Origin: a virus
DNA length: 64,000 nucleotides
IMG/VR virus record: IMGVR_UViG_3300012930_000002
Location: 7,818-71,817 of that record
Reading direction: 5' to 3' (one strand)
Part shown: one piece after another, positions 1-64,000 of the stretch
How the letters are laid out: each line of letters starts with the position of its first letter
How positions within the stretch are numbered: the first letter of the stretch is position 1
The notes under the pieces: model-generated
Told to the model about the DNA's origin: nothing
Databases searched by the model: none
Seen by the model: the letters and a program-made list of their open reading frames with translations, nothing else
Program-made: the position numbers and the translations under genes

Positions 1-615
1 TAGCTCAAGGAAGTTGGGTTTGTAGAGTTGTTCGATTGCCTGAGTGGTCATCTGTGCCACTTCAGGAAGCTGCATATCTGATTCGCATTTATATGCTTCA
101 GTCAGCGTACGCAATTCAAGCATATCGCCGAGAATCAGCGGCGCATCGAGCGTTGTGCTAGTATGCGCTTCATCGAACGCGCAGGGTGACTTGTGGTAGA
201 TCAGGTCGAGTTGTGAGCCAGCGGCTAGAGCGTTTGGCACAGGATATACGCCTAACTGATGATATTCACCGTGATCGAGATACCAATATTGTGGAGTGCC
301 CTGATCGTATTGAAACGATTCTGATAGCATCTCCAGTTCACTGGTACTGGACGGAATCAGCGCCACTCCATCCAGCGCTACACGGATCACATCAAGCAGG
401 TCAGATGGCAGCATGTAGTAAATGACACCTTGAATCAGATTGATAAACGAGTCGTTGTGTGCAACAAATAGACCGCTAGTACGGGTCGCTTCACGTAGAC
501 CGTCGTTGAACTCGCGGGTAAGGAAGGAATCGTCCCATGCCACTAAATTTGCTCGCGTGTCACTGTGGAGCATAGGCAGAAGCGCGGTGATTCTCGTTAC
601 GACCGAATCGCTCAT
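1..615 (-). CDS. Partial head-tail adaptor-like virion protein (DUF6682-like); runs off the left edge and is absent from the ORF track
   Basis: ATG at 615 overlaps the stop of 612..1094 (ATGA). Frame is open to position 1: MSDSVVTRITALLP...YYMLPSDLLDVIRVALDG...QGTPQYWY...LGVYPVPN, the same GxPxxY...IxxYPxP pattern as in 1091..3073 and 4635..5564. Confidence 0.7.
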   Translation of the reverse strand, partial: MSDSVVTRITALLPMLHSDTRANLVAWDDSFLTREFNDGLREATRTSGLFVAHNDSFINLIQGVIYYMLPSDLLDVIRVALDGVALIPSSTSELEMLSESFQYDQGTPQYWYLDHGEYHQLGVYPVPNALAAGSQLDLIYHKSPCAFDEAHTSTTLDAPLILGDMLELRTLTEAYKCESDMQLPEVAQMTTQAIEQLYKPNFLEL

Positions 616-1094
616 GCGTTATACGCTTCCTCAATCTCAGCCGCTCGCACATCCCCAATGCCGTCAATCTCGGTTAGCGTTCCTGCCTCGATACGTTTGC
701 GGAGCCTAGCATAGGTGTTCACGCCGCCTGCCGTGAGAAAGCTCAGATAAGGGAAGTCGTCAGGCAAACTACCCCGCTTTACTTGATTGGTCGCTTCGTC
801 TTCGGTGGCTTCCCCGGCAGTGTCCTCAGTGGATTCTTCGACCTCGGATTTCTCGGTAGGCGATTTCTCAACGGCAGTCTCCTCTGCTGGTATCTTAGCC
901 GCCTCATCTTCCGCATACTTTGCCAGAAACGCCTCAATCTGTTCCTCTGTCGTTGCTTTCTCCGTAGGCCCACCCGTGAACACTATCGTAGGGCGCATTG
1001 TTGGCTGTGCTGGTGGGGCAGTGATGTCAAATGAACCATCGCTGGCAATCTGAATGCTGAGCCCCGTTTTCTCATCGGCGTAATTATTACTCAT
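612..1094 (-). CDS. Acidic protein with C-terminal helix-hairpin-helix (alpha-CTD-like) domain
   Basis: E/T/A-rich linker followed by LTEIDGIGDVRAAEIEEA (HhH GIG motif). Confidence 0.6.
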   Translation of the reverse strand: MSNNYADEKTGLSIQIASDGSFDITAPPAQPTMRPTIVFTGGPTEKATTEEQIEAFLAKYAEDEAAKIPAEETAVEKSPTEKSEVEESTEDTAGEATEDEATNQVKRGSLPDDFPYLSFLTAGGVNTYARLRKRIEAGTLTEIDGIGDVRAAEIEEAYNA

Positions 1095-3073
1095 GCTGCT
1101 TTCTCCTTTTTCTGCGGTCTGAACATAAAGCGGGATAGGTCGAAGTGCGTTAGTTCGACTGGCGCACTATCATAAAGCTGAGCCTGACTCCGCGCCTGCA
1201 CGTACTCGCGATACTTCTTAGCGCCTTGCACGAATCTACCAAACCCTTCAAGTGTTGCCTGACTTTCAGCGCCACCTTCCTTCAGTCGCAACCACCAGAT
1301 CGCTCCATCTACTAACAGCGGTAACTGATCACTCGGCACATCAAAAGCACTTTGCAAACTTGTAATCGACAACGGTTCTGCAGCGTAGGTAAAATGCAGC
1401 GACGTACCTATTGCCGGCTGCGGATAGATTGCCATAAAATCGACGCCCATCGTGCAGTAGTAACGCGCCGTGCCAGGTGTTGACTGCCAGCCCTCGTCCA
1501 GCTTATCAAGATCGTCCAGCGTCATCGGTAGGAGCCGCGCGCCGTTTGATTGTAAGCTGACCCGCAGCGGTGCCCAGAAGTCAGATAGCTCAGAGCGAAT
1601 AGAGTAGAACGTTTGACCTCCGATGAGACTGAAGCTAGCACGATGCTCGACGCACATGGTCAGCCACGCGAACAGTCGTTGAATAATGTCGAGAGCGTGT
1701 AGCACCTCCGGTTCTGTGTAATACGTGCCGTTGTCGTCAAGCCGTTCATAGATACGAGCAACTAAATCCGCAACGTCCAGTTCGCATGTTCCAGCATCAC
1801 CCGTGCTCTTTGCCCGGCGAAGAATACCGAAGAAGCTGAGCACGCCAGAAAGCGCCTGCGTTATCCGTTTGGTCAATCCTCCAGAAGTGTTTAACGTTCC
1901 ACCTCGGGCAATACCGGCACGCTTTGTAAGTATTCCCGATGTTACCAGCGTTCCAGCCGGTGAAATTGCCCGAGCGTTTGTCAGCGTTCCCGTTTCTACC
2001 AACGTCCCCGCAAAATGACTACTTACCGCTTTCTTGACTGCTCCTGCTAGGTTTAAGACTCCAGCAAGGGACAGTCCCATATTGTGATCCGTGGTCAGGT
2101 CGCCGGATAAGCTGAGCTGGCCCGATGCGGCTTTTGTAATTACCGTTCTGAGCGCGCCACTTGTTGCTAGGGTTCCACCGGTATTGAGTATCGTGACTTT
2201 AAGATTAGCTAAGGCTCCAGTACTTGCCAGTGTACCCGCAAAGGGTGTCCCTCGCGTGACTGCTTTAGTTGGAGCGCCGGACATGGACAAGCTGCCCGCC
2301 ATGCTCCGGGTGACGCTCATCTGTACGGTGCCTGCGGTGGCTAATGTGCCGCTAAAACTTGCAAACTGCGTTGTCGAGTGTATCGAGACAGCGGCTTGAG
2401 CACCCGGTTCAATTAGCGCAGGACCGGGAGTAGCAACAGCACCATTAACCGTTGCTGTATTGCCGTAGAATAACTCGACTTCAGGACTGGCTCGACCGAT
2501 TAGGGGCCAGTAATAAGGCTTGGAAGTTGGACGAATAAGAATCGGCGAAACGCCCTTAGCAAGCGCGGCGGCTTCAGCAGCATCCAGCAACACGCCGGGC
2601 CAGATTGCAACGTTAGCAAGCCGTCCAGCACCAAACAGACTCGCATTATTGCGAGACATGAAATTAAGCGTACTGTTTGCAAAGTTGTTTGTGTTATTCG
2701 CGTTCGCGACCATCGTGACCGTAACGCTTGAACCATCCAGATAAACGGGACCGATCTCATTCGTGCTCGCGGATTTGTCAAAGATGATGACGTAATGATG
2801 CCACGCGGCGGCGCTTGGACGATCTATCCGGCCTGTAACCTGACCAACATTACCGAGATGCGCAATGCTGATTTTTGAACTGGATGAATTAGGGTCAACT
2901 ACCCAGCCCGTTGTGCCAGTGTCCGCATTAGCCGTGTGCTCCAGCGCGAGGTCATCGTTTGTGCCGAAGGAATCCCAGTAGAGCTCAAAGGCGAGCGTAA
3001 ATTTATTGACCCCGGATAGGTCAACCGAGGCAGCTTGTAAGCTGTCGTTCACGCCATCGAATAATCTCGCCAT
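1091..3073 (-). CDS. Virion protein: LamG/ConA-like N-terminal domain, central repeats, C-terminal adaptor-like domain
   Basis: N-terminus has LFDGVND...WHHYVIIFD...VYLDG...GRLANVAIW (LamG-like). Middle has roughly 22-aa GTLxxSGxL repeats. C-terminus has TPGTARYY...AIYPQP. Confidence 0.7.
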   Translation of the reverse strand: MARLFDGVNDSLQAASVDLSGVNKFTLAFELYWDSFGTNDDLALEHTANADTGTTGWVVDPNSSSSKISIAHLGNVGQVTGRIDRPSAAAWHHYVIIFDKSASTNEIGPVYLDGSSVTVTMVANANNTNNFANSTLNFMSRNNASLFGAGRLANVAIWPGVLLDAAEAAALAKGVSPILIRPTSKPYYWPLIGRASPEVELFYGNTATVNGAVATPGPALIEPGAQAAVSIHSTTQFASFSGTLATAGTVQMSVTRSMAGSLSMSGAPTKAVTRGTPFAGTLASTGALANLKVTILNTGGTLATSGALRTVITKAASGQLSLSGDLTTDHNMGLSLAGVLNLAGAVKKAVSSHFAGTLVETGTLTNARAISPAGTLVTSGILTKRAGIARGGTLNTSGGLTKRITQALSGVLSFFGILRRAKSTGDAGTCELDVADLVARIYERLDDNGTYYTEPEVLHALDIIQRLFAWLTMCVEHRASFSLIGGQTFYSIRSELSDFWAPLRVSLQSNGARLLPMTLDDLDKLDEGWQSTPGTARYYCTMGVDFMAIYPQPAIGTSLHFTYAAEPLSITSLQSAFDVPSDQLPLLVDGAIWWLRLKEGGAESQATLEGFGRFVQGAKKYREYVQARSQAQLYDSAPVELTHFDLSRFMFRPQKKEKAA

Positions 3074-3083
3074 GAAGGATTAT

Positions 3084-3584
3084 TTATGACTCTTTCAGCT
3101 CACACCGAAGTAGCTCACAGTCCGTCGTGATGTCATCCGTCCCGCTTGTCCCATCCGCATCACGGCGAATCTTCAACCTGAACGCTTCGCCTACGGCTAC
3201 CGAATCCATCTGCGCTCCATTGGTGAACGTAACCGCGACTACGATAAGTTGGCCCGAGGTGCCGGGCGCGGTACCGCCTGCCGATTGAAATGAAGCAAAC
3301 GAGTCCGCGTCAATGTCAAGCGAGGATGCATCCATTCGCTCAAACGCAGCCTGGATGCGAACTGAGCCCGAGGTCGCTGACGTAAAGGCCACATAGCAAT
3401 TGACCGTGAGTCCGCCGCTGGCATAGTTGCGTGGCAAGACGCTGGGAAAGATCGCTTCCTCGTCTGTCGCACCATCGAAGTCAAGCACGAGATGACCATT
3501 CCGCGTGTCAAGCGTTGCATAGGCGCTCGACGGCGGCTGATTCATGTGTGGGGTGAATACTAGGAGCGTATCGCCTGATGCCAT
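3084..3584 (-). CDS. Putative virion structural protein (beta-sandwich)
   Basis: 166 aa, beta-strand pattern, lies in the structural operon. Confidence 0.5.
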   Translation of the reverse strand: MASGDTLLVFTPHMNQPPSSAYATLDTRNGHLVLDFDGATDEEAIFPSVLPRNYASGGLTVNCYVAFTSATSGSVRIQAAFERMDASSLDIDADSFASFQSAGGTAPGTSGQLIVVAVTFTNGAQMDSVAVGEAFRLKIRRDADGTSGTDDITTDCELLRCELKES

Positions 3585-4285
3585 TATGCTTCTGCGCTCG
3601 CAGTGAGATCGTAGGTCGAAGCCAAGCTATCTCCACTAAATAGAGTAATTGCAGAGTATAAGGTTCGGTCCCACAATGTACCGCCTGAAGCTGCACTTAG
3701 GATGCCATGCTCTCTGAGTGCCGCTCCGGGCGTGCCATCAAGGGTGTTGGTACCAAGCGTGCGGAAGATATTTGAACTGGCCCCCTCGGTCAGTGAACCA
3801 GTCGCGCGGGTGCTGTCAGGGTTGTACTCAGTGGTCAGCTCAGTGCCAAGTGCGGTATCAGCGTTAGATTCCGCGCCCGTACCCGTGCCAAGCCCGTGAT
3901 ACTTCATATTCTCCATTTCAACCGAGTTCTGCCATGCGTCTACAAGATAGTTGACACCTGCGGTCGTTACCTTTTTCCAGCCGACTGAGCCGTAATCCTC
4001 GACAGCACGGCGGTCGTTGAAATTCAACAGCGACTCGCGCCCACGATAGACGATGATATTAAGATTACTTTCAAGAACAACGGCAGCAGAAAGCCGATCA
4101 ATCAGCTCAATCGCCGCGTCCCGCGCTCCAGGCATATTTCGTGGCAGGTAACGTAATACATCACGGATAGCCTGTGCAATGTGATCTTTCCGCTTTCGCA
4201 GAGAAGTGTCCAGTGCGGGCGGCAGCCACGCATCATGCACGTTGAGCGTGAGATTTGACTTAACCTGCTGCGGTGCTGTAGCCAT
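3584..4285 (-). CDS. Putative tail/fibre-associated structural protein
   Basis: GLGTGTGAESNADTALGTE and REHGILSAASGGTLWDR are patterns typical of phage tail proteins. Confidence 0.55.
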   Translation of the reverse strand: MATAPQQVKSNLTLNVHDAWLPPALDTSLRKRKDHIAQAIRDVLRYLPRNMPGARDAAIELIDRLSAAVVLESNLNIIVYRGRESLLNFNDRRAVEDYGSVGWKKVTTAGVNYLVDAWQNSVEMENMKYHGLGTGTGAESNADTALGTELTTEYNPDSTRATGSLTEGASSNIFRTLGTNTLDGTPGAALREHGILSAASGGTLWDRTLYSAITLFSGDSLASTYDLTASAEA

Positions 4286-4626
4286 TATGCATCCTCCTTC
4301 ATCTCGCCATGCGTTACTGCGTAGTGCCGGGCAGCATAGGCACTCTGAAGCGTAAGAAACTTGATCTGCTCGCTGTAGGCATTGATAACTTGACCTATCG
4401 CAGCCTTGAGAGGAGCGAGGCCGGGATCGTCAAGATCAACATGTTCGGTTAAAGAGCGATTACCGTAGCTCGCAGTCCCGAATAGACGAACGGTGAACGC
4501 GCCCTCGTCGTCCGCCTCAACTCGCACCCAGCAGCCACCGTAAGCCACACCGACCTTCGCTGCCGGTGGCGGATTCAGTATAAGATTCACTCCACCCTCA
4601 AAAATCGCTTCGCCCTTACTATCCAT
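4285..4626 (-). CDS. Hypothetical protein (start probably at 4626, MDSKGE)
   Basis: AGGAG Shine-Dalgarno upstream of ATG 4626, which removes the overlap with 4635..5564. Confidence 0.5.
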   Translation of the reverse strand: MDSKGEAIFEGGVNLILNPPPAAKVGVAYGGCWVRVEADDEGAFTVRLFGTASYGNRSLTEHVDLDDPGLAPLKAAIGQVINAYSEQIKFLTLQSAYAARHYAVTHGEMKEDA

Positions 4627-4634
4627 ATCGTCTC

Positions 4635-5564
4635 CTAATTGCTGTTTCTCAGTTGTATCCAGTGTCGGTTGAACGTGTCGTGGTTCAACGCCCGTGCTGT
4701 TCGATGCCACGTGAATCGCTCGTCCATAATCATCGCGGTTGGGCCTTGCCGGTCGCTATCGCTGGACATGGCGTCACGTAGCAACACTTGAAACTTCGCC
4801 TCTTTCATCTGGTAGCCGTTTAGGTCGCCCTTGATCGCGTACAATTCCGCCTCGCACCCTGCGACAATGCACTCGATTGGCACCCACGGCAGGAAGGTGT
4901 TGGACGTAGAGGTCATCGGGTCCACCGTCTCGTGATAGTGGATGATCAGACCTTCGGCAATGGACGGTACTGGATAGAACTCGACAGCGGCATAGACGAT
5001 ATTGCTGACCGTCACATCTGGCGCAGGTGCGTACAGCGATGGATGCCCAAGCGCCCAACGGTCAGTAGCGAGTTTATCAAGGTACTCAGCGGTGACCTGA
5101 TCCAAGTCCTGATTCGTGCTCGGTACTTCGATTGAGTCGATGAAGTCAACGTCAACGGGAACAGCATAGATGGACTGGAAAATAACATACGTTCCAGTTG
5201 TTTGCGTATTACCTTCGTAAGCTCTGTCTATAGTCGCGCTCTCAGGGGAAACGTAAGTGAACACATAGGTTTCATTCTGTCCCGCTATGCGGATTCGCCG
5301 ACCGGTCATCGCGGCCGTCCACACGGTATCTACACCCGTAAGTACAGTACTCGGGCCTTCTTCGCTGTCAGCAATCGCTACGAAGCCAGTTTGATAAACG
5401 GCAGTCGTCTCAATCACGCCCGACTTGACCAGCCGTGACCACTGATAGGAGCCGAGAAAGCGCTGATAGACATCGTTGACCACGCCGAGCAACACGGTCT
5501 TATCCACACCCGCGCTCTGCGGGAGCTTGCTAAGCCTGATTTGTACTTGTCCCAGTGTCGTCAT
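4635..5564 (-). CDS. Head-tail adaptor / tail tubular-like protein
   Basis: MTTLGQVQIRL...VVNDVYQRF...YQWSRL and GHPSLYA...VEFYPVPS adaptor-like pattern; located downstream of the capsid gene. Confidence 0.6.
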   Translation of the reverse strand: MTTLGQVQIRLSKLPQSAGVDKTVLLGVVNDVYQRFLGSYQWSRLVKSGVIETTAVYQTGFVAIADSEEGPSTVLTGVDTVWTAAMTGRRIRIAGQNETYVFTYVSPESATIDRAYEGNTQTTGTYVIFQSIYAVPVDVDFIDSIEVPSTNQDLDQVTAEYLDKLATDRWALGHPSLYAPAPDVTVSNIVYAAVEFYPVPSIAEGLIIHYHETVDPMTSTSNTFLPWVPIECIVAGCEAELYAIKGDLNGYQMKEAKFQVLLRDAMSSDSDRQGPTAMIMDERFTWHRTARALNHDTFNRHWIQLRNSN

Positions 5565-6004
5565 TCTGACAACCTCTTAACGTGCTGGTTCCAGCGATGC
5601 CGCCAAGCACGGACGGTTCGCACAATATGCAGATTGCCAATCGTGATAAGATCGCCTCCCTGAATAGCTCCAAATCCCCAGACTATTGCTGTTAAGATCA
5701 TCCGCGTCCGAAGAATTTGACCCCAACGGGTAAGCGGCCAGAGCAAAGCAAGCAACCATGCTATCCATCCGTCAAGACATACCGTCATTGCTCGTGAATC
5801 ATACTCGTAATCAACCACACGCAATCGTAGATTGCCTATTACAAGAATGCCGCCAGCCCCAGCGGTCCTTATTCCGATGTCAGCTAAAGACCGATGAGAA
5901 AGATGAGCAAAACGTCCGCCTACCCAGGAATAGGTTCGTGACTCTAGCTGATTATCAAGTTCATTGCGCGTCACATGAACGATGATGTTACCGTCTGTCG
6001 TCAT
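5561..6004 (-). CDS. Hypothetical protein, possibly membrane-associated
   Basis: Translationally coupled ORF with a Trp-rich hydrophobic C-terminal half. Confidence 0.45.
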   Translation of the reverse strand: MTTDGNIIVHVTRNELDNQLESRTYSWVGGRFAHLSHRSLADIGIRTAGAGGILVIGNLRLRVVDYEYDSRAMTVCLDGWIAWLLALLWPLTRWGQILRTRMILTAIVWGFGAIQGGDLITIGNLHIVRTVRAWRHRWNQHVKRLSE

Positions 6005-6228
6005 TGCTTTCTAACGATCTCACCATCGGGTGTGATCTGGTCGCCTTCCCGTAGTTCGTATCGCGCGCCGAGTTGTCCAAGCGTGAAGTCCATCACCGTC
6101 TTGGCCGATTCCTGCTGCTTTTGCGCGGCCCGCAGAAAAGCCAAGTCCGATGTGCTCAGGCGCTCGGCGTACATTCGCTCAGCGGATACAAACGACGCCT
6201 CGAATGGCTCGGTTAGTTCTGCGCTCAT
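6001..6228 (-). CDS. Small fibre-chaperone-like coiled-coil protein (paralog of 58822..59115)
   Basis: LGARYELREGDQITPDGEIVR resembles LAPKYDLTAKDGIDIDGVISR. Confidence 0.5.
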   Translation of the reverse strand: MSAELTEPFEASFVSAERMYAERLSTSDLAFLRAAQKQQESAKTVMDFTLGQLGARYELREGDQITPDGEIVRKQ

Positions 6229-6235
6229 ATCTCTC

Positions 6236-7024
6236 CTATGATGCAGTAGTTACAGCAACCCATGCACTGGCACCATCCGAGTTAATAAATGCCCGCGTAG
6301 ACGCCGACGAACCGTTTGTAGCAAGTGCCAGTGAACCCTTCGCTGCGGTCAGCTGCGCGTTCGGAGTCGCGGAGACAAACCAGATGCCTAACAACGCAGT
6401 AGTCGAGGTAAGAAACGCCGCTGCCGCGCCCGACGGAGCCGCAACAGCTGTCGCGTTGTTCGTCGTCACCGCACCTGTCACCGACAGCGACACGCCCGTT
6501 GCCGCCCGGCCAAGGACGATATTGCCAGTGGCGGTTACGTTGAGTGAAAGCGTGCCCGAGCCCTGTGCGTCGATAGTCAGGTTACCGTTGGACGCCTCGC
6601 CGATAGCTGAGACAGCAACGCCATTGCCAGTTGCCGCTGACTTAATCTTAATGCCGGTGATTGAGGTTGCCGTGTTAGAATCGACCACCAGCGCGGGAGT
6701 AGTCGCACCCAGCCGTCCCACTGCAAACGCCGCAGCGTTCGTGGACGTGATGATCAGCTGAGCAGTCGCAGCGGTGCCAAGCAGCGAGACAACGCCGGCG
6801 TTCGTGATAGACAGGTTTGATGCGGAGTCGGCGTTATTGCGGATGAGGAAGCTGGTAGCGCCGGGAATCAGCTTAGCCGACGCAGCAGTGAAGATGATGT
6901 TACCGCTGATAGTTTGGTCGCCGGTAATAGACCCTGCGCCGCCAGGAAAGGTGACAGCATCGTTGACTATCAGCGTGCCTACTTCTACTTTAGTGAAACG
7001 GGAATATGCTCTGTCGTGAGCCAT
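6236..7024 (-). CDS. Gly/Ala/Thr-rich fibre-like virion protein (possible head fibre)
   Basis: Low-complexity beta-repeat composition; directly downstream of the major capsid gene. Confidence 0.55.
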   Translation of the reverse strand: MAHDRAYSRFTKVEVGTLIVNDAVTFPGGAGSITGDQTISGNIIFTAASAKLIPGATSFLIRNNADSASNLSITNAGVVSLLGTAATAQLIITSTNAAAFAVGRLGATTPALVVDSNTATSITGIKIKSAATGNGVAVSAIGEASNGNLTIDAQGSGTLSLNVTATGNIVLGRAATGVSLSVTGAVTTNNATAVAAPSGAAAAFLTSTTALLGIWFVSATPNAQLTAAKGSLALATNGSSASTRAFINSDGASAWVAVTTAS

Positions 7025-7119
7025 GATAACCTCCTAGACGATAAGTCGAATAGCCGAAGCCTGCCTACTGGCCGAGGTCCAGCCAGCGTCCGATCCTCAT
7101 CGCTGCTATCGTGATCGGT

Positions 7120-7161
7120 TCAAGATCGGGCCACAGGCTTGCGCTCAGTGACCCGATCTTG
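7120..7161 (-). terminator. Stem-loop after the major capsid gene (terminator or processing site)
   Basis: CAAGATCGGG...CCCGATCTTG 10-bp inverted repeat just past the capsid stop; no strong U-tract. Confidence 0.45.
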
Positions 7162-7187
7162 CTCTAAGCTGGTGTCGTGTGGGCCAG

Positions 7188-8117
7188 CTAAGCTCCTTGC
7201 GTACCGGCAATGCCTTCCCATCCGTCAAAGCCGACATCAAACGTCATCCAGCCGGCGGTTTTGATGGAGCGGGAGTCAAAGTCAACATCGTGCATAGTTG
7301 CGAATCGCTCTCGATGGATAACACGAAGGCGAAGGTCGGAAGGGTTGGCGATGACAAACCACGCGTCGGTGTCAGTGAGGTACTCATATACCTTAGGCGT
7401 AATAGTGCCTTGCTCGATACCGCCAGCCTTGAACGCATTGATCGTGTTGTTCGCCGTGTCGGAGCGCATCTGCGAAGACAGGATTTCAGTCATCGCAAAG
7501 GCCAGTTCAGGCGGGCCAACCAGAAACTTTGGCAAGAGTCGTTTCTTCAATCCGCGATGATTCACGAACTTGCGAAAGAGTGTGATCATGGATTCAAGTG
7601 ACGGAATGTCCAGGTCCGCATCGGTCGGCCTATTCGCCTGCGTGCCCCCGCCTACCAACGGGTGTGCTGTTGAGCATAGGATCACGCCGTCTGGTCCGAG
7701 ATACGACGAGTTGAACGCCCGGTTGTAGACGTTCGCAGACTGAACCTCGATGGTTTCCTGCGAGGATTGAGGCAGAGACGCTGTGACGGCCTTGATGATC
7801 CCGTACTTGTCATCGGCCACCATCCGGTGAGTAATACGCGTGCCAAGCGACCAATCAACTGGCGTGTAGGTCTTGTTGAACGCCTGGATTGGCGCATCGT
7901 AGCGAACGTTCTCACCTTCTGCCGTCTGATTCATCAGGCCGAGAGTAGCAATCTCGCCCTTTTGCACGATGCTGTTGGTCGTGTCTTCAACGTTGAAGAA
8001 CTGAGGATACTGTTCAGGCCGTGAAGCCTGCTCATCTGCAATTACCGCCTCAAGCGCCGGAAGCATAGTCGAGAGGTAGTAATCGGTGAACTGTAATCTA
8101 CTCGATGGTATCGCCAT
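7188..8117 (-). CDS. Major capsid protein (HK97 fold, Mu gpT-like family)
   Basis: 309 aa with EGENVRYD, ITHRMVADDKY, GPDGVILCSTAHP, PKFLVGPPEL, YLTDTDAWF; position after scaffold and decoration genes. Confidence 0.85.
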   Translation of the reverse strand: MAIPSSRLQFTDYYLSTMLPALEAVIADEQASRPEQYPQFFNVEDTTNSIVQKGEIATLGLMNQTAEGENVRYDAPIQAFNKTYTPVDWSLGTRITHRMVADDKYGIIKAVTASLPQSSQETIEVQSANVYNRAFNSSYLGPDGVILCSTAHPLVGGGTQANRPTDADLDIPSLESMITLFRKFVNHRGLKKRLLPKFLVGPPELAFAMTEILSSQMRSDTANNTINAFKAGGIEQGTITPKVYEYLTDTDAWFVIANPSDLRLRVIHRERFATMHDVDFDSRSIKTAGWMTFDVGFDGWEGIAGTQGA

Positions 8118-8126
8118 GATTACTCC

Positions 8127-8666
8127 TTATGCCAAGCCGACTACGCCAGTCGCTCTGCGGTGATTGTTGAAGGACACTTCCCAGCGCGAGAAGGCCCCGT
8201 AAGCGTTCGCGCCGTTGAAAGCATCTGCGTAATTGTAAAGGCGGCGAAGGTGAAGTTGCAGCGTGTTGGTCGTGCTGAACGTACTCTCGTCCATCTCGTT
8301 GAGGCTAATCTTCGTCGGGACACTGGCAACAGCAGCAGTGGTGAACTCAATGTCCACGTTGCCGCCGCGATCGGCCGCTGCAAATCCATCCGTATCATTG
8401 TTATCCTGCATCTCGCCGATGATGAACGGATCGACCACGACAAGGTGCGTACTCGCTACTCCTGTCGCGCCGTAGTTCAGGTTGACGCCGCTGACCGCTG
8501 CGCCCGCCGCGCCGATGGCGATGTTACCGTCTGTTTCCTGCACAATCACATCATTGACGTATAACACGCCGCCGCCCGAATCCTTATCCATCTGCTCCAC
8601 TTCAGGCCCAACCCCGAACATGTGGCCAATAATACGCATGCCATGTGCGTTGTCCACATTTGCCAT
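8127..8666 (-). CDS. Capsid decoration/cement-like protein
   Basis: MANVDNAHGMR...VVVDPFIIGEMQ...VSFNNH; conserved position immediately upstream of the capsid gene. Confidence 0.6.
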   Translation of the reverse strand: MANVDNAHGMRIIGHMFGVGPEVEQMDKDSGGGVLYVNDVIVQETDGNIAIGAAGAAVSGVNLNYGATGVASTHLVVVDPFIIGEMQDNNDTDGFAAADRGGNVDIEFTTAAVASVPTKISLNEMDESTFSTTNTLQLHLRRLYNYADAFNGANAYGAFSRWEVSFNNHRRATGVVGLA

Positions 8667-8806
8667 AGCTATTCTCCTGACACGACTTTAGGGATTAGTA
8701 ACTGAAGCTGGCAGCGGGTTACGCTGTCACAACCTGATGGGATCGAGGACGGGTTGCGTCCTACGATGAGAGCACGGTACCACAGATACAACCTTGAGCG
8801 CAAGTG

Positions 8807-9508
8807 CTATTTTGCATTACGTATCGCTTTGTACATATCCGAGTTGCGAATATCGCTACCGCTTGTGCCGGTACCGCCAGCACCGCCGAGTGTGCGAGCA
8901 GTATCAAACGCATCCAGCGCCGCCGTGCCAAGTCCCATTGCCTTACCTGCATCGGCAAGCTGCTCGCGTATCGGCTCCTGACGTTGTGCCGCCTGACCAT
9001 CAGTCTTAGCGTCTACTCGCCGTACTCGCTCCTCGTGAATATGCATAGGGATGGAGCTGAGAGTCATCCCGCTGACCACCACAGGCTTACCGCTTGCCTT
9101 GTCAATTACCGGCACGTAGCCGCGCTTGCCTCTGCGTTTGGTCATCACATCGCCGATGTAACGGAAGTGACGGTCAGGATTGGCAAGCTTGTAGGGCGCG
9201 GCAGCTTCCTCGAAGGGCTCGCCTTGCTCAATCTGCCCGTCCCATTCGTCGGTGATGACGTAGGCGCTTGCTTCTTCGTCAGTAAGAGTGCGGGCAAGAT
9301 CGGGAACGGCGAAAGCAGCAGTAACGTCAGGTGGCGATGGTGGTTCAGGCACGGCCTCCATGATCAGCTTTGACCTGTCCACCTTAACCGAGTTACCGTC
9401 AGCCATCTTGACCCGCACATCGCCGAAGCGACCATCTGCAATTACGCCCTCTTCGATATTTGGCCCAAGCTGAACCTTGACTGTTGTACCTACTGGAATA
9501 ATGTCCAT
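8807..9508 (-). CDS. Hypothetical head-module protein
   Basis: 233 aa between scaffold and decoration genes, with an AGGAG Shine-Dalgarno. Confidence 0.55.
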   Translation of the reverse strand: MDIIPVGTTVKVQLGPNIEEGVIADGRFGDVRVKMADGNSVKVDRSKLIMEAVPEPPSPPDVTAAFAVPDLARTLTDEEASAYVITDEWDGQIEQGEPFEEAAAPYKLANPDRHFRYIGDVMTKRRGKRGYVPVIDKASGKPVVVSGMTLSSIPMHIHEERVRRVDAKTDGQAAQRQEPIREQLADAGKAMGLGTAALDAFDTARTLGGAGGTGTSGSDIRNSDMYKAIRNAK

Positions 9509-9518
9509 TGCGATTCTC

Positions 9519-10358
9519 CTATTTCCACTTCACTACACGCGGCATCTGCTCGATGATCTTTTCAACCGGGATACCAAGCCCGCGCGAATGCTTCTGAATC
9601 AGCTCCATTTGATCGGCGGGAATGTTGGCGAACTTGTCAGGAGCAGCTGCTTTACGGCCCTTGCTGCCAGCTTGGGCGGCAATTGCGGCAGTGCGCTGGC
9701 CGTTGAGGGGGCGAGGAACAGTAGCAGCGGTTGCCACTTCCTCTTCGTCGTCCTTTGTCGCACCGCCAGCACGCAAATAATCAGCCTCGGCCTGACTAAT
9801 TGCTAGCTTCATTGCTACCAGCGGGTCTAGATTCTTCATGCTCTCATCCTGCTGCATTGCACGAATCTTTCCAGCGACAAGCTGAGTAAGCGGATGCTTG
9901 TTATCGGCAAGTTCAGGAAGGCGCTGCTGCTCGGTTACCCACGCACTCTCAAGTCGTCGTTGCTCGCCGGTAATAGCATTGGCTTTAGCATCGGTAACGG
10001 ACTGAGCAATAGCCTGAGCCCGCTGAGTCGCAATACGATCAACCAAGCCAGCAAACTTCTGCTTATCATTCAGAGCAGTGCCCCATTCATCGTCGCTGAT
10101 GTCAAAAGCAGGCGGCTCAACGGCCTTTACCGGTTCAGCCGCCTCAGCCTTGGCAATCGCTTTGTCGTACCAGAACACCGACTGCTTTTCCGCGTCTTCG
10201 CGCAGCTTTGTCTCATGCTCGAACTTGCGAGTTAGTTCATCTAGCTGAGACTGTAACACGACAGGATCAGGCGCGTCATCTACCGTCTCGTCCACTGTTG
10301 CATTTGGGTCAATCACATAGTTAGGATCGACCGCTGCATTGTCCACATTTGCACTCAT
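9519..10358 (-). CDS. Capsid scaffolding protein
   Basis: Acidic N-terminus, coiled-coil middle and basic C-terminal helix; lies between portal and capsid. Confidence 0.65.
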   Translation of the reverse strand: MSANVDNAAVDPNYVIDPNATVDETVDDAPDPVVLQSQLDELTRKFEHETKLREDAEKQSVFWYDKAIAKAEAAEPVKAVEPPAFDISDDEWGTALNDKQKFAGLVDRIATQRAQAIAQSVTDAKANAITGEQRRLESAWVTEQQRLPELADNKHPLTQLVAGKIRAMQQDESMKNLDPLVAMKLAISQAEADYLRAGGATKDDEEEVATAATVPRPLNGQRTAAIAAQAGSKGRKAAAPDKFANIPADQMELIQKHSRGLGIPVEKIIEQMPRVVKWK

Positions 10359-10360
10359 GG

Positions 10361-11483
10361 TTAATTATCCTCGCCTCGCAAATCTTCCTCATGACTGTCT
10401 ATCGCACAACGTATCGTGCTCACCCATTGACAAGCTAAAGTATCACTTATCTGGATGTACCGAGAACCTTCAGGATTGTCTATGTCACTACCTAGACGTG
10501 GCGCATCCTCAATAGTCTTAGCAAGGTCCAACAAGTCGCTCATACTTGTTCACCTTCCTGGTCAGCGACCGCCACTATTGCGCGGCCACCAGTAGATGCG
10601 CCTTGTCGTATCTCCCGCTCAAACTGCCTCAGCGCTTCTGCCAGCCACGCGACTGGATCGGCGCGCTGGTTGGCGTTTAGTTCGTCGTAGATGACCCGTG
10701 CGCGTTCTTCGATGCTGATCATAGATAGATTCCTCGTTCAGCAAGCAGCTTGACTAGATGCTGCCATTCATCCTTATCGTAATTCGGCTGACTCGCAGCT
10801 TTAGTCCAAAGGCGATGAAAGAGAGCGTTGATTTCCTCGCTGCTCATTTCTTTCTCCGTCGCTTTGCTGCCGTCGCTCGGTTATTACGTTTCACTCTAAA
10901 TACAACGCTGATCCGCCCACTTAATTCCTTCTTGGCGCGAAACTGCATTTTATGTACTAGATCACAGTCACAGCAAGCTAGCCGATAGTTGCGATCACCG
11001 TGGCCGTGTAGCGGCGAAATCCAGCGGCTCCATCCGTTCGCCTCGGCATATTCTTGTCGATAGCGCTTAGGCATGCATCCCTTTCCGTAATCGCCGCCAA
11101 TGCTCCCTTACCATCCTCGCCATCATCTCTTCCTTGCTGAGATGCTTAAACCTACCCGCCGCTGTCGCCGTGCTCATTCGCGCTGTTAATGCATCTGAAT
11201 GCCTGCGACACAGTAGTTCGGCCACACCTGCCGCGACGTGCATGTACAGCTTGCCGCCGAGTTGATCAGCAGTCTTGAGACATTCAGCGCATCGGGCCAT
11301 TTGCGTCGGTTGTACGGCAAGTAGGTCAAGCAAGGTCGCATAGGCTTTCTGCTCATCCGCGTAGCACGTCTCGCAAATGTGGCCGCGCAGGTCATCCCCG
11401 CCGACAATATCGTCAACGGAAGGGGTGACTGCTTTGCCGCATACCCGACAAGGAAGGCCAAAGATGACAGCCGGTGCAATCAC
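10361..11483 (-). other. Cluster of small accessory ORFs (10361..10543, 10540..10722, 10844..11074, 11067..11483), two with Cys clusters
   Basis: Coupled by ATGA-type overlaps; CCDC and several CxxC motifs. Confidence 0.5.
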
Positions 11484-11845
11484 AAACTCTCCATCAGCGC
11501 CGCTACGATGCGCGTGAAAAGTACGTCACGTTGCTGCTCCTCGCGAGGTAAGAGCGACCACGGGAGGAGACGACGATGGCACTTCTGTTTCACGTCCGTA
11601 AACTCGGCCAGCCGCCAACCGTCATGCAGAAGCGTCACCATCCAGCGGTCGTGTGCGGACGAAGCAGGCGCGCCGCGATTCTCCACGCAGAACAGCACGC
11701 GGGCTTCGATCTCAGCCTTCGCGGGCGCTGCCAGCTTATCAAACGGCTGCTGTGAGAAGTCACCGAAGACTTGCTGGTTGTAGGCACGGCTGGCCTCATA
11801 CGCGATCTTGGCAATGTCAGTAATGTTCACTCCGCTCCTTTCCAA
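11480..11845 (-). CDS. RyR-domain-like phage protein
   Basis: SAHDRWM...DGWRL...KQKCHRRLLPWSLLPREEQQRD matches the RyR repeat pattern seen in phage proteins. Confidence 0.6.
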   Translation of the reverse strand: MERSGVNITDIAKIAYEASRAYNQQVFGDFSQQPFDKLAAPAKAEIEARVLFCVENRGAPASSAHDRWMVTLLHDGWRLAEFTDVKQKCHRRLLPWSLLPREEQQRDVLFTRIVAALMESL

Positions 11846-12141
11846 CCAAATGCCGCATCCGCCTTAGCGTGTGCGCTATCTTCCTTATCCTCGAAGCTGG
11901 CGAGTTCGCCGGTTAATTCTTCAATCATCTGCTCGCGCAAAATACGCATCTCGTACAACGTGCGAATGCTGCCCTGCCGCTGACCAACCTCTTGTATACC
12001 CATATCGCGGATCGACGCAGTATGCGCCTGCTCAAGCATTTGGGCCACACGGGCCATGATCAGCGCCCACCCCGGATGCGTCTCAAGGTCACGGAGGGCG
12101 TCGCGGTCGCTGGATTTAGGACTGGCTAGTGGATTTGGCAT
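11827..12141 (-). CDS. Small portal-associated helical protein
   Basis: LETHPGWALI...RQGSIRTL pattern, downstream of the portal. Confidence 0.5.
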   Translation of the reverse strand: MPNPLASPKSSDRDALRDLETHPGWALIMARVAQMLEQAHTASIRDMGIQEVGQRQGSIRTLYEMRILREQMIEELTGELASFEDKEDSAHAKADAAFGWKGAE

Positions 12142-12511
12142 GATAACTCACGAAGTCAAACTTTCCGTTGCGAACCGTGAACGCGCCCCAAGAGTCCGGT
12201 GATGACTCACGGGTCCATATTTCTTTACACTCAGTCGTCATTAAGGTCATAAGGCTTATATAAGAAAGGAGTGCAGGCTGCAACGCTTGGATGCACGGGC
12301 TTAGGACGTTTGCTAAATAACTTCCGTAGAAAGCTCATGACAACCCCTCCCGTGCCTCAGGTCGAGCAATGGCGTTGGCCTGATCCATAGCTTTTATGAA
12401 ATCCTCATCGCTCGCATCGCGAACAAAGGCGCGTAGAAACACCCAGCCGCTCTCGTGTCGCCACTGTTCAATAAGCTCGCGCTTGTAACCCACCGCCTCA
12501 ATTTGAGCTAT

Positions 12512-12697
12512 TCATTCACTGGCCGAAGTTCCCTGCGAGTTCACCGAATACGGATGTTCTGTAAGTTCAAACACCGGTTCTTCAAATAACCGTCCGTAAT
12601 ACTGACAATCTGGATTATCACAACGGAGCGTCGGAGGAATCCTGGATAGCGCCTGTCCGCATTCGCAACGTAGGACAGGATAAATTCTCGCCTTCAT
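12512..12697 (-). CDS. Small zinc-ribbon protein
   Basis: CECG...CDNPDC; coupled to the portal stop. Confidence 0.5.
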   Translation of the reverse strand: MKARIYPVLRCECGQALSRIPPTLRCDNPDCQYYGRLFEEPVFELTEHPYSVNSQGTSASE

Positions 12698-15051
12698 GAA
12701 ATCCCTGGCATTCCTTGCGTCACATCACCACCACTTGGCTGTCCGCCGCTGAACTGGCCCGGTTGCGGAGGCGATGGCATTCCTGGTTGTCCACCGTTCT
12801 GCCCGCCCATCGGAGCCATACTCGCTTGTCCGGTCAACTCAGCCGGATCAACGCCAAGATGATTAGCCACGGTTGCTATCGCCGCCTGCCGCATCGCCAC
12901 CTGCATCGCTGCTGCAATCTTCTTCTGCTTCTGCTGAATGTGCTCGATGATGTGCTGGCCGAGAGCTTTATTCGCGCTTGGATCAGGCTCGCGACTAGCT
13001 ACCGCCTCGCCTAATTGTACCTGATGCTTGGCAATGTGCAAGTCGTCCTGGTCGAGGGCGTGAACGTGCACTTCCTCACCTTGCAGAATCCGCGTCCACT
13101 CCTCATCGGGATTCATCGGTATGTCGATTGGCGGCGGTTCGGGCACGATCATCTTGAAGTTGTCGCGGCCCATTGCCTTGTAAAAGTCATTCAGCACGTG
13201 CCACTGGGCCTGCGGATTGGTCTGCACAAGCGGGGTCATTAGCGCGGTTTGTGTAAGTATTGTCGCTTTCTCCTTCTCCGCCTCACGACTCATACTCGAC
13301 GTGGCAAATTTCAACTGAAAGTCGTAGCGACCACCCCGTTCCTCGGCAGTCATCTCGCCGAAGCCCTTACTGGTCGCAAACAAGCCATTCGCCTTCTCCT
13401 CGGTCACGCGAAAGAACACGGACTCAGGCGCATAGCTGGAATCAATCAGCCAGATGCGTTGTAATATTCGTGACAGGTGCTCTCTCAGTGTCACGTTATC
13501 CAAGTTCAGGCGTACATCGCCCTTGCTCATTAGCGCAATCTGTCCACGCGCCGTCCTCGGTGCATTGGGCCGGTCAATTGCACGGCCAAGGGTCTGGTCG
13601 CTAACGCCCGTGACACGTTCCGCATAACTCATCAACGCTTGCTCTTGAACGGTTGTGTACTGAAGGTCGGTTCTGAAATCAAGCATACGCGCATCGGTTG
13701 CAGGATTATCTAGTTCGATAACCATCTTTGGTGTCCATCGTGCCTGCTTGAACTGATAGCCTTCGCCGCGCTTCACTCCCAATACCGGCCCGACCGAACC
13801 TTCGCCTCCTTCAGTACGAAGATTGTTGTTCACGGTCAACTCATACGCCGTATCTACCAGCATCTCCGGGTAGCCCTTGCACCAGTACTCGCCTGTGTCA
13901 GAGTAAGCAATCTCATCAAGTGGTCGTCGGTCTTTCATGCCAGGATACAGGTCTGCTAATCGCTGTTCGCTGATTGTCTCGCCGGTTTCGGTAATGCGCC
14001 GTACGACTAGCGGCGTCTCTTTCATCTCACGCTTATCCCAATCTTCAAGGCCCACATCCTCGCCGTTATAGAGATAGCCATCTTGTTGGCCATCGGCAAC
14101 AGCGTTCGTGTTACCCGCCTTGAGCATCCGCCAGTTGCCGTACCATTCCTGTACCTCAACGGTGTTCCGCGCCGATTGCCCGCCGTAGGTGATGCCCTCG
14201 ATACCGTCATTCGCTGTTCGTACAGGCTGAGCATCTTGTGAACCGTGCCGGCCTTCGTGACTGCTGGCAGCCTTGTAGATTCGCGCCCAATTGATTGGAT
14301 CGCTGATAGAGCCCGGTCGATACTTGCCAGCCAGTTCATCGCGCAGCAGGTCATCAGGTGTGGCTCGGTAACGATGAATGACAAAGCTGAACTCGTGCAG
14401 GCTGGTGACCTCCTCGGCGGGTACGATTAGATCATCAGGATAGAGCGGGATGAAGTCCGGTCCCTCGTAGTCAACTTGTGCGTTACCGCTCGCATCTTCA
14501 TAGGTCTTCTGGCAGTAGGGAATCTTGACGAACGCCCGCCCAAACAGCAAACAACGGAATAGCAGCGTAATCAGCGGCGACTTGATCTTCATCGCGCTCA
14601 TCACCAGCCAGGTCATGTACAGGCCGACTTTGGGCGCGGTTTCTTGGTCGGTCGGCCCGACTGGATCAGCAACAATCTCCGCGTCGTCGCCAAACAGCGA
14701 GTCCACGACATTAGCTAGCTTCGCCAGTATCGTCCACTCAATCAGTGGCACCTTAAAGTTGGGCTTGCCAATTGCGCCGTCAGGCCCGCCAACTGGCGTG
14801 CGCCAGAGATTATAGAAATGAGCAAAGCGATTCATCCGCCCGCGATGGTCGGCAATAGCGGAGGTGAAATCGCTGTCGATTTGGTCAGCGAGGCGGCGGC
14901 GCTCGATGTTGCTGAGTTGTAAGAACGTTGCGGACAGCGGTGGCGATTCGCCTGACTGCTCATCGGGCAGGCCGGGAGAGTCGGCGTAGGTGGACGGGTC
15001 GGGTGGCAGTTGCTCGGGTTGACCGTTAGGCGGCTGTGTGATTGGATACAT
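12694..15051 (-). CDS. Portal protein (P22/podovirus-like)
   Basis: 785 aa directly after TerL; AERVTGVSDQTLG...RTARGQIAL; DDLHIAKH and a Gln/Pro-rich C-terminus. Confidence 0.85.
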   Translation of the reverse strand: MYPITQPPNGQPEQLPPDPSTYADSPGLPDEQSGESPPLSATFLQLSNIERRRLADQIDSDFTSAIADHRGRMNRFAHFYNLWRTPVGGPDGAIGKPNFKVPLIEWTILAKLANVVDSLFGDDAEIVADPVGPTDQETAPKVGLYMTWLVMSAMKIKSPLITLLFRCLLFGRAFVKIPYCQKTYEDASGNAQVDYEGPDFIPLYPDDLIVPAEEVTSLHEFSFVIHRYRATPDDLLRDELAGKYRPGSISDPINWARIYKAASSHEGRHGSQDAQPVRTANDGIEGITYGGQSARNTVEVQEWYGNWRMLKAGNTNAVADGQQDGYLYNGEDVGLEDWDKREMKETPLVVRRITETGETISEQRLADLYPGMKDRRPLDEIAYSDTGEYWCKGYPEMLVDTAYELTVNNNLRTEGGEGSVGPVLGVKRGEGYQFKQARWTPKMVIELDNPATDARMLDFRTDLQYTTVQEQALMSYAERVTGVSDQTLGRAIDRPNAPRTARGQIALMSKGDVRLNLDNVTLREHLSRILQRIWLIDSSYAPESVFFRVTEEKANGLFATSKGFGEMTAEERGGRYDFQLKFATSSMSREAEKEKATILTQTALMTPLVQTNPQAQWHVLNDFYKAMGRDNFKMIVPEPPPIDIPMNPDEEWTRILQGEEVHVHALDQDDLHIAKHQVQLGEAVASREPDPSANKALGQHIIEHIQQKQKKIAAAMQVAMRQAAIATVANHLGVDPAELTGQASMAPMGGQNGGQPGMPSPPQPGQFSGGQPSGGDVTQGMPGIS

Positions 15052-15054
15052 AGA

Positions 15055-16917
15055 TTACATTCGAGAGCGAAACCTGTTCAAGTCCCGCTGCTGTGTCACC
15101 TGTCCGTAGAACGCACCTGCTGCGCGTTCACTGGCGGTCTGCCCGTAGCTTGGATCGAACTTGCCGTGTTGTTTCTCTTGCTTAGCCAGTTCGGTCGATG
15201 CAAACAGCTCGCGAGCGTAAGGCAGACCGATTGCTGATAGCCCTCCCGATGTGCAGGTGTCGTCATGACAGCCAGATTCGGCTTCAGCCCTACCACCTGT
15301 CTTAATCTTGAAACTGTACGCTTCTCTGATCGAAACCTTTGAGCGAAGTATTAATCCGCCATCGCCAAATCCTGCCAGCGCCGATTCATAAGCTGCAATC
15401 CATTGATCTCTAGTTGTGCTGGTCGTCTTAAACCCGATCTTGTTCGTAGCCGGCCTACCCGCCTCATCGTAGATCACGCGATGATAGAGCCGATCACTGG
15501 GATAGCCCAGAGCGATGAGCGAGTCTACGGTTGACTGACCGATACCGTTCACCTCCGGCACGATGTATGCCCAGTTATACCACTTGCCCAACTCGAACAG
15601 ATAGCGCCCGAACTCACTTGGAGTGAGCCGTTCACGCAATTGAGCGACTTGGATACCAACCGCCGCCTCGAACACGTCACCAACCGAGTAGTCGGGGTCT
15701 GCCGTGCCGGTCCCCTCGTTCACGTCGATACCTTCGCTCGTGTCTGCCCCGATCACATAGCCGTGGCCCTTTTGCGGTCGCTCCCACACGTGTAGTGCGC
15801 CGCGCTCACTGACTTCAAGAAACGTCTCCGCACGTGGCCCAATCTGCTCAACTCGCAACTCACCACGAATGGACGGCTCGACGGCAAGGTGTCGCTTGAT
15901 GTAGGCAGGACGAAAACGCGGACGACCAGAGCTGATAAACGCTTCCTCTGCCGTGCTCGGATACTCCTGCCGAAACCGGTCCTCGTCCCCTTCGCACTTG
16001 TTCGCTATGCACCAGCGTCGCCAGTTGATTCGCTCAAGCGAGAGGCTAAACGCACGCATCAACTCCCGCTCTTCCGTGCTCATTGAGGCCTGGAATTGTT
16101 CAGCAGGAACGTCCAGCGCGCGTGTGTACTCTTCGTGCTCCCACCAGGCAAGGAATACAGCGACAAAATCATTCTTCCCCTCGACTGCCCGGTTCCACGC
16201 ATCGTAAAACGCGCCACCCATGCCGTTGGCCGTGCTCTCGATGATAAGCATGGTGTCTGGATCATCAGGAAGCGACTGCATCAGTCCGGTCATTAGAGTT
16301 GCTGCGTTGCGATAGAACGCGTACTCGGACAGGTGAATGCGGCGGGCTGTAAACGAGCGGCCCCCTGCGAGATTATTCGCCGTCTCGACCTGGACGTAGC
16401 TTTCATTCGCCCACTTCATCAATTCTTGTTGTGGATTGTCGAGGTTCTTGGGCGTGATAAGTGCAGGCAGCTTGACGCCGTGATAGGGCGTGTAGTGCTT
16501 CTGAAATCGCTTGTAGTACTCGAATATCTTCTTAGCGCTGTCATTGTCATGGGCAACAACCATCGCCGCCTGCCCTTTGACAAACGCCGTCTCCTTGAAT
16601 ATCTTCATTGCTGCGCCCGTTGAGATCCACGCTTGGCGAGGCTTCAGGTAGATCACACGCACAGGCTTGCCAGCAGCACGTTGCTTCTGGATTGCCTCAA
16701 ATAGTCGTCGCTGACCATGTCCCCACTTGCCGCTAGTCAGCTTACCTGATTTATCCTGTACGGTCAGGCTCGCACAGAACGCCTCATCATCTTGCCACTC
16801 GGGTACGTTCCACGGCGCTGGATTAGTCACACGAAGAGTTGCAATGGCCACATCAGCAGCCAGGGCGGCAGCGGCGAGTTGCGCAGATGTGGGAGGCGGG
16901 ATGGTGGAGGTGGACAT
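15055..16917 (-). CDS. terL: Terminase large subunit
   Basis: LKPRQAWIST (Walker A variant), IHLSEYAF (Walker B), IIESTANG, FRQEYP, nuclease VIGADTSEG and HDDTC. Confidence 0.92.
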   Translation of the reverse strand: MSTSTIPPPTSAQLAAAALAADVAIATLRVTNPAPWNVPEWQDDEAFCASLTVQDKSGKLTSGKWGHGQRRLFEAIQKQRAAGKPVRVIYLKPRQAWISTGAAMKIFKETAFVKGQAAMVVAHDNDSAKKIFEYYKRFQKHYTPYHGVKLPALITPKNLDNPQQELMKWANESYVQVETANNLAGGRSFTARRIHLSEYAFYRNAATLMTGLMQSLPDDPDTMLIIESTANGMGGAFYDAWNRAVEGKNDFVAVFLAWWEHEEYTRALDVPAEQFQASMSTEERELMRAFSLSLERINWRRWCIANKCEGDEDRFRQEYPSTAEEAFISSGRPRFRPAYIKRHLAVEPSIRGELRVEQIGPRAETFLEVSERGALHVWERPQKGHGYVIGADTSEGIDVNEGTGTADPDYSVGDVFEAAVGIQVAQLRERLTPSEFGRYLFELGKWYNWAYIVPEVNGIGQSTVDSLIALGYPSDRLYHRVIYDEAGRPATNKIGFKTTSTTRDQWIAAYESALAGFGDGGLILRSKVSIREAYSFKIKTGGRAEAESGCHDDTCTSGGLSAIGLPYARELFASTELAKQEKQHGKFDPSYGQTASERAAGAFYGQVTQQRDLNRFRSRM

Positions 16918-17365
16918 TACCGAATCGTTTTGTCGTACCGCTTTAATTCCAAATAGGCCTTACTCAATTCCGGCAAACACCGGTCAAGATGAACAGGCAG
17001 AAGTTGAGGTATGCCAAATAGCCTCCACTTGAGATAGTGCCAGAGCTTCATTGCGCACCTCGCAGCCACTTCCGCCAGAACGGTGATAGAGATCGCAGCC
17101 AGCGACGGTGGCGGAGGTTACGGATTATCGCGGTGATCATTATAACATTTACCTTTCGACATGCGGGAAGACGCAGTCAATAAGATCCAAACCAGCACAT
17201 CCCTTCATATGTCGCCGATATGCCCTTTCCCAAAATTCAGGTGAGTGGCCAAACGAATAAGTACGGAGAAATGTGAGCAAAGCAACACTACCCTGCGACC
17301 TCGCGATCTCTAAATCCTCACGTTGTTTTGCCGTCATCACACGCCCTGAAACCGGCTCCCACGGC

Positions 17366-17848
17366 CTACTTTACGTCTACCAACTCTCTCAACTCCGGCC
17401 TCGCAGCCAGCATCCATTCACGCGCTATGTCCAGCGAGACGCCGTGATCGCGGGCGAGTTTCGTAGCTGCATCGAGGATAACCCGCACCTGGACAACGTT
17501 CACGTTCACATCGCTCGTAATATCAACACGTTGCGGTGCTTTACCCTCAGTGCGGTCGGTGATTTCTTTGACGGCGGGCAAAGACGGAGTCAGCGGAGAA
17601 CTGCCACGAGCATCCTTAATTTGACGTAGCGCGATCTCTTCAGCAACGTTGACTGGCTCGTACCCATCAAGCTCATCGGGAGCTAGCAGAATCAGCCGTT
17701 TGTAGCATTCACTGACAAACACTTGGCCCTTGCGGACGCCGCCAGGATTACCTGATTCACCAGATTGAAACTTATTGAGATTGGCTAGGGAATTAGGGTG
17801 GATATATCTCTGTTTTTCAGAGACGGAAGATTGAACGTCTGCACTCAT
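17366..17848 (-). CDS. Terminase small subunit-like protein (DUF5681-type)
   Basis: HPNSLANL.KFQSGESGNPGG and AVKEITDRTEGKAPQ motifs; upstream of TerL. Confidence 0.75.
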   Translation of the reverse strand: MSADVQSSVSEKQRYIHPNSLANLNKFQSGESGNPGGVRKGQVFVSECYKRLILLAPDELDGYEPVNVAEEIALRQIKDARGSSPLTPSLPAVKEITDRTEGKAPQRVDITSDVNVNVVQVRVILDAATKLARDHGVSLDIAREWMLAARPELRELVDVK

Positions 17849-17854
17849 AATCGG

Positions 17855-18088
17855 CTAGTAGTAATTAATCAGTTCGGTTGAAACTTTAACCGCTTTTGAT
17901 TCTTCCGTTTGACGCCCGCGATAGTTCGCCTCAGTCGCGGTCATTTTACCTGAGTAGAGCCAACAGCGCCAAAGCATTAGGCCGAGGATTGAGCGCAGGT
18001 AATCGTTGCTGGTAACAGTGATTAGACCAGCAGCAATCTTGCGTGATTTGATTTCACGGCGAGTTTTCTTGGAAAGGTTTCGGGCCAC
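17855..18088 (-). CDS. Hypothetical basic protein, first gene of the leftward operon
   Basis: GTG start directly after a structured leader. Confidence 0.35.
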   Translation of the reverse strand: MARNLSKKTRREIKSRKIAAGLITVTSNDYLRSILGLMLWRCWLYSGKMTATEANYRGRQTEESKAVKVSTELINYY

Positions 18089-18228
18089 GATTTGAGAAAG
18101 CGGTAGCTAAACTTGCGCCCTGATACGACCTGGCTCAACTCCGGTCGCCAAGGATTTGAGCGCATCACAAGCGAGAGTAGCCACCGCTAAAGAAATTACC
18201 GGCAAGGAGGAGCGGCCTCTCGGGCGCA

Positions 18229-18258
18229 AGTCTAAGCGCAAAAGGCGAGGCGTGTCAA
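18229..18258 (-). promoter_or_regulatory. Leftward sigma70-type promoter (packaging/late operon)
   Basis: TTGACA (18258-18253), 18-nt spacer, TAGACT (18234-18229). Confidence 0.6.
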
Positions 18259-18277
18259 TGATAAAATTGCACATATC

Positions 18278-18317
18278 GAATTACTACTTGACAAGTTAAT
18301 AATTCTTCGGTTATCAT
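18278..18317 (+). promoter_or_regulatory. Rightward promoter with operator GAATTA-N16-TAATTC
   Basis: TTGACA 18288-18293, 18-nt spacer, TATCAT 18312-18317; ATG 7 nt downstream. Confidence 0.7.
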
Positions 18318-18324
18318 TAGCGCA

Positions 18325-18528
18325 ATGAAAGACGATTTCACGATAGCCACAAAGGATGCTGCTACCGAGCTTGGCGTGACCGCTAGTCGAGTGCGCCAGT
18401 TGTTCTATGCTGGCATCTTATCTGCAAAGCTCATTGGCCGCGACTTATTTATTTCGGAGCGATCTATCGATAAGGCTAAGCAACGCAAGACTTTACCCGG
18501 TCCCGCGAAAAAAGACCAGCAAGATTGA
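18325..18528 (+). CDS. Small helix-turn-helix DNA-binding protein (HTH_17/excisionase-like)
   Basis: ATKDAATELGVTASRVRQL...LSAKLIGRDLFI. Confidence 0.8.
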   Translation: MKDDFTIATKDAATELGVTASRVRQLFYAGILSAKLIGRDLFISERSIDKAKQRKTLPGPAKKDQQD

Positions 18529-18566
18529 ATTATTTGCTTGACAGATAGTAATTCTAGGAGTAATAT
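18527..18566 (+). promoter_or_regulatory. Second rightward promoter with the same operator
   Basis: TTGACA 18538-18543, 17-nt spacer, TAATAT 18561-18566; GAATTA-N16-TAATTC at 18527-18554. Confidence 0.7.
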
Positions 18567-18575
18567 CTATTCAAG

Positions 18576-21500
18576 ATGAACAGCAAAACACAGAACGAGC
18601 CGACATTCGCGCAAGTCATTGGGCAAGCGATGACCGACTGGAATAATGCGACCAAAGAGCAGCGGCAAGAAGCGCTGGCTTATGCTGCGGAGCAAGCGCG
18701 GCGCGTTGAGAGAGTATAAGCGGCAAGGAGAGCGACAAACGATGAAGCTGCCCTTTATAATTCTGATCCATGCCCATGATTATATCTGGCAATCCGATTG
18801 GCCTTTTGCGGTTAGAAAAGACGCTACTCAACTTATTTGGGGGCTAATTTGCAAAGGAGTCTAGTTGTCAAAACATCCACCCGTGATTATAGCACAGGGA
18901 GGTAACGAGATGAGCAAGCAAGTAGTGCGAACCGGCAAATCGACAATGCTGATGGAGAAAGCACAGCGAGAAATCCACGCCAACCTCTGGCTCGCATTTG
19001 AGCTTGGGTACAAGGCTGCTGAAAAGGGTCAGAACTGGCAAGCGGCACAGATGGAATTTGACAAGACGCTCGATGACGCGATGAAAGCAAAGGAGTAGTC
19101 ATGTACACCACATCCGACACAACCGAAGAAGCATTACAGGCCGCGTACATCAAATTGCACGGCGAGCGCATGTCAGAGACGGTAGCGCTGACCTGGATGG
19201 ATGATGGTCACATTGACAATCGCGAAGTCGCGTTATTCATCGCGCTGCGAAAGGCGCTTGATGAGCACCTGACCGACCTTGAACTAGCCGAACTGGCGAG
19301 CAGGTGCGTGCAAGGGCCGACGTTTGCAGAGTTTTGTGAAGGAGAGTGATGACGAATCTAAATAAAGTTATTCGGCGAAACACAAGTGCGCATAGGCACG
19401 AAAAGTCCAAAACTCGTGCAATCATCTTGTCACTAGAGCCGCCGGCCAAGGTCGGAGTCAGGCTTATGGGAACACGGCAAACATACCGCCTCGATGCTGA
19501 ATCAGTCTACGAGATTGCTGTTCTCGCACACGAGCGACAGATTGAGCGTGAAGCAAAGCGGCTAGTCAAAGATTGCAAATCTATCCGAGAAGCGAGAGCG
19601 AAAGCGCGCCGACAGTGCAAAGCGTTACTGGCATAAAAGGGAGCAATTATGAGCACGCTACTGAGTGACCAGCTTGACCAAGAGCGGATCGAGGATGCGC
19701 ACGCAGACCTAAGCGAGTGGCTGGTCAATGCACGCACGGACCTTGCCAGCTTCGCAACATCTTTGCACCGCGCCCATCGTGAGGCGACTATTGCGGAGCC
19801 CGTCACGGCGTTATACATCCTACCGATGATCAAGGCAGCACGAGAATTGGAACAGCAATTGAGCGAGCTTATCGAGGTGAGGAAATGAGCGATTGTGCCG
19901 CTCAAGAAACACTACGATGGATCGCTACTCTGCCCTATGATGACGAGCGCAACTTTGGCGATCTCCTTGTAGTTCAGCAAGCTCTCGATGGTCGCTGTAC
20001 TCGTCACGAGCACGATCATCAAATCGTCGATGCGCTTGAGGCAATCTTGAGGCAATGTGGAGAAAGGAAATCGGCGGCGATACGGAGCGGCATATCAATA
20101 CAGCGGTGCATTGTGGAGAAAGCCTAAGAGTGGCAGTAGAAAAGTGGCTGGCGGTTGATTGCGATAAAGAGTGAGACGAAATGATAATCAGTCGGACATA
20201 CAGCGACAGTTGGATCAGCTTATCAGCGTGAGAGGTAAGTAAAATGGACGATGATGCAAACTGCGAAGAAACTGGCGATTATAGTGAAGGTTGCTGCTGC
20301 AAGACTTGTATAAACAATGGTTTTGGTGCAGCAACGGAGGGCAAAAACGATGAGTAGCGCAATTGACATGTGGGGCAGTGACACGATACCAGATGACGAC
20401 CCGGACGGCACGGCAGCCGAGGCGCAAGAGGCGGATGATTTATTAACCGAGCTGTTCGGTCAAATTGAACGAGCTTGGATTGACCATCACGACCGCATGC
20501 TCGTTTACGAATTGAGCGAAAAGCACCCTGAATTTCGCGATCAGTTGTATGAGTTCTTTGAGGATCTTGTTTTGGGTCCGAGCAACCAGTTCAACAGAGA
20601 AATTGAGGAGGCTGAGGACCGGGTTCATAAATGGCTTCAGTCATCTGGGATCGAGATCGCCAAGGCTGCCGCGGTGCAAAAGGCGGATGAGGATGAGGAA
20701 CGCTGGCCTGAACGCTATCAGCAACTTTGTCCGGAGCGCTATCCTGCAATCGAGGCAGCAAGTCATACATGTGATTATTGTAATGGACTTGGCGAAGTGT
20801 TTGATCCTTTCGGGCGTAATCAATTAGCAACTTGTCCAAAGTGCAAAGGTGAAGGCGTGCGCCTAGATGCGATATTAGCAATTGACCGCCCCGGAATGTC
20901 CACCGACTTACTGGCGATGGCAGAGCGGGCAGACCTTGAAATGCTCAACAGGTATCGCAATCACGATAGGATCGCATTACAGCTTTGCGATTTCTGGAGT
21001 GAGTGCCACGCTTTTGCAGCAGAGCTTCAGCGGCGGGAGGAGCAACGATGACGACAACACGAGTGAAGTTACAGAGACAGCTTGATGAATTGGATTCTAA
21101 GATCGCACATGCTGCGCAGGCTTCGCGTATGGCTCAAGAGCGGTTTCAGAAACTACAGCGAGAACGTATTAACGTACAACAGCAAATGAATGAAATGCTG
21201 CGAGCGGAATTGGCAAAGGAGCAGCCATGAGCACAACCGATAACGACGCCCGCGCTATTGCCAAGATGAACGACGCGGAATTTGCAGAGGGGCTGCAACG
21301 GCTGGAGCGAATCATCGCCCCTGCCGCTATCGGCACAGACGAATGGCGGCGAGCTGAGCGGAACCGGGCAGAGGCCACACTTGCCCAGGCGTTCGAGGAT
21401 GCACTTGAACAACTAGGGTACCGAGCCAGTGTCGAAGTAGTCGCTAATATCATCGGTGCGCGCGGCGAGGAAGAGCGGGCGGCGGCGCTGTTTGAGGCAG

Positions 21501-22217
21501 CGGAAACGCGAGAGGACGGACAATGAACAAACGGGCGCGATAATCCTGATACCGAAGCAGGCGAGCGCAGAGGAGGATGGTGATGACGGCAGATGAAATA
21601 CGACAGTTTCACGCAAGGCTTGAACCTCAGTTCAATAAACGACTAGATAAAGATTCATCTAGCGAATTGACGGCTAAAGCTCAGATGATCAGCTTGATTT
21701 ACCAAGCCGAGATCGCGGCTCAATTGGCGGAAATGACCGCTCTCGCCCGCCTGCGGCTCAAGGCGGAGTACGCGCAGGATGAGACGGAGCAAGGTAAGAT
21801 TTATGAGGAGATTGAAAAGTTATGACGCTTTGGCGACGAATTGGCCGATGGATTTTTCCAACAGGGCGAGTGCCGTTTCCCTGTCTTGATCCGAAAATCT
21901 ACAAGCTGCGTTTGCAAGATCGCTGTGACCGATTACCGACCTTCATCAAGCATCGCATCTATCCGTTGGTTGTTCAGAATTGTCATATGGTTCTTGAGGC
22001 TGAAGCGGGTGGCACGTATCGGGCTGTTGCTAAGCACCTATGGTGGGTACTTAAACACGATGTTGAATCAGTTCACTGGCATTGGCGAGAACGGCTAGCA
22101 TACTTGGCTCTTCGGCTACGCGGGTGGGACCGGACAGCCATAGCAATGAAAGCGGAGAGCGATTATTACGCCGAGTTTCCAGAAGAGGAAGAGACTGCGG
22201 AGGAAATTGAGCAATGA
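18576..22217 (+). other. Run of small early hypothetical ORFs (e.g. 18576..18719, 18910..19098, 19101..19349, 19346..19636, 19649..19888, 19885..20127, 21227..21526, 21577..21825, 21822..22217)
   Basis: Tightly packed plus-strand ORFs with Shine-Dalgarno sites and ATGA overlaps; no family recognised. Confidence 0.5.
20350..21051 (+). CDS. Hypothetical protein with DnaJ-type zinc finger
   Basis: CDYCNGLG...CPKCKGEG; start placed at MSSAID after GGAGG. Confidence 0.55.
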   Translation: MSSAIDMWGSDTIPDDDPDGTAAEAQEADDLLTELFGQIERAWIDHHDRMLVYELSEKHPEFRDQLYEFFEDLVLGPSNQFNREIEEAEDRVHKWLQSSGIEIAKAAAVQKADEDEERWPERYQQLCPERYPAIEAASHTCDYCNGLGEVFDPFGRNQLATCPKCKGEGVRLDAILAIDRPGMSTDLLAMAERADLEMLNRYRNHDRIALQLCDFWSECHAFAAELQRREEQR

Positions 22218-22382
22218 GTCTCATAATCACCGACTACCCCGATAACGGCGAGACTAGCCAATATCCATTCGACTCACGTGTACCCCGCCGCATAGTCGTG
22301 CTGAGAGGACGGTGGGGGAGATGGAATCCTCGCGTCCACGAACGCGTTGACGGATGCGTTGCTGACGTGGTAGAATCAACGC

Positions 22383-22865
22383 ATGAGCAAGTGCCGGTTG
22401 CCGGGGTGGGCGACGGTAAGAGCCAATTACCGCAAGGGCAAAGCTTATCAAGGGCACACGCCGAGCTTACGGGGCCAGTACATCCCATGTGGCTACTGTT
22501 TCGAGAATTGGGCATCTGGATACGATCACATCCGGTCCGTCTCGCGTGGTGGAAGCGATGAAGCGTCTAATCTATATCCATCGTGTCGGCGATGTAATAA
22601 CCTGCTTGGTGCAAAACTATTCGCATCGCTAGAGGAGAAACGAGAGTATGTCAGACACAGGCTTATTGAAAAAGGAAAGTGGCGTCTGCCCAATCTGCAA
22701 GAAGAAGTTCAAGAAAGTTACGAAGCATCAAGTTTTCGATCTGCCAAAGTGCAGACGAAAACATTGGGAGTTGATGCACCCGCGTATGAATATGGACACG
22801 CAATCGACTGCGAACACTGCGGAAAATCAACAGTGAGGAAACAAGTATGGACAGACGTAAAGTAG
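22383..22865 (+). CDS. HNH endonuclease
   Basis: CGYC...YDHIRSVSRGGSDEASNLYPSCRRCN. Confidence 0.8.
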   Translation: MSKCRLPGWATVRANYRKGKAYQGHTPSLRGQYIPCGYCFENWASGYDHIRSVSRGGSDEASNLYPSCRRCNNLLGAKLFASLEEKREYVRHRLIEKGKWRLPNLQEEVQESYEASSFRSAKVQTKTLGVDAPAYEYGHAIDCEHCGKSTVRKQVWTDVK

Positions 22866-24557
22866 ACGGCACGATCTGGCAGGTGCGCGAGATCAAGATA
22901 TTCGGCTTTGTGATCTGGCACTGGAATACGAAGCGACTGACCACGGCGGAACTGATGCGACGGATTGGTATTCGTTGATGACGGACGCCGAGCGCGGGCA
23001 AGGGGACAGCACGAATGCACGTTTACATCGTCTGTTGAAAGGAACCTAATGGGCAATCGAATTATTAAACAACCTGACGGCAAATTTGCAGTATGGTCAA
23101 CGGCCGTAGACGCTTCCACGATGATCGACGCAACGCCTGATGAGATTGTCGAAGAGTGGCTATCTGATGAGCGAGCACGATTAACACAGCGGGCAGAACA
23201 AATCACTACCGCTTTAGACGCAGACGAGCGCCCTTATCACCAATTTACTGAATCGTGGGAAGAAGCGCTGGAAACGTATCAAGATATTCACGGCGAGTCG
23301 TTCGATTTAGAGTAGGAACGGGCAATGGCCGAGAGACGGAAGCGGGAGGCGGAAGGGCGATGACGACATTTGAAATAGAGAACAGCACAAAGAAACAGCG
23401 AGCCATGCTCAGGTTGGGATACGACATTGAGCAACTGGATTCCAGGTATACCAACGTCACGTGTGAGGATGCGGAGATTGACGACCTAAGTGAGCTTTTA
23501 GACGAAATGGGTTTGGAGTATCGGCTAGCATAGGATCACAAATGAGATTCACGATAGCTAAGAATTTGCGCGGCGTGCCAGAAGGATTCAGCGGCGAAGT
23601 CGTTACCGCCGACGAATACGACACGCTCCAGGCTTGCTATGATAAGGCGCAGACTCAGCACGACGCTTATCAAAACGGTCTGCAACGGATCGCTGCCGCA
23701 GTCGGCGTCGATACACCATTGCAGCTTATAACCGAAGCCGAAAATAACGAGCAGGATTACTTCGATCTACTGATTAAGATCATCCAGCGCAATTACATGG
23801 AGCCAGTCGCCGCTCTCGCTGCTCGTTGCGACGAACTTAGCAGCCGTTATAGAGCCGTACTCGCTGAGAACTATACTGATCTACTTGACCAAATGGATGA
23901 AGCCTGGGGCGTTAGCGGCCAGCCGGAGCGTGTTGAGATTAATGCTTTCATTGAGAGCCGCCGTGTGCATAAGCCGACGACACGATTACGAGAGCGGATC
24001 GCCACACTGGAGGCCGAGATTGAGGAAGCGTGCGCGGATTGCTGTATCGACTGTCGCGTTTCTAAATCCGACCGCACTGAACCCGGCGACTGGATTCATG
24101 TGTTTCAAAGCAGGATTGTCGGTAGCGGGCATCGGTACTGTTTTGCTGCCTCTATTCGCGAACGAGCGTATCAACGGAAGCAGAAAGGCAAATGAGCGAC
24201 AGACAAAATCCACCAAAGCCGAGTAGCGCTAAAGCCATGCGGAAGTATGTCCATAAAGCCGCACACGACACCTATTCAAATCGCCAGTGGTGTAATGGAC
24301 ATCAGGCTTGGCACTATCGCGGCGCGTTCAGCAGTGGTCGAGCAAATGATTGCCTTGAAGTGCTGCGGCATAGGCGAAAGCAGAAAGCAGAACAATGACA
24401 ATGAACATAGTCAACCTAATCGTAATTATCAGTTGCACCGTTGTCGCTACTCTCTGTGCGACAAAGAATCTGTGGCCGGTTGTCGCAATCAGCATTGGCG
24501 CAGTCCTGCTTAACGCTATTGGCTTACTGCTCAGAAATCACCAGCGCACTTCCTAGC

Positions 24558-24586
24558 TTGCCAGCTCTTTGAAGATGTGATAGGAT
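24558..24586 (+). promoter_or_regulatory. Promoter for the replication genes
   Basis: TTGCCA, 17-nt spacer, TAGGAT with TG extended -10. Confidence 0.5.
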
Positions 24587-24601
24587 AGGCAAGACAAGAA
24601 C

Positions 24602-24728
24602 GGGCGAGTAGACTCCGCCGAATAGACTGTTGGGCAGGCCCTTTAGTTCTAGGGCGCTTCTGGCATTCTCACGCCCAATGAGAGAGTCTACTAGCGCCGG
24701 GCGCTCTGGAACTAAGGGGCTTTTCATT
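24602..24728 (+). ncRNA. C4/CI-like structured antisense or attenuator element upstream of the helicase
   Basis: 20-bp stem 24638-24657 with 24701-24720 followed by TTTTCATTT; internal CGCCCAA and GTCTACT are complementary to upstream TTGGGC and AGTAGAC. Confidence 0.55.
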
Positions 24729-26137
24729 TGCCTACAAAACCGAACGGACGCTATTTCTCTCTTACCGATGACGGTAACGGCAAACTTTTCACGCAGCTCT
24801 TTCACGGTCAGGTTCTTTTCGATACTTCAACGGGTCAGTGGTATTACTGGAATAAGCAACGATGGGTTACTGATTCCAATTGGCGTATGTGGCGCGCGGC
24901 AAAGTTAGTTTCACGGCAGCGAACACAAGCCGCTCGTGAAATGCCCGATGGGGATATGAAAGTAGCAATGTTAGGCTTTGCAAAACAATCACTCAATGTG
25001 CCAAAGATTGAATCGCTATTACGGTCGGCACGATCAGAATACGGAATGTCTACAACTGGAGCTGAATGGGATGCAGAGCCGTTGTTACTAGGTTGTCAGA
25101 ATGGCGTGCTCGATCTTGCCACAGGCAGATTAATAAAGCCTCAATCTAAGATGCGTATTACACAACAGGCCAATACAGTGTTTGATCCTGCCGCAAAGTG
25201 TCCATTGTGGGAAAAGACGCTACAGTCTTACTGGCCCGATGACGACGAGATAGTCGGATTCGTGCAACGGGCAGTGGGCTATTCAATGTCAGGTTCAATT
25301 AGCGAGCAGGTATTCTTTTGTCTATTTGGTGAAGGCGCGAACGGTAAGAGTACATTTCTCGGAGTAATCCAAAAACTACTTGGTGACTACGCTTACACAA
25401 TGCCATTCTCAACTGTTGAGTTTGACAATCGTTCGACTATTTCAAATGACGTAGCAGCATTGCGTGGAAAACGGTTTGTACTATCAAGCGAGACACAAGA
25501 GGATATCCGACTGAACGAAGGGCGCATCAAGTCATTAACCGGTGATTCAACTATCACCGCTCGGTTCCTGCGCCAAGAATATTTTACTTTTCAACCAGTC
25601 GGCAAGTTCTGGCTCGCATTCAATCATAAACCACGTATCGTCGATCAGAGCTATGGATTGTGGCGGCGACTTCGGCTGATTTGCTTCAATCAGACATTTG
25701 ATAAAGAACGGCGAGTTAAGGGACTAGAACAGCAGCTACTCGCTGAGTTGCCCGGCATTCTTACTTGGGCCGTGCGCGGGTGCCTTGACTGGCAGAAGCA
25801 GGGATTAGAAGCAACTGCTTCGATTTTACGCGAGACCGAGCGATACAAACGAGAATCCAACATACTGGACGATTATCTAGAGGATCGTTGCTTGCGCCAA
25901 GAGGGATTGAGCGTACCTAAGGCTGATCTCTATGCCGACTATCTTGATTGGTGTGCGGATAACAGAGAAAAGTGGCCAGTTGGCAAAAAAGGATTTAGCC
26001 AGCGCATCCTCGGCATGGGCATTCGCGACGGGCATAAGAAAGAAGGCCACTCAACTGTTCGTATCTGGCTCGGGCTAGACATTCAATCTGTAAACCAATC
26101 TGTAAACCAAGTAAGTGACGTAGATTCAGTGAATTAG
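24728..26137 (+). CDS. P4-family primase/helicase C-terminal module (D5_N plus SF3 helicase), no primase domain
   Basis: TDDGNG, WYYWNKQRW, LLGCQNGVLDL, GEGANGKST (Walker A), IKSLTGDSTITARFL, FNHKP, LWRRL. Confidence 0.9.
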   Translation: MPTKPNGRYFSLTDDGNGKLFTQLFHGQVLFDTSTGQWYYWNKQRWVTDSNWRMWRAAKLVSRQRTQAAREMPDGDMKVAMLGFAKQSLNVPKIESLLRSARSEYGMSTTGAEWDAEPLLLGCQNGVLDLATGRLIKPQSKMRITQQANTVFDPAAKCPLWEKTLQSYWPDDDEIVGFVQRAVGYSMSGSISEQVFFCLFGEGANGKSTFLGVIQKLLGDYAYTMPFSTVEFDNRSTISNDVAALRGKRFVLSSETQEDIRLNEGRIKSLTGDSTITARFLRQEYFTFQPVGKFWLAFNHKPRIVDQSYGLWRRLRLICFNQTFDKERRVKGLEQQLLAELPGILTWAVRGCLDWQKQGLEATASILRETERYKRESNILDDYLEDRCLRQEGLSVPKADLYADYLDWCADNREKWPVGKKGFSQRILGMGIRDGHKKEGHSTVRIWLGLDIQSVNQSVNQVSDVDSVN

Positions 26138-26321
26138 AGAAATGGATTTTTTCCGTTTACACTTGGATTTTTGAAGTGTAAACCAAGGAAGTGACACAGA
26201 CTCAATGAATTATAGTCAATTTTCTATTAAAGTTTACACTTCAAAACTACATAGAACGCGCTCATGCGCATGCGCGCGCACCGTCGATTGGAATTTGAGG
26301 CTCCATCTGTAAACTGTAAAC
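26089..26321. repeat. Iteron-like TGTAAAC array; candidate replication origin
   Basis: Seven TGTAAAC/GTTTACA copies at 26089, 26101, 26155, 26177, 26232, 26308 and 26315 in AT-rich DNA. Confidence 0.7.
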
Positions 26322-26332
26322 GGAGGTTTTCA

Positions 26333-27628
26333 ATGGAATCAATAGTTAGCTACGACGACGATGATCTAGCGGTGGAGTTTGACGAGCAGCCGAGCGGTCA
26401 AGTTGCCACAGAGTTTCTGACCGGAAGCGCCGGCACGGGCAAGAGCTACGAGGTTAACCGGCGCATCGAGGTCAATCCGAGCTATGCACTAATCGCCGCC
26501 ACAACCGGCATTGCCGCTATCAACCTTGGCGAAGGTGTGACCACGATCAACGCCGCCCTTGGCTACTTCGACACCGAAAGCCTGATCGACAGCTACGTGC
26601 AAGGCTGGTTGACAAAGCGGCTGCGAAAGATTGCCAAGATGGGCTATGAGAACCTGGTGATTGACGAAGTGTCGATGATGGCTGCTGAGCAACTGGACTG
26701 TATTGTCAAGGCGATGGATGAGGTAGGAAGCATGGGGCTTGTGCTGACCGGCGACTTTTGCCAGCTGCCACCGATCAAGGCGCGTTGGGCATTTGAGGCC
26801 GACTGTTGGCGAGAGCGGTTCGAGGGCGAGCACGTAACGAAGCTGACCAAGTGTTGGCGACAGGATGATGTGACCTTTCTAGCAGCACTAGCGGCGATTC
26901 GGCGCGGCGACGGCGACCAAGGGGTTGAACTACTTGACCAATGTAGTATCACCTACGCCAGCAACAATGCGCTCGACTTCGCGGGCACTACACTGGTTAG
27001 CAAGAACGATGAAGTCGAGCGATTCAACTGGGTCTGTCATAGCAAGCTGACCACTCCTGCAATGACCGTAAAATCGTTCCGCTGGGGAAAACAGAAAGGT
27101 GAGTGGAAACTGGTGCCTGAACGGTTGGAGTTAAAACAAGGCGCATATGTAATGATTCTCGCGAATAAGCGATGGAATCCAGATGACGGCGATGGATTCG
27201 AATATGTCAACGGGGACTGCGGCGATATTGTCAGCGTCGATAAGACAAGCGGTGTTTTCACCGTAGCGCTCAAGCGAGATGGGCGAGAAGTGCGAGTGAC
27301 GCCGATTACCCGCCGCAATGAGCAAAAAGAGCGACCTGCCGACGAAAGCGAGCGGACATATTTTGATGAAATAAAGAAGCGATGGATAGTAGGCGAGATT
27401 AGCTACGTGCCGCTGCGACTGGCCTATGCGAGCACTGTTCATAAGAGCCAAGGACTGTCACTGGACGCAGTGCAGATCAACTTGACTAATGCGTTTTTTG
27501 GAAGCCCGGCAATGGCATATGTCGCACTTTCACGCTGTCGAGCCGTTAGCGGACTGCGGATCGTCGGCGACAGGGACACGTTAAGACGGCGGGTGAAAAC
27601 TGATCCAAAGGTGCTACGGTTTTTGTAA
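26333..27628 (+). CDS. Pif1/RecD-like SF1B DNA helicase
   Basis: TGSAGTGKS, AATTGIAA, VIDEVSM, GDFCQLPP, PLRLAYASTVHKSQGLSLD, YVALSR. Confidence 0.9.
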   Translation: MESIVSYDDDDLAVEFDEQPSGQVATEFLTGSAGTGKSYEVNRRIEVNPSYALIAATTGIAAINLGEGVTTINAALGYFDTESLIDSYVQGWLTKRLRKIAKMGYENLVIDEVSMMAAEQLDCIVKAMDEVGSMGLVLTGDFCQLPPIKARWAFEADCWRERFEGEHVTKLTKCWRQDDVTFLAALAAIRRGDGDQGVELLDQCSITYASNNALDFAGTTLVSKNDEVERFNWVCHSKLTTPAMTVKSFRWGKQKGEWKLVPERLELKQGAYVMILANKRWNPDDGDGFEYVNGDCGDIVSVDKTSGVFTVALKRDGREVRVTPITRRNEQKERPADESERTYFDEIKKRWIVGEISYVPLRLAYASTVHKSQGLSLDAVQINLTNAFFGSPAMAYVALSRCRAVSGLRIVGDRDTLRRRVKTDPKVLRFL

Positions 27629-27802
27629 TGCGTATCATAATCCCCCCTGCCAAAGAAGGAGACAACGTGATGCGCGACGGCCTGTATCAAGTCACAACGC
27701 GCTATTTGACGGCCGGGTTCGTGGTCGAGAATGGCAAAGTAACAATATATGCACCGATCCTGAGAGCGCGATTAAGCTACTGGATGACGGTAGCGGTGAG
27801 AA

Positions 27803-28147
27803 TTGGCTAACGAGAGGGGAGACAGCGTGATGGACGATTATCCGACCGATGACGAACTGGAGCGGATTACCAAGTGGCCACACGATGATCCTGCCGGCTG
27901 GTTTAAATATGTGCGCTCGGTTGGAAACTACTGGAGCGATCAACCTCCGTGGGGCTGGCACGAAGAGACTGCGGACGATGACGGTAAGCAGGTTAAAGAG
28001 ATTCACGTTTCAACGGGCGGCTGGTCTGGCAACGAAGACATTATCCTCGCGATGCAACAGAACTTTGTCTTATGGTCGCTCAATTGGTACCAGCACCAGA
28101 CCGGCGGACATTACATCTTTCGGCTACATCCAGCACTTGGAGAATGA
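27803..28147 (+). CDS. Phage hypothetical protein
   Basis: DYPTDDELERI...STGGWSGNEDII...GGHYIF pattern recalled from other phage proteins. Confidence 0.5.
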   Translation: MANERGDSVMDDYPTDDELERITKWPHDDPAGWFKYVRSVGNYWSDQPPWGWHEETADDDGKQVKEIHVSTGGWSGNEDIILAMQQNFVLWSLNWYQHQTGGHYIFRLHPALGE

Positions 28148-28636
28148 CGGCGATGAGACAACTACCACGAAGCATCAAGAGTTTCCTTTGTTACAACCTG
28201 CATATCCACGTTGACCTGAATCACGGGCCGTTCGAGGACGGTAGCTATCAGAGCTGGTGTCATTGGTGCGGCTGGCGAAAGTCCTACGCGATTGGATTCA
28301 AGGGGATGCTCACATCGCGATTTATGGAGTGGGAGTAATGACGGCGATGACGACAGCAGTAGTAACCGACAAGTTCAAGGTTCACGTTTGGGTCTGCGGT
28401 GATTACGCCAGTGCCTATGAGTTCAATACTCGCGAAGAAGCACGGGCAGATATTGAATCGCGCCAGCCGATGCTTGCTTGTCATTGCTATTACGAAACGG
28501 AGGAGCCAGATGACGATAGCAACTAGGCTAGAGCGGCTAGAGACACTGTATGCCGCCCTCGTCCGTCACCAATCCGACCTGCATAACTGGCGGTGGATAG
28601 AAGTGCTGGCAGCAATGAAAGCGATAGGAGAAACCG

Positions 28637-29083
28637 ATGAGCAAAATACTTGATCCGAATCGTCGCTATGTTGTCGGCTTCGTCTTCTCTCTTGATCGCC
28701 ATAATGTTCTCCTGATCCGCAAAAAGCGTCCAGTTTGGCAAGAGGGAAAGCTAAACGGTATCGGCGGTGCAATCGAGACAGGTGAGACGCCAACCGCCGC
28801 AATGGTCCGCGAGTTTGCTGAAGAATGCGGGATAGTCTTACCGCTCCAAGCGTGGCAGTTGTTTGCCTCAATTCGCGATAGTCGCGGTTGGTGGGTTGAT
28901 TTTTTCTACGCTTGGCACGGTGAGATAGGCGATGCGCGATCGTTGACCGATGAGGACGTTGAGTTAGTGCCGGTCAGTTTTATCAGCAATGCCAAGTGCT
29001 TACCAAGTCTTCGCTGGCTGATTCCAATGGCGTTGTCAATGAGCAGCGAGAGTCATCGTGGTTATGAGATTCAAGAGAGGTAG
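28637..29083 (+). CDS. NUDIX hydrolase
   Basis: Nudix box GGAIETGETPTAAMVREFAEECG. Confidence 0.9.
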   Translation: MSKILDPNRRYVVGFVFSLDRHNVLLIRKKRPVWQEGKLNGIGGAIETGETPTAAMVREFAEECGIVLPLQAWQLFASIRDSRGWWVDFFYAWHGEIGDARSLTDEDVELVPVSFISNAKCLPSLRWLIPMALSMSSESHRGYEIQER

Positions 29084-29319
29084 AACGTGGCAAAATCACA
29101 GAACCAAACACCAGCGCTATTCGATCTAGGTGAACCAGCAGCCATGACAGCACCCGCAATAGTCACTGTCGATCCTGGCGCACTGACGCGATTGCTAACC
29201 GAGTACGCCGAGGGCAAGGAGCGGCGGCGCGAGGTGGCGATGGAGTTATGGGCGCACCCTGAAAGTCCGCTGTTTGATGAACTGATGCGGGCGTTGGAGG
29301 CAGCAGAGGCACATGGACA

Positions 29320-30084
29320 ATGGAAGAAAGAACACTTTTAACCTTTGGCTCATTGTTCGCAGGTATCGGCGGCTTTGATTTAGGTCTTGAACGTGCTGGA
29401 ATGAAATGCAAATGGCAAGTTGAGATTGATGATTATGCATCGAAAGTCCTCGCGAAACACTGGCCCAATGTTACCCGATTTCGAGACGTGCGGGAGTGTG
29501 GAAGGCATAACCTTGCCAACGTTGATCTCATCTGCGGAGGGTTTCCGTGTCAAGACATCAGCAATGCAGGAAAACGAGCGGGAATTGACGGAGAGCGCAG
29601 CGGATTATGGTCGGAGTACGCAAGAATCATTCGCGAGTTACGACCCCAATACGTGCTCGTGGAAAACGTCGCAGCTTTGCTTGGGCGGGGAATGGGCAGA
29701 GTTCTCGGAGACTTGGCCGCGTGCGGGTATGATGCAGAGTGGGACATGTTACCCGCTTGTGCCTTTGGTGCCAAACATATCCGTGAAAGACTTTGGATAT
29801 TATCCTACCCCTACGAAAAGCGACCACAAAGGCGCATCTTCGGGATGTGGAAAGATCAAGAACGAAGAACTTTCGATGCTTCGTTATTATCTATTCAGCT
29901 TGGAGCCAATCATTGGGACGCTTTACCCTCATCCAGAGTTTGTCGAGTGGCTAATGGGATTCCCAATAGGGCACACAGAACTATGACGGTTGGGAATAGT
30001 ATCGTCCCCCAAATCGCAGAATGGATCGGACGAAGAATCATAGCCGCAGAGGAGCATGGAGCATGGAAAGCACGGAACTTTTAG
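29320..30084 (+). CDS. C5 cytosine DNA methyltransferase, alpha subunit (motifs I-VIII and X)
   Basis: FAGIGG (I), GGFPCQ (IV), ENV (VI), HIRER (VIII), GNSIVPQIAEWIG (X); no motif IX in this frame. Confidence 0.88.
   Translation: MEERTLLTFGSLFAGIGGFDLGLERAGMKCKWQVEIDDYASKVLAKHWPNVTRFRDVRECGRHNLANVDLICGGFPCQDISNAGKRAGIDGERSGLWSEYARIIRELRPQYVLVENVAALLGRGMGRVLGDLAACGYDAEWDMLPACAFGAKHIRERLWILSYPYEKRPQRRIFGMWKDQERRTFDASLLSIQLGANHWDALPSSRVCRVANGIPNRAHRTMTVGNSIVPQIAEWIGRRIIAAEEHGAWKARNF
29564..29986 (+). CDS. Nested out-of-frame methyltransferase beta subunit carrying motif IX (start uncertain)
   Basis: Open +1 frame inside the MTase gene ending in PEFVEWLMGFPIGHT (motif IX-like). Confidence 0.65.
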   Translation: MQENERELTESAADYGRSTQESFASYDPNTCSWKTSQLCLGGEWAEFSETWPRAGMMQSGTCYPLVPLVPNISVKDFGYYPTPTKSDHKGASSGCGKIKNEELSMLRYYLFSLEPIIGTLYPHPEFVEWLMGFPIGHTEL

Positions 30085-32339
30085 GTGAGCGGGATTATAC
30101 TGATTTTCTAGCGAGCAAGCGACTGGTTGCGCCCGCTACTGGCATTGAGATCGACCGCGCCGATTTGCACCCTGCCATGTTTCCCTTTCAGGCGGACGTA
30201 ACAACTTGGGCGCTACGTAAGGGCCGTGCGGCAATGTTTCTAGATTGCGTCGCGGGATCATCGCGAATACTGACATCGCAAGGCTACCAACCTATTCAAG
30301 AGCGGAATCGGCAATGGACAGAAATTTATTCGCTGTCACCAACAGGTCCGGTTGTTACTCCTGCTTTTATCTTTAAGAAGGGCAATGCGGGCCTATTACG
30401 TATTCGCACTCAAGGCGGCAGAACTATTGAGATCGCTTCACGGCATCTATTCTTAACGTCTTCCGGCTGGCTTTTGGCTTCCGAGATCGAGGTCGGCGTA
30501 TCGCTTGCAGTATCCGACGCCGACCGTCTTCTGTCCATTTTGGAATCCGGCCAGTTAGTTCAGCACGAAGATGATCGCCATTGGTCGGATACAATTCAAG
30601 ATTGTCAGGCTCGTTACACTGTTTCCCCTTCGCAGTGTTCTTATGGTGAACCACCTCTTCGGGGCGCAAGTATCGCCCAATTACCATTTCTATCACAAGT
30701 CGGTGTTCAAGAACTCGCCCCGCTTTTGAGGCAAATGGATGTTCGGGACAATAAATTGAAACGTACCCATCCGCGTCTAAGTATCGGCCGCCTTTCCATG
30801 CGGGATTATGTGACCCCGGCAAGCTATGCTGAGAGTGACGCGGGATATTGTTCCTTTTCATCGTTTGCCAAATGGTATTCTTTGAATAGCCAAGAACTAT
30901 TCCGACCTGCTTCATCCGATAGCCCTGAGCAGTCAATTCCCGAATTTTCTCAATCTCATCAAGTTGAAGATTATATAAGCGAGGTCGTCCAGTTTTCATG
31001 CTTAGAAGTATACCATGATCCTATAGTCAGTGTCGAGAAAGTAGATGCGGCGGACTATTATGATATGTACGTACCCGGCTATCACAATTACCTTGCAGAA
31101 GGTATGTGGCATCATAATACAGGTCTTGGCAAATCGTTCTGTCAAATTGAATGGGCGCGCATCCTCAATAACCAGGGTTACTGCGTGTTGATAGTAGCCC
31201 CTCTCGCTGTCGCTAAACAAACTGTGCGCGAGGCTGCGAAGTGGGGTACGGCAATCGAGTATGTGCGAGAGCCGGCAGCAATCAGCGGCACAACTGAAAC
31301 GATCATCACCAACTATGAACACGTGCAGAAGTTCGATATGCGGCAGTTTGGCGGCGTGGTACTGGACGAATCAAGCATCCTCAAGTCGCAAGACGGTAAG
31401 ACACGTACACGGTTGATTGAAATGTGCCGCGAGATACCTTTCCGCCTATGCTGCACGGCCACCCCTGCACCAAACGACATTAGCGAGATTGCCAACCATG
31501 CTGAGTTCTTAGGATTGATGTCCCGCACTGAAATGCTCGCCCATTTCTTCGTTCACGGTGACACCGGCTGGCGACTGAAAGGTCACGCTAGCGAACCGTT
31601 CTATCGCTGGCTGGCGTCCTGGGGGATGTCAGTGAAGAAGCCGAGCGACCTGGGCTACGAGGACGGTGCATTCATCTTGCCACCGCTTACCATCACTCCG
31701 CACTTTGTTCAAACCGACTGGAAGCCGGACGGGATGCTATTCAGCGTCAAGTTACGTGGCATCGGCGAACGGTCACAAGCACGGAAGGCGACACTGCTAC
31801 CACGTGTTGCGAAAACAGTTGAGATTGTTGAAGCGGAGCCGAACCAACGTTGGCTGATCTTTTGTGACACGAACGATGAATCGACGGCATTGAAAAAAGC
31901 ACTGGATGCAGTCGAGGTCAAGGGCAGCGATACGCTAGATCACAAAGAACGGTCACTGCTTGGATTTGCCAACGGTGACATTCCGCGACTTGTAAGCAAG
32001 ACCTCAATTGCGGGCTTTGGTTTGAATCTCCAAGTCTGCTCCCGCGTCCTTTACTGCGGCCTCAGCGACAGTGAGGAAAAGTTCTATCAAGGCACCCGGC
32101 GAGTCTGGCGATTTGGCCAGCCTGATCCCGTTACCGCGCATATCGTGCTGAGCGATGCCGAGTATCCGATCTACGAGAACGTGATGAGGAAAGAAGCGAA
32201 GGCAGCAGAGATGTCAGCTAACCTGATTCAGAATGTCGCTGCATATGAACGCACCGAGATCAGTTCGCATCTTGGCAGCTTTAACTATGCGGACGATCAG
32301 GAAATAAAGCTTCCATCTTGGCTTAATGGTGGTGTATAA
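30063..32339 (+). CDS. SNF2-like helicase interrupted by an intein
   Basis: MFPFQ, FLD|TGLGKS after splicing, VVLDESS, CTATPAPND, GFGLNLQ, RRVWRFGQ. Confidence 0.88.
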   Translation: MESTELLGERDYTDFLASKRLVAPATGIEIDRADLHPAMFPFQADVTTWALRKGRAAMFLDCVAGSSRILTSQGYQPIQERNRQWTEIYSLSPTGPVVTPAFIFKKGNAGLLRIRTQGGRTIEIASRHLFLTSSGWLLASEIEVGVSLAVSDADRLLSILESGQLVQHEDDRHWSDTIQDCQARYTVSPSQCSYGEPPLRGASIAQLPFLSQVGVQELAPLLRQMDVRDNKLKRTHPRLSIGRLSMRDYVTPASYAESDAGYCSFSSFAKWYSLNSQELFRPASSDSPEQSIPEFSQSHQVEDYISEVVQFSCLEVYHDPIVSVEKVDAADYYDMYVPGYHNYLAEGMWHHNTGLGKSFCQIEWARILNNQGYCVLIVAPLAVAKQTVREAAKWGTAIEYVREPAAISGTTETIITNYEHVQKFDMRQFGGVVLDESSILKSQDGKTRTRLIEMCREIPFRLCCTATPAPNDISEIANHAEFLGLMSRTEMLAHFFVHGDTGWRLKGHASEPFYRWLASWGMSVKKPSDLGYEDGAFILPPLTITPHFVQTDWKPDGMLFSVKLRGIGERSQARKATLLPRVAKTVEIVEAEPNQRWLIFCDTNDESTALKKALDAVEVKGSDTLDHKERSLLGFANGDIPRLVSKTSIAGFGLNLQVCSRVLYCGLSDSEEKFYQGTRRVWRFGQPDPVTAHIVLSDAEYPIYENVMRKEAKAAEMSANLIQNVAAYERTEISSHLGSFNYADDQEIKLPSWLNGGV
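30424..30999 (-). CDS. HNH homing endonuclease with N-terminal HTH, antisense within the intein
   Basis: HNPAWKGGRYLDADGYV...EHRLVIEMVIGRYLRPEEVVHHKN...NEPDNLEL. Confidence 0.85.
   Translation of the reverse strand: MKTGRPRLYNLQLDEIEKIRELTAQGYRMKQVGIVLGYSKNTIWQTMKRNNIPRHSQHSLPGSHNPAWKGGRYLDADGYVSIYCPEHPFASKAGRVLEHRLVIEMVIGRYLRPEEVVHHKNTAKGKQCNEPDNLELYPTNGDHLRAELTGRIPKWTEDGRRRILQAIRRPRSRKPKASRKTLRIDAVKRSQ
31007..31036 (-). promoter_or_regulatory. Antisense promoter inside the intein, driving the HNH gene
   Basis: TCGACA, 18-nt spacer ending TGG, TATACT; ATG 7 nt downstream. Confidence 0.6.
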
Positions 32340-33132
32340 TGGTGGCGTGAAGATTCCGTTGCCGGTACGTCAAAAAGTCAAGTGTGCGATCTGTGACAGA
32401 ACTCTTAGTCGGGTTATTTGGAACTACCCAAAGAATCGGCCTATCGCCTTTTTCTTTTGTAACAACAGCTGCAAGGGGCAATGGCAAAGAGAACAGCGGG
32501 AGGCATTAGGATTTACGCGAGAATGGCTGATAGAGCAGTATATTGTTCTTAAAAAGACGGCTAATGATATTGCTACTGAGATCGGTCGTGATCCTAAGCG
32601 CGTTTGGGAATGGATCAGGGATTATAAAATTGCGACTCGCCCACGTGGAACCGCAACTCATCTGAAAGGCGGCGTGCCGTTTGGACGTGGCAACATTGGC
32701 CGGAAGCATTCACCTGAAATGAAAGCAAAGCTACGAGCTATCGCATTAGCTGACGGTCGCGTTCCTTATGATCCAAAAGTCGGACCTCCGTTCAAAGGAA
32801 AACGTGGAGCCGAAACACCAAACTGGAAAGGCGGTGTTACGCCAGAGCGACAGGCTTTTTATTCATCGCCTGAATGGGCAAAAGCGATCAAGGCAGTCTG
32901 GCATCGAGCGGATGCAAAATGCGAGCGATGCGGATTAGATCATCGGACGATTGATCGAACAAAGAAACGGTTTCATGTTCATCATATCGTTAGCTTTCAA
33001 ATACGCGAGCTGCGGGCGGTAGTAAGCAATCTCGCATTACTCTGTGATACCTGTCATCGATGGGTACATAGCAAAAGGAATAAGAACCATGAGTTCATCC
33101 GCGAAAGTAATGGCGCAGGCACAGGGCTCTAA
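32326..33132 (+). CDS. Free-standing HNH endonuclease (NUMOD3-like and HTH elements)
   Basis: GRKHSPEMKAKL, PNWKGGVT, CERCG...HVHHIVSF...NLALLCDTCHRWVH. Confidence 0.85.
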   Translation: MVVYNGGVKIPLPVRQKVKCAICDRTLSRVIWNYPKNRPIAFFFCNNSCKGQWQREQREALGFTREWLIEQYIVLKKTANDIATEIGRDPKRVWEWIRDYKIATRPRGTATHLKGGVPFGRGNIGRKHSPEMKAKLRAIALADGRVPYDPKVGPPFKGKRGAETPNWKGGVTPERQAFYSSPEWAKAIKAVWHRADAKCERCGLDHRTIDRTKKRFHVHHIVSFQIRELRAVVSNLALLCDTCHRWVHSKRNKNHEFIRESNGAGTGL

Positions 33133-34078
33133 TTGGGCTTTATATAATGGGGATTCTGCCGAGATTATGAAAGGGCTTCCTTCCGAGTCTGTTGACTTAA
33201 GCCTGTTCTCTCCGCCTTTTGGCGCATTATTTGTGTATTCCAATACCGAACGTGATCTAGGTAACAGCAAAAACGCGGATGAGTTCTTTACCCACTTCGC
33301 CTACATTACCAGTGAAATTTATCGCGTGATGAAACCGGGACGGAATGTCTGTGTACACGTCGCGCAGTTGCCATTGACTAAACAGACAGATGGCGTCATC
33401 GGCATCAAGGACTTTCGCGGTGATGTAATCCGGCACTTTGTCGCGCAGAATTTTATCTTTCACGGCGAAGTTTGTATAGACAAAGATCCGCAAGCCCAGG
33501 CAATTCGCACGCACAATAAGGGGTTGTTATTCGTGCAGCTCAAGAAGGACTCAAGCTGGTTGCGACCCGCGTTCGCTGACTACGTGCTAGTGTTTCGCAA
33601 GCCTGGAGAGAACGCCGTAGCGATCCATCCTAATATCAGTAACGACGACTGGATCAAGTGGGCACATCCGCTTTGGCAAATTGAAACGACTGACGAGGAC
33701 CGAGCGCTATTCGATAGCTCCGAGCTGTTCGACCTTGCGCCGGGCACTCCGCTAATCTGGTACGGCATTCGCGAGAGTGACACGCTGCAAGGCATGCGTG
33801 AGGCTCGTGATGAGAAGGACGGCAAGCATATTTGTCCGTTGCAGCTTGGTACGATAGAGCGATGTGTTAGGTTGTGGAGTAATCCAGGCGAGCTAGTGTT
33901 CTCGCCCTTTGCAGGCATCGGCAGCGAGCCGTATCAAGCGGTCAAGTTTGGCCGGCGCGGATTAGGTATTGAACTGAAGCCACAGTATTACTCTGTCGCC
34001 GTCAAAAACCTCCAGCAAGCCGAGCGTGAGGCGATGTCAGGATCGCTGTTTGGGCTGATGGAAGCTGCCGCGCCGTAG
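33089..34078 (+). CDS. N4/N6 DNA methyltransferase (beta class)
   Basis: GDSAEIM, FSPPF catalytic motif, HICPLQ, FSPFAGIGSE SAM-binding motif, GIELK. Confidence 0.9.
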   Translation: MSSSAKVMAQAQGSNWALYNGDSAEIMKGLPSESVDLSLFSPPFGALFVYSNTERDLGNSKNADEFFTHFAYITSEIYRVMKPGRNVCVHVAQLPLTKQTDGVIGIKDFRGDVIRHFVAQNFIFHGEVCIDKDPQAQAIRTHNKGLLFVQLKKDSSWLRPAFADYVLVFRKPGENAVAIHPNISNDDWIKWAHPLWQIETTDEDRALFDSSELFDLAPGTPLIWYGIRESDTLQGMREARDEKDGKHICPLQLGTIERCVRLWSNPGELVFSPFAGIGSEPYQAVKFGRRGLGIELKPQYYSVAVKNLQQAEREAMSGSLFGLMEAAAP

Positions 34079-34127
34079 CCCCTCCACCCCGTTTATCCGC
34101 AGGTGGAAAAATAGTTGCAGAAAGTTC

Positions 34128-34156
34128 TTGACAAGATATACGCAAAGATATACACT
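34128..34156 (+). promoter_or_regulatory. Sigma70 promoter overlapped by two AAGATATAC direct repeats
   Basis: TTGACA 34128-34133, 17-nt spacer, TACACT 34151-34156. Confidence 0.7.
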
Positions 34157-34166
34157 CCAATCCGCA

Positions 34167-34331
34167 ATGAAATCTAGAAAGAGAGAGCCGCGAACCAAAC
34201 CGCTACTGGTCAGGATGAATGAATATGAGCGCGACGAGTTAGCACGGCTGGCTCGGCGGTGGGACGTGACGCCAACAGAAGCAATACGGTTGGCAATTCG
34301 CGTTATCAATGATCGGTTGGTGAAACTATGA
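34167..34331 (+). CDS. Ribbon-helix-helix (CopG-like) regulator
   Basis: RTKPLLVRMNEYERDELARLARRWDVTPTEAIRLAI. Confidence 0.7.
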   Translation: MKSRKREPRTKPLLVRMNEYERDELARLARRWDVTPTEAIRLAIRVINDRLVKL

Positions 34332-34575
34332 TTAAAGTGACGCTTGATGACGGTGATTATGATCTGCTGAAAGACGCAATTGCTCTAAAGAAGCTCGACA
34401 TCCAAAGGATTACGAAATGGGAGCTTCCTTTATCAAATACTACCACTGCAAAATTGGAGATTGTCGGGCCGGTGGATGAGCTACTTGCTATTGAGTTCTT
34501 CACCGTTGCAATGGATATCATCGTAGCGGCACGAGATAAACTTATGCCGGCGACAGCGATTAAAGGAGCACAGCA

Positions 34576-34831
34576 ATGACCTCACCGTTTGACGATTTCA
34601 AGTTCAAGATTGGCGATCTCGTGCAGCTTTGCAGTGAGCCTCCGGTTGGCGGATACATCATCGTTCAGCGGCTACTCGTGCAAGGGAGTTGCTGGCGGTC
34701 AATTTCGCGCTTATGGGCTTTCTGAAGATATGAGGCCGTGGCGACCTGAAATAGAGTTACAGGCATCAGAACTCGCACCTATCGCGGCTCACTGGCATTT
34801 CAGCTATGACAAACCGGAGGAGAGCAAATGA
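34576..34831 (+). pseudogene. Small ORF with an apparent one-base insertion
   Basis: MTSPFDDFKFKIGDLVQ...VQ continues as GVAGGQFRAY...EESK in the +1 frame around CAAGGGAG; span is 3n+1. Confidence 0.45.
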
Positions 34832-35376
34832 CCTCACCGATTACAGCGACGAGAGCTAACAGTAAGACGCCTGAAGAGTACGCAAAGGCACAGGAGATAC
34901 CAATGGAAGTACTGACCGAACAATTAGTTCGTAGTCTACTTCGTAACGCCTTCGCAGCAGGAATCAACGAAGGGCTAAATATAGCGATGAAGAAAATCGA
35001 GGAGTACGAACGATGACCGCCAGCACAATCGCGTTAGATGAACCAACCGAAACAGCCGCCCAGACCGCAATCCGCGCCAAGATCGCCAAGCTGGAGGACG
35101 ATGCAATCGCGAATCGCATCAAGGCCATTGGGCGGGCGGTCAAGACGCGGCAAGAGCGACAGGCCGAGACGGTAATTGCTGTAAAGCGGAGTTGAAGAAG
35201 GATTAGGACAATGACAGCAATGAACAACAACCAACTCTATGTCAAACTCTTACGATTAGACCCGACTATTCGAGCTACTATTCAAGACGTTCTTTGTGAG
35301 CTTCGATACCGTATTGCTTTCGATAGCCAGAGAAGCGAAGAGGCCGTGCAAAACGAGTGCGAGGAGATAGCGAGAA

Positions 35377-36435
35377 GTGGACAATAAGATTAGCAACCCG
35401 TCTTTCAGTTCCTTGAGCCAGTATCGTAACTGCCAGCTACTCTACAAATACGGCAATCACCTTGGGCTGGTGCCACGAGGGGCGGCGACTAATCACGACC
35501 TGCTGTACGGCTCAGCGGGACACGCGGCACTGGCGGCGCTTTACAACAATGAGCCAATACGGGCGGTAGGCGAGACATTTATGAATGCTTATCCCGCTGG
35601 CCTCTATCCAGACCCGCTGCCCAAATACGGTCAAGGCAAGAGTCAGGCTAACTTTCTTGCTGCCCTATGGCGATACATCAATGACATCTGGCGGGTGGAT
35701 TGCGAGAACTGGGAGGTGCTGAGCGTAGAGAGGCCGGAGAGCACCGAGGGCCTGGGCGAGTATGACCACCTGCTGGTGCTGGACCTAGTTGTTCGCGACA
35801 AGCAAGACGGATTAGTCTGGGGTATAGATCACAAAATTACTGGCAGCTATCTTAGCGACATCTGGCCACGCTACGAGCTATCGTCGCAGGTGCGAATGTA
35901 TACCGCTGACATCAAGCGGCGATACGGGAATTGCGGCGGGTTTATTATCAATGCTATCAGCTTGAGACATCGCAGTAAAGCATATACACCGCGAACAGGA
36001 GCCGACAAGGGGAAGCAGCTACCAGCGGGAGATTGGTTCGCATTCGGGCGGATGGTATACCGGCCTAATGAAGAATGCTTAAAGCTGGAACAGGCAAATG
36101 TGCAAGCTACCACCGACGCAATGCGGGACAGCATACAGCGCGACGTGTGGAGCTACAATACCGCTCGATGCCACATTGGTAAGGATTACGCTTGCCCATT
36201 CGTCACCATCTGCCAACCCGGCTGGTCGTGGCCGCAGGACAGGGAGAGCATTCTGGAGTACTACCGGCAGCGATGCGGACAGAGGATCATCGCGACAGGT
36301 GCAACAATTGGTCATTGCGAGCTGAACCGAGAGCACGATGGCGAATGCAGTCCCAATGCGCCAGAAGAATCGCCACTGCCGCAGATCATTGTTGTGCCAG
36401 AGAACGATCCCTATTTCGCCAGTATCGAGGACTAG
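35377..36435 (+). CDS. PD-(D/E)XK (RecB/Cas4-like) exonuclease
   Basis: SFSSLSQYRNC, LLYGSAGHAAL, LDLVV...IDHKIT, QVRMY, C-terminal Cys cluster. Confidence 0.85.
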   Translation: MDNKISNPSFSSLSQYRNCQLLYKYGNHLGLVPRGAATNHDLLYGSAGHAALAALYNNEPIRAVGETFMNAYPAGLYPDPLPKYGQGKSQANFLAALWRYINDIWRVDCENWEVLSVERPESTEGLGEYDHLLVLDLVVRDKQDGLVWGIDHKITGSYLSDIWPRYELSSQVRMYTADIKRRYGNCGGFIINAISLRHRSKAYTPRTGADKGKQLPAGDWFAFGRMVYRPNEECLKLEQANVQATTDAMRDSIQRDVWSYNTARCHIGKDYACPFVTICQPGWSWPQDRESILEYYRQRCGQRIIATGATIGHCELNREHDGECSPNAPEESPLPQIIVVPENDPYFASIED

Positions 36436-36437
36436 CT

Positions 36438-36746
36438 ATGATGCCTTTAATTACTATTCTCTGTTTGGCTTTCGCGCAGAACGTGTCATTCAGCATTGTC
36501 AGTTGTAGTCGCAATCGCAGTAGCTTCAGCTACCATATGATGGCATCAGTGTTCAGCAACGGCATCTGGTTCCTGACATTCCGACAGCTGGTTATGGGTG
36601 AGATGAATTGGTTATTGTTTATCCCGTACACCATTGGCACCGTTGCTGGCAGTCTATCGGGAGCGAAGCTGTCAATGTGGATAGAAGCAAAGATTGGCGC
36701 AGTTTCAGACGCGCATATACCAATACCAATCAGAGCAAAGGACTAA
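36438..36746 (+). CDS. Small multi-pass membrane protein
   Basis: Hydrophobic helices; AFAQNVSFSIVSCSRNR...YTIGTVAGS. Confidence 0.6.
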   Translation: MMPLITILCLAFAQNVSFSIVSCSRNRSSFSYHMMASVFSNGIWFLTFRQLVMGEMNWLLFIPYTIGTVAGSLSGAKLSMWIEAKIGAVSDAHIPIPIRAKD

Positions 36747-36751
36747 CAGCA

Positions 36752-37753
36752 ATGGATGTAGCTACTCTCAAATCGCGTCGTCCCGCTTACGCTGTCTGCC
36801 TCATCGGCGCTGCTGGCAGTGGCAAGACTCAACAGGGTTGCACCTTTCCAAAGGTCTACTACATCGGCACTGACCCGACTGGCCTTGATACTGTCTTGCG
36901 CAACCCTGAGAACGCAAAGCTAGTGGCGAATGTCGTAGCAGGCAATGTGCTCAACGGGCTACCTGCTGAGGACGTGTTTGCTGACGATGAAACTAGCGAG
37001 AGCAGCATCTACGGCAACATCGCACTCGCCTGTGACATGGCTGAACGAGGCGAGATTAGGACGATCTTTCTGGACAATCTCACCTACCTACTTGAGCCGA
37101 TGTATTGGCGCTTTATTGGCGGTGATAAGGCGGTGGATACAAGACAGGCGTACCGGCAAGTCGCAGGCTTTGCTGGTGACCTTGTACTGTCACGATTACT
37201 GCCCTTGGCCAACCGCCAAGGTATCAACGTAGTCATCAGCATCCATATCCAGCGCGAAAGTAAGGAAGCGGTGGAGGGAATTGAGAACTTTAACAGCGGC
37301 AAGCGGAAGCTTGAAGAGGTTGGCGGGAGTAAGAGACACGTGAATCTCAAGAGCGACCTGTCACCAATGGTCATAGGCGGACTGCGGCAAAAGATAGCGG
37401 GTATGCCCAGTGCTCAGCTCTGGCTGAATAACGACTTGCAGGATGGCAAGCTGGTGTATGAAGCGTATTGTCAGAAGCAGTACGTTGCCGCTTGGGATGC
37501 CGAGATCGAGGCGAAGAACCGCTACGGCCTACCGCCAACGCTAGTGCTGACCGGCGCAAGTCTCTATGCCACGTTAGTCCAGGCCAGCAAGCGGGCGATG
37601 GAGGCGCAGAAGGCGGTAGCAGCAAAGGCGACCGCAAGCGCGACTAAGGTTACCAGCCCCGGCGATGGGCCACCGCCAGAGCCAGTAGCAGTAACCAGTG
37701 GCCTCGCCCCAAGTGGGCAAACACTAATCAATGACAAGGAGAGAAAATCATGA
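36752..37753 (+). CDS. AAA_24 / Sak4-like ATPase recombinase
   Basis: GAAGSGKT, TIFLDNLT, EAKNRYGLP; located between the exonuclease and SSB-like genes. Confidence 0.8.
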   Translation: MDVATLKSRRPAYAVCLIGAAGSGKTQQGCTFPKVYYIGTDPTGLDTVLRNPENAKLVANVVAGNVLNGLPAEDVFADDETSESSIYGNIALACDMAERGEIRTIFLDNLTYLLEPMYWRFIGGDKAVDTRQAYRQVAGFAGDLVLSRLLPLANRQGINVVISIHIQRESKEAVEGIENFNSGKRKLEEVGGSKRHVNLKSDLSPMVIGGLRQKIAGMPSAQLWLNNDLQDGKLVYEAYCQKQYVAAWDAEIEAKNRYGLPPTLVLTGASLYATLVQASKRAMEAQKAVAAKATASATKVTSPGDGPPPEPVAVTSGLAPSGQTLINDKERKS

Positions 37754-38532
37754 GTAGCGCAGAGACAGAAGTAGCAGCAGCGACAACAGTGGACGACATC
37801 CCGAACGACGAAGAAGTAGCCGGGGCAGCGGCCGCTCCCGCTGGCGACGGTACGCCCGATTGGGTCAAGGAAGGCACCACAGAAGACGAGGACGACATCC
37901 CTAGTCAAGCAGTCGCCGGCGCAAAGCCGATGGAACCGTTTGGCGACTGGGTTGAGCCAGCAAAGGGCGTGGAGCTGGAGATCGTTAAGGCGGTGGTCGA
38001 AACATACGTACCGCGTGACGAGAGTGAGTGGAAGTTCAAGCAGATGAACGTTCATCTCAAGGTCAAGAATGGCATCACCTACAAGGCCGGGCAGAAGCCG
38101 ATGTACAAGGGAAAGATGTTCTTTCATCGCTTCTACGTGGCAGTGAACCGAGCAGCAGAGCAGGCAGGCGTCTACGACTTCAGCAAAAATGCCCAAGGCA
38201 AGCCGACTGTGTTCTGGGATGTACCGCGCAAAGGGGATGACAAGGCGGGGCAGGCGTGGGGGGATTACAACGAGTTCTTGGTCGCGCTTGGTTTCCCGAC
38301 TGACGGTTCCCTGCGGAACAACAAGAGCTTCCGGGACAGCCTTGTCGGTCGTGGCATCATCTACGATATCGACAAGGACAAGAAAGAAGAATACAACCGC
38401 CAAACCGAGAAGCGAGAGAAGGTGGCCGGCGAGTTTGTCAACGCGCTACGGCATGCGAAGGCGACAAAGGTGGCAGCGGTGGCTCCGGTAGCAGCAGCGG
38501 CGACAGCTGACACGCCCGACTGGGAGAGCTAG
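37750..38532 (+). CDS. Putative single-stranded DNA-binding protein
   Basis: Position after the Sak4-like gene, OB-like strand pattern, acidic/aromatic tail (DTPDWES). Confidence 0.55.
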   Translation: MSSAETEVAAATTVDDIPNDEEVAGAAAAPAGDGTPDWVKEGTTEDEDDIPSQAVAGAKPMEPFGDWVEPAKGVELEIVKAVVETYVPRDESEWKFKQMNVHLKVKNGITYKAGQKPMYKGKMFFHRFYVAVNRAAEQAGVYDFSKNAQGKPTVFWDVPRKGDDKAGQAWGDYNEFLVALGFPTDGSLRNNKSFRDSLVGRGIIYDIDKDKKEEYNRQTEKREKVAGEFVNALRHAKATKVAAVAPVAAAATADTPDWES

Positions 38533-38647
38533 CAACGATGGTGGCACTTACTAATGTGACAGGGAGGCCGGTAGTGGCGGCGCGGGTTAATCAGGTCGTG
38601 TTCACTTTGCCCTCCCTGCCCCTCAGTAAGCCAGACAGGTCATAAAA

Positions 38648-39295
38648 ATGGGAAAAAGAAAATATCCGCTAGTTCAAGTCGGAGATGTTTTTAATAGGCT
38701 AACAGTTATAGCTTTAGGCGAACCGTTTCAGACCAAACGTCAGTCACTTAAGCGATGGCGATGTAAATGTACCTGCGGTAAAGAGTGTCTCGCTTACGAT
38801 TACGCATTGCCTTCAAGTCGTACTGTTTCCTGCGGATGTTTTCAGAGAGAATCAGCTAGTATCGCCTTAAGGATTACAAGCACAACCCACGGTGAAACTG
38901 GCAGTCCTGAGCATCGCACTTGGATTCGTATGAACGAACGATGTTATCGAGAAGCACATGATAACTATAAGCATTACGGCGGTAGGGGTATATCTGTGTG
39001 TGAGCAATGGAGGCTATCTTTCACTGCCTTTCTTCAGGACGTTGGCCGAAAGCCGTCGCCACGTCATACCCTTGATCGAATTGACAATAATGGCAACTAC
39101 GAACCAAGTAACGTGCGATGGGCTACACAGAAAGAACAGTGTCGGAATAGACGAACGAATCGACTTATAAATATCGGGGAAAAGGTTCAAACTATCGCGC
39201 AATGGTCAGATGAAACAGGTATTAAATACGCGACTCTTTATCGACGACTAGAGTTAGGATGGCCACCGGAGAAATTATTATGTCCAACGGTATAA
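38648..39295 (+). CDS. HNH-type homing endonuclease-like protein
   Basis: GDVFNRLTV, WRCKCTCG, SCGC, YGGRGISVCEQW, TLDRIDNNGNYEPSNVRWAT. Confidence 0.85.
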   Translation: MGKRKYPLVQVGDVFNRLTVIALGEPFQTKRQSLKRWRCKCTCGKECLAYDYALPSSRTVSCGCFQRESASIALRITSTTHGETGSPEHRTWIRMNERCYREAHDNYKHYGGRGISVCEQWRLSFTAFLQDVGRKPSPRHTLDRIDNNGNYEPSNVRWATQKEQCRNRRTNRLINIGEKVQTIAQWSDETGIKYATLYRRLELGWPPEKLLCPTV

Positions 39296-39696
39296 ATTCG
39301 GTGACTATGATTCTTCCAGATTTGCCGATAAGCAAAAATAAGTTGTATGGACCAGAGCCACGTACTATTCATGGTAATAGGGTAACCTGGGGGCCAACGC
39401 TAGAAGCGCGGCGATGGAGGTCTGGTATGCAGCGCTACGTGAAACCGTTGGCGATAGCAGCCACCAGCACTGTTGCTTGGGACTTGCACTACTACTTCAA
39501 TCGCTACCTGAAGGATGGTTGCACTTGGCGCAAGGTTGACGTGAGCAACTTTATCGACTGGACAATTGACACCGTGACCATGAAGCAAGAGTGGGATGAT
39601 TATCTGCTGTCGCGGCTGGTGGTGACGTTTAGCCATGATGCAGATAGGCCGCGTGTGGCAATTAGGCTAACGGAGATAGTAAATGGCAAACATTGA
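39280..39696 (+). CDS. rusA: RusA-like Holliday junction resolvase
   Basis: PISKNKLY...RKVDVSNFIDWTIDTV...WDDYLL...PRVAIRL. Confidence 0.6.
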   Translation: MSNGINSVTMILPDLPISKNKLYGPEPRTIHGNRVTWGPTLEARRWRSGMQRYVKPLAIAATSTVAWDLHYYFNRYLKDGCTWRKVDVSNFIDWTIDTVTMKQEWDDYLLSRLVVTFSHDADRPRVAIRLTEIVNGKH

Positions 39697-39888
39697 AACC
39701 TACCACTCTGGACATCGGTACGTGAACGGTATGCACTGGATCGCACAATGCCCGACTTGTAGCGCGCTGGTGGCTAAGGCGGAACAGGTGGCGGCGAGTG
39801 CGGCTAATGACAGCAGTAAACGTTAGTCACTGGCGCGACTACTGGGGGCGTGGTAGAGGGGTGGCAATGATAACAACGGAGGATAGCG

Positions 39889-40254
39889 ATGAAAAATCCA
39901 GAAGATCCAAAGCTCAACATCAATGTTCGCTTACTACGGCGAATTCAGCGGGCGATTCTGAAGTGGCCGAAGAGTTATGATCAAAGCTCATTTGGCCCCT
40001 TGTTCGCGTTCAATGCTAAGAAGCAAAAAGAGCCAACCTGTGGAACAGCCTGTTGTATTGCCGGGTGGGCCTGCGCATTAGAGGGAATGCCACCTGCTGA
40101 TATGTATAGTGATGTTCCCATGCAAGCGCGTGAGCTATTGGGACTGACTAGAGATCAAGCGGGTGAATTATTCCAAGGACGTAGAGCAACGACTAAAAGG
40201 GCCGTCAAAGCAATCGACCGGCTAATAGCAACTAGGGGTGCGCGGAGTTGGTAG
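39889..40254 (+). CDS. Phage hypothetical protein (CGTACCIAGWA motif)
   Basis: CGTxxCxAGWA...ARELLGL motif recalled from other phage proteins. Confidence 0.55.
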   Translation: MKNPEDPKLNINVRLLRRIQRAILKWPKSYDQSSFGPLFAFNAKKQKEPTCGTACCIAGWACALEGMPPADMYSDVPMQARELLGLTRDQAGELFQGRRATTKRAVKAIDRLIATRGARSW

Positions 40255-40605
40255 GAGCGAAAGGAGCACAACCATGAGCAATTCCGAGAAGGTGATAGCC
40301 GAAGATCTACGGAATCGTTTTGACGATCAGATGCTCGCGGATTTGCACCGCGATGTGTTAGCAGAAGATGTTCCGTGGAGAGATTGCGCAAAGTGCCTTG
40401 CCGGCAGAGTCATTATGGCCGGTGCTCTCGCAGTCGATACCAGAGCACTTAATAAAGCATATCTATATCTTGGCGATGACGACTCCTCGCGCTACAAGCG
40501 ACTACGGCCCTTAGTGGCTGCTGAACTCGCCCGCCGCGCCTCTCTCCGCGCCGCCGTAGCAGGTGAGATAGCGGAGTGGGGGAGAGGACTGAGCACAGTA
40601 GACGC

Positions 40606-40665
40606 GACAGTCGCAAATGGGTGCGGAGTCATCCTCCGTTGAAGTTCGATTCTTCACGGCTGTCA
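40606..40665 (+). ncRNA. tRNA-like element lacking a canonical D arm
   Basis: 8-bp acceptor-like stem GACAGTCG/CGGCTGTC, T arm TGAAG-TTCGATT-CTTCA, central hairpin CGGAG-TCATC-CTCCG. Confidence 0.5.
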
Positions 40666-40686
40666 TTGCGAATCGTTGACAATTAT

Positions 40687-41030
40687 GGGCGGTAAGACCG
40701 GCTAACGGCACCTGCCAGTCGGTCGCAGTGGTGATACTATGCAACCCTAGCCGCCCTTCCAGTTCTTTGAGATCGAATAATGACCCCTTGAGTCTGGCGC
40801 AGTGGTCATTGAGGGCAGAAGGAAGCAACTACAGACCGTTACGGTTGTGGTCATGAACACTGAGCGACCTGAGCCACTGCGCCACTCAGGGAAGCGAAAG
40901 CTAGACCTGTAGCACATCAACGAGGGTACGAGGACAGAGCGTGATGTAAAAGATCCGCGACCAAGAGTGCCAAAGCTGGTTCCAAATCCAGCCTCGCGCC
41001 AGCAACCCCGGCCCAACCCTCTTGCTTGGT
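40687..41030 (+). ncRNA. Multi-stem structured RNA candidate
   Basis: Gap with no convincing ORF, containing nested stems, a GC-GAAA-GC tetraloop and a T-arm-like hairpin ending in CCA. Confidence 0.5.
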
Positions 41031-42066
41031 AAGATGGAGGATGAACCTTGAAGGTCGCAATGTTACTATTCGCGCTTTTGATCGCTGGCGTAGTTGGCTG
41101 CTGTGTGTTTATCGCAACTGGCCATGCCGCTTGGGGGTTTGCTGCTCAAGGTTTCTGTAGCCTCTTGGTAGTGCTAACGGATCAGCTTGTCGAGAATCAA
41201 AAGTGAGATGGTGGAAGTAAGGGGGTTGGCTGATTGCAGTAAGGATGATGCTATGGAACTTACAGAACAAATCGCGGAGCTGAGTAGTCAGATAAGGCAA
41301 CTCAGCGAGCAACGTCAGACGTTAATTCAGCAATGGGCGGCTCAAGTGTCGCCGTGGAAAATCGGAGATATCACGGACGTTCGTGGCTACACATTCCAAG
41401 GGAAACAATGCAAGGTGACATTCATTGGAGGGAAGCTAAGTTATAGTGGCCGCCCCCAGGTCCAAATAGTAGGAAGAATACTAAAGCAAGACGGAACCGA
41501 TGGTAAGAACATGGCTGATTGGTGCTGGAGTCCGGAATGACACCACCCGCCATGCTCGCCTACGCGATTGTGCTGGAGGATGTGTTGCAATAAGCACGAT
41601 GAAACCTACCGATAAGCTGATCTGCCCATACTGTGACGAGGAACTGGAAGGCGAGGCAGATGATTATGCTATTGCCGGACGAATTGGACCTGATAGCGAA
41701 TCGTCCACGCAATGTGGTTATTGTGACGAGTGGTTTCGAGTACGGAGGCTGGCAAATGGACAAATCCAATTCAGATAAGACTACTGACACACTACTGAAT
41801 GAGCTTGCCGAGCGGATTGCCAAGAGGCTATTTGTTAACGGCTGTGGCGAGCATGCTAAGCGGCTTGTACTTGAACTGGATAACGGTCGTGATGGTGGAG
41901 GTTGGTGCGAAAGTGCCGTAAGAGATCAGGTCGCCGCCGAACTAGCAGGCATAGGAGCAGTACTGGACGCCGCACGTCGCGTAGTAGCCAATCCCGCTTG
42001 GGCTGGCGTATGCGATGAGGACGTGGAGTTGGAGCGGGCACTGGCTGTACTTTACCGTGAGTAAAA

Positions 42067-42286
42067 ATGATGACTGCCAACCCTATCAACGAGGCCTTAG
42101 CGCAAATTGCGGAGCGAATCACTCGAGCTCGGGAACATTTTCTCTGCGGTGTTGGAAAAGGCGCAGATTGTCATCATCGCCCGGCATCACCACGATGACT
42201 GTTGCCCTGATGCAAGAGCGTTTGAAGCAGCGCTGACTGACTTACGAGTTGCTCTTGACGACCTTTACCGTAAGGAACAACCATGA
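42067..42286 (+). pseudogene. Small ORF with an apparent frameshift
   Basis: MMTANPINEALAQIAERI continues as ELGNIFSAVLEKAQ...DDLYRKEQP in the +1 frame; resembles the preceding ORF. Confidence 0.4.
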
Positions 42287-43793
42287 CCAAGCATATGAAG
42301 CGACAAGCGCTGAACGCGGTTGTAGGGGCAATCTGTCTAACTGTTCTCATCTGGAACCCTATTCATGCCCCTGCAACAGCGTGGATGCTTGTAGCGGCGT
42401 TCTTCTTCGGTGCGCTATTCGGACTTGCGATTAAGGCAATTACCGTTGAAGGGCATCTGCATCGAGAGCATCTACCCCAATCATCCATTGACTATATTCT
42501 AAGTAACGACTAGGGGCAATCATGACCACCACCAACCAGCCTGACCGCCGCTAGGCTTATGGGATAGATTGATGACGCCGCAGGATAAAGAAAGATGGTG
42601 CCGTAAGTGTAAACGCCGTACTTGGCATCTCTATCATCGGTTCTGGGTCTGCTATGAATGTCGCACGAAGACGCGAGATAAGCGATATGAGTAAGGACCA
42701 CACCAACCAACCCAACCCCGCACAAGCCGCTGGTGATTGGGCAGATGTTATTGCAGCTGAGAAGTTGCCGTGCGTTTTGTGGAACGGCACAGGATGTAGC
42801 TTTCATCAGACTGATTGCCCGACGGTCTTTCGCCCTGCCGTAGCCGCCGCTCTTCGTGAAGCCGCAGCAACCTTAGCTTACGGTAGCGCTCCGACCGAAG
42901 CACGGATAATGTTCGGCAAAGCTTTGTACCCTGATCTAAACGGAGACGCTCCCGAAGGAATGCCCAATACACTCTGGGCCTTTGCTAAAGAAGCAGCACG
43001 GCAAATCAAAGCCCGCGCCGAAGGACAGCGGGAGATCGAGCGGCTAGAACGAGTCTGCGAATTTCTCAATACGCGAATTGGCGAGATGGCAAATGAGAAG
43101 CAGGAAGCCGAGCAGCACGGCTACAAGAAGGCGATTGAGGACGCAGCCTCGATAGCGCACAAAGCTGCACTGTGGGCGGCTGAGAGAACTGAGAATAACC
43201 CTCGCAGTGATGATCCGCGATACGGACATAAAGCTACTACTGCTGTAGAGATTGAACGACAGATTCGCGCCCTCAAGGAGGCACACGATGAGCAGCGATA
43301 AAAGTCTACAATTTCTCGTAACGTTTCTGTTGCTTCGGGGCGGGGTAGCGCTAATTACCGGCGGGTTGATTTGTATTATCTTTGTATTTCGGAGGTTGCA
43401 ATGAGCAGCGACAGGAGCAGCAGCGCCTTTGACACGTGGTTCAAAGAAACAACTTGGGCCGCTCATGGGTGCGAGCCCGGCGCTGCTGATGCGTGGAACG
43501 CGGCTACTGAGCAAGAGCGGGCGCGATGCTTAGCGGCGGTTGCTACTATCGAGCACCAGCTTGATCCGCTATTCGACGGGCGATACTGTGCTGGCTATAT
43601 GATCGCCTGTGATGAAATCGCCCGCAGGATCAGCCAGCCCGAAGCAGAGGGCGGGGAGGAGGATGACCAGTCGTGAGCGCAAACAATTACGTGAGGCAAT
43701 TCGACTACTCTGTGCACCTCAAAAGGACGCAAGCAATTGGGATAGGGCTATGAGAATCTTACAGCGGCTATGCCGGGAGAGGAGTAAGGACGG

Positions 43794-43970
43794 ATGAGTG
43801 ACAAGATCGACAAGATCAAGGTCGGCGACTGGGTCCGTTTCTACCAAGATGGTAGGCTGGTCATCGGCATCGTGCAATACGTCCACAAGTAGGAGTTCGA
43901 TGACGATTTAGAGCTTTGCACGGACATAGGCGAAACTTCGACCGATGCAGTTCAGGAGGTGCGGCGATGA
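43794..43970 (+). pseudogene. Small ORF with in-frame TAG at 43890
   Basis: MSDKIDKIKVGDWVRFYQDGRLVIGIVQYVHK*EFDDDLELCTDIG...EVRR, ending in an ATGA overlap with the next gene. Confidence 0.5.
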
Positions 43971-46453
43971 GCGTCAAGACTGAGCTAGAGGCAGCTTTGG
44001 ACGCGATCAAGCAGCGACAGAAAGCGGCACAGTCAAGTACCGACACGAAAGCGTTGTTGATTCAGACTTTCATCACCGACCTGCCGTGGCTGATTGAGCA
44101 AGTCGAGCGGCTGGAGCAAGAGAATGCTGAATGTCAAGGCAAGCCACACTCATCAAAGGCGCAAGAGCAGTCACATCGAAATCAGATTGACACACTGCAC
44201 GGGATTGCCAAGAAGCTGACGACGGATAACGCGAAGCTAGAGCGGGAGAATGCCGAACTGCGACAATTAAATATCGAACAAACCCGTGTATCTCGCGGCT
44301 ATTGCGGAGAAATGATAAAAGCACGAAACCAAGTAGCGCGACTGCGAGAGGCATTGGAAACCATTGCTTCGCAACCTACTGGCCTGCCTGTTTCTCCTGA
44401 CGCGCGGAGAGATGAGGCGCAGCTACGAAAGCTTGATACCGAGGATGCCATTGCAATAGCCCGCTCGCTTGAAGGGGAGAAACGGATTGCAGAGCTTGAG
44501 CAGCAACTTGAGGAAACTATTAATAACGCTAATAACCTCAGTGAGATTCGTTGTCGTCAGGTAGACGAACTTGAAACGTCAGTCGAGCAGCTACAAGCCG
44601 AACTTGCAGTGCTCAGGGAAGCGTGTGCACCATTTGTCAAGGTAGTACATCTGATTGACAGGATGGGCGACGATACGATGGTTGCAAAGAAGCACTGGCA
44701 CAAACTCGCTGCCGCTGTAGGCGAGACGGAGGAAGTGAAATGAGCAAGCAAGATTTGCAGGCGAAAGCCTTCAGGCCACGGAGCGTTGGAGTCATAGATA
44801 TATTCCCTAAACCAGAGGTTGTCTATTTAGACGATGCCCTCGCCGAACTCACTCGCCACGAGCAGCGCATCGCTGAACTTGAGCAGCATAAGCGCACACA
44901 CCCTTGTATGGGCACAGACTGTAACTGCGATATGTATGAAGAGGAAGTGAAATGAGCTACTGTGGATTCTCAGACTGTTTCATTCAGGGGCCGCACGTCC
45001 ATAGTTCAGCGTCAACCATAGTTGATAAACCGAGCGCTGAACGTATTGCAGAACTCGAAGCTGAACTCGCCCGCCACGAGCAGGCTGGCGCGAAGTTGAT
45101 ACTGCGGCTACGCCATCACGATTGCGGGGCTACAACTCCTGAGGACCGTTTACGCTGTCATCTACAGGCCGTTGGTGCTTGTACTACTTGCCAACTTGTA
45201 GATGCCAAGAACCACGTGGCGGGCCTGATGCTGCGGCTGCATCGGGCAACGGACGCGTTAGGACAAATCGCTAATGATCCTCACTGTGTTTATACTAACT
45301 ACTACGGGACAGACCCCCAGTACAACACGGGCGTCACTGACGGGCATCGCTGTGCTGCGACTAAGGCCCGCGCCGCCCTCAGCCAGCTTGAAGACGGGGG
45401 CGCGGAGGTTAGCAAATGAGTTACGGTCTAGTCGTATGTAATATGTGCAATCGCGAAGTTCATCAAAGAACAAATCGTGTTTGGTTTCACTGCGCCGACA
45501 TGCAGCCGATTTGCGAGAACGGGCAGGCGATCTATCCTAAAGGCGCAGCAGACATCGCGGGCCAGTTTTGCGCGGCAGACGATCTTGACGGTGAGTACGA
45601 GCAAGAACGTAAGCGACGACAGAAAGAGGCTAGCAAATGAACCGGCAAGCAAGAGCACATAGAGCAATTCAGGGCCGGTGGCAACGTGAGAAACCGCGAT
45701 GCGCGTGTGGCTCTACTGAAACTAACTGGAAAGGGCTATGTAAGAAATGCGGCTCGCTTATGCGCCCGAAACAAGGTAAAGGAAAGAAGCGGTGAACCCA
45801 CCCTCCCGCACAACCGTAACCTTTGCGCTGCTGCTTGGCGGGTTGCTGATTGTGATTGGGTACGATGTAAGTTTTCTATGGTGGCTATTATGACAAGGCC
45901 GACCGACGCAGACATGCTTAAGCTGGAGCAGGCATTCTTTCGTAATCTTCAACGTGACGATTGTGAATATGGAGCCATTGGGGTTGATTGTAAGCGGCCC
46001 TTTGGTAATTCGGATGTTGAAGGCGACATATTAGAATTAATTGGCGCTAAGCCTGATGGTGACGACGGTGAATCAGAATACTGGAGCCGCTGTCAGCGAG
46101 AATACGCAGCAGATATGTACAGCGATCTAATTGAATGGCTACAAAAGAAGTACCTGAGAAAGTCGCGATGACCGCTGCGTTTCTGGTGGAGATGGGGAGA
46201 TGAGTTACGGAAGTATCACAGTTCAGCGCTGTGGCTATTGCTGGAGTCCGTCTAGCGATTGCCGCGTCGTGCAGCTTAGAGAAGCGCCGCGCGTATGGCA
46301 ATCACCTATTCTCGCCTGTACGAGCTGTCGCAAATACCTTCGTGGAGTATTTCGTTATGTTCGTAAACCTGCGACACCAAACCGGGAGCCAGCCTCTTAG
46401 CCACGTCAGAAGCAGTTGCAATCAAGCCGTCAAAGTACAAAAGGAGATTAACG

Positions 46454-46861
46454 ATGAGAGATAACGATGACAGCGATTATCGACGTATGCGAAGATGGAT
46501 TCTCGGCACGATTGGAGGCGCAATATTTATTGCAGCAGTATTAACCATCGGCTGCCCTCCATACAATGTCTGGACAGCGAAACTGGCAGGTGAAGCAGAA
46601 CTTTCTCACGCTGAGAGCGCTCGCCGAATCCAGATTACCCAAGCGGGCGCAGAACGGGAGGCGGCACAGTTGCGAGCTGATGCAATAGCAATTGTTGGTA
46701 AGGCCGCAACTGACTTTCCAGCATATAGACAGCAGGAGTTTATTGGCGCATTCGCTGAAGCGCTCAAGGAAGGCAAGATCACGCAGATCATGTACATTCC
46801 AACTGAGGCGAATATCCCAATCATTGAGGCGGGGCGGCACCCGCTACCGAAGAAAGAATAG
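46454..46861 (+). CDS. Truncated SPFH/band-7-like membrane protein
   Basis: TM helix followed by PPYNVW...GEAEL..AE...QIMYIPTEANIPI. Confidence 0.65.
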   Translation: MRDNDDSDYRRMRRWILGTIGGAIFIAAVLTIGCPPYNVWTAKLAGEAELSHAESARRIQITQAGAEREAAQLRADAIAIVGKAATDFPAYRQQEFIGAFAEALKEGKITQIMYIPTEANIPIIEAGRHPLPKKE

Positions 46862-46866
46862 CTAAC

Positions 46867-46892
46867 GGGAGCCAGCCCCTTGACCGGCTCCC
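46867..46892. terminator. Hairpin between convergent genes
   Basis: GGGAGCC...GGCTCCC between the 46861 and 46916 stops. Confidence 0.5.
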
Positions 46893-46915
46893 TGCTGATC
46901 GGTGCTGTGATTCGC

Positions 46916-47146
46916 CTACGGATTGGCGGCAACTGCGTCTGCAAGTCCTTGGGTTGATGCTGTCAACGAAGCAACTTCGGCAGTCACCGGAGCAAGTTCC
47001 TCGGCGGTCGCACCGTTCGCCAGCGCCGCATCAACCGCAGCTTGAATACGAGCCGCGATTCCATTCAGCACGGCAACCGCTGATGCGATGACGCCGTTAG
47101 TTGTTTCGACTTGGGCGCGAAGGTCTTCTAGAACTGGATTTGGCAT
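46916..47146 (-). CDS. Ala-rich coiled-coil protein (paralog 2)
   Basis: VETTNGVIASAVAVLNGIAA...LADAVAANP; AGGAG Shine-Dalgarno. Confidence 0.7.
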   Translation of the reverse strand: MPNPVLEDLRAQVETTNGVIASAVAVLNGIAARIQAAVDAALANGATAEELAPVTAEVASLTASTQGLADAVAANP

Positions 47147-47162
47147 TTCGTTCTCCTAAAGG

Positions 47163-47480
47163 TTAAGGGGTTCCCGTGTTTGCCTTCACCGCCGCAGCTA
47201 AGGCCGCAGTAGAAGGAGTAAGTTTGGCAGTGAGCGCTGCGAGTTCTGGGTCAATCTCGACCAGCCCTTGAAGCAGCGTCTTGATGGAATTATCAATGTC
47301 GGTTTCGGCTTCGACCTTTGCGATTAAAGATGACAGGTCGAGTGCTTCTTGCTCCTCGCGTCCTTCGATGCGATCAAGGCGGCGATTCATTCTACGAAGC
47401 TGGCCGGCGATAGAGTCAAACTCCTCAATAGCAGAAATGATGCGGCTAGCTAGTTCGTCTGGTACGTCGATAGTTGCCAT
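47163..47480 (-). CDS. Ala-rich coiled-coil protein (paralog 1)
   Basis: VEAETDIDNSIKTLLQGL...LAAAVKANT. Confidence 0.7.
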   Translation of the reverse strand: MATIDVPDELASRIISAIEEFDSIAGQLRRMNRRLDRIEGREEQEALDLSSLIAKVEAETDIDNSIKTLLQGLVEIDPELAALTAKLTPSTAALAAAVKANTGTP

Positions 47481-47489
47481 CTCGCTGCA

Positions 47490-47566
47490 ACTCTAGCACG
47501 ATTGGCCGGGAAGAGCAAGACGATTTGCAACGGGGGCTTGACACACCATTGCGCTCGTGGTACAAT
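47490..47566. promoter_or_regulatory. Back-to-back promoters
   Basis: Minus: TTGCTC-17-TAGAGT (47518-47490). Plus: TTGACA-17-TACAAT with TG extension (47538-47566). Confidence 0.7.
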
Positions 47567-47786
47567 AAGTAGTAAGTGAAACAATGGGGTGACGCGCTGA
47601 GATGCATAGCATTAATCCCGGAACCGCCGTACTACTTACATGAGCATCGTTGTCGGCGACCGGCGACTAAGAAGATTGGCGACTATGGCGTCTGTGGCAC
47701 CCACGCTAAAGTTGCTCAACGGTGGCTAGATCAAAAGCGGCTTGTGCCTATGGTGGAACACTGGTGGAAGCGGGAGGCGCGTTAAC

Positions 47787-48011
47787 ATGCTCAACCTCGC
47801 CACAGTAATGAAACAGTATCGATGGGCCAGTAAACGCACTTTGCGTGAACTTGGCAGCGAGATTGGCCTGCCAGCAGCAACCCTGATGCGTCTGGAACAA
47901 GGCTACGCATCAGACGGGCCGACATTCGCGAAACTGATAGCGTGGCTGCTCGTTGATGACGGACAATCGGCGCAGCGCAGTCCAGCGCACGCTAAGCGGG
48001 GGAAGAAATGA
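47787..48011 (+). CDS. XRE-family HTH regulator
   Basis: TLRELGSEIGLPAATLMRLEQG. Confidence 0.75.
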   Translation: MLNLATVMKQYRWASKRTLRELGSEIGLPAATLMRLEQGYASDGPTFAKLIAWLLVDDGQSAQRSPAHAKRGKK

Positions 48012-48421
48012 GTGCAAGATTAAACACCGTGATCTTTACAGCGCACCTAATCAGCGAGGTTTGCTGCAGGTGTGGCATTTGTTTCGGCGTCCCTTCAGAG
48101 TTTCTGAATAATAGAATCAAAGATAAGGCTCAATTTTACTGTCCAAACGGTCACGGTCAATCCTATGTCGAAAGCGAAGCTGATAAAGTGCGCCGCGAAA
48201 TGCAGAAACAGCTTGACGCCGAGAAGAACCGCGTTGAGTTTCTCCGCCGCGAAAACGAGAGCAAGAAACGAGAATTGATAGCCACGAAAGGCAAACTGAC
48301 AAAGGTAAAGAACCGGATTAAGAACGGTGTCTGTCCAGTCTGTCGGCGAAACTTCGCAGCCCTTGGCAAGCACCTGAGAAAACAGCATCCAGAGTTTTGT
48401 GAGCAGGAAGTCCATCAATGA
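48008..48421 (+). CDS. Zinc-finger coiled-coil protein
   Basis: CCRCG...FYCPNGH and CPVCRRNF..LGKHLRKQH (C2H2). Confidence 0.7.
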   Translation: MSARLNTVIFTAHLISEVCCRCGICFGVPSEFLNNRIKDKAQFYCPNGHGQSYVESEADKVRREMQKQLDAEKNRVEFLRRENESKKRELIATKGKLTKVKNRIKNGVCPVCRRNFAALGKHLRKQHPEFCEQEVHQ

Positions 48422-48613
48422 GTGACTGTCTAGCGGAATTACATCTTGGAGATGATTATGGGGATAATCAATGCACGATACATTGTCAACTACCGCCTGA
48501 ACATGAACCCCCGCACTGTGAGCGATTCCAACGCGGAGGATTGCCGGTAGTTATCACATGGCATATTGATGACAGGGAAGACAAAGAGGACGGTTATTAA
48601 AGGAGCGCGCCCG

Positions 48614-48892
48614 ATGACGAAACGCAGCACGAAGCGACCACGCCTTATTCGCTGTGAAATCAGATACAACGCTAAGCAAGGTGCGTGGTATTATCGTGAG
48701 AAGATAGACGGCGTGTGGGAGCCAAGCTATGAGGGCTTCCCTAAACTCGCGTTCATCAGGGACACCGTTCAGCGACTTCGACAGCGCATTGCTTTAGTGC
48801 CAGCGTGCTTCTCCCTGCGAATCTACAAGCGAAATGGACAGTACCAGGATGAGCGAAGTTATGGGCATGACCCGAGAAAGTCAAAGGGATAA
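48614..48892 (+). CDS. DUF2188-like protein
   Basis: LRIYKRNGQYQDERSYGHDPRKSKG C-terminal motif. Confidence 0.65.
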   Translation: MTKRSTKRPRLIRCEIRYNAKQGAWYYREKIDGVWEPSYEGFPKLAFIRDTVQRLRQRIALVPACFSLRIYKRNGQYQDERSYGHDPRKSKG

Positions 48893-48894
48893 AA

Positions 48895-49146
48895 ATGAAG
48901 CACGATCAAGATGCTCGGTTTTATTATGAAATCATTCCGTTAACCTTTGGCCGCGCTCGGATCATCTATACCGACGGAACTGTCATAGCAGATGGTTGGT
49001 GATATGACGGTCCAATTGCTGCGGTCGCGGCACTCGAAGCATTTCAGCAAAACGAAGATGAGGAACCGGAAGGATGGATGCGACATCCGCAATCTGGCCG
49101 GCGGCGTCCGAATGGCGACAGAAATAAAGAATATATTTATCCCTAG
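48895..49146 (+). CDS. 83-aa protein with in-frame UGA; candidate selenoprotein
   Basis: MKHDQ...IADGW-[TGA 49000]-YDGPIAAVAALEAF...EPEGWMRHPQSGRRRPNGD...YP; SECIS-like hairpin at 49017-49032. Confidence 0.55.
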
Positions 49147-49235
49147 TATTTAGCGCAGGCGTTGATGATCCGCTTCCTCTACTTCATCCTCGGCTTGCTG
49201 ATCGGCATAGCGACAGTTGAGACAGGAGAGAATAA

Positions 49236-49769
49236 ATGCGTTACTGGTTCGACACTGAATTCATCGAGGACGGTAGAACGATTGACCTGATTAGCATCGG
49301 GATCGTCGCTGAAGACGGGCGCGAGTTCTACGGACAGAACGCTATCTGTGACTTTGGAAACGCAAGTGGATGGGTAGAAGATAACGTGTTAGTTCACTTA
49401 CAAGAGTTTGACCTCAACTGCTACCAGCCTGCGAATCCTTCAACACTTGCTGCGCCTTGGTATTCTAAGAGCGAGCTAGCCGTAGCCATTCAGCAATTTA
49501 TCAGTGGCGACAAACCCGAATTCTGGGCCTATTATGCCGATTACGATTGGGTTGTACTTTGCCAGCTGTTCGGCACGATGATGGACTTACCCAAAGGCTG
49601 GCCAATGTACTGTCGAGACATTAAACAATGGTGCGACATGCTCGGCAACCCAAAACTACCTGTGCAGAGCGACACGGAGCATCACGCGTTAGCGGACGCC
49701 CGTTGGAATAAGACGGCTTGGGAATTCTTAGATCGCTATCACTGGATCGTGATTGCAACGGCGAGATAG
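49236..49769 (+). CDS. 3'-5' exoribonuclease (Rv2179c/RNase AS-like DEDDh)
   Basis: RYWFDTEFIEDG, LISIGIV, YYADYDWV, HHALADARW. Confidence 0.85.
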   Translation: MRYWFDTEFIEDGRTIDLISIGIVAEDGREFYGQNAICDFGNASGWVEDNVLVHLQEFDLNCYQPANPSTLAAPWYSKSELAVAIQQFISGDKPEFWAYYADYDWVVLCQLFGTMMDLPKGWPMYCRDIKQWCDMLGNPKLPVQSDTEHHALADARWNKTAWEFLDRYHWIVIATAR

Positions 49770-49779
49770 AAGAACGGCA

Positions 49780-50253
49780 ATGAGAATCAGCTATAGCGAC
49801 GATGAACAGTATCCCGGTCAATTCAATCTCTGGCAGGCGAACTGTGACCGTTCGCTGGTAGGGAGGAAGGGCCAGGCGGCGTTGCGAGAGTTGGAGGCGG
49901 CGCTAGTCGCTCTGCCTAACAAACGGTTGATCGCAGATGAGTTTGAGAACGAGGAAGGCATCTGTCCGCTGGCCGCAGTAGCAAAATATCGTGGTCTGAC
50001 CAGGAGTGATATTAAGGCTGACCCTGAATCCGAGATGGAAGAAGTCGGTGTTGAGCTTGGCATGCCCCGGCTGGTTGCGTGGAAGATTGTCGAGTTGAAT
50101 GACATCATCATTGATGGGCATTACGCTGACACAGTAGGGCCAGTTCGATACGGCGGCTGGCGACCTCGTGTGTTCATCCCCGCCATGCCAGAAGAACGGT
50201 ACGAAAAGGTACTGTCTTGGGTTAGGTCGCGAATTGTTACGGAGGTAGGATGA
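49780..50253 (+). CDS. Phage hypothetical protein
   Basis: GRKGQAALRELEAALVALPNKRLI motif. Confidence 0.5.
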   Translation: MRISYSDDEQYPGQFNLWQANCDRSLVGRKGQAALRELEAALVALPNKRLIADEFENEEGICPLAAVAKYRGLTRSDIKADPESEMEEVGVELGMPRLVAWKIVELNDIIIDGHYADTVGPVRYGGWRPRVFIPAMPEERYEKVLSWVRSRIVTEVG

Positions 50254-50768
50254 GCACGACAACGGAACTCACGGGCATAATCAACGCGCATTCTGTGATC
50301 TTCAAAGCACCTGACGGCACCGATTTGCCCGTCCACCTCTACCGTGGCGGTGATGTATCAGTGCCGGGGATTGCGACGTTGAAAGCACTGAACGTGAGCA
50401 AGGTCATTAGCTTGCAGAACGCCAAACAAGACTCAGCCGCCACAATCCTATTCGAGCACGCACGCGTAGAGGAAGCGGGGATGACGTGGGTGAATGTACC
50501 AATGGACTCGTCAGGCGTGTTCAGCTACGATGATATTAGCAAGGTGCCGCAGGTGCTGAGCGAAATTCAGAACACAATAGGGCCGGTCCTAATTCACTGC
50601 TCGAAAGGCGCTGACAGATCCTCCGTGGTCGCCTCAATCTATCGTATCCAGCATGGCTGGAGCGTTGATAAGGCAATCAAAGAGGGTCAGTCATATGGTT
50701 GGGCCTGGTGGAACAGCGGGATGCGTAAGGCGGTCAGGCAGTGGGCAAAGGATCAAGGATATAAGTAA
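50250..50768 (+). CDS. Dual-specificity/tyrosine phosphatase (CX5R)
   Basis: LYRGG, PVLIHCSKGADRS, YRIQHGWS..KAIKE. Confidence 0.9.
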   Translation: MSTTTELTGIINAHSVIFKAPDGTDLPVHLYRGGDVSVPGIATLKALNVSKVISLQNAKQDSAATILFEHARVEEAGMTWVNVPMDSSGVFSYDDISKVPQVLSEIQNTIGPVLIHCSKGADRSSVVASIYRIQHGWSVDKAIKEGQSYGWAWWNSGMRKAVRQWAKDQGYK

Positions 50769-51066
50769 TGCCAACGACTCTTGATAGCACCGTCATCACA
50801 ACCGCTCAGCAAGAGCTACTTCGCTACATGATCCAGCAGGCGATAGTTGACCGGCTTGGGCGGGCGATGACGGCGGGTGAGATAACGACTATGGAGTATT
50901 GGTTGACGTGGATAGAAGCGTGGCCAAAGGAAGATAAGCAATGATCAAAGTCCTCTGTCCTCGCTGCTGCGGTCGCGGCTTCTTTCGCTGGCTTGCCCCC
51001 TACGGTTGGGACCGGCTCAATTGTGCGCTGTGTCACGGAGTGGGATGGTTGGTGAGGAGCTAGTAG

Positions 51067-51627
51067 ATGGAACGAATCTTGATCGCCTGTGAGTTTAGCG
51101 GAATCGTGCGGGATGCTTTCTTGGCACGAGGCCATGAGGCTTATAGCTGTGATTTATTGCCTAGTGAACGTAGCAGCGAGCGACATTATCAGTGCCCGGT
51201 AGAATTAGTTCTTGACGGTGGTTGGGATTTGCTTATTGCCTTCCCGCCCTGTACTCATTTGGCTGTTAGTGGCGCTCGCTGGTTCAAGAATAAGATGACC
51301 GAACAGGATGCGGCGCTTTCCTTTATCCGTGTCCTAATGGCATGGCCGTGTCCTCGTATTGCAATTGAGAATCCTATCGGCATAATCAGTAGTAAGATTC
51401 GGAAACCTGACCAAATCATTCAGCCGTGGCAATTTGGACACGGTGAAGTCAAGGCAACATGTTTGTGGCTCAAAGGACTTCCGCCTCTGTGCCCTACTGA
51501 TATTGTGGATGGTCGCAGACCGCGAGTGCATCACGAGCCACCGTCGCCTGAGCGATGGAAGAACCGTAGCCGAACATTGCCCGGTATTGCAAAAGCAATG
51601 GCCGAACAATGGGGCGGGATACTATAA
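51067..51627 (+). CDS. Short phage DNA cytosine methyltransferase-like protein
   Basis: ILIACEFSGIVRDAF, SCDLLP, AFPPCTHL, IENP, KATCLWL, RSRTLPGIAKAMAEQWG. Confidence 0.75.
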   Translation: MERILIACEFSGIVRDAFLARGHEAYSCDLLPSERSSERHYQCPVELVLDGGWDLLIAFPPCTHLAVSGARWFKNKMTEQDAALSFIRVLMAWPCPRIAIENPIGIISSKIRKPDQIIQPWQFGHGEVKATCLWLKGLPPLCPTDIVDGRRPRVHHEPPSPERWKNRSRTLPGIAKAMAEQWGGIL

Positions 51628-52014
51628 TGCCCACAGTGCAAGTGGCGCAGGGGGAATCGTAATGTACGATGACGTGCTGGTTGAAGAGATCGCTGAGCAG
51701 CTATACGACGCAGGGGTGGCGGTAGATGGCTACAACCCTGCCGAGCATTTCAAGCAAAGTAGGGATTATGAGAGCGTGTTCTATGAGCGCTACTTCAGCC
51801 GGCTCCCAGAAGACGTGCAGGATGCGTATCGAAGGCAAGCTGAATGCAACAAATCCTTATGAGCGAGATTGACTATGAAGGTCGAAGTAACCGTCCACAG
51901 CACGCAGGAACTGACCGAGTGGCTAATGACCCACTACCCCAACGATGAGTTTGGACGGGACGAGGTGGTGGTGAGGTTGGTGCGAGATGCGGTAAAGGAG
52001 TAAAGTTATAACTG

Positions 52015-52527
52015 GAATGATTGTCGGTTCATGTCAAAGTCTAGTCTAGTGCGAGTTTGAAAAGGAGAAATACTATGTCAGGTTTGGTAGGTTCAACAAA
52101 CGCAACAAGTCCGCCCCTCGTCATCGAGGGAGCGACCACGCAGATAACGGCGCAGTCGTATCTTAGCGTCGAGTCGGTTCATCTCTTCACACAGGCTGTT
52201 CGTGAATACGTGCGGATCAATCCAGAGCCGCAAAATCAAGGGCACTCGCGAAGTAGCCGTGAGAAGGCGCATGAGATAGGGGATTGCTGTAGTCCGCTCA
52301 ACGGACAACAACCAATCTTCGCCCTACTCGGTTATGAGGATATTCAGACGTTAGAGGGGCGACTACTAACTTTGGTAGATGCGTCTTTCTCTGACCGAGA
52401 GCAAAGGAAGGCGTTTAAGGATATGATACGTCGTGAGATTTGGTATAACTGGGTGAAGCACCTTGATACCGACGATGTTCATATCGGGATGCCGCCAAGC
52501 AGGTAGTTTCAGAACCGACAATCATTC
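52015..52527. repeat. Perfect 16-bp inverted repeat bracketing one gene
   Basis: GAATGATTGTCGGTTC (52015-52030) and GAACCGACAATCATTC (52512-52527). Confidence 0.85.
52075..52506 (+). CDS. Hypothetical protein, last gene of the plus arm
   Basis: AGGAG Shine-Dalgarno; LEGRLLTLVDASFSDREQRKAFKDMIR. Confidence 0.65.
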   Translation: MSGLVGSTNATSPPLVIEGATTQITAQSYLSVESVHLFTQAVREYVRINPEPQNQGHSRSSREKAHEIGDCCSPLNGQQPIFALLGYEDIQTLEGRLLTLVDASFSDREQRKAFKDMIRREIWYNWVKHLDTDDVHIGMPPSR

Positions 52528-52549
52528 ACTTAAACAACAGCAAGAATGC

Positions 52550-52765
52550 CTAGCCCTTCCCAACCAGCGAAATCAAGAACCACAGTAGCAGGATGCCGCC
52601 GAGCGCCACTGCAATCCAGATTGCCCAACCTCGAATTGGCTCCGGAAACTTACTGAGAAGCCACCATAGCAGCGCAGCGAACAGCACCAAGATCAGGATG
52701 ATAAGCAGGATTTCTGGCAACGTAGCCAGTGAGAACTGCGGGATGAGCAGAGCAAGCATTGCCAT
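52550..52765 (-). CDS. Small two-TM membrane protein
   Basis: Two hydrophobic helices around KFPEP; GGAGG Shine-Dalgarno. Confidence 0.7.
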   Translation of the reverse strand: MAMLALLIPQFSLATLPEILLIILILVLFAALLWWLLSKFPEPIRGWAIWIAVALGGILLLWFLISLVGKG

Positions 52766-52861
52766 TACCTCCGCTGGTGAAAATCGGACCCCCAGCGAGC
52801 GCTAAGAGTCGGGACTATCGCTTAAGGTTACTAGAGTTGGGCTGAGCTTAACACGACCGCT

Positions 52862-52978
52862 CTACACCGTCAAAGCCCAAGCTGCACGTGTCACTAGTCG
52901 CATCACCGCCAGTCCAGCAGCCGTGCAAGCCGCGAGAGCCAACCAGAACAGCACTAGGACTGCGTAGCCACGCTTCAT
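52862..52978 (-). CDS. 38-aa peptide with possible lipobox
   Basis: MKRGYAVLVLFWLALAA-C; below the ORF track length cut-off. Confidence 0.35.
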   Translation of the reverse strand: MKRGYAVLVLFWLALAACTAAGLAVMRLVTRAAWALTV

Positions 52979-52980
52979 GG

Positions 52981-53208
52981 TCACGCTTCGCCGATCAGCT
53001 GGTCAAGCTCATCATCCACGAGCTTCAGTATCTTTTGCGCCTTCTCGCCCTTCAGCTGCGGTGCTGCCTGTAGCAAAAGCGCCGGCAGAACCGGGAAGAT
53101 AAAGCTCATAAAGAAGCTGAGGAAGAAGCTGCCCGCTGATGCGGATGCTAGGTGTGTTGCGATTTGCTTTTGTGCTGCTGCTTGTTTGTCAGTTACTTTG
53201 TCGCTCAT
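52981..53208 (-). CDS. Small membrane-associated protein
   Basis: One hydrophobic segment; AGGAG Shine-Dalgarno. Confidence 0.55.
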   Translation of the reverse strand: MSDKVTDKQAAAQKQIATHLASASAGSFFLSFFMSFIFPVLPALLLQAAPQLKGEKAQKILKLVDDELDQLIGEA

Positions 53209-53408
53209 TAGTTCTCCTTTTAGTCTTAGTCGCGGCTGTCCGATTCCCGATTCTCCACGGACGCTTCCCGATGAAGGATTTTACCCTTACCAGCCGGTTC
53301 TTGTCGAACGTAGGCATTCAGCTTCGGGCGTGCTAATTTATTTATCGTGTCTGTCGGGGTTGGTTAGTTCCCCACCATCTACACCAAGCCGCGATAGTTT
53401 TATTCTTC

Positions 53409-54419
53409 CTACTCAATCGTCTCAATCTGTACTATCGCATCCTTCAACACCCACGCCGTGTTGAACTCGCCCTTGAGTACCACCACACCCTCATCATTGT
53501 TCTTGATTCGCGCCTGAAATTGCAAGGCACCCGCGTTCACCGTCACCTGTCGCCCGTGCAGGTTGGGCAAGTCTACTTCAGTCGCAGCAACGATCTTGCC
53601 CGGTTTCAGCAATAGCACTCGCGCTGCAAAGGTGTGATGGTTTGGGTCGGGTGGCGGCGGGGGAGGAGGGGGAGGAGGTGCGATGAAGTCAATCACGTCG
53701 ATCAGTTGATAGCCATAGACGTGGCGAGATTGAAAGTTACCGCCCTCTAGGAAGTGCCACTTCACACGAATGATTCTGAGATATCGCCCCCAGGAGTTTA
53801 GGAAGATAGCGTGATCATTGTCTCCTAGCCCGTCATACGCGATGAAACAAAGTTGGTGATACCCCGATGTCGCGATCTCATTTGAATCCCAGCCCAGCAC
53901 AGACGGTAGCAACATTGCTACGACACAGGGTCCATTTGCCACCAAGGCCGAGGCTAAGGTCAACCGCCACGCATTAGCTACTTGGGGAGCGAACGCATAA
54001 CCCTGAATCTTCCGTATGAATCCTGTCGCCGGTTCAACAAGGCCGTAGTCACGGATATACCGTAGAGCGCGATCGGTAGAGATCCCATTTTGCCCGGTGC
54101 CGCCACAGGCGCGATACAGTGCCTCGGCGTCATACATCCGCCAAAGCCTCTCATCCTTGAAGTCCTCAATTGACTTTGCGCCACCCGAGGAATAAGCAAC
54201 GCAGGCCCCTTCACCGTCCTGATCGTAAGCCACGCCAATTGCCGCCGAGATAGACTCTTCGGTCATCTCCGCATCCACGACGATGCAGCTTGGCGGGGGC
54301 GATTCCGCGAGAACCTCTGCCGTATTGGGCTCGAGCTCAAGGTGCCAGTCGCGTAGGTCGGAGTCGCGAAACAATGCCCCGGTACCGCCCCAATTTGGAT
54401 CAAGTTGCGCTAAGTTCAT
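53409..54419 (-). CDS. Papain-like (C1) cysteine peptidase with poly-Pro linker and C-terminal domain
   Basis: DQDGEGACVAYS (Q, C), GYHQL (H), FLNSWG (N). Confidence 0.8.
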   Translation of the reverse strand: MNLAQLDPNWGGTGALFRDSDLRDWHLELEPNTAEVLAESPPPSCIVVDAEMTEESISAAIGVAYDQDGEGACVAYSSGGAKSIEDFKDERLWRMYDAEALYRACGGTGQNGISTDRALRYIRDYGLVEPATGFIRKIQGYAFAPQVANAWRLTLASALVANGPCVVAMLLPSVLGWDSNEIATSGYHQLCFIAYDGLGDNDHAIFLNSWGRYLRIIRVKWHFLEGGNFQSRHVYGYQLIDVIDFIAPPPPPPPPPPDPNHHTFAARVLLLKPGKIVAATEVDLPNLHGRQVTVNAGALQFQARIKNNDEGVVVLKGEFNTAWVLKDAIVQIETIE

Positions 54420-54891
54420 AAACTCCTCGCCACATTTTTATCTCAACCTCGCGCCGGTTTACAAGTCCCTGTACGACCTTGCCACCCGCACGTGTCCAGC
54501 GCCTCAATTGTGCTGGTATGGCAATCAGGTCTTGAGAGCGAATCAGCTTCAGCAACGTTGAGTTGAGAAAGGCGTTTGCGCCAACATTGAAGGTAAAGGA
54601 TACAAGCGCGTCAAACTGGCAGCCCAGCAGTTCACCTGTCGCCGTGCTGACAATATCCTCGACGGGCTTGATGTCCTGGGCGAGTAGCGCATCTATTTGC
54701 TCGGTGGTCAATCCCTCGCTCCAGCGCACCGGCTCACCAGCGATGTAGAGCTTGCCGCTGAATAGCTCGGACCGCGACAGCAAATGACCTACACCGATTG
54801 TCGGCAGGCCCATTACATCCTTGTACATCTTAGCGCGAGAACCTTCAAGTCGAGTGAGAACCGCTCTGCCTTCAGGTGATAGCTTCATCAT
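54400..54891 (-). CDS. Endolysin, GH24 lysozyme
   Basis: EGSRAKMYKDVMGLPTIGVGH, FDALVSFTFNVG, GLVNRREVE. Confidence 0.93.
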   Translation of the reverse strand: MMKLSPEGRAVLTRLEGSRAKMYKDVMGLPTIGVGHLLSRSELFSGKLYIAGEPVRWSEGLTTEQIDALLAQDIKPVEDIVSTATGELLGCQFDALVSFTFNVGANAFLNSTLLKLIRSQDLIAIPAQLRRWTRAGGKVVQGLVNRREVEIKMWRGVYELSAT

Positions 54892-54894
54892 TGT

Positions 54895-55062
54895 CTAGCT
54901 CTTCGCGTTCGGCACATTGTACACGCCGATGAACGCCACGACTGCTGCTGCTACTACCGTACTCCACTCAACTGGCGTGATCACTCCGTCCATAGAGGCG
55001 GTAGTGAATGCGCCGACAGCAGCAAGAACGGCGGCGAGTATAGCCTTTCGGTAGGTAGCCAT
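54895..55062 (-). CDS. Putative two-TM holin (55 aa, not in ORF track)
   Basis: MATYRKAILAAVLAAVGAFTTASMDGVITPVEWSTVVAAAVVAFIGVYNVPNAKS; AGGAG Shine-Dalgarno; adjacent to the endolysin. Confidence 0.7.
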   Translation of the reverse strand: MATYRKAILAAVLAAVGAFTTASMDGVITPVEWSTVVAAAVVAFIGVYNVPNAKS

Positions 55063-55080
55063 TCACTCTCCTGCGTATCG

Positions 55081-55318
55081 TTGACCAGCACGAGGCCCCA
55101 ACTCTTCTCACAAATTGGAATCCCACTAGCCCCGCCACGGCCCACCAACCAGCCCCAACGGTTCTACGTGCCGGTCAATATAGGTGACCGCTGCAATTTC
55201 GCTAAAAGCCTTCACGGGGAAGGCTTTTTACAGCGGTCAATTTCAAAGATAGGATGGAGACGGTGCAGAAAATACCGCCTCCATCTTTCCGTCCGGTGGA
55301 CCTTACGGACGCGACGGA
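55081..55318 (-). ncRNA. Four-hairpin structured leader upstream of the holin
   Basis: Three 12-bp stems each with a G-U pair on the minus strand, plus a 6-bp stem. Confidence 0.55.
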
Positions 55319-55332
55319 TTATCAAACTCACG

Positions 55333-55599
55333 CTACGGTGACATCTTCGCATCAATGCGTCTAGCCGTTTCTTCAATCAGCCCCCGTAGCCCATCGTGAT
55401 ACTTCATATCGCTTGTGTAATGATCGGCGCAGAGCTGTTTCATCTTATCACGCAAATCATTGAAGTCTGAAAGGTTGAAAGCACTACTAAGCAATTCTTG
55501 TCCTAAGATATCCAACACCTTCAGGTCTGCATTAATGAGCTTTTGCATTCCGCGTCCACCACCGTGATTGATAATGATTTTATCCGGGTATCCTGGCAT
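55333..55599 (-). CDS. Hypothetical protein
   Basis: AGGAG Shine-Dalgarno; 88 aa helical. Confidence 0.55.
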   Translation of the reverse strand: MPGYPDKIIINHGGGRGMQKLINADLKVLDILGQELLSSAFNLSDFNDLRDKMKQLCADHYTSDMKYHDGLRGLIEETARRIDAKMSP

Positions 55600-55608
55600 C
55601 GTATCTCC

Positions 55609-56109
55609 TTACTGTACTGGCATCTTAAATCCGTGACTCTCCAACGAGATACTAATCTGTCGATAGCGCTCATCACTCAAGGCCAGCTTCATCTCTGTCA
55701 CCTTGCGGTATTCGATAAAGTTCTCGCGAGTCTCACGTAGCTGCTCGGTCAGTACCGCATTGCTGACTCTGATTTCACCTTCGGTTGTCTTGGCAATGTA
55801 GAGCGCGGTGAACACCCATCCAAGAAACACTACGGCAATAGTGATAAACGTTCGTCCCCAAGCACCCGGACCATTACCGTTCGCGGGCTGCACCGCTGCC
55901 GTTTGATTCGACAGTTTCGTCAGCAGCATAACTGACCCTGAGATATTGTGAACCATATCCCTAAGATCGGCTATGTCGGCCAGTTCCTGTTTAGTCATCG
56001 GCTCACCGTGATGTTCGTCACTATTCTGACGCGGGTGCAACTTTTTGGTAATCGGTTCCTCACGCTGGCTTATTTTACCTGTCGGAAAGTCTGCCGTTGT
56101 TGCGCTCAT
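55609..56109 (-). CDS. Single-TM coiled-coil protein (lysis region)
   Basis: TM FITIAVVFLGWVFTALYI followed by a coiled coil. Confidence 0.6.
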   Translation of the reverse strand: MSATTADFPTGKISQREEPITKKLHPRQNSDEHHGEPMTKQELADIADLRDMVHNISGSVMLLTKLSNQTAAVQPANGNGPGAWGRTFITIAVVFLGWVFTALYIAKTTEGEIRVSNAVLTEQLRETRENFIEYRKVTEMKLALSDERYRQISISLESHGFKMPVQ

Positions 56110-56146
56110 TGCACACTCTCATTTCTCCAAGCTGCTCACTGCGTCC

Positions 56147-56404
56147 TCAATGTGGCTTCGTAATAAAATACAGAATGATACCGACGATCAACGATCCGCC
56201 TAATCCAGCCACAAACCCACCCGTCGCGGCCTTAACCTTAAGCGTCGTTATCTCCGTCCATATCTGGCGCATCTCTGTATTACGCAAGCCGTCAATCTTA
56301 GCGTTACAGGCCGCGACCTCCCCTGTCAACCGCACCAGCTCGGCCAAAATGAGCTTGCGATACACGGTCCAACCCTCTACGCCGCCTTCAAGTTCTTCTG
56401 GCAT
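56147..56404 (-). CDS. Coiled coil plus C-terminal TM protein (holin/XhlA-like)
   Basis: W..YRKLILAELVRL...EITTLKVKA followed by GGFVAGLGGSLIVGIILYF. Confidence 0.55.
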   Translation of the reverse strand: MPEELEGGVEGWTVYRKLILAELVRLTGEVAACNAKIDGLRNTEMRQIWTEITTLKVKAATGGFVAGLGGSLIVGIILYFITKPH

Positions 56405-57071
56405 CAGTTCCCACCTCTTCCGGCAGTACAACTGGACGGCGAATTACTGCCATACCATAGATTCCGCTTGGGGCAACCAGCGGTGAGAGATTAATCTCCA
56501 CAGGGAAGATACGGTTATGCTTGTCTTGGCCTTCGAGCCTCAGCCCAATGCCCATCGGTCGCGCTCTTAGTTCGCTGAACCAACGAGCGATATGCTGGTC
56601 GTGTATTGTTCGCCTGTCTTCTGGGATTAGCATCGAGAGTCGTTTACCGATTACTTCGCTTGGATGATACCCAAATAAAAACGTCGCCTGTTCGTTAAAA
56701 ACTATGACCGCCGTAGACGCGTTAATCACAACTAGCGCATCCGGCAATCGCTCAACTATCTGCATATAGAGTTCGGGTTCAAGTAAGCTATTGGCCAATT
56801 GGCTTAACCTCTTAAGATTTGGCGAAGGGCTAGGAACATTGGGCACATTAACTAAGGTATCATCCATAGCTGGCCTCTCAAATCCCGTTATAATCCATGA
56901 GGCTCCTGCCAACACGAAAGCAATTACCAATGCCACGCTTGCGGCGAGTATCATCCAACGAATAGGAATCGGCAAGCCCCAGGAGCGAGCAACGAGCGCA
57001 TAAATGAAGAACAGACCGCCCACTACTGCCAGACCGCCACTCATGATCGTCAGTTGTTGCTTGAGCCTCAT
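56388..57071 (-). CDS. Two-TM membrane protein with a FixL-like PAS domain and no output domain
   Basis: IVERLPDALVVIN...IVFNEQATFLFGYHPSEVIGKRLSMLIPEDRRTIHDQHI...RPMGIG..LEG.DK....FPVEINLSP. Confidence 0.85.
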   Translation of the reverse strand: MRLKQQLTIMSGGLAVVGGLFFIYALVARSWGLPIPIRWMILAASVALVIAFVLAGASWIITGFERPAMDDTLVNVPNVPSPSPNLKRLSQLANSLLEPELYMQIVERLPDALVVINASTAVIVFNEQATFLFGYHPSEVIGKRLSMLIPEDRRTIHDQHIARWFSELRARPMGIGLRLEGQDKHNRIFPVEINLSPLVAPSGIYGMAVIRRPVVLPEEVGTDARRT

Positions 57072-57090
57072 TCAACCGTGCGCGCCTCAC

Positions 57091-57360
57091 TCAATTCAGA
57101 CAAAACCCACTCTCGATCAACATATCAATCCACGAGCACGAGCCGCAGTGAGTAGCACCATACGCGCATTTCAACGTGCGGCTATCGTAATCACATTGAT
57201 TGTAATCACCGCCACCCGCGATACAAGCAGAGTAGTACGCCGTAGATGCTTGCTGTGCAGCCTCCATGCAATCGCCGCAGGAATCGCGGGCAAGGGCGGT
57301 ACGATCTGTTGGTGCAAAGAAGAGTACAAGAACAACAAGTAACAGGGCTATTCGTTTCAT
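57091..57360 (-). CDS. Secreted Cys-rich small protein
   Basis: Signal peptide MKRIALLLVVLVLFF...ALA; eight Cys in the mature part. Confidence 0.7.
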   Translation of the reverse strand: MKRIALLLVVLVLFFAPTDRTALARDSCGDCMEAAQQASTAYYSACIAGGGDYNQCDYDSRTLKCAYGATHCGSCSWIDMLIESGFCLN

Positions 57361-57361
57361 A

Positions 57362-57922
57362 TTAGTACCCCAACACCGTCTTCATCTGTGCGGCCTTCGC
57401 AGTCTCACCGGCAGTGTTGTAATGAATACCATCTGTCGTGTTTGTCGCCCCGTCATCCGCGCCTTTCAGCCAAACACGTTCGTCATCACCAGCTCGCGCA
57501 AACGGCCTTGCTGCAATGACCTCATCAACCCATCCCGCGTAGGTATCGGCGGTTGAATCGAAGCCGCGTTTCCAAGGCTTGGTAATGTAAACCAGCACAG
57601 CGGGCCAATGGGTGTGAATCGCATCAATAGCTGTTTCAACATCAGCGACCCACTGGGCATGCGTTGCAATACCGAAGTCGTTGACGCCGATGTTGTAAAG
57701 ACAGATGACGTGATTATCGAGTTGAGCCGCAAGAATTGTAGCGATATTCGCCGCCCAATAACTCGCCGTCGTCGCCGAGGCTGCGACGTTATCCCCGGCA
57801 AATTGCGGACTTGGAGAAGCCGCTGTGTTGAGATTAGTAACAAGGGTAACAGGCCAAGTGTTGAAATTAGGCTGAGTATTACTATCGCCGACAAAGAATA
57901 TTCGCTGTTGATTAGTTGCATC
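57362..57922 (-). CDS. SGNH/GDSL hydrolase domain without its own start (+1 frame of the upstream fibre gene)
   Basis: DATNQQRIFFVGDSNT...YNIGVND...TDGIHYN; frame opens after TAA at 57940-57938 with no ATG/GTG/TTG before the catalytic Ser. Confidence 0.75.
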   Translation of the reverse strand, partial: DATNQQRIFFVGDSNTQPNFNTWPVTLVTNLNTAASPSPQFAGDNVAASATTASYWAANIATILAAQLDNHVICLYNIGVNDFGIATHAQWVADVETAIDAIHTHWPAVLVYITKPWKRGFDSTADTYAGWVDEVIAARPFARAGDDERVWLKGADDGATNTTDGIHYNTAGETAKAAQMKTVLGY

Positions 57923-58847
57923 AAAACCCTCCGCAGATTAACTGCAGTTTCTCCCCCGCCGTGAAGATCGTCGTGGTCAGGACGGCTGTTGTGGTCGTTG
58001 TGGCAACCTTGATTGCCGTGGTGGTTGTTTGAGCAGCGCAAGTACAAGCTGGAGCGGTCGCGTATGCAGTCCCGAATGTTACCGTCACCGTAGTTGTGCT
58101 ACCAGTCCCCACGGTGATAGTGGAGGCGAAATCCTTACCTGCGATGGAGCCGTTAGAGCTTCCGTCACCTGCAACGGTCGGCGAAGTACCATTGCCAAGG
58201 AAGTGTTTACCAGTGATGGTTCCGAGCCCGACAACATTACCACTTGCATCAGTAGTAAAGAATCCGCCCCCGCCGTTGAATCCTACACGAGCTGTCCATA
58301 CCCCGGCGCTACCCCCCGCTCCCGCGATACTTGCCTGGGTCGTGCCCTGGTACTTCACGTCCAGCGCATTCGCAAAGGTTGCCGCCGTGCGCTGATCTAT
58401 GATGACATTGCCGTCACTGGCTACCGAGAACCACGGCGTACCGTCTGATTGCTGAACCACGAAAGGCGCGGCGGTGGGTGTCGCCTTAGCTTGGATGACA
58501 AGAGCCTTCTGGGTAGTCGCCGAGGCGGAGAACATCGTATCAGCCAACACGTCGTTTGTAGTCGGCGTGCCAAAGCGATTAGCCGTGCCGGTAAATGTCG
58601 GGTTGATACTGAATACAAAGTTACCCGTACCGGTGGCTCCCGTTGCTGTAACCCCTTCGACCGTTGGATGACCCGTGACGGTTGGCGTGGCAAGGATTGC
58701 AGCAGCAATGTTCGCTGTGGTAATTTTCTTATTGGTTCCCGATGCAGCTAGCGAGGTATCGCTTATATCAACAACTTCAAACAGGTCGCCGACCGCGAGA
58801 GAGGTCAGGGAGCCATAGCCACTAATCAAGGTGTCCGGCATGTTCAT
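57921..58847 (-). CDS. Tail fibre/spike-like protein
   Basis: N-terminal LTSLAVGDLFEVVDISD...TNKKIT anchor motif; Thr/Gly-rich body; C-terminal VTFGTAYATAPAC. Confidence 0.7.
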   Translation of the reverse strand: MNMPDTLISGYGSLTSLAVGDLFEVVDISDTSLAASGTNKKITTANIAAAILATPTVTGHPTVEGVTATGATGTGNFVFSINPTFTGTANRFGTPTTNDVLADTMFSASATTQKALVIQAKATPTAAPFVVQQSDGTPWFSVASDGNVIIDQRTAATFANALDVKYQGTTQASIAGAGGSAGVWTARVGFNGGGGFFTTDASGNVVGLGTITGKHFLGNGTSPTVAGDGSSNGSIAGKDFASTITVGTGSTTTVTVTFGTAYATAPACTCAAQTTTTAIKVATTTTTAVLTTTIFTAGEKLQLICGGF

Positions 58848-59115
58848 CCTCCTCGCACTTGCATCGCTTCTCGCGACTGATTACCCCGTCAATATCAATC
58901 CCGTCCTTAGCCGTGAGATCGTACTTCGGTGCAAGGCGGTTCCTGATGTACGCTACGGCCCCCTGCGTTGCGACAAACTTAGTCTGGGCCTGCTGAAGGA
59001 CTTGCTGCGCTTGCTCCAATATCACTCCTGCTGCTTGCCACTCCTTCATTGCTGGCTGAAGTAGGTCCAGATCAGCCTGTTCAATCCTATCCACTGCTGT
59101 TTCTACCGCGCTCAT
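58822..59115 (-). CDS. Fibre-chaperone-like coiled-coil protein
   Basis: Paralog of 6001..6228; adjacent to the fibre gene. Confidence 0.5.
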   Translation of the reverse strand: MSAVETAVDRIEQADLDLLQPAMKEWQAAGVILEQAQQVLQQAQTKFVATQGAVAYIRNRLAPKYDLTAKDGIDIDGVISREKRCKCEEDEHAGHLD

Positions 59116-59264
59116 TACCCCTCCAATAATCGGTCGCTAGTACCGTCTTCGAGCAGCCGTCCGCTCGTGCCGTCTTCAAGTAATCGCGCACTCGCCGTTC
59201 CGCCAGGCGTTGTATCGCCTGTGGACGTGCCGGTAATCCATTGCAACCATAGCCAGATGTTCAT
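59115..59264 (-). CDS. 49-aa peptide with three RLLE(DGTS) repeats (not in ORF track)
   Basis: MNIWLWLQWITG...RLLEDGTSGRLLEDGTSDRLLEG; TAATG overlap with the next gene. Confidence 0.6.
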   Translation of the reverse strand: MNIWLWLQWITGTSTGDTTPGGTASARLLEDGTSGRLLEDGTSDRLLEG

Positions 59265-59273
59265 AGTGGCACC

Positions 59274-59606
59274 TTAGTATTTTAGTGATACAAGTATTGA
59301 TCTTGCCCCGCCCTCAGCCGACGCGCTGACAATCTTCACATACGCCCAAGGAAAGCAGCCCTGGGGAAAGCTATATCCCTTGCTTGCGGTCACGGTCTGT
59401 GAAATAACGGTGTTGGTGCTATCGTGAAGCGGAGTGTAGGTTACGTTGTCGGCACTGACGTTGAAGCTGACTGATGCACCAGTGAACGCCGAAGGAATCT
59501 GAAACCCGGCCTGTGCATATCCGCGAAAGGGAATGACGGCACTAGCGGTGTCACCGTTCGCGATGACGACTACAATGGTCTGTTGAAATCCTTGTACTCT
59601 TTCCAT
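59274..59606 (-). CDS. Small beta-sandwich virion protein
   Basis: QIPSAFTGASVSFNVSADNVTY...YVKIVS; AGGAGG Shine-Dalgarno. Confidence 0.6.
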   Translation of the reverse strand: MERVQGFQQTIVVVIANGDTASAVIPFRGYAQAGFQIPSAFTGASVSFNVSADNVTYTPLHDSTNTVISQTVTASKGYSFPQGCFPWAYVKIVSASAEGGARSILVSLKY

Positions 59607-59667
59607 CTCACCTCCTTGCCTGTCTGTCTATATTCGAGGTGTTTAGGCGCAGTGTACGCGCTTTTCG

Positions 59668-62600
59668 CTACTGCTGCAACTCCGCATCGTACTTCTGGCG
59701 CAGGCGGTCGAGGATGACAGGTGCGATGGTTGGTAGTCGCCGCTTGCCCATGCCAGTCTTAGTACGTTTTGGCTCTCCTGTTGCCGCATCCCACTTGTCC
59801 AGCACGACTTGATGCAGTTCCTCCGTGCGCTGTGTGGCAGGTAGATTGTGATAGGCTTCCAGCGCCTTCTCCAACGGCAGTTTCTTGAAGTAGCTGATTT
59901 GCGGCTCAAGTGCAGCCTCGTCGATGATCGCCTTGCGCCGTTGCGGAGTCATGGTGCCAGCATCTACCGCTGCGTCCAGCTTGCTTGTGTCGTCAGGATT
60001 CTTACGGAGCGCTTCAATAGCCTTGGCGCGAAAGTCAGTTGCCTGTGCTTTCTCTTGTGCTCCTGCGTTCTTTTCGTACGTCTGTACGCCTACACCAAAC
60101 ACAGTCGGTGTTGTTTTCAACACCGCTGCCGTCTTTGATTGCCCATGCTGTTCAGCGTCCTTCCAAGCATCGTAGGCATCCTGTACGACTATCGGCGCAA
60201 GATGCTCAAAGGCAGTTTTCCCCGGTGACGTTAGTTCCGTGCCAACCTTTTCGCCTTGAAACGTTTTACCCGTTGCTAGTTCCGCGACCCCGCCAGCTAG
60301 GGGGCTGAGTTTACTACGAAGAAATCGCAACGCCATATCGGACGGCTCGCGATTTGGAGCATTCTTTAATCCACGCGCATTGTTATAAAACCCTTTCGAC
60401 ATACCCCAGCCGAACCGCATTAGCTGTTGGAATCCTGCCAGCGCATCATAACGAGTATCGCCAACCTTGATCTTGAGAAAATCCGCATCGTCAGGGTTTA
60501 GTCCGACCTCTGCCCCGCCCGCTTTCGCCAAGGCTAGCGTACCAGCAACAACGCCCGTGAACTGCATCAGGTTCGACATCGCTACGCGTCTTGCCGCTGG
60601 GCTCATCTTGATGTAGGTAGCAGGATTGGCTAGTTGAATGCGCGAGGCAAGATAGCGCGGGCTAAAAAAGATCGCATTGAGCGCAGGCGCAACCGCGTTA
60701 CCCATCTTACCCAGATCGCCTCGACCTGTTGCGTAGTTGATAAACCTAGCGACATCCTGCATATCCTTTGGTGCGGCACCGGGATGATCCTTGACGAACT
60801 TCTTGAACGTTTGCATTCGCAGGCTATCAAGATAGCTGACATATGCCCGCTCGCTTGCCGCTACTCCTGGAATCTTCTCGGCAATGCGGCTCATGAACGC
60901 TTCTTCGCGCTGCATCAGAGAGGCGAACGAGCTGTCAGCGCGAGTGCTCAAATGCAGCCCCGCTTTCTCCGCTGTTTTCGCCAAAGCATCAGCATGCAGA
61001 GCGTTGGAAAAGGCTTCGTATTGTTTTGGCGAGAGACTACGGAGCATGTCCATTGTAGCCTTACTCGCAATCTTCCATTGTGTCGGCGGAAGGGTAAGGA
61101 TTGCGCCCTGCCGTAATGGCGCGGATAGGTCGAACGATGCAAGCAGGGCACGTGGGGCATTAGCTACATCTATAGCTTGCTGAAACCGACTTGGCTTATC
61201 AATACGAGCGAATACTCGCGCTAGTTCTTGTCGTGCCTGTCCACGTTCCTTGCCTGCCTCCGCTGCCTGCTGCATCAGTACTCGCGCTTCCGCTTCAGTA
61301 TTACCCGCTCTCATCAATCGTTGTACCCGCGTTTCGTCTAAGGCTGCTGCTCGCTCATCTCGATACATTTTGAATGATCGCTGAAACACATCACGCTTGA
61401 ACTTGTTAAATCCATCGCCAAACTCTGCACTCATTTCCTGCGCCCAAGTTGCCAAGTTCGCACCCTTACGAGCAATCTTCGTGGCCCCGATAATGACCAT
61501 ATCGTTTAAGTCGTCTATGATTGGCGCTGCACCTGCTTCTGGCCCCATCTTGCCTGATTCACTACGGGCCTTCATTCGCGCGCGTGCTTCAGCTTCCATC
61601 GTGTCAAGCTTGGCCGTGAAGCGAGATTGCCAGCCGCCCACCGTAACCTTTACTACCCGCTCTAGTTTTGGCACTTCTGCTGGTGCACCCTTTTCCAGCT
61701 CGGCAATGCGTGCATTTAACTCAGCAAATCGCTCATCTGCTGCCTTACCCCTTGCTAGTGTCTCCTGTATCTGCCGCTGCATTCCTTGAAACTCATCACT
61801 GTAGATGTTCTGACCTTTGCGTTCAGCAATGCTTCGTGCTTTGCCCACCCAGTGATCTACATCCCAAGAGGCATCAGCGAGCATCCGATGATAGACAAGA
61901 TTGCGCCCGTCCTGCGAGCGCGTAGGATAGAGCACGTCAACCAGTCCTTTAGCGTCTGCTTCAGCTTGATTCGCCTTAGCGGTTAGCTCATCAATCTTTG
62001 TTAGATCAGGATTTGCCTTAGCGGACTCAGCTCGCACCTGTTCCTGTAGCTTCACCGATTCACTATTCACACCATTAAGCCTCTGACGTGCCGCATATCG
62101 CACGGCGGGATTTAACGTCTCACCCTCTGCTGGCCGCTTTAGATTGCTAACGATTTGCGGGTCGAGGTTGCGTGCCTCTTCCTTAATTTGCTCAAAGGTA
62201 ATTCGCTGCTTCGGATTGCCGCCAGTTTCCCTGACCGCATCCGACACGGAGCTGCGGAGATTAGCTTTTTCTGCATCTGAGACGCTCAGCTTCTTGAAGT
62301 TCAGGAAATCGTCGGGATTGATCTCGGGCGGTGCTGTTAATTCTGTCGCCTCTACCGTTTCGGCTTTGGCTTTTCCTGCTTGATTTGGCGCGGCGACTTG
62401 CCTACTGGTTTGCGCTTCAGGGCGGGTAGCTGCGTTTCCTTGTAGAAGTTCGGGAACTGGCTGCGGTTGGTTGACATTGGGTTGCTCCTTTACCGGCTTA
62501 ACCTCCGAGTTCATACCTTCAAACGGAGCTGCTTGCTCTAGTCCAAGCCTGCTTATTGCATCCTCTGGCGCTTTCACATTGCGCGTTCCGTCTTGAAACG

Positions 62601-63999
62601 TAACTCTGAAATTGCTTCGACCTGTTAATTCACTTTTCGTCTGAGAGATTGAGATATGCTTACCGCTCGGTCCCTCGTTAAACTCCGGATAGAGCGATGC
62701 GATTTGTTCTTTCATCGGCGTAGCGCGTGTAAACTCTAAACGGACATCAGTAGTTCCTATAGGGCCAGCACGATACAGTTCTGGCGTTGCTTCAGATGTG
62801 GGCTGGGTCTCTGCGGGTACAAGTTCCGCTGGTTGCTCCTGCGATTTCACGAACGCCGCACGCTGATTGCCTTGAGTGCGCGGATTCTGAATGACATGGG
62901 TATCGCCTGCTTCATCTGTCACCACCAGTCGGCCATCACCGTTCTTGCCCTGAACCTTAACTTCGCCAAACTGCTCGTGATGCAGTTTACGCAGTGGCGC
63001 ATCACTGGGACCGATAATGGTTGTTTCAGGTGGTACAACTTCACCGCTCGCTGGCATCTTAATCTGAACTCGCGCTGCACCTGTCTCGTTTGGCGGTATC
63101 TTTATTTGCCCCGTTTCGACCTGTCCGCCTGTAGCGACTTCGCCCGGCTGGACGGGTTGCCCCCCTTGCCCCGTTTGATAAACGTTCTCGCCGCCAGCTC
63201 CTTCGCTTCCTTGTCGGACTTGCCCGACTTCCGGTACGACTCCTTGATTTCCTCGTATTGTTTCGGCACTTGGCACCTCCTTTGATATTGTCTCGCCCTT
63301 CAACCCATGCAGCACAGTCGGTATAAGAACCGCTCCTGCCGTACCGAGTGCGCCCGACACATCACCTGCACCAAGCTGCTCGCCAGCGCGTGCAGCAATT
63401 GGTCCCGCGAATGGTGTCAATGCAGCAACAAAATGGCCGACAATCTCAGGGTCGGCCAACGCCGCACGACCATCCTTATAACCGCGCTGCTTGGTCAGTT
63501 CCTGCGCCTTCAGATACTCGTCCCACTGTGCTTCGCCTAGCCCCTTGACCATGTCGACCGTCTTGTCCGCCACTTCGCCCGCTTTGCCCATTGCCGCCGA
63601 TTTTGCAAGGTCAAGCAAACTAGGAATTGGCGTTGCTTCGTACGCGGAACTGATTGCGTGACCGACATGACCGAGAAAAGAGCGTGACGGTGTTGGTGTC
63701 GGACCCGATGACGGACTAAGTCCGGCAAGCTGCCGTTCCCACAGCGGATATGCTCCCGGCGCTTGAACAGGTGGCTTAATGTAGTCCTTGCCAACTTCCC
63801 ATCCAGCAGCCTTGAGCGGTGCGGTGAATTGATTGCGCTGCTCACCGGTGAGCTTGTCTAACTGCCCGCCTGATTTGATTGCCTCGAATTGTGCGGCGAT
63901 TTGGTCAAGGTTGGCTTGTGGCGGTTTGGCTGCTGATTTTGGCGCAGAAGCAATTGCTGATACAGTCTTTGACGGCTGTAACTTTGACACATCGGGCAC
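59668..63999 (-). CDS. Large internal virion / DNA-ejection-like protein, probably N-terminally truncated by the window
   Basis: At least 1443 aa; disordered Q/P/E segment and helical C-terminus (ASFDLSAPLRQG, INYATGRG, DFLKIKVG, GKTFQGE, FGVGVQTY) reminiscent of large podophage virion proteins. Confidence 0.65.
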   Translation of the reverse strand: MPDVSKLQPSKTVSAIASAPKSAAKPPQANLDQIAAQFEAIKSGGQLDKLTGEQRNQFTAPLKAAGWEVGKDYIKPPVQAPGAYPLWERQLAGLSPSSGPTPTPSRSFLGHVGHAISSAYEATPIPSLLDLAKSAAMGKAGEVADKTVDMVKGLGEAQWDEYLKAQELTKQRGYKDGRAALADPEIVGHFVAALTPFAGPIAARAGEQLGAGDVSGALGTAGAVLIPTVLHGLKGETISKEVPSAETIRGNQGVVPEVGQVRQGSEGAGGENVYQTGQGGQPVQPGEVATGGQVETGQIKIPPNETGAARVQIKMPASGEVVPPETTIIGPSDAPLRKLHHEQFGEVKVQGKNGDGRLVVTDEAGDTHVIQNPRTQGNQRAAFVKSQEQPAELVPAETQPTSEATPELYRAGPIGTTDVRLEFTRATPMKEQIASLYPEFNEGPSGKHISISQTKSELTGRSNFRVTFQDGTRNVKAPEDAISRLGLEQAAPFEGMNSEVKPVKEQPNVNQPQPVPELLQGNAATRPEAQTSRQVAAPNQAGKAKAETVEATELTAPPEINPDDFLNFKKLSVSDAEKANLRSSVSDAVRETGGNPKQRITFEQIKEEARNLDPQIVSNLKRPAEGETLNPAVRYAARQRLNGVNSESVKLQEQVRAESAKANPDLTKIDELTAKANQAEADAKGLVDVLYPTRSQDGRNLVYHRMLADASWDVDHWVGKARSIAERKGQNIYSDEFQGMQRQIQETLARGKAADERFAELNARIAELEKGAPAEVPKLERVVKVTVGGWQSRFTAKLDTMEAEARARMKARSESGKMGPEAGAAPIIDDLNDMVIIGATKIARKGANLATWAQEMSAEFGDGFNKFKRDVFQRSFKMYRDERAAALDETRVQRLMRAGNTEAEARVLMQQAAEAGKERGQARQELARVFARIDKPSRFQQAIDVANAPRALLASFDLSAPLRQGAILTLPPTQWKIASKATMDMLRSLSPKQYEAFSNALHADALAKTAEKAGLHLSTRADSSFASLMQREEAFMSRIAEKIPGVAASERAYVSYLDSLRMQTFKKFVKDHPGAAPKDMQDVARFINYATGRGDLGKMGNAVAPALNAIFFSPRYLASRIQLANPATYIKMSPAARRVAMSNLMQFTGVVAGTLALAKAGGAEVGLNPDDADFLKIKVGDTRYDALAGFQQLMRFGWGMSKGFYNNARGLKNAPNREPSDMALRFLRSKLSPLAGGVAELATGKTFQGEKVGTELTSPGKTAFEHLAPIVVQDAYDAWKDAEQHGQSKTAAVLKTTPTVFGVGVQTYEKNAGAQEKAQATDFRAKAIEALRKNPDDTSKLDAAVDAGTMTPQRRKAIIDEAALEPQISYFKKLPLEKALEAYHNLPATQRTEELHQVVLDKWDAATGEPKRTKTGMGKRRLPTIAPVILDRLRQKYDAELQQ

Positions 64000-64000
64000 A

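What the first reader, a model, noticed from the sequence alone, without database searches (positions are those of the whole stretch)
30246..31118. Intein whose homing endonuclease is encoded on the antisense strand with its own promoter
Seen: the SNF2 helicase Walker A (FLD|TGLGKS) is split by a 291-aa intein (C1...HN, +1 Thr). Its central region of about 190 aa has no LAGLIDADG or HNH motif in the sense frame. The opposite strand holds a complete 191-aa HTH+HNH ORF (30424-30999). That ORF has a promoter (TCGACA-18-TATACT with TG extension, 31036-31007) 7 nt above its ATG, all inside the intein. Both strands stay open for 576 nt. Known: canonical inteins carry the endonuclease in frame between the splicing blocks. 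Inference: this is a composite selfish element in which a free-standing HNH invaded a mini-intein in reverse. The sense strand is tolerated filler that is spliced out, and endonuclease expression is uncoupled from helicase expression.
Basis: partly seen in the sequence, partly recalled or inferred. Interest (0 to 1): 0.85.

Follow-up and report, generated by a model that had tools for sequence, protein, structure and literature searches.

The report
Helicase intein with antisense HNH gene
A phage helicase gene is interrupted in its ATP-binding loop by a self-splicing intein whose DNA-cutting "homing" enzyme is an intact gene on the opposite strand; the layout is real and kept by selection, but it is an HNH-type version of an arrangement already described for other nucleases.

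Summary
The 772-aa SNF2-type helicase ORF (30021-32339, +) carries a 291-aa intein (30246-31118) between FLD and TGLGKS. A 191-aa HTH+HNH_3 ORF lies antisense at 30424-30999.

Neither frame is open by chance. Synonymous reshuffling of the HNH codons gives a mean of 6.6 sense stops and never zero in 5000 trials.

The layout is a family trait. Of the 80 best HNH relatives in IMG/VR, 77 lie antisense inside a P-loop intein in the same codon phase, mostly in terminases. In three clusters of relatives the HNH frame has dN/dS 0.05-0.11 and the sense frame 1.9-4.8.

AlphaFold folds the two HINT lobes (pLDDT 77-98) and leaves the middle unstructured (37-53). The promoter-like site is there, at a position shared with relatives, but no transcript data exist.

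Antisense endonucleases in inteins are in print for LAGLIDADG (Gorbalenya 1998, cited second-hand) and VSR-like types (bioRxiv 10.1101/2025.01.02.630785). I found no paper on an antisense HNH. This scan has noted the same layout 55 times in at least 42 other genomes.

Specific to this window are the SNF2 host, a shifted insertion register, and a nuclease-less mini-intein at the same site in a relative.

The parts
30021..32339 (+). SNF2-type helicase precursor ORF of 772 aa. The database copy P0121 has 758 aa, which suggests a start at Met15 (30063).
   Evidence: Pfam SNF2-rel_dom 27.1 bits (cutoff 24.9), Helicase_C E 9.2e-10, phrog_62 DNA helicase E 4.9e-54.
30021..30245 (+). N-extein, ending ...AAMFLD.
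   Evidence: Intein-less relatives read straight through this point, e.g. P0178 ALFLDTGLGKS.
30246..31118 (+). Intein of 291 aa: Cys1, His67 (block B), Asp273 (block F), terminal His-Asn, followed by Thr+1.
   Evidence: Pfam Intein_splicing 48.1 bits. Foldseek hits to mini-inteins (Mtu RecA, TM 0.86 normalised by target; Ssp DnaB, E 6.9e-9).
30246..30545 (+). HINT N-lobe (intein residues 1-100).
   Evidence: block pLDDT 77-98. Conserved in the 67-sequence alignment.
30546..30995 (+). Sense-frame insert (intein residues 101-250), predicted unstructured and unconserved.
   Evidence: block pLDDT 37-53; no conserved columns here; no domain match; sense-frame dN/dS 1.9-4.8 in relatives.
30996..31118 (+). 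HINT C-lobe (intein residues 251-291), ending YLAEGMWHHN.
   Evidence: pLDDT 87-97. D273, V276, Y282 and N291 are conserved.
30424..30999 (-). HTH + HNH_3 endonuclease ORF of 191 aa plus stop. Its codon position 1 lies opposite sense codon position 1.
   Evidence: phrog_10730 E 1.3e-28; 163 homologs; all 27 invariant family columns kept; AlphaFold mean pLDDT 82.5.
30853..30963 (-). Three-helix HTH DNA-binding module (HNH protein residues 13-49).
   Evidence: helices 13-24, 29-36, 40-49. (Z 6-7.6 to small HTH domains). (HTH_38 and HTH_23, both below cutoff).
30547..30816 (-). HNH nuclease core (HNH protein residues 62-151).
   Evidence: HNH_3, residues 99-138. (I-HmuI 1u3e, Z 5.8, 80 residues aligned, model 62-151)..
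31007..31036 (-). Sigma-70-like promoter match TCGACA-18-TATACT with TG extension. The -10 ends 7 nt before the HNH ATG, which would give a leaderless or near-leaderless mRNA.
   Evidence: 10 of 12. (same offset from the intein end in relatives). No transcript evidence.
31119..32339 (+). C-extein, starting TGLGKS (Walker A / SNF2 motif I).
   Evidence: 3173 relatives at E<=0.001, most of the ones read being uninterrupted at this point.

Best explanation
This is a mobile intein of a large phage-borne family that sits in the P-loop of ATPases. Its homing endonuclease is a separate gene on the opposite strand.

The helicase mRNA is translated straight through the intein. The two HINT lobes fold around a roughly 150-residue unstructured loop, splice themselves out and join FLD to TGLGKS, which restores Walker A.

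On the other strand the 191-aa HTH-HNH_3 protein is made from its own transcript. That transcript probably starts at a promoter embedded in the HINT C-lobe codons and is leaderless. The protein would nick or cut intein-less helicase alleles in a co-infecting phage, so that repair copies the intein in.

Shown here:
- Both ORFs and their family membership.
- Selection for an open sense frame.
- In relatives, purifying selection on the HNH frame only.
- Recurrence of the layout in one fixed codon phase.
- Intein-less alleles of this helicase, and a nuclease-less mini-intein at the same site.

Inferred: splicing, antisense transcription, nuclease activity and target, and ongoing homing.
For: - Domains on both strands.
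- The HINT fold is confident and the insert is not. The HNH model is confident, mean pLDDT 82.5, and its core aligns to I-HmuI.
- All 27 invariant columns of 18 family members are kept in the window's HNH.
- Synonymous permutation gave stop-free sense frames in 0 of 5000 trials for the window, 0 of 5000 for L004 and 0.16% for L007.
- In 78 of the 80 best IMG/VR HNH loci the opposite strand is open across the match. In 77 of these the spanning ORF exceeds 400 aa, is in the same phase, and shows an N|[CST]..GK[ST] junction.
- HNH-frame dN/dS is 0.05, 0.11 and 0.11; sense-frame dN/dS is 4.8, 2.4 and 1.9 in three clusters.
- Promoter-like sites occur at 1.54 per kb upstream of the HNH versus 0.39 per kb in controls. 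In 6 of 72 unique elements the -10 ends 3-12 nt before the ATG, against 0.28 expected.
- Of 14 helicase relatives read, 8 are uninterrupted at this site. P0178 reads FLDTGLGKS. P0199 has a 191-aa intein at the same site that lacks the nuclease core.
- Cultured phages carry the layout: Pectobacterium phage Taid and Pseudoalteromonas phage PHS3.
Against: - The window's own element has no close relative. The best HNH identity is 56% and the intein search found only itself. The dN/dS evidence is therefore borrowed from other clades.
- No RNA or DNA run holding the sequence was listed, so there is no expression evidence.
- The HNH_3 score is only 1 bit above the Pfam cutoff. Foldseek found no solved nuclease, and the I-HmuI match is middling at Z 5.8.
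- The promoter hexamers overlie conserved HINT codons, so their conservation may reflect the protein. One cluster of 11 loci has only 6-8 of 12 matches there.
- Only 22 of 71 unique elements have any site passing the scan's criteria upstream.
- The insertion register differs from the family norm: three residues before GK here, one residue before GK elsewhere. The nuclease's fit to this target is therefore unproven.
Confidence: 0.8

Rival explanations
1. The intein still splices, but the antisense HNH gene is a passenger that no longer drives homing. It is silent, inactive or mismatched to this target, and the element is now inherited only vertically in this phage lineage.
For: - There is no close relative, so no evidence of recent transfer for this copy.
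- The insertion register is atypical for the family.
- A relative (P0199) has already lost the nuclease core at the same site, which shows that decay happens here.
- The window's placement in the HNH tree is unresolved.
Against: - The 191-codon ORF is intact and keeps all 27 family-invariant residues.
- The model is confident.
- A promoter-like site is retained 7 nt from the ATG.
- An unselected antisense ORF would be expected to pick up stops.
Confidence: 0.12
2. The HNH protein has been taken over for a phage function other than homing. Possible functions are exclusion of competing phages, or nicking linked to replication or packaging. The intein merely provides a safe site for the gene.
For: - The family is strongly tied to phage ATPase genes, chiefly terminases.
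- Phage HNH proteins with packaging roles are known (search listing of PMC3592412, abstract only).
- Two further nuclease and methylase genes cluster around this helicase.
Against: - The gene travels with the intein across at least six kinds of ATPase rather than with a given phage function.
- The HTH + HNH_3 architecture resembles I-HmuI-type homing nickases.
- Packaging-type HNH proteins belong to another Pfam family (recalled, not tested here).
Confidence: 0.05
3. The helicase gene is dead: the intein no longer splices, and the open sense frame is residual.
For: Splicing was not tested. The block B threonine position is Ser in this copy (read).
Against: - Cys1, His67, Asp273, the terminal His-Asn and Thr+1 are all present.
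- The 772-codon frame is intact, and synonymous reshuffling of the HNH ORF left it stop-free in 0 of 5000 trials.
- The exteins align at 42-65% identity to full-length helicases along their whole length.
Confidence: 0.03

Closest known systems
Non-canonical inteins with an antisense LAGLIDADG endonuclease: cyanobacterial DnaX intein (Gorbalenya 1998) and actinophage minor-capsid inteins (bioRxiv 10.1101/2025.01.02.630785)
   Same: The endonuclease ORF lies on the antisense strand between the splicing blocks. The sense frame is kept open and unstructured. The proposed origin is invasion of a mini-intein by a free-standing endonuclease gene. These points come from passages and section 15 of the preprint. 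Gorbalenya 1998 is known to me only through citations, because the paper is not held.
   Different: The nuclease here is HTH + HNH_3, not LAGLIDADG. The hosts are P-loop ATPases. The family is far larger than the 63 non-canonical inteins of all types that the preprint reports among 784.
[quoted passage not shown]
   Same: They are phage-borne, often in the terminase large subunit, with a separate overlapping ORF for the nuclease and no recognisable fold in the in-frame insert.
   Different: The nuclease families are different. The preprint lists HNH only as an in-frame type.
Cyanobacterial dnaX intein with an endonuclease in an overlapping frame (bioRxiv 10.64898/2026.09.14.751524)
   Same: Low dN/dS in the endonuclease frame and raised dN/dS in the overlapping intein frame. 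Mini-intein and intein-free alleles coexist. Read from the abstract and section 17.
   Different: LAGLIDADG nuclease in a bacterial chromosome. That preprint describes the nuclease frame as '+2ORF'.
In-frame HNH_3 inteins, e.g. the dCTP deaminase intein of cyanophage vB_AphaS-CL131 (PMC6293099)
   Same: HINT plus an HNH_3 nuclease in a phage gene. Splicing was shown in E. coli for that case (passages).
   Different: There the HNH_3 domain is translated in frame as part of the intein. Here it is a separate antisense gene.
ShiLan 'hidden HNH' insertion in mycobacteriophage DNA methylases (PMC11855218)
   Same: An HNH gene is hidden in another frame of an insertion that stays open in the host gene's frame (abstract). 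These phages appear among my weaker tblastn hits, 38% query cover.
   Different: The HNH is on the same strand, and no splicing domain was detected.
Fractured genes: split inteins with a free-standing endonuclease gene between the halves (Dassa 2009, PMC2677866)
   Same: A free-standing-type nuclease gene sits at the position of the intein's endonuclease domain (abstract).
   Different: There the host gene is broken into two ORFs that trans-splice. Here the ORF is continuous.
I-HmuI, the HNH nicking homing endonuclease of phage SPO1 (PDB 1u3e)
   Same: It is the best solved match to the nuclease core (Z 5.8, rmsd 4.0, 80 residues, 21% identity). Both fall under Pfam HNH_3; for I-HmuI this assignment is recalled, not tested.
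   Different: I-HmuI is intron-encoded with a different DNA-binding tail. The match is middling and not decisive.

Membership tests
Intein (class 1 HINT splicing domain) | N-terminal Cys/Ser nucleophile at position 1 | tested here: met
   Cys1 at 30246-30248. This column is Cys in at least 90% of 67 aligned inteins.
Intein (class 1 HINT splicing domain) | Block B His, block F Asp, C-terminal His-Asn, and a Cys/Ser/Thr at +1 | tested here: met
   H67 and D273 are invariant and N291 nearly so. The intein ends HHN and is followed by Thr.
Intein (class 1 HINT splicing domain) | Profile match above the curated cutoff, and a HINT fold | tested here: met
   Pfam PF14890 at 48.1 bits against a cutoff of 35.8. 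Foldseek gave 40 PDB matches at E<=0.001; all of those listed at that level are intein, BIL or hedgehog HINT domains.
Intein (class 1 HINT splicing domain) | Autocatalytic protein splicing | not testable with these tools
   Needs expression of the precursor.
HNH_3 / I-HmuI-like homing endonuclease | Profile match to HNH_3 and to phage HNH families | tested here: met
   PF13392 at 25.8 bits against a cutoff of 24.8, which is marginal. phrog_10730 at E 1.3e-28 plus 10 further PHROG families named HNH endonuclease.
HNH_3 / I-HmuI-like homing endonuclease | Conserved catalytic His/Asn/His positions | tested here: met
   H99, N129, N133, N140 and H143 are among 27 columns invariant in 18 family members including the window. 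Which of them are catalytic is inferred.
HNH_3 / I-HmuI-like homing endonuclease | Beta-beta-alpha-metal fold similar to a solved HNH nuclease | tested here: inconclusive
   Foldseek gave no match at E<=0.001. VIA-align gave I-HmuI 1u3e at Z 5.8 over model residues 62-151, ranked 16th among HTH hits.
HNH_3 / I-HmuI-like homing endonuclease | Site-specific nicking or cleavage of the element-free allele | not testable with these tools
   Needs purified protein and target DNA.
Non-canonical intein with an antisense homing endonuclease | Complete nuclease ORF on the antisense strand inside the intein, with the sense frame uninterrupted | tested here: met
   The same holds in 77 of 80 related loci.
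Non-canonical intein with an antisense homing endonuclease | Purifying selection on the nuclease frame and not on the overlapping sense frame | tested here: met
   Met in three clusters of relatives. It could not be computed for the window's own copy, which lacks close relatives.
Non-canonical intein with an antisense homing endonuclease | Nuclease of a type already described in this arrangement (LAGLIDADG or VSR-like) | tested here: not met
   The nuclease is HNH_3. The preprint lists antisense LAGLIDADG and VSR-like only.
Fractured gene / split intein with an intervening endonuclease gene | Host gene split into two separately translated ORFs | tested here: not met
   A single continuous 772-codon ORF.
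SNF2-type helicase (host protein) | SNF2 N-terminal ATPase domain plus Helicase_C, with motif I restored after splicing | tested here: met
   PF00176 at 27.1 bits (cutoff 24.9) and PF00271 at 39.2 bits (cutoff 23.5). The spliced junction FLD-TGLGKS equals the uninterrupted sequence of relative P0178.

The most novel reading that the evidence does not exclude
The HTH-HNH_3 / P-loop intein family may be one old, obligately dual-coding lineage.

- The nuclease gene would live almost only antisense inside inteins. Two free-standing relatives, L008 and L083, may be escapees or the ancestral state.
- It would carry its own leaderless promoter written into the HINT C-lobe codons, so nuclease timing is set independently of the late or replication genes it inhabits.
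- It would hop between unrelated P-loop ATPases by recognising the nucleotide-binding-loop DNA.

The window would then record such a hop with a two-residue shift of register into SNF2 motif I, followed in a sister lineage (P0199) by loss of the nuclease.
Probability: 0.45. Interest if true: 0.6.

Novelty: new variant of a known kind. Interest (0 to 1): 0.45.

Why it matters
- **Annotation.** Overlapping antisense genes are normally dismissed when phages are annotated. The cultured Pectobacterium phage Taid lists only a 754-aa 'hypothetical protein' over its copy. In Pseudoalteromonas phage PHS3 the terminase is annotated only downstream of the intein, and the nuclease is listed as a separate gene.
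- **Dual coding.** The family is a clean natural example of two products made from both strands. It has a simple codon rule: a sense stop arises only where an HNH codon NTT, NTC or NCT precedes an A-starting codon.
- **Extent.** It supports and extends the suggestion in bioRxiv 10.1101/2025.01.02.630785 that non-canonical inteins are much commoner than reported.
- **Mini-inteins.** Such inteins tolerate a roughly 150-residue unstructured loop, which matters for intein engineering.
- **Nucleases.** The family also offers a pool of small HTH-HNH nucleases that may be site-specific.
- **This window.** On its own it adds one more host gene and insertion site. It does not add a new principle.

Tried and rejected
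- **Chance ORF:** rejected by homology and by the permutation test.
- **In-frame nuclease or folded sense domain:** rejected.
- **Close relatives of the element:** the word-indexed search with the intein region returned only the window's own protein among 2904 candidates. A scan of IMG/VR with the C-extein found none.
- **HNH alignment against genome contigs:** the tool reported no stretch conserved enough.
- **Sequencing runs:** none was listed and no RNA holder was listed.
- **DNA of the mini-intein relative P0199:** the metagenome scan returned five other relatives. Their match lengths (1257-1377 nt for about 600-650 query residues) imply intein-less alleles, and P0199 itself was not among them. 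Its antisense strand could not be examined.
- **HNH phylogeny to find the donor extein:** the window falls in an unresolved polytomy. That tree has 72 unique rows from the 77 spanning loci plus the window. L008, L065 and L083 were left out.
- **PDB sequence search with the HNH profile:** it hit only HTH-repeat designs. Foldseek against PDB with the HNH model gave nothing at E<=0.001.
- **Gorbalenya 1998:** could not be opened by PubMed id or PMC id.
- my reference for L007 was mis-trimmed by one residue at the start and two at the end. This does not affect the window's model.
- **Supplementary tables:** those of the actinophage intein preprint were not seen and might list an antisense HNH case.
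Full report
**What is in the window.** The window comes from a complete 71,817-bp viral record with direct terminal repeats. ORF 30021-32339 (+) encodes a 772-aa protein. Its exteins match SNF2-rel_dom, Helicase_C and phrog_62 'DNA helicase'.

Between ...AAMFLD and TGLGKS... lies a 291-aa insert (30246-31118). It starts with Cys, ends His-His-Asn and is followed by Thr. In the sense frame it matches only Pfam Intein_splicing (48.1 bits, cutoff 35.8) and no PHROG family.

On the minus strand, 30424-30999 is a 191-aa ORF. It matches HNH_3 (25.8 bits, cutoff 24.8), weak HTH models, and phrog_10730 'HNH endonuclease' at E 1.3e-28. It has 163 homologs at E<=0.001 among 233 candidates in the large protein collection, the best at 56% identity.

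**Both products look functional.**
- An 18-sequence alignment of the HNH family has 27 invariant columns, and the window's copy keeps all of them.
- AlphaFold2 models the HNH protein with mean pLDDT 82.5: a three-helix HTH at residues 13-49 and a strand/helix core at 72-148.
- Foldseek found no solved relative at E<=0.001.
- The wider VIA-align search placed the HNH homing nickase I-HmuI (1u3e) at Z 5.8, with 80 residues over model residues 62-151. It is the only listed row that aligns to the nuclease core (model residues 62-151); the other rows align mainly to the N-terminal HTH region. The match is middling and I treat it as consistent, not decisive.
- The intein was modelled with 67 aligned relatives. 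Block-averaged pLDDT is 77-98 for residues 1-100 and 87-97 for 251-291, but 37-53 for 101-250. The folded part matches mini-inteins: Mtu RecA at TM 0.86 normalised by the target, and Ssp DnaB at E 6.9e-9.
- The HNH ORF covers intein residues 60-252. Its last roughly 40 codons lie opposite the folded N-lobe, and its start abuts the C-lobe. The overlap is not confined to filler.

**The open sense frame is selected.** HNH codon position 1 lies opposite sense codon position 1. In this phase a sense stop arises only where an HNH codon NTT, NTC or NCT is followed by a codon starting with A. I derived this rule by hand from the base pairing.

Permuting synonymous codons within the HNH ORF gives a mean of 6.6 sense stops, and 0 of 5000 permutations are stop-free. 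For two relatives, L004 and L007, the means are 7.5 and 5.0, with 0 of 5000 and 0.16% stop-free.

**It is a family trait.**
- A first scan of IMG/VR with the whole helicase found seven loci that matched only the intein. In L004 and L007, which I inspected, the gene is a terminase large subunit with a P-loop intein and an antisense HTH-HNH ORF.
Of those stretches, 449 were confirmed by tblastn and the best 80 were kept.
- In 78 of the 80, the opposite strand is open across the whole HNH match. In 77 the spanning frame exceeds 400 codons and is in the same phase as the window.
- All 77 show an intein C-junction N|[C/S/T]..GK[S/T]. For the 74 where my pattern placed an N-terminal Cys, the inferred intein lengths are 272-358 aa. 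A few of those N-junctions were mis-placed by the pattern and were dropped.
- The three exceptions are L008 and L083, which are free-standing HNH genes with no intein around them, and L065, which lies at a contig end.

**Host genes.** Pfam on the first 330 residues or fewer of 78 C-exteins (window included) gave these counts:

| Pfam family | Members |
|---|---|
| Terminase_6N | 37 |
| Terminase_3 | 13 |
| DNA_pol3_delta2 | 2 |
| AAA | 2 |
| Helicase_C | 2 |
| ResIII | 1 |
| DEAD | 1 |
| TraG-D_C | 1 |
| SNF2-rel_dom | 1 (the window) |

- BLAST clustering puts 59 of the 78 in one terminase cluster and leaves the window as a singleton.
- Individual checks found clamp-loader-like AAA+ proteins (L053, L058), a ResIII/DEAD helicase (L050), an SbcC-like ATPase (L051) and another terminase (L070).
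- Cultured phages carry the layout too. In Pectobacterium phage Taid the 754-aa terminase-position gene is annotated 'hypothetical protein' and the 232-aa antisense HNH ORF is not annotated.
- In Pseudoalteromonas phage PHS3 the HNH is annotated and the terminase CDS is annotated only downstream of the intein, although a 708-codon frame spans it.

**Which frame is constrained.** I used three clusters of related elements with 12, 11 and 6 unique sequences. Gap-free codon columns only were used and identical sequences were collapsed.

| Cluster | Pairwise difference at HNH codon positions 1/2/3 | Usable pairs (dS>0.02) | HNH-frame dN/dS | Sense-frame dN/dS |
|---|---|---|---|---|
| 1 | 0.098 / 0.073 / 0.296 | 39 of 66 | 0.05 | 4.8 |
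| 2 | 0.154 / 0.134 / 0.480 | 44 of 55 | 0.11 | 2.4 |
| 3 | 0.071 / 0.047 / 0.178 | 15 of 15 | 0.11 | 1.9 |

HNH position 3 is sense position 2. The dN/dS values are medians from my own Nei-Gojobori implementation. A fourth cluster had one unique sequence and gave nothing.

So the nuclease is under purifying selection. The sense insert is constrained only to stay open. This evidence comes from relatives, because the window's copy has no close kin.

**The promoter claim.**
- The scan tool finds TCGACA-18-TATACT with TG at 31036-31007 on the minus strand, 10 of 12 matches. In the 2.8-kb region it finds 6 sites against 3.1 +/- 1.6 in shuffles, so the count alone is unremarkable.
- Position is more telling. 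The whole window has 14 sites of at least 10/12 in 128,000 strand positions.
- Across 71 unique relatives, 22 have at least one qualifying site between the intein end and the start of the HNH match. The density is 1.54 per kb against 0.39 per kb on the same strand over the C-extein.
- The -35 hexamer often sits 82-91 nt from the intein C-junction, and at 82 in the window. Two elements (L026, L041) match 12 of 12.
- In 6 of 72 unique elements, window included, the -10 ends 3-12 nt before the first in-frame ATG. The control density predicts 0.28. That spacing implies a leaderless or near-leaderless mRNA.
- Against this, one cluster of 11 loci reaches only 6-8 of 12 at that position. The hexamers also overlie conserved HINT C-lobe codons, so their conservation may be a by-product. 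The hosts and their promoter types are unknown, and no RNA data could be found.

**Context in the helicase family.** The C-extein has 3173 relatives at E<=0.001 among 1.84 billion representatives. I read 14 of the best 150.
- Eight are uninterrupted at this site: P0122, P0123, P0125, P0126, P0127, P0156, P0166 and P0178. P0178 reads FLDTGLGKS, exactly the window's spliced junction.
- Five (P0149, P0207, P0254, P0180, P0246) carry a different intein after GLGK/GTGK. I recognised LAGLIDADG-like motifs in these by eye and did not test them.
- One, P0199, has an intein at the same D|TGLGKS site that is only 191 aa long. BLASTP aligns both HINT lobes but finds no counterpart for window residues 173-290, the stretch opposite HNH residues about 37-155. 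Pfam confirms Intein_splicing in P0199.

This fits loss of the nuclease core from a once-complete element. The reverse, a pre-invasion mini-intein, cannot be excluded without its DNA, which I could not obtain.

The window's register is also unusual. Its +1 Thr is three residues before GK, while in the 77 relatives the +1 residue is nearly always immediately before GK. The HNH tree did not resolve where the window's copy came from.

**Literature and novelty.**
- The scan's own index holds 55 earlier notes of this layout in at least 42 genomes. Those notes pointed me to Gorbalenya 1998.
- I could not open that paper. Two preprints cite it for antisense LAGLIDADG endonucleases in the Synechocystis DnaX intein.
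[quoted passage not shown] It lists HNH only as in-frame. It also proposes the invasion-of-a-mini-intein model and predicts that such inteins are under-reported.
- The dnaX preprint (abstract and section 17 read) reports the same frame-specific dN/dS pattern.
- PMC11855218 (abstract read) describes a same-strand hidden HNH without an intein. PMC6293099 (passages read) describes an in-frame HNH_3 intein that splices.
- Five full-text searches returned no paper describing an antisense HNH gene in an intein, as far as listings and the passages I opened show. They combined 'intein' with 'HNH' or 'endonuclease' and with 'antisense', 'anti-sense', 'opposite', 'reverse strand' or 'complementary strand'. 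Supplementary tables were not available.
- I therefore rate this a new variant of a known kind. It has already been met repeatedly by this scan.

**Mechanism and confidence.**
- Shown: two overlapping, intact, family-typical genes; selection keeping the sense frame open; purifying selection on the nuclease frame in relatives; a fixed phase across the family; sporadic presence in the helicase family, with intein-less and nuclease-less alleles.
- Inferred: the precursor splices and restores Walker A. The nuclease is made from its own leaderless transcript. It nicks or cuts intein-less alleles during co-infection, and repair copies the element.

I put 0.8 on this reading. The main rival, at 0.12, is that this particular copy no longer homes.

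Noticed in passing
window 32326-33132 (+), with 33044-34078 (+): A second HNH endonuclease ORF of 268 aa lies here. It is free-standing and of a different Pfam family (PF01844, E 1.8e-8). It overlaps the helicase stop by 14 nt and the start of an N6_N4 DNA methylase gene. In the closest helicase relative, P0122 (65% identity, 975 aa), helicase and methylase are one fused protein with no HNH between them (52% identity over the methylase part). This HNH may therefore have split a fused gene.
   Followed up: partly
proteins P0149, P0207, P0254, P0180, P0246 (relatives of window 31119-32336): The same helicase family carries a different, larger intein a few residues downstream in the P-loop, after GLGK/GTGK. 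I saw LAGLIDADG-like motifs in it by eye. P0246 appears to hold two such inteins. The helicase P-loop is an intein hot spot.
   Followed up: no
proteins P0123 and P0127: These helicase relatives have inteins of roughly 320 aa at other sites: after VLDE in P0127 and after FFVHDD in P0123. Their middle parts are Arg/Ser/Gly/Ala-rich with no nuclease motif visible by eye. They may be further non-canonical inteins with out-of-frame or antisense nucleases. No DNA was available to check.
   Followed up: no
protein P0199 (relative with an intein at the same site as window 30246-31118): This is a 191-aa mini-intein at the identical D|TGLGKS site. It lacks the stretch opposite the HNH core but keeps sense-frame similarity to the part opposite the HNH 5' end. 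It is probably a deletion derivative.
   Followed up: partly
L088 1146-3410 (-) and 2519-3217 (+); L090 1152-3278 (-) and 2420-3130 (+): In GenBank, Pectobacterium phage Taid annotates its intein-bearing terminase as 'hypothetical protein' and omits the antisense HNH. Seven related Pectobacterium/Dickeya phage records gave the same tblastn hit. Pseudoalteromonas phage PHS3 annotates the HNH, but annotates the terminase large subunit only downstream of the intein.
   Followed up: partly
L008 3001-3519 (+); L083 330-1031 (+): Two of the 80 closest HNH relatives are free-standing genes with no intein around them. L008 is the best-scoring IMG/VR hit to the window's HNH. They could be ancestral-type or escaped copies.
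   Followed up: partly
window 29320-30084 (+): A C-5 cytosine DNA methyltransferase gene (PF00145, E 3.4e-48) ends 64 nt inside the annotated helicase start. The helicase is therefore flanked by two methylase genes and two HNH genes.
   Followed up: no
protein P0122, residues about 348-560: The closest helicase relative has a low-complexity insertion of roughly 200 residues, bounded by Cys-x-Cys-type motifs, inside its C-terminal helicase domain. The window's protein lacks it. Its nature is unknown.
   Followed up: no

Follow-up and report, generated by a model that had tools for sequence, protein, structure and literature searches.

A candidate phage-encoded selenoprotein with a conserved in-frame UGA and a UGA-specific SECIS-like hairpin

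Translation of stop codons in phages is known from the A1 read-through protein of Q-beta and from phages with recoded TAG or TGA. In those phages a standard residue is inserted at a leaky stop whose identity is of little consequence, or the stop is reassigned across the late genes via suppressor tRNAs. The gene described here is unlike both, as recoding would affect just one UGA in each gene, at a position of conserved Cys, and among the matches listed 69 of 98 distinct sequences also use UGA as their terminator. Viral decoding of UGA as selenocysteine (Sec) is known in two poxviruses with captured cellular glutathione peroxidases, GPx1-like in molluscum contagiosum virus and GPx4-like in fowlpox virus; both need the host Sec machinery, and the fowlpox SECIS lies inside the coding region (PMC8310308). 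The phage selenoprotein proposed here would similarly be virus-encoded and rely on the machinery of its host. However, the poxviruses are eukaryotic viruses that captured cellular genes and use a eukaryotic-type SECIS, whereas the present gene lies in a bacteriophage and carries a bacterial-type hairpin adjoining the UGA; within the 401 genomes of the one phylum searched, its family did not occur as a cellular gene. The literature searched contained no paper describing a phage selenoprotein; the supplementary family lists of BSepDB (111 families) and deep-Sep were outside the scope of that search. Neither phages nor viruses are mentioned in the main text of a 2026 review of the prokaryotic selenoproteome or of the BSepDB paper.

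Among cellular systems, the gene resembles bacterial selenoprotein genes with an intragenic SECIS, in which the UGA stands opposite Cys and a stem-loop follows just 3' of it within the coding region. As in bacterial genes of this type, the distance to the loop (20 nt, within the range of 16–37 nt) and the folding energy lie within the limits of the published model, and the SECIS constrains the encoded peptide. Unlike bacterial selenoprotein genes, it is carried on phage genomes, in records without selA (own record), selB, selD or tRNA-Sec, and its family is phage-specific, with no match in Pfam, NCBIfam, PDB or BFVD.

We analysed a 64,000-nt stretch of viral DNA (positions 7,818 to 71,817 of IMG/VR record IMGVR_UViG_3300012930_000002), hereafter the window. 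[quoted passage not shown] Direct inspection of the window sequence gave the same ORF (48895–49146, plus strand) with the in-frame TGA at 49000–49002, and an identical read-through product. The ORF has 35 codons upstream of the TGA, the last residues being ADGW, and 47 in-frame codons between the TGA and the final TAG. Its ATG is located directly 3' of the stop codon of the upstream ORF (48890–48892). The features are listed in Table 1.

Table 1. Features of the candidate selenoprotein gene, in window coordinates
Feature	Position	Strand	Description
Shine-Dalgarno-like AAGGGA	48884..48889	+	5 nt upstream of the ATG, overlaps the end of upstream ORF 48566-48892; putative function
N-terminal coding part M1-W35	48895..48999	+	two beta-strands and most of the third; conserved PLTFGRARI motif
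In-frame TGA, proposed Sec36 codon	49000..49002	+	aligned with the Cys of homologs (W-C/U-Y)
C-terminal coding part Y37-P83	49003..49146	+	helix 40-53, EPEGWMRHPQSGRRRPNGD..EY motif, ends with TAG 49144-49146
SECIS-like hairpin	49017..49032	+	6-bp stem 49017-49022/49027-49032, loop GGUC 49023-49026, loop 20 nt past the UGA

The hairpin TGCTGC-GGTC-GCGGCA was confirmed at the place and with the loop spacing given by the sequence-only reading. According to the published bSECIS model, a bacterial element has an apical loop of 3–9 nt with G in the first two loop positions, an upper stem of 4–16 bp, a UGA-to-loop distance of 16–37 nt and a minimum free energy (MFE) of −7.5 kcal/mol or lower (PMC13188914). 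Using our own implementation of these constraints, which considers uninterrupted stems only, the window hairpin fell within all of them (4-nt loop GGUC, 6 bp, spacing 20 nt, −7.8 kcal/mol for the isolated hairpin), although the energy is only narrowly inside the limit. The 61-nt fold around it had a z-score of +0.71, with 152 of 200 shuffled sequences folding at least as well. Taken alone, the window hairpin is no better than chance, and it is the comparison with relatives that decides the case. Rfam gave no match at the gathering score in the window and no SECIS match at E ≤ 10 in 48900–49150; Rfam is reported to cover bacterial SECIS elements poorly (bioRxiv 10.64898/2026.04.03.716425).

The E. 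coli fdhF element is described as a 17-nt upper stem-loop at nt 15–31, 11 nt past the UGA, with a bulged U17 and with G23/U24 in the apical loop (PMC8659212). Measured against this description, the proposed likeness to fdhF holds for the GGUC loop with its GU and for a location immediately 3' of the UGA. It does not extend to the bulged U, which is absent from the window and from the consensus, or to the exact spacing. The hairpin starts 12–14 nt past the UGA instead of 11, and its loop GU is at nt 25–26 instead of 23–24. The hairpin spans nt 18–33 in the window and nt 16–35 in the relatives. It would work like the fdhF element, though it is no copy.

A scan of both strands of the window for an in-frame TGA with an open frame on either side and a bSECIS-type hairpin returned the 49000 site and one other, at 11753 (+). 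The latter was rejected as a chance match, since genes on the minus strand lie opposite it.

The window product (P0001) belongs to a large, unannotated and mostly viral family with 562 representatives. The N-terminal part is homologous to the database proteins P0005, the closest partial relative, and P0004 and to the clade of TGA forms described below. A related-locus search with a five-sequence alignment found only Caulobacter jumbo phages, and the homologs from these phages read W-C-Y where the window reads W-TGA-Y. This arrangement had been named in the sequence-only reading for proteins with the GWxRHPxxGRRR motif, and it is indeed seen both in the jumbo-phage homologs and in the family alignment. 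In the MAFFT alignment of 154 family sequences, the UGA column contains C in 116, D in 11, E in 6 and a gap in 4, with other residues fewer; when the placeholder for the query is left out, Cys occupies the site in 115 of 153 sequences. Thus it is Cys, not Trp, that corresponds to the UGA, as the selenoprotein proposal predicted. Since Asp or Glu is found in 17 of the 154 sequences, the residue is not a redox centre in every member. The closest database protein to the window product, P0006, has W-W-Y at the site.

No functional assignment was obtained for the family. The window protein and up to six homologs had no family match in Pfam, NCBIfam or PADLOC, and the window protein had none in PHROGs at E ≤ 0.1. 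Two Caulobacter jumbo-phage proteins, P0002 and P0003, whose homology to the window protein was established by searches other than PHROG, matched PHROG 24748 (E 2.8e-7 and 1e-8), which itself carries no function or Sec annotation. No DNA nearly identical to the window locus was present in the phage collection. The neighbour genes in the window recur in at most one other locus, and family-wide the top non-self neighbour cluster was found in 11 of 93 loci, with none conserved. Among 401 genomes from the phylum of genome G003, a match occurred in G003 only, on a co-binned phage contig. This contig was considered as a prophage and rejected as such; it is a circular 81-kb phage genome, as its ends overlap by 141 nt and it carries a tape-measure gene.

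An AlphaFold2 model of the continuous chain was confident (pLDDT 93.4) and predicted strands at residues 10–15, 21–26 and 31–37 and a helix at 40–53. In this model the product would be a compact single domain of three strands and one helix with an Arg-rich C-terminal motif, and the UGA site lies inside strand 3, with Sec36 at the end of the strand just ahead of the helix. Foldseek with this model returned no matches at E ≤ 0.001 in PDB or in BFVD, and the best hit of a profile search of PDB sequences had an E-value of 0.69. In the ESM Atlas, queried with a natural Cys-form homolog, the nearest clusters were unnamed and mostly viral.

The recurrence of the TGA was assessed by pattern scans that required W before the site, Y after it and GWxRHP downstream, so the counts cover that subset of the family only. 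The W-TGA-Y scan yielded 38 stretches in viral contigs, of which 31 were genuine homologs, 86 stretches in genome contigs with 3 genuine homologs, and at least 117 stretches in metagenomes, at least 75 of them passing the filter (one of these was spurious by eye). After pooling, TGA forms were found at at least 110 loci, representing at least 98 distinct sequences, in all of which the TGA occupies this very codon and the frame past it is open and conserved; the further UGA-containing homologs expected of a selenoprotein family therefore exist in number. Their median nucleotide identity among the matches listed was 56% over 66 nt. With the same pattern, TAA or TAG at the site gave no stretches and TGG gave three, none of them genuine. 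A control scan for a stop at the adjacent next codon returned five stretches and no genuine homologs. A Cys codon at the site was found in 62 stretches of viral contigs, 58 of them genuine. Conservation over long divergence is accordingly specific to UGA.

The reading frame beyond the TGA is under purifying selection. In 34 TGA forms, dN/dS downstream of the TGA was 0.20, compared with 1.73 in the +1 frame; by part, codons +1 to +13 gave 0.41 and the C-terminal block 0.16. On the tree, 33 of the 34 TGA forms fell on one side of a single branch (SH-aLRT 81), and the TGA/Cys state required 2 changes versus 27 in shuffles. The TGA forms are one deep clade.

The hairpin was likewise conserved in this clade. 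Helix columns 16–23/28–35 were paired in 81% of cases in TGA forms versus 68% in shuffles, and none of 500 shuffles reached the observed value. The covariation score was 0.41 versus 0.22 in shuffles (0/500), and at most 0.18 when the pairing partners were slid. Pair 21–30, which joins third codon positions, was CG in 9 sequences, GC in 9, AU in 3, UA in 3, UG in 2, GU in 1 and other in 4. Among the matches listed, the pooled 98 sequences formed pair 21–30 in 79 cases (40% expected) and pair 18–33 in 69 (39% expected), whereas Cys forms made these pairs in 23/54 and 17/54, respectively. Median MFE was −12.7 kcal/mol for TGA forms versus −7.15 kcal/mol for Cys forms (p = 1.2e-10). The bSECIS constraints accommodated 30 of 34 TGA forms, 28 of these 30 with a spacing of exactly 20 nt, and the remaining 4 failed this simple test. 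Of the Cys forms 6 of 54 passed, and synonymous-codon shuffles did so at a rate of 35%. Unaided, RNAalifold predicted only 3 of the 8 hairpin pairs. The stem pairing arises partly from the Ala/Val codons themselves, as seen from the 68% pairing in shuffles and the 35% pass rate of synonymous shuffles. The hairpin nevertheless covaries in UGA forms and is absent from Cys forms, the pattern that the sequence-only reading had named as support for its proposal.

The absence of Sec genes noted in that reading extends from the window to the phage record, which showed neither a sel gene nor a tRNA-Sec, so the machinery would need to be borrowed from the host. SelA was not found in the window's own record, and tRNA-Sec, SelB and SelD gave nothing over the cut-off in 32 virus records. 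Three metagenome bins contained a TGA form, in each case linked to it by binning only. Two of these are Planctomycetota with SelA, SelB, SelD and tRNA-Sec; in the third (L161, Peribacteria), none of the four exceeded the cut-off. The SelD gene of both Planctomycetota bins carries its own in-frame TGA. As a separate observation, the SECIS elements of these SelD genes have G-U in a small loop at 21–23 and about 30–34 nt (n = 2).

The proposal of a selenoprotein is supported by these data, and those refuting outcomes named in the sequence-only reading that could be put to the test all turned out in its favour. We regard it as very probable that the window ORF specifies a phage selenoprotein of 83 residues, with SelB of the host decoding the UGA under the direction of the SECIS. 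In the proposed mechanism, a host possessing SelA, SelB, SelD and tRNA-Sec would translate the gene, and the hairpin at 49017–49032 would act as a bacterial-type SECIS. Its G-U-containing tetraloop, 20 nt past the UGA, would recruit SelB carrying Sec-tRNA-Sec to the ribosome, the UGA would be read as selenocysteine rather than as a stop, and translation would run on past Sec36 to the ordinary TAG stop. In evolutionary terms, one deep clade of this phage-specific family would have switched from Cys to Sec at the site and reshaped the local peptide to A-A-V-A-A, the codons of which (GCN GCN GUC GCN GCN) form the hairpin.

Among other explanations, programmed read-through independent of SelB fares best, although we consider it improbable. 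Here the UGA would be leaky, perhaps aided by the hairpin, with Cys, Trp or another residue inserted by near-cognate decoding, which would give a set ratio of a 35-residue peptide to the full-length protein. It draws on the TGA-form bin L161 without Sec machinery over the cut-off, on the marginal window hairpin and the lack of an Rfam SECIS match, and on the fact that decoding by SelB and Sec-tRNA-Sec and the incorporation of selenium are steps that we infer. However, if Trp were inserted, TGG would be neutral and is one transition away, yet it never occurs at the site; TAA and TAG are never found there either. The alignment of the site with a conserved Cys and the agreement of loop content and spacing with the bSECIS model also favour Sec decoding, and a 35-residue fragment would end within strand 3 of a compact domain.

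A UGA acting as a true stop is very unlikely. The locus would then hold two genes or a truncated gene, with the downstream part made by re-initiation if at all. Two database entries have this appearance, P0005 ending in ...GW and P0070 starting past the site, and both are gene-caller fragments. Against such a split, no in-frame start codon is present in the window from the TGA to Met62, and the codons past the TGA (Tyr, Asp and so on) are conserved and are not start codons. The dN/dS values of both downstream parts indicate constraint beginning right after the TGA, the predicted fold is a single domain with the site inside a strand, and a split gene would tolerate the TAA or TAG that the scans did not find.

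Reassignment of TGA throughout the genomes of the phages or hosts, of the table 4 or 25 type or via a phage suppressor tRNA, is effectively refuted for the window. It could account for the W-W-Y of P0006, as if a pipeline had translated TGA as Trp, and one TGA form does come from a candidate-phyla-radiation bin. But TGA at the conserved C-terminus ends 69 of the 98 distinct TGA-form genes among the matches listed, and in the window TGA ends more long ORFs than either other stop codon does (21/54). No tRNA genes were found in the window, no tRNA-Sec exceeded the cut-off in the 32 virus records, and the five loci around the best sub-threshold tRNA-Sec matches contained no tRNA with a UCA anticodon.

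A nonsense mutation, pseudogene or sequencing error in this one phage would take a single base change from TGC or TGT, but it is effectively refuted by the comparative data, as the TGA is common to at least 98 distinct natural sequences from independent assemblies that form one deep clade with purifying selection downstream, and the adjacent-codon control had no genuine homologs; the TAG at 43890, named as a parallel in the fallback reading, is not a valid comparison for this UGA. A search for sequencing runs over 48700–49400 listed none, RNA data included.

Returning to the selenoprotein, Sec36 may have a catalytic or redox role in infection, with a target from the host or the phage. If the selenoprotein reading is true, the role of this single Sec/Cys residue in a small uncharacterised protein becomes testable, as does the question of whether the Sec competence of the host limits expression of a phage gene. 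Phages would then exploit the host recoding machinery for genes of their own, and about a hundred natural UGA variants would be available. The family would also provide a compact natural SECIS of about 20 nt with a GGUC tetraloop, together with a rich record of tolerated variants, and would explain a class of small ORFs that appear "split" or truncated in viral annotation.

Beyond this, we tentatively raise the possibility that these genes constitute the first bacteriophage-encoded selenoprotein family, in which, within one deep clade, the change from Cys to Sec arose in the phages themselves, along with an intragenic SECIS adapted to host SelB. Since the phages lack Sec machinery, the UGA would double as a conditional gate. 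Full-length protein would then be made only in Sec-competent hosts supplied with selenium, with translation elsewhere stopping after 35 residues, and Sec decoding capacity would shape host range or the infection programme. Phages would, if this is true, be an unrecognised source of selenoproteome innovation.

The small gene studied here lies among the window's small accessory genes and is, judging from its sequence and those of its relatives, very probably a SelB-decoded selenoprotein. The in-frame UGA and the hairpin behind it, first noticed in a sequence-only reading, were confirmed from the window sequence, and both the read-through product and the hairpin were identical to those described there. 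The source contig is a complete 71.8 kb IMG/VR virus with direct terminal repeats, of which the window covers bases 7818–71817 (G+C content 52.8%).

Coordinates of the studied gene, its parts and annotated neighbours in the window
Feature	Position	Strand	Details
Studied ORF	48895–49146	+	between ORFs 48566–48892 and 49236–49769
Start of studied ORF	ATG 48895	+	AAGGGA motif ends 5 nt upstream
N-terminal part	48895 to TGA 49000–49002	+	35 codons
C-terminal part	after TGA to stop TAG 49144–49146	+	same frame, 47 codons
Hairpin TGCTGC-GGTC-GCGGCA	49017–49032	+	read from sequence
Rv2179c-like 3'-5' exoribonuclease	49236–49769	+	PF16473, E = 3.6e-15
Dual-specificity/tyrosine phosphatase-like protein	50250–50768	+	CX5R-type motif; PF22741 and related families

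A scan of the window found a single other in-frame TGA that is flanked on either side by open frame and accompanied by a hairpin of the bacterial SECIS (bSECIS) type, at 11753 on the plus strand (9 bp, AGGC loop, 26-nt spacing). This site is antisense to the minus-strand ORFs 11480–11845 and 11827–12141 and was taken as chance. A small plus-strand ORF at 43794–43970 reads MSDKIDKIKVGDWVRFYQDGRLVIGIVQYVHK up to the in-frame TAG at 43890–43892 that the sequence-only reading had mentioned, followed by 25 in-frame codons to its stop; it may represent a nonsense mutation, two separate ORFs or recoding.

In GenBank phages, tblastn matched the product to nine records, each from a Caulobacter jumbo phage (Bertelyvirus), over residues 32/33–83 at 43–50% identity. 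Their annotated proteins read ...DRW-C-Y... at the position where the window reads ...DGW-TGA-Y...; the W-C-Y that the sequence-only reading had given for proteins with the GWxRHPxxGRRR motif is thus present both in these phages and in the family alignment. When 1.84 billion cluster representatives were searched exhaustively with phmmer, 562 family proteins were returned (E ≤ 0.001). When 154 family sequences were aligned with MAFFT, the TGA column held C in 116 (one being the query's own placeholder, which leaves Cys in 115 of 153 other sequences); 11 sequences had D there, 6 had E and 4 were gapped, and the flanking residues were W in 132 and Y in 139. The family had no match in Pfam, NCBIfam or PADLOC; PHROG 24748, of unknown function, was matched by the Caulobacter members only, and the closest ESM Atlas clusters are unnamed and 71–86% viral.

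A confident AlphaFold2 model built from 129 family sequences (pLDDT 93.4, pTM 0.82) comprises strands 10–15, 21–26 and 31–37, a helix at 40–53 and a short C-terminal element, placing residue 36, the proposed Sec, at the end of strand 3. Neither PDB nor BFVD gave a Foldseek match to this model at E ≤ 0.001, and the best E-value in a profile search of PDB sequences was only 0.69. Two homologues depart from the common pattern: P0074 has W-D-Y at the site in an otherwise TGA-clade-like sequence, and P0004, a 70-aa metagenomic protein, retains the PLTFGR and EPEGWMRHPQSGRRRP motifs while the whole middle segment with the site and the helix is missing. The latter may have arisen by deletion or may reflect a gene-calling error.

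The first hint of further UGA forms was P0005, a 49-residue metagenomic protein about 70% identical to the product and ending at the same ...GW. Nucleotide data were scanned for W-TGA-Y codons followed by G-W-x-R-H-P 54–84 nt downstream. IMG/VR yielded 38 stretches, comprising 7 chance matches and 31 genuine, diverged homologues whose reading frame continues uninterrupted through the conserved C-terminus. Three of 86 stretches from 185,579 species genomes were genuine, and at least 75 of at least 117 stretches from JGI metagenomes passed a filter for homology, including one that looked spurious on inspection. Together with the window, the three scans give at least 110 loci and at least 98 distinct sequences with UGA at the same codon. 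Over the 66 nt that follow the UGA, the 98 in the matches listed had a median nucleotide identity of 56% and a minimum of 32%. The closest full-length database match, P0006 (105 aa, 64% identity), has W-W-Y at the site in a TGA-clade-like sequence and is most likely a TGA form translated with table 4 by some pipeline. Together with the fragments P0005 and P0070, it indicates that TGA forms are hidden in protein databases as Trp variants or fragments.

Codon controls at the site were all run in IMG/VR. Cys codons gave 62 stretches, 58 of them genuine; TAA or TAG gave none, TGG gave three and a stop at the neighbouring Tyr codon five, none of these eight genuine. Within the pattern-defined IMG/VR homologues the site therefore holds Cys codons or TGA only, TGA accounting for about one third, and neither TAA, one transition away from TGA, nor TGG is tolerated. 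This excludes the chance nonsense mutation that the sequence-only reading had kept as its fallback. SelB-independent read-through of the UGA is improbable: were Trp inserted, TGG would be neutral, yet it has no genuine representative. Still less likely is a true stop or a split gene, for which any stop codon would do; moreover, in the window no start codon occurs in frame after the TGA until Met62, and for 34 TGA forms the concatenated downstream blocks gave a dN/dS (NG86) of 0.20. Decay into a pseudogene is hardly credible.

The part downstream of the TGA is protein. In the same 34 forms, dN/dS was 0.16 in the C-terminal block and 0.41 over codons +1 to +13, and it reached 1.73 when the same downstream nucleotides were read in the +1 frame; the value of 0.76 for the upstream 20 codons is unreliable, that block being ungapped across indels. 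A change of genetic code can practically be dismissed, since 69 of the 98 distinct TGA-form genes in the matches listed end in TGA themselves, two to four codons past a conserved E-Y and at the same place as the Cys forms, and TGA also ends 21 of 54 non-overlapping long ORFs in the window. No tRNA genes were found in the window, and the five loci around the best sub-threshold tRNA-Sec matches in relatives' records carry ordinary tRNAs (Tyr, Ser, others), none with a UCA anticodon. Recoding is thus local to one codon.

A tree was built from 90 distinct sequences, TGA and Cys forms together, after masking the Sec/Cys site as X. Of the 34 TGA forms, 33 were separated from the rest by a single branch (SH-aLRT 81); the outlier, L039, fell in the sister group alongside five Cys forms. 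Two state changes sufficed, compared with a mean of 27 under shuffled labels. With just 95 alignment columns and many unresolved forks, the tree does not distinguish one origin of the UGA from two. End branches of 0.25–1.05 changes per site show that the UGA has persisted over long divergence. The protein database also holds close Cys relatives (P0007–P0010, P0012), as is common for selenoprotein families.

Taken singly, the window hairpin does not stand out: the 61 nt that follow the UGA are no more stably folded than shuffled versions (z = +0.71), 152 of 200 shuffles folding as well or better. Across 31 TGA forms aligned gap-free over 66 nt from the UGA, however, the helix (columns 16–23/28–35, loop 24–27) was 81% paired versus 68% in column shuffles, with a covariation score of 0.41 versus 0.22 (0 of 500 reached either value) that dropped to no more than 0.18 once the 3' partners were shifted by 1–3 columns. 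The strongest covariation involved two pairs joining third codon positions on both sides, 21–30 (CG 9, GC 9, AU 3, UA 3, UG 2, GU 1, unpaired 4) and 18–33 (GC 13, CG 7, AU 2, UA 2, GU 1, UG 1, unpaired 5). In the 98 pooled forms of the matches listed, these pairs formed in 79 and 69 sequences (column composition alone predicts 40% and 39%), and the loop was GGUC in 60, AGUU in 14 and CGUG in 13, with G-U at positions 2–3 in nearly all.

This conservation marks the UGA alleles, an outcome that the sequence-only reading had named as support. The same pairs formed in 23 and 17 of 54 distinct Cys forms, median local MFE was −7.15 versus −12.7 kcal/mol in TGA forms (Mann–Whitney p = 1.2e-10), and GGUC was outside the ten commonest tetramers at the Cys loop columns. 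The bSECIS consensus, as given in the available excerpt of PMC13188914, has a loop of 3–9 nt with G in its first two positions, a stem of 4–16 bp, MFE ≤ −7.5 kcal/mol and a distance of 16–37 nt from the UGA. The window hairpin lies within these excerpted constraints (6 bp, GGUC, 20 nt, −7.8 kcal/mol), as do 30 of 34 TGA forms (28 at exactly 20 nt), 6 of 54 Cys forms with scattered spacings, and 35% of TGA forms with synonymously redrawn codons. Hairpin and peptide are specified by the same codons: the TGA clade reads A-A-V-A-A here (GCN GCN GUC GCN GCN) and Cys forms mostly x-A-K-A-A, so pairing is partly due to amino acids. Selection on the RNA itself is shown by the covariation at wobble positions and by the synonymous-shuffle control. 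Against a SECIS, RNAalifold alone called just three of the helix pairs and no Rfam family matched. The label 'fdhF-like' held for the GU in the loop and for the location directly 3' of the UGA; compared with the E. coli element in the available excerpt of PMC8659212, the phage hairpin lacks the bulged U and its GU is two nucleotides further from the UGA. A viral Cys form in the TGA clade's sister group (L089:1299–1364) keeps A-A-V and the GGTC loop with a broken stem, and looks like a remnant after a Sec-to-Cys change or a precursor.

Sec decoding would need host machinery, since SelA was absent from the window's own virus record and tRNA-Sec over cut-off, SelB and SelD from 32 virus records (11 of them ≥90% complete), in line with the host borrowing first suggested. 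Relatives of the window phage's helicase are spread across phages of many phyla. Three TGA forms were located in metagenome-assembled bins, two of Planctomycetota and one of Peribacteria; the latter had no SelA, SelB, SelD or tRNA-Sec over cut-offs. Both Planctomycetota bins encode SelA, SelB, tRNA-Sec (69 and 71 bits) and SelD with one in-frame TGA (..GG-U-A..; L223 on G003:C1, L224 on G001:C571), followed by hairpins whose small loops contain G-U, at about nt 30–34 and nt 21–23 in the two genes. These organisms therefore use Sec, with at least one selenoprotein of their own each. The link between TGA forms and bin hosts is weak: in G003 the form (73683–73925) lies on contig C42 (L346–L350), a complete circular phage genome of 81,370 bp (exact 141-nt terminal overlap, tape-measure protein, DNA methylase) co-binned with the bacterium, and among 401 genomes searched in that phylum the family occurred in no other.

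No conserved neighbour across family loci gave a functional clue, the exonuclease recurring near the family gene at one other locus only (L033). During infection, the single Sec/Cys at the junction of strand 3 and the helix may serve as a nucleophile or redox centre that acts on a target of host or phage origin; a ligand or acid-base role is likewise possible, since Asp or Glu occupies the site in 17 of 154 relatives.

The sequence-only reading knew of no established phage selenoprotein family, and full-text literature searches found no described phage selenoprotein: searches for the phrase itself and its variants brought up papers on eukaryotic viruses only, and further ones nothing relevant. 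The available excerpt of a recoding review names two poxvirus glutathione peroxidases and no other viral case (PMC8310308), and that of PMC9402790 reports viral sequences as absent or nearly so from the trace-element and selenoprotein families examined, three metalloproteins excepted. The words phage, virus and viral are absent from the main text of a 2026 selenoproteome review and of the BSepDB paper. With Cys at the homologous column, other UGA homologues and a UGA-specific hairpin, the interpretation as a phage selenoprotein is supported. The predicted mechanism is already familiar from bacteria; the novelty lies in a phage-specific protein family using it at scale.

Follow-up and report, generated by a model that had tools for sequence, protein, structure and literature searches.

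We describe, in an uncultured 72-kb phage, a 227-aa PAS protein (the sensor; minus strand, 56388 to 57071) that by fold and relatives belongs to a heme-binding class of PAS domains and that carries two predicted transmembrane (TM) helices and no covalent output domain. Its gene overlaps that of a small tail-anchored membrane protein (the partner; minus strand, 56147 to 56404). We propose that the sensor is a heme-based redox or gas sensor that uses the partner to influence a membrane event late in infection, probably when lysis occurs, and we put the probability of this reading at roughly 45%. All coordinates refer to the 64,000-nucleotide stretch of phage DNA that was analyzed (the window); comparison loci from other phages are designated by L numbers.

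RESULTS

A predicted membrane-tethered PAS protein without an output domain

Residues 101 to 207 of the 227-aa open reading frame (ORF) matched the Pfam families PAS (3.1e-13), PAS_9 (1.9e-10), and PAS_4 (2.1e-6). In the AlphaFold2 model of the whole sensor (mean pLDDT, 79.6), helices span residues 2 to 30, 37 to 62, 84 to 95, and 99 to 106, and the PAS core continues up to residue 211. A hydropathy scan placed TM segments at residues 12 to 28 and 40 to 56; model and scan together predict two N-terminal TM helices at residues ~10 to 29 and ~38 to 62 (56886 to 57044, minus strand). The PAS core (residues 99 to 211; 56439 to 56777, minus strand) includes His157 (56601 to 56603) and Met173 (56553 to 56555) and is preceded by a short N-terminal helix, NLKRLSQLANSLL (residues ~84 to 96; 56784 to 56822, minus strand; helix 84 to 95 of the model), which we refer to as the adaptor helix. 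No covalent output domain (kinase, EAL/GGDEF, or HTH) is present: the ORF ends 16 residues past the PAS core, and Pfam detected no further domain. The original prediction, made from the sequence of this stretch, had described just such a two-TM membrane PAS protein lacking an output domain, and these results bear it out.

The 2-TM extension was found in none of 12 relatives and in none of 10 viral heme-PAS loci. An internal ATG at Met69 (56865 to 56867, minus strand), with GAGAGG read from the sequence 6 nt upstream, is a possible second start that would give a soluble 159-aa form, and one relative (P0003) starts near an MDD motif equivalent to the Met69 region. The sensor may be made in two forms, one anchored (from Met1) and one soluble (from Met69). 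Dual-start products are a feature of classical holin genes. Among the heme-PAS relatives examined, the sensor of the window is distinguished by its predicted fusion to two TM helices and by a possible second start.

The PAS domain falls in the FG214/FixL/DosP class

When the family profile was searched against the PDB, 26 sequences were matched, and the best 14 (8e-27 to 3.8e-16) were all heme domains of FG214, DosP, and FixL. The next match followed at 3.2e-6, which sets other PAS domains ten orders of magnitude apart in E value. Foldseek searches with the sensor model gave a probability of 1.00 to many PAS structures; ranks 1 to 33 were all heme PAS domains, and the first other PAS domain was a LOV domain at 5.9e-7. 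The best match by both sequence (8e-27) and structure (8.8e-11) was FG214 of Fimbriimonas ginsengisoli (PDB 10jx), which shares with the sensor the signature H-x-x-H ... R-x-M-G. The oxygen sensors FixL and Escherichia coli DosP (EcDOS) belong to the same PAS subclass (E values of 1e-16 to 6e-21; Foldseek ranks 2 to 33). By fold and relatives, the PAS domain of the sensor is thus a member of the heme-binding FG214/FixL/DosP class and is predicted to bind heme. Its architecture differs from those of the characterized members. FG214 is, in the excerpted source, a soluble HTH-PAS one-component transcription factor, whereas the sensor lacks an HTH, bears two predicted TM helices, and is coupled to a partner in the membrane; the kinase output of FixL and the phosphodiesterase output of DosP are likewise missing from it. 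Our literature search found no description of a stand-alone heme PAS protein in a phage.

The expectation that a His occupies the heme-ligating site of FixL-type PAS domains was supported by alignment. In the profile alignment, sensor residues His157, His160, and Met173 correspond to FG214 His156, His159, and Met172, and His157, within LIPEDRRTIHDQH, falls at DosP position 77, the alignment position of the proximal His (on the F-alpha helix) of FixL and DosP. His157 was present in 23/23 phage or stand-alone rows and Met173 in 22/23; Val replaces Met173 in the viral relative L022. In FG214, His156 has been assigned as the proximal heme ligand, a dithionite-soaked crystal had His156-Met172 coordination, and the ferric distal ligand was His175 (bioRxiv 10.64898/2026.03.15.711900, in the excerpts used here). 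Judging from this alignment, His157 is likely the proximal iron ligand of the sensor, and Met173 is likely the distal one. On the distal side, Gly176 stands in place of FG214 His175, Ile175 in place of DosP Met95, and Leu177 in place of DosP Arg97, the two DosP positions being those that we take to be the distal-side residues of that characterized member. With Gly176 at the FG214 His175 position and Leu177 at the DosP Arg97 position, the coordination chemistry is not simply transferable from a known protein; the combination of Leu177 with the near-invariant Met173 suggests that the sensor is six-coordinate and responds to redox state or to ligand displacement. The label “FixL-like” is apt for the class, in which the best PDB and Foldseek matches are heme PAS domains, but a FixL-like O2 mechanism appears doubtful in view of Leu177 and Met173.

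Descent from stand-alone PAS proteins

The closest relatives of the sensor were stand-alone PAS proteins (45 to 70% identity), compared to 30 to 42% identity for multi-domain proteins. In the tree, the sensor lay within the stand-alone clade (support, 99/97), and all 11 multi-domain rows lay beyond a single branch (87/86; recovered in 91% of bootstrap trees). The stand-alone lineage ranges in GC content from 41 to 69%. Cellular relatives of the PAS subfamily, Acidobacteriota proteins included, serve as the sensory part of histidine kinases, of a sigma-54 activator, and of a GGDEF protein. The original prediction had named as a possible refutation that the gene was taken from a host kinase recently and truncated; such an origin is contradicted by the nesting of the sensor among stand-alone PAS proteins at 45 to 70% identity, from which, on this phylogeny, it descends. 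The region had no blastn match in the GenBank phage collection, and tblastn against that collection gave no match for the sensor PAS domain, the PAS domain of L008, or five members of the partner family.

Sensor genes overlap those of a tail-anchored partner

The partner has 85 aa when read from its ATG (94 aa from a TTG at 56431) and consists of a predicted cytoplasmic N-terminal helix (GWTVYRKLILAELVRL...), an LKVKA motif, and a Gly-rich C-terminal TM segment. The partner and PAS genes share 17 nt, and GAGGTG lies 7 nt before the ATG of the partner. The partner family is a large, uncharacterized phage family of 1957 representative clusters; for the window partner and ten partner-type proteins of other loci, Pfam and PHROG gave nothing significant. 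Sensor and partner genes overlapped by 1 to 29 nt in 10/10 pairs (the window, L002, L003, L022, L035, L061, L065, L076, L084, and L091). The slot upstream of the partner is occupied by a heme PAS protein in L022, L023, and L035, by a different type of PAS protein in L076 and L091 (Pfam PAS_3 in two members, with PDB matches to non-heme PAS domains), by a 397-aa multi-PAS protein in L061, and by proteins with weakly cupin-like domains in L065 and L084; the cupin label was not upheld for L065, where the match reached an E value of only 0.033. The gene overlap in all ten pairs and the presence of unrelated sensor domains in the same slot support the idea that the sensor acts via the partner membrane protein, presumably by binding it.

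A motif describing the adaptor helix, written as a regular expression after the data had been seen and with the window's own copy one residue off, was present in 8/10 partner-linked sensors, including non-heme PAS and cupin-like ones, compared to 0/6 heme-PAS proteins whose neighboring partner is of another type, anchored at its N terminus, and 22/1006 background ORFs. For the terminase-portal lineage described below, the C-terminal tail of the terminase was considered as a carrier of the adaptor helix, and the motif was not found there. A co-fold of PAS residues 78 to 216 with partner residues 1 to 59 and heme scored 0.02 and was given no weight either way. The proposal that output runs through partner membrane proteins thus gains from the overlaps and the modular slot as far as the protein at 56147 to 56404 is concerned; no link was found for the 166-aa and 88-aa proteins encoded next to it or for the 89-aa protein encoded upstream of the sensor.

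Genomic setting of the partner family and comparison with XhlA

In a search run from a 5-row alignment, partner-family genes lay between those for the terminase large subunit (phrog_2, 1.5e-48) and the portal protein (phrog_213, 2.7e-77) in 48/71 IMG/VR loci, which come from a small number of lineages (overall, 33 clusters at 90% identity) and so are not 48 independent observations. At 18 other partner loci, the 147 neighboring ORFs were dominated by head-completion, capsid, portal, and tail-completion genes and included one lysozyme gene and one holin gene. In L006 and L007, genes for a PAS protein and a TM coiled-coil protein lie directly upstream of the terminase gene.

The partner invites comparison with the co-holins XhlA (of PBSX) and SPP1 gp24.1, proteins of ~80 to 90 aa with a single C-terminal TM segment that are described as working alongside an endolysin and a holin with two TM segments and as being lethal only in combination (PMC6316719, excerpt). 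Within 1.5 kb, the window similarly encodes the 85-aa tail-anchored protein, a 55-aa two-helix protein resembling holins, and a lysozyme, and the partner and gp24.1 are alike in being small with a single C-terminal TM segment. An XhlA cluster of the ESM Atlas scored 0.93 against the partner (179 shared features), and 6/150 partner-family members matched “hemolysin” PHROGs that gp24.1 also matches (phrog_1193, five members; phrog_937, one). Against these likenesses stand the frequent location of the family between terminase and portal genes and the negative Pfam and profile comparisons: PF10779 (XhlA) was absent among the 25 families listed of the 29 found for 150 partner-family members (each of the others having at most one member), and hhalign of the partner family with gp24.1 gave a probability of 4.6%. 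On the Pfam and hhalign results, membership of the partner in the XhlA family was rejected.

Gene neighborhood and proximity to lysis genes

The minus-strand gene order from an 8-Cys protein through the lysis genes was confirmed from the ORFs. The upstream neighbor of the sensor gene encodes an 89-aa protein (57091 to 57360, minus strand) with a signal-peptide-like N terminus and 8 Cys residues, for which no Pfam or PHROG family was found. Beyond the partner lies the gene for a 166-aa protein (55609 to 56109, minus strand) made up of an ~85-aa N-terminal part, one central TM segment, and an ~60-aa helical C-terminal part; Pfam and PHROG gave nothing significant for it, and the ESM Atlas gave hypothetical clusters only. 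A 154-aa protein of like architecture follows the partner in L002, with no sequence similarity between the two. An 88-aa protein (55333 to 55599, minus strand), with no Pfam or PHROG family, is followed by a 270-nt intergenic region (55063 to 55332, minus strand) that separates the sensor unit from the holin and endolysin genes. The predicted fold of this gap (-115 kcal/mol; z = -5.04; 0/200 shuffles as good) agrees with the earlier suggestion of a structured RNA, and no Rfam family was matched. A promoter and terminator scan found no consensus minus-strand site in 55063 to 55332, and the window as a whole yielded neither a tRNA nor an Rfam match. Next come the genes for the 55-aa holin-like protein (54895 to 55062, minus strand), which has two hydrophobic helices and matched phrog_17055 at 2.5e-8 and the holin family phrog_565 at only 0.033, and for a 163-aa endolysin (54400 to 54891, minus strand; Pfam Phage_lysozyme, 1.7e-33; phrog_7 endolysin, 3e-40). 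Overlapping the end of the lysozyme gene is that of a 336-aa protein (53409 to 54419, minus strand) with a poly-Pro linker and papain-like motifs recognized by eye. “C1 peptidase,” as this protein had been called, was the weakest of the earlier labels: neither Pfam nor PHROG gave a match, and the PDB match to a cysteine proteinase (E = 0.64) was nonsignificant. Two genes and the structured gap thus lie between the sensor-partner unit and the holin gene.

Across 11 phage loci with a heme-PAS gene, an endolysin gene lay within ~3 kb of it in four (the window, 1.5 kb; L002, 1.1 kb [an amidase]; L022, 1.8 kb; L009, 3.0 kb), against a chance expectation of ~1.1 loci (P ~0.02). The endolysins of L022 and L009 are homologous (3e-29). 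In L035, a gene matching Pfam Phage_holin_10 (63.9 bits) lies 460 nt upstream, and in L076, which has a non-heme sensor, a lysozyme homologue lies 0.7 kb away; the latter was the sole match when eight window proteins were compared by phmmer with all locus ORFs. No lysis gene was recognized within 5 kb in 6/11 heme-PAS loci. The window's own genome has no Phage_holin_10 match, and assignment of the L003 partner to that family was rejected at 15.8 bits, a score below the cutoff of a kind that control genomes also give. The survey therefore supports the postulated linkage to lysis in part: an endolysin gene in 4/11 loci and a holin gene in one more speak for it, and the loci that lack a recognized lysis gene, along with the mostly terminase-portal location of the partner family, speak against it.

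DISCUSSION

We hypothesize that the two N-terminal helices hold a cytoplasmic heme-b-type PAS domain at the inner membrane, a topology predicted from the sequence. A six-coordinate heme would report redox state, or its distal ligand would be displaced by O2, CO, or NO. Output would be by protein-protein contact, with no enzymatic or DNA-binding part: sensor and 85-aa partner would form a translationally coupled two-gene unit in which the short helix at residues ~84 to 96 docks the cytoplasmic N-terminal helix of the partner. Through the partner, the sensor would modulate a late membrane event, most probably holin triggering and with it the time of lysis. A known parallel is the single-TM holin whose cytoplasmic domain is the target of a cytoplasmic regulator. 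In phiKZ, gp143, which has no TM segment, acts on the cytoplasmic N-terminal domain of the single-TM (N-in) holin gp142 and shifts its triggering time, and T4 RIII and holin T are cited alongside this pair (PMC12894885, excerpt). The topology of gp142 resembles that predicted for the partner (an N-terminal cytoplasmic helix and one TM segment). In contrast, gp143 and the sensor have no sequence relation, the excerpted source attaches no known sensor cofactor to gp143, and the sensor is itself predicted to be membrane anchored. Holin and antiholin regulators such as T4 RI, RIII, and phiKZ gp143 form a class defined by function, namely holin binding and a shift in triggering time, without a sequence family. 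A phage-encoded PAS receptor that reads a chemical cue has been described in VqmA of vibriophage VP882 (PMC8284805); unlike the sensor, VqmA is, as presented in the excerpted source, a quorum-sensing transcription factor with a PAS and a DNA-binding domain, and it is neither a heme PAS protein nor membrane bound nor coupled to a partner. A more general scheme is possible, and we offer it tentatively: tailed phages would use interchangeable sensors (heme PAS, other PAS, and cupin-like) that dock by a common helix on a tail-anchored, holin-like protein and so gate lysis by the redox, oxygen, or metabolic state of the host, with the window's version bearing a 2-TM extension and possibly occurring in two forms (Met1 anchored, Met69 soluble).

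The location of the partner family bears on what the unit controls. Its genes lie between terminase and portal genes at 48/71 loci, head and tail morphogenesis genes dominate the neighborhoods of the 18 other loci, and the PAS and TM coiled-coil genes of L006 and L007 directly precede the terminase gene, all of which would fit control of a membrane step other than lysis, such as anchoring or gating of head assembly or DNA packaging, with the partner as a membrane tether. The 48 loci derive from few lineages, however, and sensor-bearing loci often adjoin lysis genes (the window, L002, L022, L035, and L076). Because packaging or tail genes are common neighbors of lysis cassettes, position alone does not discriminate between the two. 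We regard a non-lysis step as unlikely. Somewhat less likely still is a PAS domain that has no ligand, or one that is not heme, and that regulates through the partner all the same. Heme binding is predicted from alignment, L022 has Val at the Met173 position, and other phages fill the slot with non-heme PAS or cupin-like domains; yet His157 and Met173 are conserved in 23/23 and 22/23 phage or stand-alone rows, and the top sequence and structure matches are all proven heme proteins, ten orders of magnitude ahead.

We consider two further readings improbable. PAS domains commonly dimerize, and cellular relatives of this PAS subfamily supply the sensory part of histidine kinases and of the sigma-54 activator and GGDEF protein mentioned above; the sensor could then heterodimerize with FixL-like PAS kinases or regulators of the host and blunt host redox signaling during infection. 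This decoy function, an idea of the original prediction, gained nothing from the comparative data: strict coupling to a phage-encoded partner and a partner-specific helix on unrelated sensor folds suggest a phage-internal output, the gene lies among late tail and lysis genes rather than early host-takeover genes, and the stand-alone lineage, diverse in GC content (41 to 69%), is old. Of similarly low probability is a chemical role for a membrane-tethered heme protein (O2 or NO scavenging, electron transfer, or heme sequestration); a membrane-anchored, probable heme binder lacking an output domain would suit it, but the known members of the heme-PAS class are all sensors, and the non-heme sensor domains in the same slot of other phages fit signaling. 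We give very little credence to the view that the gene is a piece of a host sensor kinase, truncated and acquired recently, that has no function in its own right. Multi-domain sensors of hosts commonly contain this PAS subfamily, but the nearest relatives are stand-alone proteins, and the tree separates the sensor's clade (99/97) from all 11 multi-domain rows. We therefore favor a heme sensor that acts through the partner on lysis timing.

When to lyse the host is the chief life-history decision that a lytic phage makes, and the inputs known to bear on it are the accumulation of holin, the membrane potential, and, for a few phages, signals of superinfection. If our proposal is correct, a heme sensor on a lysis-type membrane protein would give a phage a direct readout of the host's oxygen or redox state, and a heme PAS domain would have as its output a small membrane protein in place of an enzyme or DNA-binding domain. 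Oxygen and redox state vary sharply in soils and sediments. The phages that carry heme-PAS genes seem to live in soils and sediments.

Gene layout and domain structure of the sensor

The source record (71,817 bp, with the window covering bases 7818-71817) has direct terminal repeats and a completeness estimate of 100%. A run of minus-strand genes extends from about 64000 to 52500; upstream of the genes described here, it encodes a protein of 1443 aa, small proteins, and a tail-fibre-like protein of 308 aa. The ORF layout bore out the gene order of the original prediction, in which a membrane PAS protein (the sensor) and an overlapping small membrane protein (the partner) precede holin and lysozyme genes. 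Between the sensor-partner unit and the holin-like gene (54895-55062, minus strand) lie two genes and a structured gap of 270 nt. This gap (55063-55332, minus strand) contains several strong hairpins (MFE, -115 kcal/mol; z, -5.04); no Rfam family matched it, and a simple scan called no terminator there.

Pfam matched PAS (3.1e-13), PAS_9, and PAS_4 across residues 101 to 207 of the 227-aa sensor (56388-57071, minus strand), and the scan found no domain besides PAS. In the AlphaFold2 model, built from 13 input sequences (mean pLDDT, 79.6), a disordered linker joins two helices (residues 2-30 and 37-62) to two more (84-95 and 99-106), and the PAS core extends to residue 211; a hydropathy scan placed membrane segments at 12-28 and 40-56. 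Together, these results confirm a PAS protein with two transmembrane (2-TM) helices and no output domain. The Met1 ATG (57071) is preceded by GAGG at ~14 nt, and an internal ATG for Met69 (56867) is preceded by GAGAGG at 6 nt. Met69 is a possible second start, which would yield a 159-aa soluble protein resembling the relatives of the sensor; P0003, a stand-alone relative, starts near an MDD motif equivalent to the Met69 region.

The PAS domain belongs to the heme class

Searching 5.8 billion proteins by word index returned 12 relatives of 134-157 aa. Their alignments to the sensor, at 45-70% identity, were confined to the PAS part (query coverage, 56-62%), and the membrane extension was absent from all 12. 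When a profile of the sensor and these relatives (13 sequences) was compared with the PDB, 26 distinct sequences matched; the best 14 of the 26 (8e-27 to 3.8e-16) were the FG214 PAS domain (10jx), Escherichia coli DosP (EcDOS), and FixL, and the fifteenth match was at 3.2e-6. Foldseek with the sensor model likewise ranked FG214, FixL, and DosP at positions 1 to 33, the first other PAS being a LOV domain (5.9e-7).

FG214 is described as binding heme b through the proximal ligand His156, with His175 as distal ligand of the ferric form and Met172 as an alternative on the distal side; the account includes His156-Met172 coordination in a dithionite-soaked crystal (bioRxiv 10.64898/2026.03.15.711900). 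In the profile alignment, His157, His160, and Met173 of the sensor correspond to His156, His159, and Met172 of FG214, whereas distal His175 is replaced by Gly176. Aligned with DosP, His157 falls at residue 77, the proximal His77, and Ile175 and Leu177 fall at Met95 and Arg97, which a published study reportedly names as distal-side residues. His157, Arg171, and Gly174 are present in all 23 phage and stand-alone rows, and His160 and Met173 are each present in 22. The histidine that the original prediction had singled out as the heme ligand was therefore the right residue, and we infer that the window's PAS binds heme. With Met173 conserved and an equivalent of Arg97 missing, the domain is more likely to be six-coordinate and to sense redox state or ligand displacement, in the manner of FG214, than to trap O2 as FixL does.

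Origin of the PAS domain and its membrane extension

In cellular genomes, this PAS subfamily acts as the sensor module of larger proteins, among them kinases of 405 aa and 791 aa (the latter a hybrid kinase), a 372-aa PAS-GGDEF protein, and a sigma-54 activator of 1538 aa encoded in a Blastocatellia MAG; cellular stand-alone members (168-174 aa) lie on Acetobacteraceae-type MAG contigs with no phage context. A sensor lacking an output domain might be a recent, truncated capture of such a kinase, and a search for longer relatives did return seven multi-domain kinases (30-42% identity). We built a maximum-likelihood tree from 37 PAS domains, for which the bootstrap was not fully settled. In it, one branch (87/86; found in 91% of bootstrap trees) set apart all 11 multi-domain rows returned by the searches. 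The window's PAS fell in a well-supported clade (99/97) with four stand-alone proteins, the nearest being P0002 (69% identity). This position contradicts recent capture of a truncated kinase and implies that the 2-TM extension was probably a recent addition to a stand-alone lineage. Gene fusion is a plausible origin for the extension, because at some other loci the PAS gene is directly preceded by a gene for a small membrane protein, and one of this kind may have supplied it. At viral locus L004, for example, a 49-aa strongly hydrophobic ORF (7812-7961) directly precedes a stand-alone heme-PAS gene.

Structure matches in BFVD included several 170-240-aa proteins that aligned over ~200 columns of the sensor model, N-terminal helices included. 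Besides Cellulophaga phages phi19:1 and phi18:3, the sources were uncultured Caudovirales, some of whose proteins bear the name "PAS domain", and the matches suggest that other membrane-tethered PAS proteins may exist in phages, cultured ones included.

The partner is a member of a large family of tail-anchored proteins

The partner gene (56147-56404, minus strand) starts at an ATG at 56404, with GAGGTG 7 nt upstream, and overlaps the PAS gene by 17 nt. Its 85-aa product carries a helix at the N terminus (GWTVYRKLILAELVRL...) and a glycine-rich membrane helix at the C terminus, together with an LKVKA motif. Homologues overlap and follow a heme-PAS gene in the viral loci L002 (47% identity, 8e-14), L003, L022, and L035, and two metagenome homologues were found. 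A five-member profile matched 1957 representative clusters at E <= 1e-3, and 169 at <= 1e-10, among 1.84 billion proteins, with almost all members being 64-125 aa long; the partner therefore belongs to a large family, one without a Pfam model.

Among 150 members, 34 matched phrog_1103 (unknown function), and the "hemolysin"-labelled phrog_1193 and phrog_937 were matched by 5 and 1, respectively. SPP1 gp24.1, described as an XhlA homologue and co-holin (PMC6316719), matches phrog_689 (holin), phrog_1193 (2e-9), and phrog_937, and in an ESM Atlas search with the partner, an XhlA cluster ranked 26th, sharing 179 features with a score of 0.93. Despite these bridging matches, membership in the XhlA family was not supported, since PF10779 (XhlA) was not among the families listed for the 150 members and hhalign of the partner family against gp24.1 was negative; the resemblance is thus one of architecture. 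In that respect, the closest analogue is the XhlA/gp24.1 co-holin, described as harmless alone and lethal with a 2-TM holin (PMC6316719).

An N-terminal helix may accompany the partner across different sensors

We surveyed 71 partner-family loci in IMG/VR. The heme-PAS profile matched upstream ORFs strongly in three (L022, L035, and L023, the contig of L002) and weakly in one (L061, a 397-aa multi-PAS protein). At L076 and L091/L092, the overlapping upstream ORF encodes a different PAS type: two members match Pfam PAS_3, and the best PDB matches of the L076 sensor are diguanylate-cyclase and ARNT-type PAS domains, not heme PAS. At two further loci, the upstream ORF has a weak cupin-like label (L065:3465-3998 and L084:3502-4002) and the same N-terminal helix as the PAS proteins found in this slot.

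All of these slot proteins have an L-x-x-L-R-x-L-T-x-x-L-type helix at the N terminus. A regular expression for it, written after inspection of the sensors, matched 8 of 10 sensors (missing L003 and, by one residue, the window's NLKRLSQLANSL), 10 of 12 stand-alone relatives from the protein search, and none of six heme-PAS proteins (at L004, L005, L007, L008, L009, and L010) whose neighbouring membrane protein is of another kind and anchored by its N terminus; the background was 22 of 1006 ORFs. This suggests that the N-terminal helix, not the PAS core, accompanies the tail-anchored partner, a strong hint rather than a test because the motif was defined post hoc. The proposal that the sensor acts through a partner membrane protein gained support for the product of 56147-56404 from the overlapping genes and the different sensor domains that share one slot.

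Proximity to lysis genes is partly conserved

The original prediction tied the sensor to lysis timing by gene position. Within 5 kb of the PAS gene at eight distinct viral loci (86 ORFs), we found one Amidase_2, one Peptidase_M15_4, and one GH5 hydrolase/tail protein. After inclusion of the window and L022, a recognised endolysin lay within ~3 kb of the heme-PAS gene at 4 of 11 loci: the lysozyme in the window (54400-54891, minus strand; 1.5 kb), an amidase at L002 (1.1 kb), a 208-aa protein at L022 that matches the L009 endolysin at 3e-29 (1.8 kb), and the phrog_17001 endolysin at L009 itself (3.0 kb). Contig sizes predict ~1.1 such loci by chance, with P(>=4) being 0.018 for a limit of 3.1 kb and 0.084 for one of 5 kb; the distance threshold was picked post hoc. 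At L035, the heme-PAS gene has a Pfam Phage_holin_10 gene (about 791-943; 63.9 bits) 460 nt upstream of it, and at L076 a lysozyme homologue lies 0.7 kb from the sensor-partner pair. Against this, the within-5-kb scan recognised no lytic gene near the remaining six heme-PAS loci, and in 48 of the 71 partner loci (in the range L024-L092), a large group of short viral contigs, the partner gene lies between the gene for a terminase large subunit of ~552 aa and that for a portal protein of ~600 aa. The 71 loci form 33 clusters at 90%, and those 48 span few lineages. Neighbours in 18 other partner loci (147 ORFs) were mostly head and tail genes. The two genes and the structured gap that lie between the unit and the holin-like gene in the window also count against a link. 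A link to lysis is thus plausible and only partly conserved.

Proposed mechanism

We propose that the PAS domain is cytoplasmic, because of the two helices and the need for heme insertion, and that it would hold heme through His157 and Met173. The sensor's N-terminal helix may dock on the cytoplasmic helix of the partner and thereby alter the partner's capacity to act in the membrane. [quoted passage not shown] We put the probability that the domain is a heme-type PAS and works as a functional unit with the tail-anchored protein at about 0.8; the whole chain, from heme sensor through partner to lysis timing, falls a little short of even odds. The rival proposal, that the sensor is a decoy interfering with host PAS kinases, was not supported by the data. 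The original observation was correct and its interpretation partly right, as to a heme-type sensor and the link to a partner. No paper on a stand-alone heme PAS in a phage turned up in our literature searches; nearest in concept is the PAS-containing VqmA of phage VP882. The feature would be a heme-PAS with a small phage membrane protein as its proposed output, the sensor itself being membrane anchored too.

Other genes of the region

A 336-aa protein (53409-54419, minus strand), whose gene overlaps the end of the lysozyme gene, has a ten-proline run and a C-terminal domain of ~80 aa. It had no Pfam or PHROG match; papain-like motifs were seen by eye, the best hit in a PDB sequence search had an E value of 0.64, and the protein could be a second lytic enzyme. 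After the lysis enzymes, 52550-53208 (minus strand) encodes three small membrane proteins: one of 75 aa with a TM segment and a helical tail, one of 71 aa with two to three hydrophobic helices, and one of 40 aa with a lipobox-like LALAAC, whose ORF overlaps the gene of the 75-aa protein by 4 nt. The 75-aa and 40-aa proteins are a possible i-/o-spanin pair. The nearest ESM Atlas clusters for the partner and for the protein encoded at 55609-56109 (minus strand) are hypothetical proteins from viruses and Acidobacteriota, a weak hint at Acidobacteriota as the host phylum.
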